Source of the DNA: Promethearchaeia archaeon
Lineage (GTDB): Archaea; Asgardarchaeota; Lokiarchaeia; Sigyniarchaeales; SOKP01
DNA length: 24,440 bases
Reading direction: 5' to 3'
NCBI GenBank assembly: GCA_046483985.1
Contig: JAWOCD010000078.1
Location: 1 to 24,440 of the forward strand
This document shows, piece after piece, positions 1 to 24,440 of this stretch (positions are counted from its first letter, which is position 1; every line of letters starts with the position of its first letter). The notes beneath the pieces are model-generated. The model had not been told where the DNA came from, searched no databases, and was given only the letters and a program-made list of their open reading frames with translations. The translations under genes were made by a program, and so were the position numbers.

Positions 1-32
1 ATTGGCAACCAGCCTAATTTTTTATGATCCAT
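1..32 (-). CDS. 5' end of a gene running off the window (MDHKKLGWLP...), product unknown
   Basis: ATG at 32 on the minus strand, GGAGG about 10 nt upstream (plus-strand cctcc 44-48), frame open to the window edge. Confidence 0.4.
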   Translation of the reverse strand, partial: MDHKKLGWLP

Positions 33-601
33 TTTTAGCTCTTCCTCCGTTTTTTAGAGCTTTGATAAAATATAATACGTTCCACCGAGATCTAAAAGAT
101 AGGACAAACTATCATGCCCATTTTAAAGATGTTTATTGGTAAAAGATCTCTGTTTTCATGAGATAGTTTTAGCTCTAAACATGAAAAGCAATGCTATTTT
201 TGTGTTCTGGTTTATGTTTCATCTTATTTCGTGATCAGATGTTTATGTTTTTAGAAGATTATTGGAAAAAACCTTCCTCTATCAATCAATTTGAATATTG
301 TATTGGTTTAAGAAAATCAATGATCCTTTTATAAATTTTGAGTATTATTTCAAAACTATCTACAAAGCAAATCTTAGAAATAGAGAAGAAAAGTGGGTCT
401 TTTTTAGGGGGTTTGGTTTTTTAATGAAAGATTTAGAAGAAGTATTTACGCACTAGAGTGCGAGAAAGCATTTAATATAATTAGCTTCAGTTTTTTTAAA
501 TAACCAAAATCCGATCGTTATTATAAGATTGATTTTTTATTAAAAAAGATATCTACTTAAGAAGAAAATATATTATTATAGCAAGATAGCATGATATACA
601 A

Positions 602-1738
602 ATGAAAAATCTAACAAACAGAGAGCGGGTACTTAATACGTTCAAACATAAAGAAGTGGACAGATTAGTCTTTAGCCCCAGAATTTATTATTGGTTCGGG
701 TCTAATAATCAAATATATCGCCCTAAAATGTATCGGACGGAACGGAAAAGAACGATTCCCCCGCAATATAGGACCTTTAACCAATTAAAAATCTACGATT
801 ATCTTGATGCAAGCCCCCGCTATACATCGGAAACTATCTATCTTCCTTTAGTTTGGGCTTGCCCTCAAATTTCAAAAGGCTTTTTTATTGCATTTAAAGA
901 CGGACCTCATCAAGGAGAAACGACCACATATTATAAAACCCCCGTAGGAACCCTCAGAAAGGTTACCCGAGGTGGGCATATTATTGAATACCCCCTTAAA
1001 ACCATAGATGATATTGAAATTATGAAATATATCTTAAACCATACAACTTACCATTTTCTCTGGCCTTTCTACGTAATTGCCAACAAGTTGTTTGGAAAGC
1101 AGGGGGTGCCCTCGACATATATTTTAAGATCTCCGTATATGAGATTAGTCGTGGATTATATGGGATTTTCTCAAACGGTAATTAATTTACATAAGCACCG
1201 AGAAGAGATGGAAGAATTTATGCACTTTTTGGACCGATGGGAAGATAAAAAATTTGAAATTCTTGCCCGTTCTCCCTTAAAAATCATCAATTTCGGAGAA
1301 AATATTGATGCAAACCTTTCTCCTCCTCCTTATTTCAAGAAATATTTAATACCTTATTATGAGCGACGTGTAAACCAACTCCATCGAGCGGGGAAATATT
1401 GCCATATTCATATGGATGGTTCCTTACGAGATCTATTACCTCTTCTCGATCAACTCCCTTTTGATGGCTTAGAAGCTTTAACCCCCCAACCTCAGGGAGA
1501 TGTAACCTTAGAGGAGATCCACGATGCTATAGGTCAAAAGATTTATTTGGACGGCATCCCTTCCGTCTTATTTTTACCGCAATATTCTCTCCACTCTGTG
1601 AAAAAATTTGTCAGTCGATTATTAGATTTGTTTTCCCCAAATATTATCGTAGGCGTATCCGATGAGATGCCGCCCAACGGTGATATGAGAAAGTTGGAAA
1701 TTATTGCAAAGATGGTAAAAGAATATAATCCTTATTGA
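602..1738 (+). CDS. Uroporphyrinogen decarboxylase/MtaA-CmuA superfamily TIM-barrel protein
   Basis: N-terminal TNRERVLNTFKHKEVDR; YKTPVGTL; GENIDANLSPP; HIHMDG; DGLEALTPQPQGD; DGIPS; GVSDEMPP. Confidence 0.8.
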   Translation: MKNLTNRERVLNTFKHKEVDRLVFSPRIYYWFGSNNQIYRPKMYRTERKRTIPPQYRTFNQLKIYDYLDASPRYTSETIYLPLVWACPQISKGFFIAFKDGPHQGETTTYYKTPVGTLRKVTRGGHIIEYPLKTIDDIEIMKYILNHTTYHFLWPFYVIANKLFGKQGVPSTYILRSPYMRLVVDYMGFSQTVINLHKHREEMEEFMHFLDRWEDKKFEILARSPLKIINFGENIDANLSPPPYFKKYLIPYYERRVNQLHRAGKYCHIHMDGSLRDLLPLLDQLPFDGLEALTPQPQGDVTLEEIHDAIGQKIYLDGIPSVLFLPQYSLHSVKKFVSRLLDLFSPNIIVGVSDEMPPNGDMRKLEIIAKMVKEYNPY

Positions 1739-1922
1739 AAAAACACAAGATTTTAACAAATTTATCTAAAGCAGATGTGACATTTTATGGAGAAGCGATT
1801 TATGACCGTGCTGGGGAGTCGCACGCTGAAGTGGCCGAATTCAATAACGAGGGTTACGATGATATCCTTATTGGTGCACCCGATAATGATGACGGAGGGA
1901 ATGCTGCAGGTAAGGTGTTTTT
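1735..1922 (+). pseudogene. Isolated FG-GAP (integrin alpha-type beta-propeller) repeat remnant
   Basis: ADVTFYGEAIYDRAGES...FNNEGYDDILIGAPDNDDGGNAAGKVF is one FG-GAP blade. The rest of ORF 1735..2130 looks like read-through into unrelated sequence. Confidence 0.7.
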
Positions 1923-2143
1923 TACCACTTTGACTTCAATACCTTATATATATTTCAAAGCAGTTTTTTACCGGTTCTTTTGGGTTATCCACATCCGTAT
2001 GAGGAGAAGGACGAACGGGCGTCCCTCTTTTTCCATATGCTTTATTTTTTTCATTCTTATTCTTACTCCATTATTTTTTTTCTATTGTCCTATGTTCATT
2101 TCCTCTCGCCTCTTCCATGAAGGTGCGTAATCATGAACCGATA

Positions 2144-2167
2144 ATATTAAATTCAATAATTTAATAT
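2144..2167. promoter_or_regulatory. 10-bp inverted repeat (ATATTAAATT-caat-AATTTAATAT) 25 bp upstream of the PHP gene; candidate operator
   Basis: Perfect inverted repeat seen in sequence, but arms are A/T only. Confidence 0.25.
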
Positions 2168-2192
2168 ATTTTGACATATACTAAATTTTAAA

Positions 2193-3509
2193 ATGAGTTC
2201 TAAAAATGTTGGAACAAAGCTCGACTTTTTTAAAAAAAATAAAACATTATCCGTTGTTTCAATCGGATTTCTTGTATGGATAAGCATTCTAATTATTGTA
2301 GCTTTAACCACATCCCGGGAAGTACTTTTCTTAGATTACGGAGTAGGGTTCCAAGACGGTCAACCTTCGAATCTTTCTGATAAATATAGTTCGGTGATCC
2401 CTCTCCTACGTTATCTCATTGAACCAATTATAGGGATAACATTGGTTTTTGATAGTATGGGTTATGATATTATTATGGGGTTTATCTATTCGATGATTAT
2501 TCTCAGAATAGGAGGATTTACCCTCAAAAAACTGGGATATTTACAATCGGAAAAAGCAAAACTTCTCTGGTATCCGATAAAGGATTGGATTCGATTTTCT
2601 TTTATCGTTATTTCAATTGCAATAATTTCTGGTCTATTATTGATTTTGACAATGTTTTTAACAATTGGGTTTTATTGGGTTAATCTCAATTTTATGATGG
2701 TCATTCATTTGTGTATCATTATTTCCGTCTCCTTAATGGTTATAAAAATGCTTATTCTTGTCATCCGATATATTCATCCACATTTGGCGCTAAACTACGG
2801 TGAGAAAAAGCGTTATAATTTGCCGGAAACGAGCTCCACCAAAACGAAGATATTTCGCGCTTTTAGAAGGGAATTTGTCTATGTGGTGGGAATAGCTTTC
2901 ATACTTGTGGGATCAACCATGCTTTTGCAAATGATCCGCTTTCCGATCCATAGAATAGAGGCAGATTTAGATGACGGTGAAGTTCTTCTCGACTTCCACT
3001 CACATACGTGTTTATCTGATGGGTGGCTTACTCCCGAAGAGAGAGTTGATTGGTATATCGCTCACGGTATAGATGGTGCTGCCATTTCGGACCACGATAA
3101 TTTAAGAGGGGCGATAAGAGCTAAAGAATATGTGGAAGGGAATGATCTCGATTTTAAGGTGTATTTAGCACAAGAATGGTCCGGTACCGATCTTCACTTG
3201 TTGATTTATGGGTTGGAGGAAGTGATTCTCCCAGAAAGAAGAGATGGGATACCTCAGTTTACGAATGAATTTGATGAGACACCCAAAATAATGAATGCGT
3301 CAGAAACAATTACATATGTAAATCAAACAGAAGGAGCTTATACTATAGTAGCACATTATAACGCCTATAATGACACAGAGGCAGAACATATAGGGGAACT
3401 CGGCTCTCCTTACACACATATTTCCGAGGTCCGAGAATTAGAGAGTATTGTATCGCGAATGATCTCATTTGTGTTGGGAGCACAGACGTCCACTCGAACG
3501 AGGGATTAA
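2193..3509 (+). CDS. Polytopic membrane protein with PHP (polymerase/histidinol phosphatase) domain; N-terminal part, frameshifted near 3420
   Basis: About 6 hydrophobic segments, then PHP motifs DFHSHTCLSDG, AISDHD, AQEW, HLLIYG, IVAHY. The final metal-binding motif is missing from this frame. Confidence 0.8.
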   Translation: MSSKNVGTKLDFFKKNKTLSVVSIGFLVWISILIIVALTTSREVLFLDYGVGFQDGQPSNLSDKYSSVIPLLRYLIEPIIGITLVFDSMGYDIIMGFIYSMIILRIGGFTLKKLGYLQSEKAKLLWYPIKDWIRFSFIVISIAIISGLLLILTMFLTIGFYWVNLNFMMVIHLCIIISVSLMVIKMLILVIRYIHPHLALNYGEKKRYNLPETSSTKTKIFRAFRREFVYVVGIAFILVGSTMLLQMIRFPIHRIEADLDDGEVLLDFHSHTCLSDGWLTPEERVDWYIAHGIDGAAISDHDNLRGAIRAKEYVEGNDLDFKVYLAQEWSGTDLHLLIYGLEEVILPERRDGIPQFTNEFDETPKIMNASETITYVNQTEGAYTIVAHYNAYNDTEAEHIGELGSPYTHISEVRELESIVSRMISFVLGAQTSTRTRD

Positions 3510-3838
3510 ATGCGTTCGTTAATGTAAAATTGAATAACACCGATAATTATGATATTGATGATGTATTTGACGCGTTACGGAAGAACGCCCATGAAGTTGT
3601 GGCAATAGAAGGAATCGTGGTTCTCTCGCATATTTCACATCACAGTAATTTTCCTGAAATATTCGGTGATCTGGATATGGATTATATCGAAGATTTTGGA
3701 GGATACTGGTCCAATTTGGATAAATTCCAAGTGCTTTCATGGATTTTATGGTCAACAGCCCTTTTTGTTTTATTCGTTTTCGTCTATATGCGGGCAAAGA
3801 AATCCGATCTCGAAAAACTGAGAGAAACAATCCTTTAA
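3419..3838 (+). pseudogene. C-terminal part of the same PHP protein in another frame
   Basis: The frame of ORF 3530..3838 is open upstream and reads YFRGPRIREYCIANDLICVGSTDVHSNEGLNAFV... (PHP terminal xDxH motif), followed by a C-terminal TM helix. Confidence 0.75.
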
Positions 3839-3933
3839 CGATCTGCGAAAGAAGTCCCCATCCCTTTATGCAATGATAGAAATCACAATTTCTAAAGGAA
3901 AAATAATCGAAGTGGAGAAAGATATTGCCCCAC

Positions 3934-3954
3934 GACCCCAACGTTTTTGGGGTC
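3934..3954. terminator. Hairpin GACCCCAA-cgttt-TTGGGGTC between convergent genes
   Basis: Perfect 8-bp stem between the PHP gene end and the GXGXG gene end. Confidence 0.3.
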
Positions 3955-4004
3955 TTAGATCTCACGGAAGAATAGGTTATCCTTTCGAATTTCACGGTTG
4001 CCCA

Positions 4005-4817
4005 TTAAATAATCTGACCGCAATAATTTCCGCCAAAGGGCCGTTTGCTAATTGGTTTTATTACCTTAAATGGCTTCTGATCAATGAGATCCCGTGAAAT
4101 GTCATATCGATTACAAAATTCCTTGATTAGCGGGCCGATTTGCTCTTTTTCACTTTCGCAAATCTCATAGACTTTTGCCCCTACTCCTAATTTAGCGGAT
4201 AAATCTTCCTCTGTGCGGAGTATTATTTTTCCTCTGTGAATGCCCGTTCCTAGTTCACCTTCTGTAACGGGATGCGGATTTTCTATCACACTGCCATCTT
4301 CCAAAAATTTTAAACCTAAGACTAGAATGATCCCTCCTGCCATATATTCTCCCAAAAATCCTTTTGAGGTCCCTCCGATAACAATCGAGGGATGTTTATG
4401 TCGATATTCTTTAATGTGGATGCCCACTCGATATCCCACGTCTTCTTTGACCATGATTTTTCCGCCCCGGGCAGAAAGCCCAATTACATCACCTGCATCA
4501 CCGTCAATAATAAGTCTACCGTCGTTCATAGTATTTCCCGCTTGGTCTTCGCAATTCCCGTTCACAATTATTTCTGGTCCATCCATGAAGATGCCTAAGT
4601 CATTTCCTGGAAGACCGTTGATTATCAATTGGATATCACCCTGCAAAGAGGCACCGATAAATCTCTGTCCGCATACATTATTCAAAATAATTCTCGTATA
4701 TTGTTCCTCTATAGATCGGTAAACTCGTTCATTTAATTCTTTATAATTAAACGGTTCTCCATTTGGAGCCGCATTGATATATATTTCTTTTCTTTCTTTT
4801 ATTTTTTGTATTTGCAT
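4005..4817 (-). CDS. gltB3: Glutamate synthase GXGXG (GltB domain 3 / FwdC-like) subunit
   Basis: NVCGQRFIG, GLPGNDLGIFMDG, GNCEDQAGNTMNDG, GDAGDVIG, DVGYRVGIHIKEY, FLGEYMAGG, GTGIHRG; operon context. Confidence 0.9.
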   Translation of the reverse strand: MQIQKIKERKEIYINAAPNGEPFNYKELNERVYRSIEEQYTRIILNNVCGQRFIGASLQGDIQLIINGLPGNDLGIFMDGPEIIVNGNCEDQAGNTMNDGRLIIDGDAGDVIGLSARGGKIMVKEDVGYRVGIHIKEYRHKHPSIVIGGTSKGFLGEYMAGGIILVLGLKFLEDGSVIENPHPVTEGELGTGIHRGKIILRTEEDLSAKLGVGAKVYEICESEKEQIGPLIKEFCNRYDISRDLIDQKPFKVIKPISKRPFGGNYCGQII

Positions 4818-4883
4818 ACTTTATTCATTTCTCTTTCCTGTGAATTTGATTTTTTAATATTTAGTTTGTTATTCTCCTTTCTT

Positions 4884-6404
4884 TCATGCACCAGCATGTT
4901 TTACTCCTAAAATTTCTGCAATTCGAGGGTTCGGCCCAATATACCTGAGTCTATCTCGATTGGATCTTAAAGATTCTACGGAATCGATTCCCATCGCTCC
5001 TAGAACTTCTTTTAGTTCTTCATTCCAACTACGGAATAAGTTAATAATGCGGTTTCGGGCAACATCGATATCCAATCTTTTCACTAAATACTCTTGTTGG
5101 GTTGCAATTCCCCAAGAACAGAGTCCTCTAAAGCATTGTTGACATACTCTGCATCCCATCGCAATTAATACCGGCATACCGCACATTCCCACATCGGCAC
5201 CCAAGGCAATTGCCTTTATTAAATCTGCCGAATATCTGATAGAACCTCCCGCAACTAAGGTGACTTCGTCCCTTAAGTTCTCTTGCCGCAACCGTTCATC
5301 CACGGAGGCAATTGCTAATTCAATTGGTATCCCTGCATGATCGCGAATAATGCGTGGTGCCGCTCCAGTACTTCCTCGAAATCCATCAATCGTAAGGAAA
5401 TCTGCTCCGCCTCGCACAATTCCGACTGCGATAGGTGCCACATTATGGACTGCGGCGACTTTTACCCCAATCGGTACTTTATAACGGGTTGCTTCCTTGA
5501 GCGCAGCTATTAATTGGGCTAAATCCTCTATTGAATAAATGTCGTGGTGCGGATACGGGCTCAATGCATCACTTCCTTTCGGTATCATACGTGTTTGCGA
5601 AATCAAATTGTTTACCTTTTCGCCTGGAAGGTGTCCCCCATGTCCAGGTTTTGCCCCTTGTCCTATCTTAATTTCCAGCCCAGCCGCATTCTTCAAATAA
5701 TTGATGTCAACCCCAAATCGACCAGATGCAATTTCTGCGATGATGTTCGAACCATATTCATAAAAATCTTCATGAAGGCCGCCTTCTCCCGAACCTGCTA
5801 AGATGTTTAACTCTTTCGCCGCTTGATTAATTGCCATTACCGCATTATAGCTAATGGAGCCTAAACTCATATGGCCAACTATAATAGGCATATCAATCTC
5901 TAAATTAGGCATAAGCTCAGTTTTGAGGGAAATCTGATTTGGATCATCCTTATTAACACAAAAATTGATTTTTCTCGGTTTTCTCCCAAAAAATATACGT
6001 GTTTCGATGGTTTCTCGCAAAGGATCTATGCTAGGGTTTGTCACTTGACATGCATCGAGAAGTAAATCATCAAATATATTGCGAATTGACCGATCATTTC
6101 CCGTGGCACTTAACAAAACTCCTCCCTTACCGGATTGAGCCCAAATGATATTTCGAATCCGTCTGTCATAGTTTCCGTGAGGAGGTAGATAAGATTTATT
6201 TTCTACTATTTGAATTGCGCCTCCAGGACACATCACCGCACAACGCTGACATGCCACGCATTTGAACTTGTCTGGAACAATTCGTTCCCCGTTAAAACTT
6301 AGGGCTCTATAGGAGCAATGATTTGTGCATCGTTTGCATTTTTTACACTTATCCCTATCAATTTTTACTTCGAAATGGGCCGGGACTTCATGATTTATTG
6401 ACAT
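4884..6404 (-). CDS. gltB2: Archaeal-type glutamate synthase FMN subunit with N-terminal 2x[4Fe-4S] ferredoxin domain
   Basis: CKKCKRCTNHC and CVACQRCAVMCP; QVTNPSIDP; MSLGSIS; SGEGG; ASGRFGV; EIKIGQGAKPGHGGHLPGEKV; SPYPHHDIYSIEDLAQLI; GCRVCQQCFRGLCSWGIATQ. Confidence 0.95.
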   Translation of the reverse strand: MSINHEVPAHFEVKIDRDKCKKCKRCTNHCSYRALSFNGERIVPDKFKCVACQRCAVMCPGGAIQIVENKSYLPPHGNYDRRIRNIIWAQSGKGGVLLSATGNDRSIRNIFDDLLLDACQVTNPSIDPLRETIETRIFFGRKPRKINFCVNKDDPNQISLKTELMPNLEIDMPIIVGHMSLGSISYNAVMAINQAAKELNILAGSGEGGLHEDFYEYGSNIIAEIASGRFGVDINYLKNAAGLEIKIGQGAKPGHGGHLPGEKVNNLISQTRMIPKGSDALSPYPHHDIYSIEDLAQLIAALKEATRYKVPIGVKVAAVHNVAPIAVGIVRGGADFLTIDGFRGSTGAAPRIIRDHAGIPIELAIASVDERLRQENLRDEVTLVAGGSIRYSADLIKAIALGADVGMCGMPVLIAMGCRVCQQCFRGLCSWGIATQQEYLVKRLDIDVARNRIINLFRSWNEELKEVLGAMGIDSVESLRSNRDRLRYIGPNPRIAEILGVKHAGA

Positions 6405-6407
6405 AGG

Positions 6408-7616
6408 CTAGCTGACCTCCATGGGTGCTTCAATTTTTAATTCAATTTTCTCAAACGGTGTTTCTGTTCCATCGCGGATTAACCCTCTTCCTACCTGTGC
6501 AATTACTACGGTTCCGCTTTTAGGATGCCAGATTTCTTTAAAATCAAATGAGCCATCTGGCTTATCCAATTGCAATCGTCGAAACGATGCTTCTTCGCTG
6601 CTCAAAAAGACGGTATTTTCGTCTTCAGATAATGCCGCCACGAGGGGACGCAATTTTTTCCTATCCGATAATCCAATTAATGATGGTACTGGATTTGCCG
6701 TGCCCACGATGATCGAAAAAGGTCCGTTTAACATTGCCGAACGATAGGTGGCCCGGAGATTTTTGAGTGTAATCCGATATTCTTCTTTTAATTCTTCGAT
6801 TTCTTTGAAGAGTGGAGGACTTAAGACCAAGCTCGTAATTGGGAGCGGAATTCTATGTTTTCTGCCCAATAAGTCAAATAAATAGGCAATTACTTCGGTA
6901 TCCGTATGTAAAGTGCATTTATATCTGAAAGATTCCAAATACCGCATATTCGTTCCATAAGATGTGATTTCTCCATTATGGACAACGGAAGTATTAAGTA
7001 GGTTAAAAGGATGCGCTCCACCCCACCAACCGGGAGTGTTTGTAGGGAATCGACTATGGGCGAGCCACATATATGCCTTATATTCCTCGATTTTGTAGAT
7101 CTCGGCAATCTCGTGCGACCACCCGTTCCCCTTAAAAACGCCCATATTTTTTCCGGATGACATGATGAAAGCCCCTTCAAATTTCTCGTTAATTTCCATT
7201 ACTAAATTCATAATTTCCTCATCATGGGACAATCCTAATACATTTTTTGGCTCATAAAAGACTCGCCAGGTGATGGGTGGATTTTCAATCTCTTTTGGAG
7301 GGCTAGTGGGAATTGGTTCCGAATGAATAATGTACCCTTTCCGTTCCAGAAATTCTATGACATTCTTTTTGCATTTATCATGGTCAAAAAGAAAGTGTAA
7401 TGCGTAATATTCTTCAAAATTGGGATATATTCCATAGCCGGCAAATCCTGCTCCCAGCCCGTTTTCACGTTCGCTGAGAATACATAACATATCAATAATT
7501 TTTTTGCCATTATCTCTGGTTCCGTCTATATTTAAATAGCCTGAGATTCCGCATCCATCAAAAACTTTCTGTTTCTGAAACTCTGGGGGGAGCGCAGTAT
7601 AATTTTTCCAATTCAT
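6408..7616 (-). CDS. gltB1: Class II (Ntn) glutamine amidotransferase subunit of split glutamate synthase
   Basis: Short leader then DG|CGISG; ERENGLGAGFAGYG; SSGKNMGVFKG; AHSRFPTNT; AHPF; VHNGEI; TDTE; LNGPF; DRKKLRP; SSEE. Confidence 0.92.
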   Translation of the reverse strand: MNWKNYTALPPEFQKQKVFDGCGISGYLNIDGTRDNGKKIIDMLCILSERENGLGAGFAGYGIYPNFEEYYALHFLFDHDKCKKNVIEFLERKGYIIHSEPIPTSPPKEIENPPITWRVFYEPKNVLGLSHDEEIMNLVMEINEKFEGAFIMSSGKNMGVFKGNGWSHEIAEIYKIEEYKAYMWLAHSRFPTNTPGWWGGAHPFNLLNTSVVHNGEITSYGTNMRYLESFRYKCTLHTDTEVIAYLFDLLGRKHRIPLPITSLVLSPPLFKEIEELKEEYRITLKNLRATYRSAMLNGPFSIIVGTANPVPSLIGLSDRKKLRPLVAALSEDENTVFLSSEEASFRRLQLDKPDGSFDFKEIWHPKSGTVVIAQVGRGLIRDGTETPFEKIELKIEAPMEVS

Positions 7617-7617
7617 T

Positions 7618-8955
7618 TTAATCAGCTTTTTGTTGTATTTTTTCTTTTTTCTTATCTATTTTCCCTAATAAGGATTTTAAATCATTAATTTCGGGTTCTT
7701 CGGCTTCCAATCCGACTCTCTTCCGTGCTGTCCGGGAAAAGTGTGCAACCATTCCAGTATTCTTAAAGGAATCGTATTCTCTCTTAAAGCCTTGAGCAAC
7801 ATATCCCTTTTCCATGGCTAGATTTCTTAACGTGGTAAAGATATCCACTAATCCCACTCGTGAAGGGCAAAGTTCATAACACACATAACAATCCAAACAT
7901 AACCAGATGGAAGGATTTGAGATGACATCCTTGATTTTTCCGTCAAGCAACCTTCCGGTCAACTCTTTTGGATTGAAATTTAGATGGGAAACCTTACAAA
8001 CGGGGCAATCATCATTACATGCCCCGCATGAATAACATTCTTTTAAAAAGGACACATCAAAATATTTCTCAATTTTTCTATTTTTCGCTTGAATAATCTC
8101 TATCTTTTCATAAATCCTATCTACCGGAGTACGGTGGTATTTTCTAATGATATCATTAATATCGATTCCCACAGCAATACATAATAATTCCGAATAATAG
8201 AAGACGGGTATATCATACTCATAATCCAACCGTTTCAAATCCCGTTGGAGGTGATCAAATTGCATAAAACACTGGGGGCATCCCACCACGATGCAATCAG
8301 CCCGGCCCTCTTTAATACTTTCCAACTTTGAGTGGATCATTTCAAGGCTGGAATCTGGGTTATCGGCTCTGGTTAGGCTACCTCCGCAACAATCCATCTT
8401 TCTATCATATTCAACACTTTTTGCCCCCAAATCAGCGATGAGCTCATCAAAAATGTGAGGTTCCATGGGATCATCCATTTGAATTTTATTACTCGGACGT
8501 AAAAAGTGACATCCATAATGAACCGCCACTCTCAGCCCGTTTAATGGATATAGTATACTCTCTTTAATGGTGTCTTTATCTATTTTATGAAAGAATTCTA
8601 TTAAATGCATCACATCATACTCCCCTGAGACTTGCAAGTTAATGTTTTCAAGATATTTATTCATATTATCTCGAAAATGTCCGTCAACTTTTATTTCACT
8701 CCGTATTGCTTTGAGGCTTTCAAAACATCCGTTACAAGGTGTAAGGATATCTTTTTGTTTTTTTTCAGCTAACGCAAGATTTCGAGCCGCCGTGACAGAA
8801 TAACTCAAATTATCGGAATTTTTTATCCCGTTGGGCTCGGGGCAGCATGAAAACTGATTTGATTCCGCAAAGGGGATCTGGAAATAATTTAATACCTTTC
8901 TAATCGAAACTTCAATAAACGGGAGTCGATAGCTTATCATACAACCTGGGAACAA
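7618..8955 (-). CDS. HdrB-HdrC fusion (two CCG domains plus C-terminal 2x[4Fe-4S]); true start may be ATT at 8973
   Basis: FPGC...CCPEP...ARNLALAE...TPCNGCF; HYGCH...CCGG...GCPQCFMQFD (HdrB); CYSCGACNDDCP and IWLCLDCYVCYELCP...LRNLA (HdrC). Confidence 0.9.
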   Translation of the reverse strand: MFPGCMISYRLPFIEVSIRKVLNYFQIPFAESNQFSCCPEPNGIKNSDNLSYSVTAARNLALAEKKQKDILTPCNGCFESLKAIRSEIKVDGHFRDNMNKYLENINLQVSGEYDVMHLIEFFHKIDKDTIKESILYPLNGLRVAVHYGCHFLRPSNKIQMDDPMEPHIFDELIADLGAKSVEYDRKMDCCGGSLTRADNPDSSLEMIHSKLESIKEGRADCIVVGCPQCFMQFDHLQRDLKRLDYEYDIPVFYYSELLCIAVGIDINDIIRKYHRTPVDRIYEKIEIIQAKNRKIEKYFDVSFLKECYSCGACNDDCPVCKVSHLNFNPKELTGRLLDGKIKDVISNPSIWLCLDCYVCYELCPSRVGLVDIFTTLRNLAMEKGYVAQGFKREYDSFKNTGMVAHFSRTARKRVGLEAEEPEINDLKSLLGKIDKKKEKIQQKAD

Positions 8956-8982
8956 AATGATATCATTATGAATTTTAGGTTT

Positions 8983-8987
8983 CCTCC
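8983..8987 (-). promoter_or_regulatory. Shine-Dalgarno GGAGG for the hdrBC gene
   Basis: GGAGG lies 9 nt upstream of an in-frame ATT at 8973. Confidence 0.45.
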
Positions 8988-9222
8988 ATAAAATTTAATC
9001 TAAATTTTTCATATATTTTCTTTATTTAGTTATATAATCTCATCAAATATATATTTAACTATATTTACAAAATTAAAAAATCATTTATTCGTATACTTTA
9101 TTCTACTTCCTCAAAAAGCGTCCCAATTTTATTAATAATTATGATTTTAAAAAATAAGTTGATCTAGTTATACCAACTAAGAGGATATATATTAAGTATA
9201 TTCAATATATATTAACAAAGTT

Positions 9223-9270
9223 AGAAGTTAGAAAATCCTGTTTCCGTTCCAATTAAAGAATTAAAAGAAA
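9223..9270 (+). repeat. 48-bp segment homologous to 18721-18768 (encodes KLENPVSVPIKELKE)
   Basis: 43/48 identity by manual alignment. Confidence 0.85.
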
Positions 9271-9282
9271 GGCTGGAAAAAA

Positions 9283-9465
9283 GGATTAAAACGGGAAAAA
9301 CGTAAGGGGGAAACTTTTCCAGAGTTAATAAACCGCTTGCTGAAGCAAAAAAAGGACAAAGAAACTAAACTTGAAAGCGTTGCTGGTAGTTTAAAAGATG
9401 ATGATGAATGGGATGATATTCTGAAAAAATTATATGAGGATAGAGAAAAACCAGCCAGAATCTGA
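9283..9465 (+). pseudogene. vapB: VapB-type (DUF217-like) antitoxin lacking its N-terminus
   Basis: LKREKRKGETFPELINRLL...LESVAGSLKDDDEWDDILKKLYEDREKPARI*, directly upstream of a PIN gene; no start codon. Confidence 0.7.
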
Positions 9466-9475
9466 GGATATGATT

Positions 9476-9884
9476 ATGGCAATATTAGATACAGATTTAT
9501 TAATCTCTTACTTAAGAAAAAAAGAAAAAGCATATGAGATCGTGCAAATTCTAAAGCGAGAAAACGTGCCGTTAAATACAACCATTTTTAACTCCGCAGA
9601 ATTATATAAAGGAAGTTATAGTGCCAATAATGTTGCTAAAAGCCTCAATAAAGTCCAAACCTTATTAAGTGCACTCAATAAAATACTCGCCTTTAATGAA
9701 AAATCAGTCCAAGAATTTGCGAAGATTTCCTCAGATTTAAAGAAACGAGGGGGTCACCATTGGTATTATAGACGAGCTAATCGCGGGTATATGTATTTCA
9801 AATAACGAAGAACTTTATACTGGGAATTTTAAAAAGATTCCAGAACTCTCGGTTACAAATTGGAGAACCATAGGGGTTGTTTAA
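9476..9884 (+). pseudogene. vapC: VapC PIN-domain toxin, frameshifted in the G5 run at 9749-9753
   Basis: MAILDTDLLI...AELYKG. Removing one G gives KKRGVTIGIIDELIAGICISNNEELYTGNFKKIPEL; the usual xxH between N and F is also missing. Confidence 0.8.
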
Positions 9885-9945
9885 AAATAACTTCCCCTCC
9901 CTTAAATACTAATTAGTTTAAATATAGAAATCTAATGTTTGATAC

Positions 9946-10521
9946 CTATTCTTCTTCTTCTTCTTCATGATTTAGCATGATAACTACACCAAGAATAATC
10001 AACGCTTCCTCATCAGTGAGATTTTCATCCATTTTTACGCCAAAACTGTTTTTTATGATACTTCCAAAAAATTTTCGATCTATTTCAGCAACTTTATTTT
10101 CTTTTTTAAGAACCCTATACTCCCGTCTGAAGATCTTTCCTGCTATTTCAAACATTTCCTCTCCATTTTCATCCTCAAATGTAAATTTTGGTACCCCTGC
10201 TAAAATCTTTTTTTTTAATTCTCCAATTAGGTTATCGTCATCCTTTTCCCCTCCTTTATAGAATTTATAAGAGGATTTTAGAGAAATTCTCTTCTCTTTT
10301 ACCGTTAATAACGGGGTTTCATCTAGGTTGTAAAGTTTATATGTCCTTCCTATATTAAATAGTGATCCTTTAAAGTAACCCAGCTTATTTTTATCAGTAT
10401 CATATACCGACACTTTATCTCTTAAGAATGTGAAATTCTCTTTTAAAAGAAATTCTCTCGTATTTTTTAATGTCATTGGTTTCATACCATTATTATTTAT
10501 TTTAGGTTTTAAATATAACAA
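9946..10521 (-). CDS. LURP-one-related / scramblase (Tubby-like beta-barrel) protein; likely start at 10485 or 10476
   Basis: Repeated pattern FLLKENFTFLRDKVSVYD...LLTVKEKRISLKSSY...IGELKKK...IAGKIFRREY...VAEIDRKFF...SFGV, then terminal hydrophobic helix ALIILGVVIML. Confidence 0.75.
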   Translation of the reverse strand: MLYLKPKINNNGMKPMTLKNTREFLLKENFTFLRDKVSVYDTDKNKLGYFKGSLFNIGRTYKLYNLDETPLLTVKEKRISLKSSYKFYKGGEKDDDNLIGELKKKILAGVPKFTFEDENGEEMFEIAGKIFRREYRVLKKENKVAEIDRKFFGSIIKNSFGVKMDENLTDEEALIILGVVIMLNHEEEEEE

Positions 10522-10557
10522 GTATAGTATTTTGTATTATAAAAACTTTAGAAGAAT

Positions 10558-10689
10558 TTCGCAGAAGCATTTGGTGATGATTGGAGGGATGGTATTCCTA
10601 CCGAAATTGAGGAAGGCTACAAGACTGCCATGAATGGTTACCAAATAATAATCGCCTTTGAGGTATTCGATTTATTGATAAAAACATAA
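10558..10689 (+). pseudogene. Startless coding-like fragment (FAEAFGDDWRDGIPTEIEEGYKTAMNGY...), family unknown
   Basis: Protein-like open frame in intergenic DNA with no start codon. Confidence 0.3.
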
Positions 10690-10826
10690 GATATTTTGGT
10701 AATAAAGAGGTTAATAGATTAAGAAGGCTACCTAATAAATATAGACCTCATGTAAATTAAAATTAATGAAAACTAAATTCGTATATATATAAAATATTTT
10801 ATTCCAGAAGGTTGTATTAAATTAAA

Positions 10827-12020
10827 ATGATTAAGCAAATTCCAGAAAAAGTCTCAAAAAAATGGCAAACCATTGTTAATCTTTTAGCTCAGACAAGTAA
10901 TGTCCCAGCAGCCCTAATTATGAAACAAAATCCTCCAGAAATTGAAGTATTTAAATCTAGTAATACTCCTCACAATCCATATGAAGCCGGAGACACTGAA
11001 AAACTAAATGGTTTATATTGCGAAAGAGTAATTGGTTCTCAAGAGAAGCTCCTTGTCTCAAATGCTTTAAAGGATAAGGAGTGGAAGGATAATCCTGACA
11101 TTGAATTGGGCATGATTTCCTATCTTGGATATCCGATAAAACTACCAGATGGAGAAATATTTGGCACAATCTGTATCTTAGATACAAAAGAGAATCAATA
11201 TAATGAAACAACGGAAAACCTTATGGCAGAATTTAAAGAACTCATCGAATCTCATCTCGAGTTAATCGAAAAAAATGAAAAATTAAAACAAGCGCAGAGA
11301 AAGCAAAAAAAAGCTCACAAGCGTTCCGAATTGTATAAGAATCTTCTAATGCATGACGTTAATAATATCTTACAGAATATTTCCATGGGCACGGAAATTC
11401 TAACTGACAAAATTCAAAATGGTATTAAAAAGGAAGAGAAAATTAATGAGATCTTAGAAATTTTCAACCAAGAAGTCATAAATGGGGAAAACTTAATATC
11501 AAATATCCGCCTTTTTTCTGAAATGCAGAATAAGAAAATGATCAGCCACCCCATTAACTTTTTTGAATTATTAGAACGGGCAACTTCAGGGATTTTTAAA
11601 TTATATTCTACTGATAAAGTTGATATAAAAATTTTCACTGATTTAGAACTGGAAGATATCTCTGTACACGGAAACAAATTACTTTTTAATGTCATAAACA
11701 ACATACTATTAAATGCAATCAAGCATAATACTCAAGAAATCAAAAAAATAAAAATAAGATGTTCAAAAATCCGAAAGGAAGACCATAAGTATCTTAAAGT
11801 CCAATTCATAGATAATGGCATAGGTATTCCAGATAATATGAAAAAAGAGATATTTAATGAGAATTACAATTTGGAACGGAAAGAAAAAGGTTTAGGGATT
11901 GGGCTCGCTCTTGTTCAAAAACTTTTAAAAGAATTTGGAGGAAAGATTTGGGTAGAAGATAGGGTTGAGGCAGATTACACCCAAGGAAGTAAATTTATAA
12001 TTCTCCTACTAATTACCTAA
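10827..12020 (+). CDS. GAF-domain sensor histidine kinase (orphan)
   Basis: GAF motif SYLGYPIKLPDGEIFGTICILD; H-box LMHDVNN; N-box NILLNAIKHN; DNGIGIP; GLGIGLALV; GGKIWVE; GSKF. Confidence 0.92.
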   Translation: MIKQIPEKVSKKWQTIVNLLAQTSNVPAALIMKQNPPEIEVFKSSNTPHNPYEAGDTEKLNGLYCERVIGSQEKLLVSNALKDKEWKDNPDIELGMISYLGYPIKLPDGEIFGTICILDTKENQYNETTENLMAEFKELIESHLELIEKNEKLKQAQRKQKKAHKRSELYKNLLMHDVNNILQNISMGTEILTDKIQNGIKKEEKINEILEIFNQEVINGENLISNIRLFSEMQNKKMISHPINFFELLERATSGIFKLYSTDKVDIKIFTDLELEDISVHGNKLLFNVINNILLNAIKHNTQEIKKIKIRCSKIRKEDHKYLKVQFIDNGIGIPDNMKKEIFNENYNLERKEKGLGIGLALVQKLLKEFGGKIWVEDRVEADYTQGSKFIILLLIT

Positions 12021-12117
12021 AACCTAAAATTGTTGGATTTAGCCCGCTTAAAATCAGATATTGAATCATATAATGGAATCCATAGAACAAATTGAAGAAT
12101 ATTTGATAAATTGTAAA

Positions 12118-12279
12118 CTATTTTCCTTCTTCGAATACCTCTCTCAGATAATCCCTAATCTCCTTATTTCCTCCCTTAGTTTGGATTTTTCTTTTTATGA
12201 ACCGTGGGGAATCATATTTAGGTAAGGTCTGATAAGATTGTTTCATATACTTGTAGATCTCTTTCACTAAATAAGACAA
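12118..12279 (-). pseudogene. 53-codon ORF or C-terminal gene fragment (...KEIRDYLREVFEEGK*)
   Basis: Open frame from TTG with protein-like composition; no family recognised. Confidence 0.25.
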
Positions 12280-12398
12280 AACGTATTAATTTAACAGTAT
12301 TTAACTCAGCAAGATTATTGAGAACAGTATTTATCGCTATCTTGGTAGCAAGCTCCAGATCCTTTGAGATTCAGAGTTTTCTTATTGAATTATTAAAA

Positions 12399-12524
12399 AT
12401 GGCAAGGGCTCAGTTCGATTGGTGTGCCACTTGTAATCTCTTCTTTCTGAAGAGTAAAGATAAGGAAAAATGTCCTAAATGTAATAATAGTAATTATAGT
12501 CTAAAAAATAGAATTATAGTCTAA
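12399..12524 (+). CDS. Small zinc-ribbon protein (CATC...CPKC), end altered by a 20-bp duplication
   Basis: MARAQFDWCATCNLFFLKSKDKEKCPKCNN; ATG at 12399 inside ORF 12318..12524. Confidence 0.55.
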   Translation: MARAQFDWCATCNLFFLKSKDKEKCPKCNNSNYSLKNRIIV

Positions 12525-12536
12525 AAAATAGAATTA
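12492..12536 (+). repeat. Perfect 20-bp tandem duplication (AATTATAGTCTAAAAAATAG)x2
   Basis: Seen directly in sequence. Confidence 0.9.
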
Positions 12537-12632
12537 ACTTCTTAAATAGCTTTTTAGGCTTCTACTCACTAGAATCGTGATTCAAATTATGATGGTAGGG
12601 TTTTTTCGGCAATAATTTTCTCTCTATATAAA

Positions 12633-12659
12633 TGATTTATTTTTTGTCAAAATAAATCA
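12633..12659. promoter_or_regulatory. 11-bp inverted repeat TGATTTATTTT-ttgtc-AAAATAAATCA upstream of the second UroD-like gene; candidate operator
   Basis: Perfect inverted repeat about 90 bp upstream of ATG 12748. Confidence 0.35.
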
Positions 12660-12747
12660 ACACTTGATTAAGATTTATTAATGTTCTTTTTGGTTGAGAT
12701 TTGAATTTCACAAATTTCAAATTTTATTTATCCTTATTTAAACCACT

Positions 12748-13896
12748 ATGAAAAGTCGGGAACGAGTAAGACGAGCCTTTCATTTTAATCAACCGGATAA
12801 AGTACCGATGTCGTGTATCTCTTTAAAAACGGATTTTTTCCCTGTCTCTCCGACTGAACCCCAATCCTGGCAGCCAACAGATCTTCCGCCACACGTCAGA
12901 GGAGGGGTAAACACTATTTCGAAGTGGTATTATCGATGGTTTATCTATAATTGGGACAAGGAAATAAGAAAGAAATTAGGTTATCCAAGAGATTGGTGGA
13001 AATATCCCCATGAGAGTGTGGATGAATGGGGTGTGATTTGGAAGAATTCCGGAACGGCAAGTGATGATATTACAAAAGGACATCCTTTCCATGGTCCTCT
13101 TCAAGATTCATGGGATGCGTTAAAGGAATATAAACCACCCAATGCATCTGATCCGGAAAGATATCGATTAGTTAAATCCCGAATTATGAAATTTATTGGT
13201 AGAAACAAATATACAATCGGATCGATGGGAGTTAATGGCTTCTTTAATTTATGTTCACAACTAAGGGGTTTTAATAACTTGCTAGTGGATGTGGCTCGAA
13301 ATGCGGAGAAAGTAAATAGTTTAATCGAAAAAGTTCTTCCTTTTTATATAACACAAATTAAAAAACTCAAGGAATATTTCCCAAAATTGGATTCAATTAT
13401 GATTCCCGATGATATGGGCACCCAGAGGAGTCCCTTCATTAGTCCTCGTATTTTTAGAAAAATTTTCAAAGAACCTTATAAAAAAATCATTTCTTTAACC
13501 CATGATCTTGACATGGATTTTATCCTCCATTCTTGCGGTCAGATATATGAATTAATGCCAGACATTATTGAAGCAGGGGTAGATGTGTTTGAATTTGACA
13601 GCCCGCACATGGTAGGAATAGAAAATATAAAAAAGTTTGCGGATAAACGACAAGTTGCTTTTTGGCTTTCAAGTAATATTCAATCTACCTATGTAAATGG
13701 CACTCCAGCAGACGTTGAGCAAGAAATTAAAAACTATATCAAAAATGTGGGAAATAATCAAGGAGGCTTAGCAATTTATGAATACACCAGTAATAATACT
13801 TTAGGCACTCCTAAAGAGAATATTAAAGCGCAAAGACAAGCAACCGAGAAATGGGGTCAATATGATGAGAATGGTATGATAGAATGGCTAAGTTAA
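12748..13896 (+). CDS. Uroporphyrinogen decarboxylase/MtaA-CmuA superfamily protein
   Basis: KSRERVRRAFHFNQPDKVP; VDEWGVIW; LRGFNNLLVD; DDMGTQRSPFISP; LHSCG; IIEAGVD; GTPADV; TPKENI. Confidence 0.88.
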   Translation: MKSRERVRRAFHFNQPDKVPMSCISLKTDFFPVSPTEPQSWQPTDLPPHVRGGVNTISKWYYRWFIYNWDKEIRKKLGYPRDWWKYPHESVDEWGVIWKNSGTASDDITKGHPFHGPLQDSWDALKEYKPPNASDPERYRLVKSRIMKFIGRNKYTIGSMGVNGFFNLCSQLRGFNNLLVDVARNAEKVNSLIEKVLPFYITQIKKLKEYFPKLDSIMIPDDMGTQRSPFISPRIFRKIFKEPYKKIISLTHDLDMDFILHSCGQIYELMPDIIEAGVDVFEFDSPHMVGIENIKKFADKRQVAFWLSSNIQSTYVNGTPADVEQEIKNYIKNVGNNQGGLAIYEYTSNNTLGTPKENIKAQRQATEKWGQYDENGMIEWLS

Positions 13897-13902
13897 TTTT
13901 TT

Positions 13903-14125
13903 TCAAGCCCTTATTTTTTTCTGACAACGAGGGCACTAATATCCATCTCGGCTTGAAACCTTTAACCGTTTTATTTTTCCTTCACATTGAGGGCAATATT
14001 CTCCCTTCTCTCTATGAGGGATAAGGTAGTTCTCTGGTAAGTCCTTTCCATTAATTATTCTTTGGACTGCTTTATTTAAGACATCATGTGTATCTTTGTA
14101 GAGACTCTGCAACTTAGAGTCTGAT
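13903..14125 (-). pseudogene. C-terminal remnant of an Fpg/Nei (MutM-like) DNA glycosylase with zinc finger
   Basis: SDSKLQSLYKDTHDVLNKAVQR...LPENYLIPHREKGEYCPQCEGKIKRLKVSSRDGY*CPRCQ matches the Fpg CPxC...R...CPxCQ finger; internal TAG; N-terminal domain absent. Confidence 0.75.
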
Positions 14126-14180
14126 GAATTTATCTTTTTATTTAAAAACCTTTTGTTTAATAATCGCGCGATATCGTCTT

Positions 14181-14297
14181 GGCTAACCCGCCTAAATCAT
14201 TTCACCTATTTTTTTTCTTTTTCCGTTGATTACTTTGATTTTCTATATTATTATTGATTTAAATAGACAAGTTAAGAAGAAACACGTGTTTCCCTTG
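14181..14297. repeat. Dispersed ~110-bp repeat, copy 1, containing the 14-bp palindrome GAAACACGTGTTTC (14279-14292)
   Basis: Aligns with 18905-19017; the core 14271-14297 is 25/27 identical to 18991-19017. Confidence 0.85.
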
Positions 14298-14433
14298 CGG
14301 ACCGAAATCGGGAGATATTGGAGATCTCATGTAGTTCGATGTTATCCTTATCAATAAATGCGATCACCTCGCGCGGATTTAAAATTTGGAATTGCCAGTA
14401 TCCCAGTATTCCCGAAATTCCGAGTAAGAATTT
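14272..14433 (-). pseudogene. Startless 53-codon open frame ending inside the repeat (...RETRVSS*)
   Basis: KFLLGISGILGYWQFQILNPREVIAFIDKDNIELHEI...; its stop is the TAA of TAAC in the repeat. Confidence 0.3.
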
Positions 14434-14438
14434 TTAAA

Positions 14439-17400
14439 TCATTCTTTTAGTAAAGATCCGCAATTTTTACAATATTTTGCTCTTGAATAGTTCTTCTTTC
14501 CGCATTTTTTACAATAGATTCTCTTAGTTCTTTTATAATCCAAGTCTGTTCCACAGACACGGCAAGTTTTATTGGATATTTGGTTTTCCGCATCGCAGAC
14601 AATACATCTTACTGTCTCATCGCCCTTTTGAGGAGTTCTAGACTTTCCCTCAGCATTTTCAGCATTAACTCCGCCTTTTAGGGCTGATTTCTTTATAGAA
14701 GCTTTTAATTGTTCAGCATCAATTTCTTCTATGTCAGTTTTTTCTTTACTTTCTATTTCAGAGGATACCTTTGGTTTTAAATTATGCGAGGCTTTAGAAT
14801 CATCTTTTATTTTTGGACTGTTTTGAAATGAGAAAATAGACTCCATATTTGGTTCATTTTTTGATATTAACCCGTTTCCTTCGCTGTATTTCTCAGCAGC
14901 AACCTCCTCATCAATCGATTTAGTTCGTTCAAATTCATCTTTTTGTCTGATCTTTTCTTTTTTTCTTTTCTCCTTTCTTTTCCCCTCTTTTCTATCTGCT
15001 AAATCTTCTTGAGGTTCCTTTCTTTCTTCATCATCATTTTTGGTGTCTAGCACCTCATCTTTGAATTTGATTCGACCTTCTCCACGTGGTGACACCTCTT
15101 CTTCTATTACTTTCTCACTTTTTTGATTTTCCTTTTGAAATATAATTGTCTCCTTTTTTATTTTTGCTTCAATTTCGCCAGAAATAATCATCTCTTCAAT
15201 TAAATCCTCAAGTGTGCCCGTTTTCAATCCAGTTTTTGAGCTTAATTTGCTAAAAGTAATTTCAGTATAGATTTTCGGTAGATTATATATATATTTTACA
15301 ATTTCAGTTAATCGTTTTTTGTTCTTTTCTTGAACTGGTTTAGTAACCTCTGATTTTTCTTTTCGAGATCTAGATTCTTTTGGATGCCTCGCTAAAGGTT
15401 CCTCATTTATAATATCCGAACGTTCTGTTTCAATTACTTTTGTCTCAAGTTCTTTTTTCTGGAATTTTTTTGAGGATCCTTTTTGTCCTCCCTCAGTCAT
15501 CGGTGATTCCACTAATTTTTTAGACTCTTTATGTTTAATCTCTTTGTGCTCAGACTCCTCCGAAACTAAGTTTTCAGTACGCTCTGAAGCATTTTTAGAT
15601 ACAAATTGAATCTTTTCTCCTTGTTCTTTTACGGGCGACTCTGAATCTATGAACTGATTTTTTTGGGAACTTTTTTGAAAACCTTCTTGAGGTTCTAAGG
15701 AGGGGAGAGTTAATTCTTCCTCAGGTTGAGTCTGTTCAGTAGGCGTAGATTCTTCCACTTGCTGAACATCTTCTTGTTCAGTTTCAGCTGTTTTTTTCCT
15801 CCTAAAGAAATTAAAAATCTTTTTAAGAAAATTAACTACTTTAGCAATTTTACCTGGTTCATTATATTTGTCTTTCAATTGATTATATTTCTCAAGATCG
15901 AAGGTTAAATATTTAATTGAGAGATAAGGGATCACGATTGTAATAGCGATACCAATTTGGATAGCATATACAATTATTTTCCCTAAAGAAGGAGCTTGGA
16001 AATCAATTCCAAGGAAACTTGCGGTTTCGTTTATTGAATTAGTGAGAAATGATAAAACAACCACGGAAATGAGATAACCGAAAAAGAGGGAAGAATAGAC
16101 CATAAATATAACCGCCTCACGAGATTTTTCTCCTTTTTTACCAATAAATTTTGAAATAATTCTTGAACTAAAACTAAAGTTATCTTGATATTCATCCTGA
16201 AATCCCGTGAGATTATCTTTTACTTTTTTAATAACTGCCTTAAAAGCAATATATAGATTTAATGAATTAAGTGCCAACTTCTGAGTTGGGGTAAAGCTTT
16301 CAGCCGCGGTAATAACCCAGCTAGCAAGGAGAATCCCAAAACTGATCGTAAAAGCGGCAACACATCGGGCTTTCTCTTGTTCTTCCTTTTTTGTGATAAC
16401 TATTAAGAAAAAACTCAAACCCCAGATCATAGCCACTCCAATAACTCCCACAACAAATGCAGTTCCATTTGCAAGTATAGCTGTTAGTAAATCTGCTCCA
16501 CTAATCAGTTGGTATATAATTTTGTAACCAATATAGCCTGTTAAAGGTAAAAATGCCATAAACCATAAAAAAATACTCCATTTTTTTCCTTCTGGAATAA
16601 ATTCTAAATTTTTCATAAATGCCTTATTCATTTCTGAAATAACGACTATAAAAGTAAAGACCCAGAATGCAATCCAAATATAGACAAAACCGATTAAAAA
16701 AGCGATCAAAAAGGTAATTGCCGCCCCCATAAAGATAAAAATATAGTATATCAATTTTCTTATAGTGACAAAATGCTTATCTTTCAGGTTATTTAGAAAA
16801 TTTCTAAATAGCATCACGTTTCCCGTGGAGATTAAAAAAAATCCCGGTATACTAAGAATTGAAAGAATCAAAATAGCTTGCCAAAGAAGCGGTATTTTAA
16901 ACCCCTCAACGAAAACTACTACTACTGCTATTAAGACCATGGATAATATAAAAAAAGGGACATAAGGTCTCGTTAAAGGATTTTTTAGCTGCTGGCTTAT
17001 TATATTTGGTTCCTTTTTCGATTGCCCTTGTTTTTCCTTTTGCTTCCTTTGGGTAGGATGCTGAGTTTGGTATCCTTGTCGATAGGGATTTTTTTGATGT
17101 AATTGCTTAAATCTCTTTCGATATTTCTTTTTGACCTGTCTCGACACTACAATATCAAGAATTAAGAAAGGAATTGCCCCAAATGCTGTAATAAATACCA
17201 ATAAAAAATAAAGATTAACTGCAGGATCATTATAAGAATTTATTTCACTAACCTTAACCGAACCATACTCTTGATAACAATATCCCAACATAACAAATGC
17301 TAGGAACAGAATAAAAATAAAGACTACCAAGATATAGTGCTTTTTTAGGAATGAGGGCTTTATTTCCTCAGCGTCCCAGTTGTTTGTGGCTCTTTTCGGA

Positions 17401-18527
17401 GAAGAAGATGTAAATTCTTGAGGAGTTTGTGGGTTTTTTTGCTGAGAATTTGAGGCTGGAGGTGAGGGTAGAGTCGAGCGCTGTTGATACTTTGATTTTT
17501 CCTTTTTCTTTTTTGCATTAGCAACAATACTCAAACCACAACAAATAAAAATAAGTATCACTATTCCAATGAGAAATAATGACACTTCATTTCTGAACAA
17601 GAATATCCATCTTTCTTCGCATGTATTATTCGAAATATTGTTTCCCTCACACTTCTCTTCTTCTATACATCCCATCATGTTTTGGTCTAGTATGTTCGCC
17701 TTAATAATATTATAGTTACTCCGCTCTAAATAGATACCATATTGAAAGTTATCCTTTGCGATATTTTCCGTTAATGTATTATTGTGCGACTCTTTAAGTT
17801 CAAAACCGTTATAACAATTATCTGCGGTGTTTCCTTTTAAAGTATTATTGTGCGACTCCTTAAGTATAAAACTGTTATCCTTTGCGATATTTTCCGTTAA
17901 TGTATTATTGTGCGACTTCTTGAGTTCGAAACCATTTTCATTATCATTCGCGGTATTTCCAGTTAACTCGATCTCATTGGAAGAAACAAGAAGAAATCCA
18001 GCAGAAAAAAGTCCATCACTTTCATTAACAAAATTCCCCGTTAACTTAATCTTAAATGAATCAGAAAGTTCAAAACCATGGAGATTATTTTGAGCTGTAT
18101 TATTTCTTAGTTCTCCGTTCTTTACATTCTCTAAATTAAATCCCACGTTATTCTCACTGGATCCATCTTTCACTTTAACATTTTCAATAATAAAATAAGC
18201 ATCCGTGTTTTGAATGGTAATTCCGTTACTTTCCATTCCATTAATCTCCAGATCCCTAATAATATAGGGGTTATTTTCCGTTCCATCTCCATCCCAATCA
18301 TTTTGCTCTGCCTGTTCCGCAAAATCATCATTTCCATCAATAAAAATATTATTATCATAGCCAGATATGCGCGGGCTCTTATTTATTCCATTATTATCGT
18401 TGGATCCTCTATTTAAATACCTTTCTTCTGAATGAATGCCGCTAACTATCAAGAAGGAGCCTCCAAAAAATAAGAAAACTACTATTACACACAAAATTAA
18501 AGTGATGGGTTGTCTTTTGCTATTCAT
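14439..18527 (-). CDS. Large modular membrane protein: signal/TM, NosD/CASH beta-helix, about 12 TM segments, Glu/Lys-rich linker, PCI-like winged helix, double zinc ribbon
   Basis: IFIDGNDDF...WDGDGTENNPYII and S-N-N-T-L-x-x-N repeats; many hydrophobic spans; YTEITFSKLSSKTGL...LEDLIEEMIISGEIEAKI; CIVC/CRVC/CKKC/CKNC. Confidence 0.85.
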   Translation of the reverse strand: MNSKRQPITLILCVIVVFLFFGGSFLIVSGIHSEERYLNRGSNDNNGINKSPRISGYDNNIFIDGNDDFAEQAEQNDWDGDGTENNPYIIRDLEINGMESNGITIQNTDAYFIIENVKVKDGSSENNVGFNLENVKNGELRNNTAQNNLHGFELSDSFKIKLTGNFVNESDGLFSAGFLLVSSNEIELTGNTANDNENGFELKKSHNNTLTENIAKDNSFILKESHNNTLKGNTADNCYNGFELKESHNNTLTENIAKDNFQYGIYLERSNYNIIKANILDQNMMGCIEEEKCEGNNISNNTCEERWIFLFRNEVSLFLIGIVILIFICCGLSIVANAKKKKEKSKYQQRSTLPSPPASNSQQKNPQTPQEFTSSSPKRATNNWDAEEIKPSFLKKHYILVVFIFILFLAFVMLGYCYQEYGSVKVSEINSYNDPAVNLYFLLVFITAFGAIPFLILDIVVSRQVKKKYRKRFKQLHQKNPYRQGYQTQHPTQRKQKEKQGQSKKEPNIISQQLKNPLTRPYVPFFILSMVLIAVVVVFVEGFKIPLLWQAILILSILSIPGFFLISTGNVMLFRNFLNNLKDKHFVTIRKLIYYIFIFMGAAITFLIAFLIGFVYIWIAFWVFTFIVVISEMNKAFMKNLEFIPEGKKWSIFLWFMAFLPLTGYIGYKIIYQLISGADLLTAILANGTAFVVGVIGVAMIWGLSFFLIVITKKEEQEKARCVAAFTISFGILLASWVITAAESFTPTQKLALNSLNLYIAFKAVIKKVKDNLTGFQDEYQDNFSFSSRIISKFIGKKGEKSREAVIFMVYSSLFFGYLISVVVLSFLTNSINETASFLGIDFQAPSLGKIIVYAIQIGIAITIVIPYLSIKYLTFDLEKYNQLKDKYNEPGKIAKVVNFLKKIFNFFRRKKTAETEQEDVQQVEESTPTEQTQPEEELTLPSLEPQEGFQKSSQKNQFIDSESPVKEQGEKIQFVSKNASERTENLVSEESEHKEIKHKESKKLVESPMTEGGQKGSSKKFQKKELETKVIETERSDIINEEPLARHPKESRSRKEKSEVTKPVQEKNKKRLTEIVKYIYNLPKIYTEITFSKLSSKTGLKTGTLEDLIEEMIISGEIEAKIKKETIIFQKENQKSEKVIEEEVSPRGEGRIKFKDEVLDTKNDDEERKEPQEDLADRKEGKRKEKRKKEKIRQKDEFERTKSIDEEVAAEKYSEGNGLISKNEPNMESIFSFQNSPKIKDDSKASHNLKPKVSSEIESKEKTDIEEIDAEQLKASIKKSALKGGVNAENAEGKSRTPQKGDETVRCIVCDAENQISNKTCRVCGTDLDYKRTKRIYCKKCGKKNYSRAKYCKNCGSLLKE
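17748..17936 (-). repeat. Intragenic 126-bp-period duplication in the beta-helix region
   Basis: 17748-17791 and 17874-17917 are identical over 44 nt; a third partial copy lies near 17842. Confidence 0.85.
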
Positions 18528-18644
18528 TTCTCATTACATTTTTTTTCCCTAGTACTAAAATTATGATTTAACTTTTATTTAAAATTTTAATTTTTAATAT
18601 CTTTTTTCTATCACTGAAATATCTTAGAGAAGTATTAGAGGGAA

Positions 18645-18878
18645 ATGTCGAGATTTGAAGGAAAACATCCCGAGATTAAATGGACTGCTTTGTACAAGCA
18701 GATTACTAAGGAACATCTAGAGAAATTAGAAAATCCAGATTCCGTACCAATTAAAGAATTAAGAGAAATCTTGCGATATTTTCAAATCAAAGTAAAAGAA
18801 GAAGCTTCTGAAGCCTATATGAAGAAGGGAGGGAATAATGAACTAAATAATCGATTATATCTCAACGATAAGATGTAA
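18645..18878 (+). pseudogene. Truncated or chimeric RHH/CopG-like antitoxin-type gene
   Basis: KHPEIKWTALYKQITKEHLEKLE resembles the archaeal RHH motif KHPEIKWSEVARxAIxxYLxxLE; N-terminal strand absent. Confidence 0.5.
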
Positions 18879-18904
18879 AATAAACGAGAACACTATTAAA
18901 AATG

Positions 18905-19017
18905 TACCTAACTAAATTATTTCATTTTTTTTCTGTTGATTATCTTGACTTTCTCTATTATTATTATTATTATTGGTTTATAGGCGGCGGGTTAAGAAGA
19001 ATCACGTGTTTCCCCTG
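18905..19017. repeat. Dispersed ~110-bp repeat, copy 2 (same orientation; TAT microsatellite expanded)
   Basis: Homologous to 14181-14297; palindrome variant GAATCACGTGTTTC at 18999-19012. Confidence 0.85.
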
Positions 19018-19034
19018 TACTCTCTAAGGCACAA

Positions 19035-19427
19035 TTATTTTTTAAATCCCAATTTCAATACCGATTGATGCGTATTGTCGGCTTTATTCTCCAAGATAAA
19101 ATAAAGGAATCGTTTTTTGGAGGAGTTAACCTTATGGGCCGAGAGGTATAAATTGGTCTCTTCCTTTCTGATATCATGTGCCCGCGCCTTATGGGTATTG
19201 AGAGATGTCCTGTTTTTAAATTTCCGCTTGCAATAAATACACTCTTGCGGTTCGCCTGTCTTCCTCCTCCTTACTCTGATCTTCTGGGTGAAATACGGTT
19301 GTATCTGCTTTTGAATCTGGAAGAGAATTGTATTCAAGGTCTTGTTGGTGAGGTCAGAAAAATTGTTGATGACAATGTCGGGAAGTTCAATTTCCTTTTT
19401 GATGGTGAGCGTTATTTTTTTGGGCAT
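19035..19427 (-). CDS. Small basic protein with a classical C2H2 zinc finger
   Basis: C-x2-C-x3-F-x5-L-x2-H-x4-H (CIYCKRKFKNRTSLNTHKARAH); GGAGGT upstream of ATG. Confidence 0.7.
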   Translation of the reverse strand: MPKKITLTIKKEIELPDIVINNFSDLTNKTLNTILFQIQKQIQPYFTQKIRVRRRKTGEPQECIYCKRKFKNRTSLNTHKARAHDIRKEETNLYLSAHKVNSSKKRFLYFILENKADNTHQSVLKLGFKK

Positions 19428-19570
19428 TGTTTTTCGTTTTTACCTCCGTTTTTCTTCACGGTGTACTTTTTTGAGGGAGACTTCCGAACCCTTATGAGAA
19501 ATATTATCCGTTACTTATTAAAGATTTTCCTCATCTGCAATCTGACCGCCACAATTCGGAAAAAATTTCA

Positions 19571-19746
19571 TTGAATAGAGAAGAATTAAAAAGAAGATAA
19601 GAATTGATAAACTGAAATTCTCAAAGTATGACACTCGTGAGGAAATAGATAAAGAATATATTGAGGAATTGGCAGAAAGTCTAAAAAAGGATGATTATGG
19701 AACCCTATTCTTGTTAAAAGATTAGATAATGGAGATTATGAAGTTA
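19571..19746 (+). pseudogene. ParB/Srx N-terminal domain remnant with frameshifts
   Basis: KKIRIDKLKFSKYDTREEIDKEYIEELAESLKKD, frameshift, WNPILVKRLDNGDYEV; truncated just before the GxRR box. Confidence 0.75.
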
Positions 19747-20937
19747 GAGTTTGAGAATCTCTAATGATTTTCCGCAATTAGGACAATAATTTTCAAGATA
19801 TTTTATATAATCTCCGCAATATGGACAATAAACTTTTTTAAATTTCGGTTGCGATTGATCGGGCTGTTCTAAATCGTCTCCTTTTGCTTGAACCGGTCTC
19901 TGTTTGCATTTATTCCGGTAAGGTGGTACAGAAAGATCGCCTCGTGGAGAAGGTGTTGAATGAGTCTTTTTCTTCGCTCTGATGAACAGTAGTATGTTTT
20001 TTAAGAGCGAGACAAGATAAAAATGCTTGGAATAATAATCATGGTTTAGTTTCAATTTTTGAGGTTGCTTATTATTTACTATTATTGTAAATTCAATATA
20101 TTTGTAAGTTCTAGAGCCACTGTAGGCCCCGGAACTTCTTCTCTTTTCTTGCTTCTCTTCAATGGTAATATCCTCGATGTCTTCCCATCTGATCAAGGGA
20201 CCCCACCCCTTATTCTCCGAGAGCTTCATGCTACAGAGATATAACCCGTTCTCTGTATATCGAATGTCTGGCGGATGTCGCCAGAATTTTTTCATGGTTA
20301 TGAGGCTAAAGGAAATACATGACAAAATCATTATGAGGAGCATAATAGAAAAAAGCCCCTCCTCCGACCCCACCAAAAAGAGACATAATAGAAAAAAGCC
20401 CCCAGCTATTTCTTCAAAGATAAGGAAGATTGTCTTATTAGTGATCCATCCGCCTCCAAAATAATTTAGTTCTTGAAGTAAACCGTGTTTAATCCATCCG
20501 TTGGACGTGTTAAGCCGATTCTCCAGCGATTTTCCCCCCTTTAAATAAACCCTATTGACGTAAAGTCGTGTTATCGCATAAATTAGAAGCGTCCCATAAA
20601 AGACTGAGGATATAGAAAACCATCGAAAAATGAAATTAAACGCTGCGGCTCCCAAAATGGATATCCACCCTATTAAAAGAGACCGACATGCATTATATTG
20701 CATATTTACCCGCTTTTTTTGTCTTTTTTCAAGGCGCGTAACCGATTCGGAGGTTTTAGGTTCTCTTTCCCGATAAAACATTTCTATCCATTTTTCTAAA
20801 AACAATTTATTATTTTCCCATAATAGATGACTGTTGGACCATTTCTTTTCAAGTAACTTATTGTGGATCCGATCTTGATGCTCTTGCTTCTGGTGTCTTC
20901 CTGATTTAATTATCTTTCGTGTTTTATCTTCTTTCAA
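19744..20937 (-). CDS. Membrane protein (about 4 TM) with PH-like segment and C-terminal zinc ribbon
   Basis: Hydrophobic helices; IRYTENGLYL...IRWEDIEDITI; CPYCG...CPNCG. Confidence 0.7.
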   Translation of the reverse strand: MKEDKTRKIIKSGRHQKQEHQDRIHNKLLEKKWSNSHLLWENNKLFLEKWIEMFYREREPKTSESVTRLEKRQKKRVNMQYNACRSLLIGWISILGAAAFNFIFRWFSISSVFYGTLLIYAITRLYVNRVYLKGGKSLENRLNTSNGWIKHGLLQELNYFGGGWITNKTIFLIFEEIAGGFFLLCLFLVGSEEGLFSIMLLIMILSCISFSLITMKKFWRHPPDIRYTENGLYLCSMKLSENKGWGPLIRWEDIEDITIEEKQEKRRSSGAYSGSRTYKYIEFTIIVNNKQPQKLKLNHDYYSKHFYLVSLLKNILLFIRAKKKTHSTPSPRGDLSVPPYRNKCKQRPVQAKGDDLEQPDQSQPKFKKVYCPYCGDYIKYLENYCPNCGKSLEILKL

Positions 20938-21012
20938 TTTCTATTTTTTCACGCAATTTTAGATTTCTTACATTAGATAAAAATGAGTTTTCTGTGTATT
21001 TAAATTTTTCTT

Positions 21013-21048
21013 TTCACATGAAAAGAAGGATTCACATGAAAAGAAGAA
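21013..21048 (+). repeat. 18-bp tandem duplication TTCACATGAAAAGAAG(G/A)A
   Basis: 17/18 identity, seen directly. Confidence 0.8.
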
Positions 21049-21293
21049 CCCCACCAAGATCATTTCCTCTTCCATCGAGACCGAGATATGGGTATAGTGT
21101 TTCATAACCGAGAGACAACTTCTAATTTTATAATAATCAATCCCCGGTTTTATTTGAATAAAAAATGACTTGGGTATCTTTAGAGCTTTCAGTAACTGTT
21201 TGAGAAGAAAGAAAAAAGGAAGAATGTTAAGGCTTAATAATAATTAATAACTTGACGGTTATTAGTCTCTAACCCGGTGATTTTGTAATTTAA

Positions 21294-21671
21294 ATGCAGT
21301 TTCAATCATTAGAGAATTCACCGGGCCAAATACAATACAGGAAAAAGTGGTCAAAGGGCGTATTAGACACAAATATTTTAGTCTTTGTTTTAGATACTGC
21401 CGATAAAGAACGCTTCGATGAGGCAAAGAAAGAACTTTATCGATTGCTAAATAACTTAGATACCCGCGGCGCTCCATTAATTGTGTGCTTCCACAAAATG
21501 GATTTGGATGCCGCCCAAGAGAATTTCGAAGAGGCTAAAGATATGCTGGAATTATCGAAGATTGACAAGCGAGAGGGATATTGGTTTAAAACCTCTGTAA
21601 AAACAAGAGAAGGCATTGAAGAACTAAAAGAGAAATTGGTTGAAGTCGTGGAAAAATCTCGTTGGGGATAA
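21294..21671 (+). pseudogene. Arf/Ras-like small GTPase missing G1 (P-loop) and G2
   Basis: PGQIQYRKKW (end of G3), LVFVLDTADKERFDEAKKEL, PLIVCFHKMD (G4 variant), KTSVKTREGIEE (G5); no GxxxxGK found upstream. Confidence 0.8.
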
Positions 21672-21773
21672 TTTAGTAATAAATCTTAATCTTTATTATG
21701 TCCCTAAATTGGGAAAACTTTAATGTTTTGAAATATTTAAATCATAAAAATTTAAAATTTACTCCATTAAAGT

Positions 21774-24278
21774 ATGCAGATCTTTACTATAATTCTAACT
21801 ATTGTGGGAAGCATCATCGCATTATTACTATTGCTACTTTTATTAATTTATGTTTTCCTCCCGTATTATTTTCTGATATACGCAAAGCGATATGACGGAT
21901 CATATGATCCAAAAGAGGACCCAATAAAAAAGCATAATTGGGATGTTAAACGCAAAGAAAATTTCGAAACACTGCGCGATATTTCGATTGAATTCGATAA
22001 AAAAAGGGGATCATGGAAAATCGCACACAAAAAGAACACCATCATCGATGATATCCATCTTTGGTTTTATTTTAAGGGGCAAAAATACAGTTCCCATTCA
22101 AACGAACCAGATTCCATAAGCCTAGCATTAACTAATTATTCCGAAGAAGTAATATCACACCAAACACTGGGAGAGTGTAAAAAATCGCTGGCATCCTGGC
22201 AAATCAAAGAAACCAATATCATAGTCACCACGAGTATATCGCTCTGTCAAGACAAAACGTGCATTATATTTCAGATTTCCACGAACCACGAATTAGAAGT
22301 CAATGAACGGGTGACAAATCAACCAATTAATTTCGTATTTCCTGCCTTCGAGAATAGAACTAGTTTAAAACGGACTATTTCCTACGATGACACGATCTTC
22401 TGTCCCACACAGAGGGATTTTGAATTGACGCACGGACCAGTTTGTTTGTTTAACGATAATAAAGAGAATATCATACTTTCGGCCCTTAATCAATTTCTTA
22501 TATCTCCGTGGGTCAAGACCGAATCAAATAATTCTCAACAGTTGCAATTCGGAATCCATTCCTCGATAAAAATAGTTCCTCAAGACTTTCAGCATGACGC
22601 TATTATGGTCTTCGGCCAGAAAATAAGAAAGAATTTCGTTCAGTGGGCAGATATACTCAGAGCATACAACAAACTGCCAAAAAAGGCGTTAAATCCTGAC
22701 ATCCCGACTACATATCTCGGCTATTATACGGATAACGGATCCTATTATTACTATAATACGGAAAAAGGAATGAAGGCGGGGGAGACATTGATTAAAGTAA
22801 AAGAATATGCGGAAAAAAGGGGGATCCCCTATAACCATTATCAAATAGATTCCTGGTGGTACCAAAAAATAACATCTGAATCAAAACAGAGGTGGTTAGG
22901 CTGGCTTTCGAGTATTTTTGGGACCTTTTTATATGGCGGAGCGTTGGTCTGGGAGCCAGATCCTGATTTTTTAGAGATGAGTCCTAAAGAATTATCCTCG
23001 CATTTGGATGCTCCCTTAACGGCCCATAATAGATGGTTTAACTCCCGCACCCCCTACAAAGAGCAGTACGATTTTATTGAAGAGGATGGATGGGCCATGC
23101 CTCATGATAATGCATTTTGGGACCATATCATGAGATATTGCAAAGAAAATAATATTATCGTGCATGAACAGGATTGGATGGTTAATCAAATTAAACATTT
23201 CAGCCACTTACGGAATACAATCAATGAGGCTGAAAAATGGCTAGATCAAATGGCGACCAACGCGGAAAAATATGGGATTACCATCCAATATTGCATGGAA
23301 ACTCCCGCAATGGTCATGCAGTCGATTTTCTATCCCGCAGTCACACATTGTCGGACATCCGATGATTATCACGGGTATACCTTTAAGACGTATGATGTTC
23401 CCGGATTTACCCAAGCTTCCCTATTAGCCCATGTCTTAGGGTTGCGCCCCTTTAAAGACGTGTTCAAAACCAAAAAGTATACGCTCCTTAAATACAGAGG
23501 TGAGCGGATCGCTGAACTTGAATGTCTAATGGCTTCTCTAAGTACCGGGCCCGTTACTCCGGGCGATAGATACAAAGATATGAATAAGGAACTGATTATG
23601 CGATCCTGCAGAAAGGACGGCAAATTGCTGCAACCCACGTTTCCATTAACCGCCATTGATTTGATGTATATCGAGAATCACACTTATTACGTGGCATCCG
23701 CCGAACTCCAAACTCGTATCGATAAACAAGACATTATATGGTTCTATGTGCTCACCATAAATCTGTTTCCGAAACGGGTGAAAAACCATGAATATACAGC
23801 GGAGGAATTTTATCTTCCAAAGAAACGTTATATTGAATTCGATTGGCATAGTCATAAAACACGAGAGGTTTCCTCCTCTACCTTGATTTCTCAAAAACTT
23901 GAGTTCGAAGAGTATAAATATCGAGTATATGCGCCTCTTCTTTTAAACAGCATAGCTCTCATCGGAAATCCCGAAAAATTTACGACCTTTAATACAGTTC
24001 AATATAATATTAAAGAGATAAGGGAAAATTCAATACTTATCCAGATAAATGGGCTCAAAGAGGAACTTGTCTCTTTTGTATTGATTAGTCTGCCACAAGT
24101 GGAGCCCAGTTTTGAAATAAGGGGTAAAGCAGTAAAAACCGGGGAATCTGCGCAATTCGAGGGATTTAATACCACACTTACAAAAAAGAACAAACAAAAC
24201 TCTGAAAATCTTACGCTTCTCCAATTTGATTTCAAATTCAACAAAGAAACAACCGCGGACTTACAGATTACGGTTTAG
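21774..24278 (+). CDS. N-terminally membrane-anchored glycoside hydrolase-like protein, GH-D clan (GH27/GH36/raffinose synthase-like) TIM barrel
   Basis: N-terminal TM; YLGYYTDNGSYYYY; YQIDSWWY; HNRWF; HEQDWM; IQYCM; RTSDDY; PFKDVF; LSTGPVTPGD; CRKDGKLLQP. Confidence 0.7.
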   Translation: MQIFTIILTIVGSIIALLLLLLLLIYVFLPYYFLIYAKRYDGSYDPKEDPIKKHNWDVKRKENFETLRDISIEFDKKRGSWKIAHKKNTIIDDIHLWFYFKGQKYSSHSNEPDSISLALTNYSEEVISHQTLGECKKSLASWQIKETNIIVTTSISLCQDKTCIIFQISTNHELEVNERVTNQPINFVFPAFENRTSLKRTISYDDTIFCPTQRDFELTHGPVCLFNDNKENIILSALNQFLISPWVKTESNNSQQLQFGIHSSIKIVPQDFQHDAIMVFGQKIRKNFVQWADILRAYNKLPKKALNPDIPTTYLGYYTDNGSYYYYNTEKGMKAGETLIKVKEYAEKRGIPYNHYQIDSWWYQKITSESKQRWLGWLSSIFGTFLYGGALVWEPDPDFLEMSPKELSSHLDAPLTAHNRWFNSRTPYKEQYDFIEEDGWAMPHDNAFWDHIMRYCKENNIIVHEQDWMVNQIKHFSHLRNTINEAEKWLDQMATNAEKYGITIQYCMETPAMVMQSIFYPAVTHCRTSDDYHGYTFKTYDVPGFTQASLLAHVLGLRPFKDVFKTKKYTLLKYRGERIAELECLMASLSTGPVTPGDRYKDMNKELIMRSCRKDGKLLQPTFPLTAIDLMYIENHTYYVASAELQTRIDKQDIIWFYVLTINLFPKRVKNHEYTAEEFYLPKKRYIEFDWHSHKTREVSSSTLISQKLEFEEYKYRVYAPLLLNSIALIGNPEKFTTFNTVQYNIKEIRENSILIQINGLKEELVSFVLISLPQVEPSFEIRGKAVKTGESAQFEGFNTTLTKKNKQNSENLTLLQFDFKFNKETTADLQITV

Positions 24279-24290
24279 GTTCTTTTTTTT
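24279..24290 (+). terminator. Oligo-T tract after the hydrolase stop (archaeal-type terminator)
   Basis: T-rich tract directly after TAG at 24278. Confidence 0.35.
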
Positions 24291-24304
24291 CAAGACCTAT
24301 TATC

Positions 24305-24440
24305 TCATATCTTTTTTATTTTATCCCGCCGGCGCCTCGCCTTGAATGCGTCGATGAACCGCGCCCGTGTCGTGTGCATCATGTCAGACGGGCCTAGACA
24401 GATGTGCCGCCAACCGCCAACGTCCTCAATCGCCTCCCAG
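24305..24440 (-). other. GC-rich foreign-looking tail encoding the C-terminus of a phage-like protein
   Basis: 76/116 G+C over 24325-24440; frame WEAIEDVGGWRHICLGPSDMMHTTRARFIDAFKARRRR resembles phage replication-region proteins (GGWxxxC...RAxF). Confidence 0.5.

Follow-up and report, generated by a model that had tools for sequence, protein, structure and literature searches.

The window is a stretch of 24,440 nucleotides that makes up an entire contig (C25) of a Lokiarchaeon genome. Four genes on its minus strand place an HdrB–HdrC fusion next to a glutamate synthase divided over three polypeptides, and this is the sole gltB locus found genome-wide. The features are as follows:

7618..8973, minus strand: HdrB–HdrC fusion, two CCG domains and then a 2x[4Fe-4S] HdrC domain (Pfam)
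7618–8955, minus strand: the fusion reading frame counted from TTG, 445 aa
6408..7616, minus strand: gltB1, 402 aa, Pfam GATase_2
4884..6404, minus strand: gltB2, 506 aa, Pfam 2x[4Fe-4S] and Glu_synthase
4005..4817, minus strand: gltB3, 270 aa, Pfam GXGXG, the beta-helix subunit
8983..8987, minus strand: GGAGG, Shine–Dalgarno-like, 9 nt before ATT 8973

The fusion, gltB1, gltB2 and gltB3 follow one another with gaps of 1, 3 and 66 nt, and the ORF coordinates bear out the co-oriented arrangement described in an earlier sequence-only reading. The same reading reported no gltD, NAD(P)H flavoprotein, FrhB-like subunit or hdrA, which holds over the entire contig. Outside the window, hdrA is present in many copies, and a single GltD-like gene belongs to a NuoEFG-type operon adjoining a glutamate dehydrogenase gene. 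ATT 8973 is the most likely start codon of the fusion, judging from the position of the GGAGG at 8987–8983 and from the recurrence of this spacing pattern among relatives; the first standard start codon is TTG 8955. ATG 8989 lies in another frame relative to the fusion and runs into a stop after four codons. A frameshift restoring ATG 8989 was rejected, given that most relatives likewise have no standard start at that register. A promoter and terminator scan gave matches at chance level.

The three gltB genes are best explained as a split, archaeal-type glutamate synthase for GS/GOGAT ammonia assimilation, with activity predicted from conserved domains and motifs. GltB1 is a class II (Ntn) glutamine amidotransferase whose nucleophile, Cys22, sits behind a 21-residue leader that is presumably removed by processing. 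Its glutamine-binding motifs (HxRxPTN and HNGE) are intact in the window and in 223 of 225 family members. GltB2 has an N-terminal 2x[4Fe-4S] ferredoxin domain followed by the FMN/2-oxoglutarate synthase barrel (PF01645, 422 bits), and it aligns with 1EA0, 1LLW and 7MFM across the GAKPG and HHDIYSIED loops. The four cysteines of its cluster motif (C418, C421, C424 and C429) are invariant in 66 aligned rows, together with K252, R272 and E293. GltB3 matches PF01493 at 96 bits.

GltB–GltD and ferredoxin-GOGAT (1EA0, 6S6X, 1LLW; PMC8097209) have the Ntn glutaminase, FMN/2-oxoglutarate barrel, GXGXG and catalytic motifs in common with this system, and pairing with glutamine synthetase is common to them and the fusion operons. 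In contrast, the system described here consists of three polypeptides, lacks the separate central domain and GltD, has a 2x[4Fe-4S] domain and a four-Cys FMN-cluster motif in GltB2, and fills the input slot with a CCG/noncubane protein. The same three core genes occur in split archaeal-type synthases with FrhB-like (putative F420) or 4Fe-4S plus FAD/NAD partners (L105, L427, L428), an F420 form being cited in PMC9012536. Among 123 fusion loci with long downstream sequence there is one FrhB match (L400), on the other strand and a few kb upstream. GltB2 is 50–58% identical to the GltB2 of the NAD(P)H-module forms, whereas the partner here is the HdrB–HdrC fusion, never alongside an NAD(P)H module.

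No cluster ligand of the HdrB or HdrC part is missing from the fusion. Numbered from TTG 8955, the noncubane [4Fe-4S] ligands are C5, C37, C38, C74 and C77 in the first CCG domain and C149, H150, C189, C190, C226 and C229 in the second. None of these ten cysteines is missing, nor is His150 or either CxxCxxCxxxC motif, in line with the original claim that both CCG domains and both ferredoxin motifs are retained. Among 207 distinct fusions, the ten noncubane Cys ligands and the His are kept in 204–206. The predicted structure has a pLDDT of 93 and superimposes on HdrB with a TM score of 0.91, and the ESM Atlas gives automatic domain names only. The protein falls below the cut-offs of the TIGR03288 equivalog (261.8 bits against 345.15) and of the TfrB model NF004898 (64.5 against 385), and its CCG-CCG-ferredoxin order differs from the ferredoxin-first order of HdrD and TfrB. 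The phylogeny against HdrB proposed earlier places the fusions on a branch apart from canonical HdrB, in a tree read for grouping and not for the order of events.

The 207 fusions come from Asgard, ANME-2, Bacillota, Actinomycetota, Armatimonadota and other genomes. A locus was counted as informative with at least 600 nt downstream of the fusion (n=194), and a fuller subset had at least 4.5 kb (n=123). Glutamate synthase genes are present at 194/194 informative loci in two domains, and all three of gltB1–3 at 123/123 of the fuller ones. The survey proposed earlier, across Asgard archaea and other anaerobes, finds the linkage conserved, with the fusion variously at the head, inside or at the tail of the operon. 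Conservation in relatives stands on the side of the fusions, but three Lokiarchaeia genomes (G251, G217 and G115) keep intact gltB1–3 with no full fusion anywhere in the genome. In the class of L130, 1 of 48 genomes has the fusion, too few for a second profile comparison. The earlier reading took the host for a probable non-methanogen; the system also extends beyond non-methanogens and is common in ANME-2/Methanosarcinales.

The fusion is very probably a dedicated input subunit of the synthase. The proposal of an electron-input role draws support from the linkage, from the lack of the NAD(P)H module at fusion loci and from the correlation of fusion distances with GltB2 distances (Mantel rho 0.83); the three Lokiarchaeia without a fusion count against it. 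A 4Fe-4S plus FAD/NAD oxidoreductase pair, the NAD(P)H module, occurs at 0/123 fusion loci and at many fusion-less gltB1–3 loci, and one genome (G077) carries one operon of each kind. Prediction of a fusion–GltB2 complex with alignments scored 0.11 against a mark of 0.32 and is evidence for neither side. A very improbable alternative is that the fusion is merely co-regulated with the synthase, for example as a reductant of the GltB1 Cys, as a redox sensor or in a sulfur or lipoate role under nitrogen control. The three genomes that lost the fusion and kept gltB1–3 would fit this, but it sits poorly with the strict mutual exclusion between fusion and NAD(P)H module and with retention of the fusion through gene-order changes and cross-domain transfers, in step with GltB2.

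In another rival reading no thiol supplies the electrons. The fusion could act as wire or sink to an HdrA (or GltD-like) flavoprotein whose gene lies outside the operon, with electrons of a bifurcating HdrA entering via HdrC, or ferredoxin could feed GltB2 directly. The abundance of hdrA and the one GltD-like gene in the host lend this some weight. In a related Asgard locus, hdrA-hdrC-hdrB-frhB is joined to gltB3-gltB2, and the HdrA-linked HdrB of L321 nests among the fusions. Some further gltB1–3 loci lack any partner gene, suggesting that GltB2 may draw electrons straight from ferredoxin. However, 114/123 fusion loci lack hdrA, and in the others it is accompanied by its own hdrB and hdrC. 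Ten invariant noncubane ligands would be needless for a pure wire, and the lpdA and lipoyl-domain genes found inside some operons would be left unexplained. A wire is quite unlikely, and dithiol chemistry at the fusion is likely.

The earlier proposal of a thiol pair as donor survives in part: a dithiol is kept as a candidate, and CoM/CoB is improbable. The glycines of the PAPG and GAGGG loops bind CoM sulfonate in 5ODR (PMC13261682). These loops are kept in 9/9 canonical ANME HdrB proteins and in 0/207 fusions, ANME fusions included. Where 5ODR has Gly46, Gly198 and the tunnel residue Phe233, the window fusion has Asn42, Ser193 and Gln228, and Phe233 is kept in 3/207 fusions. Searches covering the comA route alone found no comA in the host genome or in two bacterial and one ANME fusion hosts. 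With the CoM loops lost throughout and no comA found here, CoM/CoB is unlikely to be the thiol pair. Methanogen HdrB/HdrC (5ODC/5ODR, 7BKB, 8RVU) otherwise have in common with the fusion the fold, the ten noncubane Cys and the His, and two HdrC cubanes, and they differ from it in gene arrangement (here B then C, fused, with no HdrA) and in direction, proposed here to be thiol-oxidizing.

Other thiols are rival donors to the fusion as input subunit: CoM-SH/CoB-SH in ANME, or else a thiol of low molecular weight or of the thioredoxin type, with lipoyl at most a Bacillota speciality. Both coenzyme thiols are released by ANME during methane oxidation. At a revised potential of -281 mV (PMC12054007), CoM/CoB could reduce FMN, and nine Methanosarcinales fusion loci adjoin a canonical CoM/CoB-type hdrCBA. 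Part of the CoB site also persists: of 214 fusion HdrB domains, 204 retain Arg14 and 139 retain Arg201 (Arg10 and Arg196 in the window fusion). Position 240, a CoB-binding Arg, is His in the window fusion and is variable among methanogen HdrB too. Against the rival stand the loss of the CoM loops, the comA result and the grouping of ANME fusions near lipoyl-linked Bacillota fusions, away from ANME HdrB. Overall, such a donor is rather unlikely.

A dihydrolipoyl donor is suggested by gene order in two groups, and there it is probable. One Bacillota class has 13 genomes with the fusion, and in 13/13 the genes immediately ahead of it are lpdA and one for a free lipoyl domain, in the order lpdA-(lipB-lipA)-lipoyl domain; the arrangement recurs in L122, L506 and L507, and the lipoyl Lys is kept. 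In ANME-2c, genes for a lipoate ligase and an H-protein form part of the operon, as in L381, where glnA-fusion-gltB1-2-3-lplA-hdrCBA-gcvH are co-oriented on a single strand. Across Methanosarcinales, an H-protein is found in 62/64 fusion-bearing genomes compared with 26/137 others (kin are not independent, and the pattern may rest on few clades), and GcvP in just 9/201. In the flanking DNA covered, with sampling biased to Bacillota and ANME, a lipoyl gene lies near 26/207 fusions; the roughly 180 without one speak for the rival thiol donors.

For the Lokiarchaeon itself, a lipoyl donor is an even prospect. No lipoyl gene lies within the window. The host genome encodes LipS1, LipS2 and LpdA above cut-off, an LplA-like ligase and an H-protein with its Lys kept (C17:35419-35838), LpdA being on contig C60 and the lipoylation and carrier genes on contigs other than that of the window. 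No GcvP, GcvT, PF00364 domain (E2) or ComA was found in the genome, which is 97% complete. The host has a lipoyl relay without a textbook client. H-protein and LpdA are present in 41/41 genomes searched from the Lokiarchaeia order, with or without the fusion, so there is no co-profile with the fusion there. In four genomes lpdA adjoins ordinary hdrCB(A) clusters.

Taken as a whole, the fusion is somewhat favored as a fourth subunit that brings electrons into the split synthase from a dithiol, most likely dihydrolipoyl on a carrier; complex formation, reaction direction and donor identity are what we infer. The dithiol would be the dihydrolipoyl form of a small carrier protein, which in Bacillota would be a free lipoyl domain of the E2 type and in archaea a GcvH-like orphan. 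The two noncubane clusters in the HdrB part would oxidize it, and electrons would pass singly through the HdrC clusters, the GltB2 ferredoxin clusters and the FMN-proximal cluster to FMN. FMN would then reduce 2-iminoglutarate formed from 2-oxoglutarate and glutamine-derived ammonia. NADH would re-reduce the carrier via dihydrolipoamide dehydrogenase (LpdA in the host), so NADH may still be the ultimate donor; in ANME, the candidate carrier reductase is a CoA-disulfide-reductase-like flavoprotein. The potential of dihydrolipoamide is about -290 mV. Glutamate synthase FMN, at -240 mV (PMC8097209), should thus be reducible by it.

The complex could instead run mainly oxidatively, oxidizing glutamate or a related amine and reducing a disulfide in the service of amino-acid catabolism. 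Lokiarchaeia ferment amino acids, and one fusion locus (L511) is under an IclR regulator and divergent from ornithine-degradation genes. This reading is highly improbable: because the glutaminase subunit is intact, the synthase direction is strongly downhill, at about -45 kJ/mol with a lipoyl donor (calculated). Links to glnA (58/123 fusion loci) and, at several loci, to amtB/glnK or ANTAR genes also mark nitrogen assimilation.

Two known systems resemble the proposed lipoyl-fed synthase in part. The thiol:fumarate reductase TfrAB has the same concept of CCG domains that oxidize thiols and feed a biosynthetic flavoenzyme, with Fe-S domains ahead of CCG in TfrB and CoM/CoB as thiols, whereas CCG comes first in the fusion. 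The sHdr–LbpA system of sulfur oxidizers (PMC10332631; bioRxiv 10.1101/2023.12.18.572138) likewise combines an HdrB-type protein, a lipoylated carrier and dedicated lipoylation genes; comparable genes are linked to the fusion in the Bacillota and ANME-2c loci and lie on contigs other than the window in the host. It differs in that an anabolic nitrogen role is proposed here, with an E2-type lipoyl domain or GcvH-like protein as carrier and with LpdA; sHdrA and sulfur transferases are absent from the window and the annotated Bacillota fusion loci.

The donors described for glutamate synthases are NAD(P)H and ferredoxin, and F420 has been put forward as another (PMC8097209, PMC9012536). No description of an hdrBC-gltB1–3 operon was found in the literature covered, including PMC9012536, PMC12054007, PMC10332631 and PMC11237513 and excluding most subscription journals. 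A dithiol-fed synthase, if true, would bring a new class of electron input to a step central to ammonia assimilation, spread over ANME-2, Asgard archaea and many anaerobic bacteria. The odds are balanced on a widespread, undescribed class running from NADH through LpdA, a lipoyl carrier and noncubane Fe-S clusters to FMN. Which thiol Hdr-like proteins act on outside methanogens has long been an open question, and a lipoyl-driven synthase would name it for one such HdrB family. It would also explain the orphan H-proteins of ANME and Asgard archaea and add to the few known lipoate systems, i.e., 2-oxoacid dehydrogenases, glycine cleavage, ROS defence and sHdr (PMC10332631). The six-gene Bacillota operon, of the kind in L181 or L494, unites donor enzyme, carrier, Hdr module and acceptor. 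As for expression of the Lokiarchaeal genes, two salt-lake metatranscriptomes (one study) contain short contigs that match portions of the fusion, gltB1 and gltB2 at full identity, and a further contig, 89% identical, spans the fusion–gltB1 junction (assembled contigs only, no silent control).

The HdrB-HdrC fusion reported from the sequence-only reading does head a split glutamate synthase operon. The host genome (4.06 Mb, 97% complete) contains the window as its entire contig C25 and has no gltB locus other than this one. Assigned from ORFs and domains, the genes are separated by gaps of 1, 3, and 66 nt, counted from the fusion to gltB3:

7618-8955, minus strand: HdrB-HdrC fusion, CCG-CCG-2x[4Fe-4S]
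6408-7616, minus strand: gltB1, class II glutamine amidotransferase
4884-6404, minus strand: gltB2, 2x[4Fe-4S] and FMN glutamate synthase domain
4005-4817, minus strand: gltB3, GXGXG subunit

Motifs identify the core as a split glutamate synthase of the archaeal type: GltB1 carries its nucleophile, Cys22, along with the glutamine motifs, and the synthase loops known from solved GltS recur in GltB2. None of the ten noncubane Cys ligands, the His, or the eight cubane Cys is missing from the fusion, whose confident predicted structure (pLDDT 93, pTM 0.86) matches HdrB of the methanogen structures 8RVU/5ODC with a TM of 0.91. Its true start is probably ATT 8973, because among 31 distinct upstream regions taken from close relatives the start register holds ATT or ATA in 19 and ATG, GTG, or TTG in the other 12, mostly right behind an SD-like motif. 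A four-codon out-of-frame ORF begins at ATG 8989 and overlaps the SD motif (window 8971-8989), and this combination may serve translational control or simply be usual in Lokiarchaeia. Elsewhere in the window, 9434-9805 is a PIN-like ORF (called by eye, without a Pfam match) that diverges from the operon; a small ORF upstream of it is likely to encode an antitoxin (both within 9205-9805). There are also two URO-D/methyltransferase-like genes (602-1738 and 12748-13896), a stretch resembling a broken FG-GAP-repeat fragment (1735-2130), and a membrane PHP-domain gene that is possibly split in two (2193-3838).

The fusion is found in Lokiarchaeia, other Asgard families, and ANME-2/Methanosarcinales, including Ca. 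Methanoperedens, as well as in Bacillota, Actinomycetota, Armatimonadota, and Nitrospinota; one deltaproteobacterial and one Nitrospirota locus have split B-then-C genes instead. The neighborhood survey bore out conserved linkage. Among 207 distinct full-length fusions, glt genes occur in all 194 loci with at least 600 nt downstream, and gltB1, gltB2, and gltB3 are all present in 123/123 with at least 4.5 kb, 58 of which also have glnA. The fusion opens the gene run in the window, sits inside it in L181 and L511, and closes it in L122, L509, and L510; such varied order under constant linkage favors functional coupling over synteny by descent; mere coregulation with the synthase is very unlikely. 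Pairwise distances of fusion and GltB2 correlate (rho 0.83, 64 loci, 0/999 permutations), part of which shared ancestry alone would give. Exceptions are G251, G217, and G115, which have gltB1-3 without a full fusion, G115 keeping a C-terminal remnant. These three Lokiarchaeia are decay cases, with the fusion lost or a remnant and gltB1-3 intact (L237 in G115, L238 in G251). In a single-contig Methanosarcinales genome (G331, L388) the operon is fragmented beside mobile-element genes, and H-proteins are still present. A stand-alone FMN glutamate-synthase-like protein of 530-560 aa occurs in 12 fusion loci and beside guaA (L121:9496-11088; G000 C45:68883-70571).

Many gltB1-3 operons without the fusion have a 4Fe-4S protein and an FAD/NAD oxidoreductase, some in methanogens have an FrhB-like gene, and some have no partner. 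This NAD(P)H module occurs in none of the 123 fusion loci, and in the genome G077 one operon carries the fusion and another the module. Such linkage and exclusion leave the proposal that the fusion is the electron-input subunit well supported by genomics; a route through HdrA, GltD, or ferredoxin is improbable. In the GltB2 tree, with no root assumed, one branch (SH-aLRT 98) unites the NAD(P)H-module forms with most of the partner-less ones and lies among lineages linked to the fusion. The HdrB tree places 104/106 fusion domains on one side of a branch (support 97) with a few stand-alone HdrB, and canonical ANME HdrB lies apart; monophyly is not proven, since the comparison set was best matches. 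A second Asgard locus type (L109-L113) reads hdrA-(hdrC-hdrB)-frhB-like-gltB3-gltB2, without a glutaminase subunit.

The earlier proposal of a thiol-pair donor survives in part: a dithiol input to the split glutamate synthase is probable, and the pair is probably not CoM/CoB. In 5ODR, backbone NH groups of Gly46 and Gly198 hold the CoM sulfonate, Arg14, Arg201, and Arg240 contact CoB, and the linker tunnel has Phe233 in its wall (PMC13261682). Of nine canonical HdrB in Methanosarcinales loci, all keep both glycine loops and the Phe; neither loop occurs in any of the 207 fusions, and the Phe233 equivalent occurs in only three. Arg14 is kept and Arg201 mostly so. Loss of the CoM loops extends to ANME fusions, though their hosts have CoM and CoB, and comA was not found in the window genome (97% complete). 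In our reading the fusion would work chemically like HdrBC/TfrB, but by class it falls outside CoM/CoB HdrB, HdrD, TfrB, and sHdr. A small-molecule thiol as donor is unlikely.

A lipoyl donor is the lead that comes from neighbors of the fusion in Bacillota and ANME. All 13 fusion-bearing Bacillota genomes in the class of L181 have the run glnA-gltB3-lpdA-(lipB-lipA)-77-aa lipoyl domain-fusion-gltB1-gltB2, in which LpdA scores above the TIGR01350 cut-off and the carrier retains the lipoyl Lys. Related orders with lpdA and a lipoyl domain occur in L122, L506, and L507; L244 and L508 have lpdA with no carrier detected, and L509-L511 lack both. In ANME-2c, L381 carries glnA, fusion, gltB1-2-3, lplA, hdrC, hdrB, hdrA, and gcvH on one strand, with amtB two genes beyond gcvH, and L382 is similar. 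Other ANME have lipS2-lipS1-gcvH-gcvH-lplA clusters and a CoA-disulfide-reductase-like flavoprotein (lipS1/S2-gcvH-lplA clusters with it in L392, L395, L399, and L320, the last with gcvH, the flavoprotein, pgk, hdrC, and hdrB). Across 201 Methanosarcinales-order genomes, H-protein occurs in 62/64 with the fusion versus 26/137 without, and GcvP in nine; since related genomes do not count as independent and many of the bins have gaps, this is a pattern rather than a p-value.

NADH would reduce the lipoyl carrier through LpdA, the dithiol would be oxidized between the two noncubane clusters of the fusion, and electrons would reach FMN by way of the cubanes in HdrC and GltB2. Dihydrolipoamide has a potential of about -290 mV. 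The GltS FMN lies at -240 mV, or -270 mV with 2-oxoglutarate (PMC8097209). From these potentials the step to FMN works out at -10 to -4 kJ/mol, slightly downhill, and the overall reaction at about -45 kJ/mol; by analogy with NADPH-GltS, the cubane steps are likely uphill. An oxidative role for the complex is very unlikely. In one locus (L511), IclR-gltB2-gltB3-fusion-gltB1 faces away from genes for ornithine degradation, which may point to catabolic use. A search of full-text literature, with subscription journals largely uncovered, turned up neither the operon nor lipoyl-fed glutamate synthesis; a large ANME comparison never mentions lipoate or GcvH (PMC9012536), nor a lipoate survey glutamate (PMC10332631). 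This variant glutamate synthase is real and conserved, and apparently unpublished.

A lipoyl donor is the favored but unproven mechanism; its case is weakest in the window organism, whose relay genes are dispersed as follows:

C29: LipS1 and LipS2, profile scores above cut-offs, around an LplA-like ligase
C60: LpdA, above its cut-off
C17 and C74: H-protein domains, two copies, Lys kept

GcvP, GcvT, and an E2-type lipoyl domain were not found in this 97% complete genome, so its gene set amounts to a full lipoyl relay that lacks any textbook client. The relay is compatible with, and not specific to, the glt operon. H-protein and LpdA occur in 41/41 genomes searched of the host's order and in G007, G018, G021, and G037 lpdA is a neighbor of hdrCB(A) clusters of the ordinary kind, so the relay may serve Lokiarchaeal Hdr proteins generally. 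These four Lokiarchaeia (L232, L233, L228, and L229, respectively) mostly have no fusion; their lpdA is 1-2 kb away from hdrC-hdrB or next to large hdr/mvh clusters, a hint that lipoyl-H partners Hdr proteins in general. H-protein occurs without GcvP in 13/41 genomes of the order. A divergent H-protein paralogue (L183, G000 C17:35419-35838; L234-L236) keeps synteny with a gene that is NAD-kinase-like by motif. The C74 copy (L182, G000 C74:63606-64490) joins, in 294 aa, a DGC-like domain (by eye) to a GcvH domain with its Lys kept, and lies among small Fe-S and arsenic-resistance-like genes.
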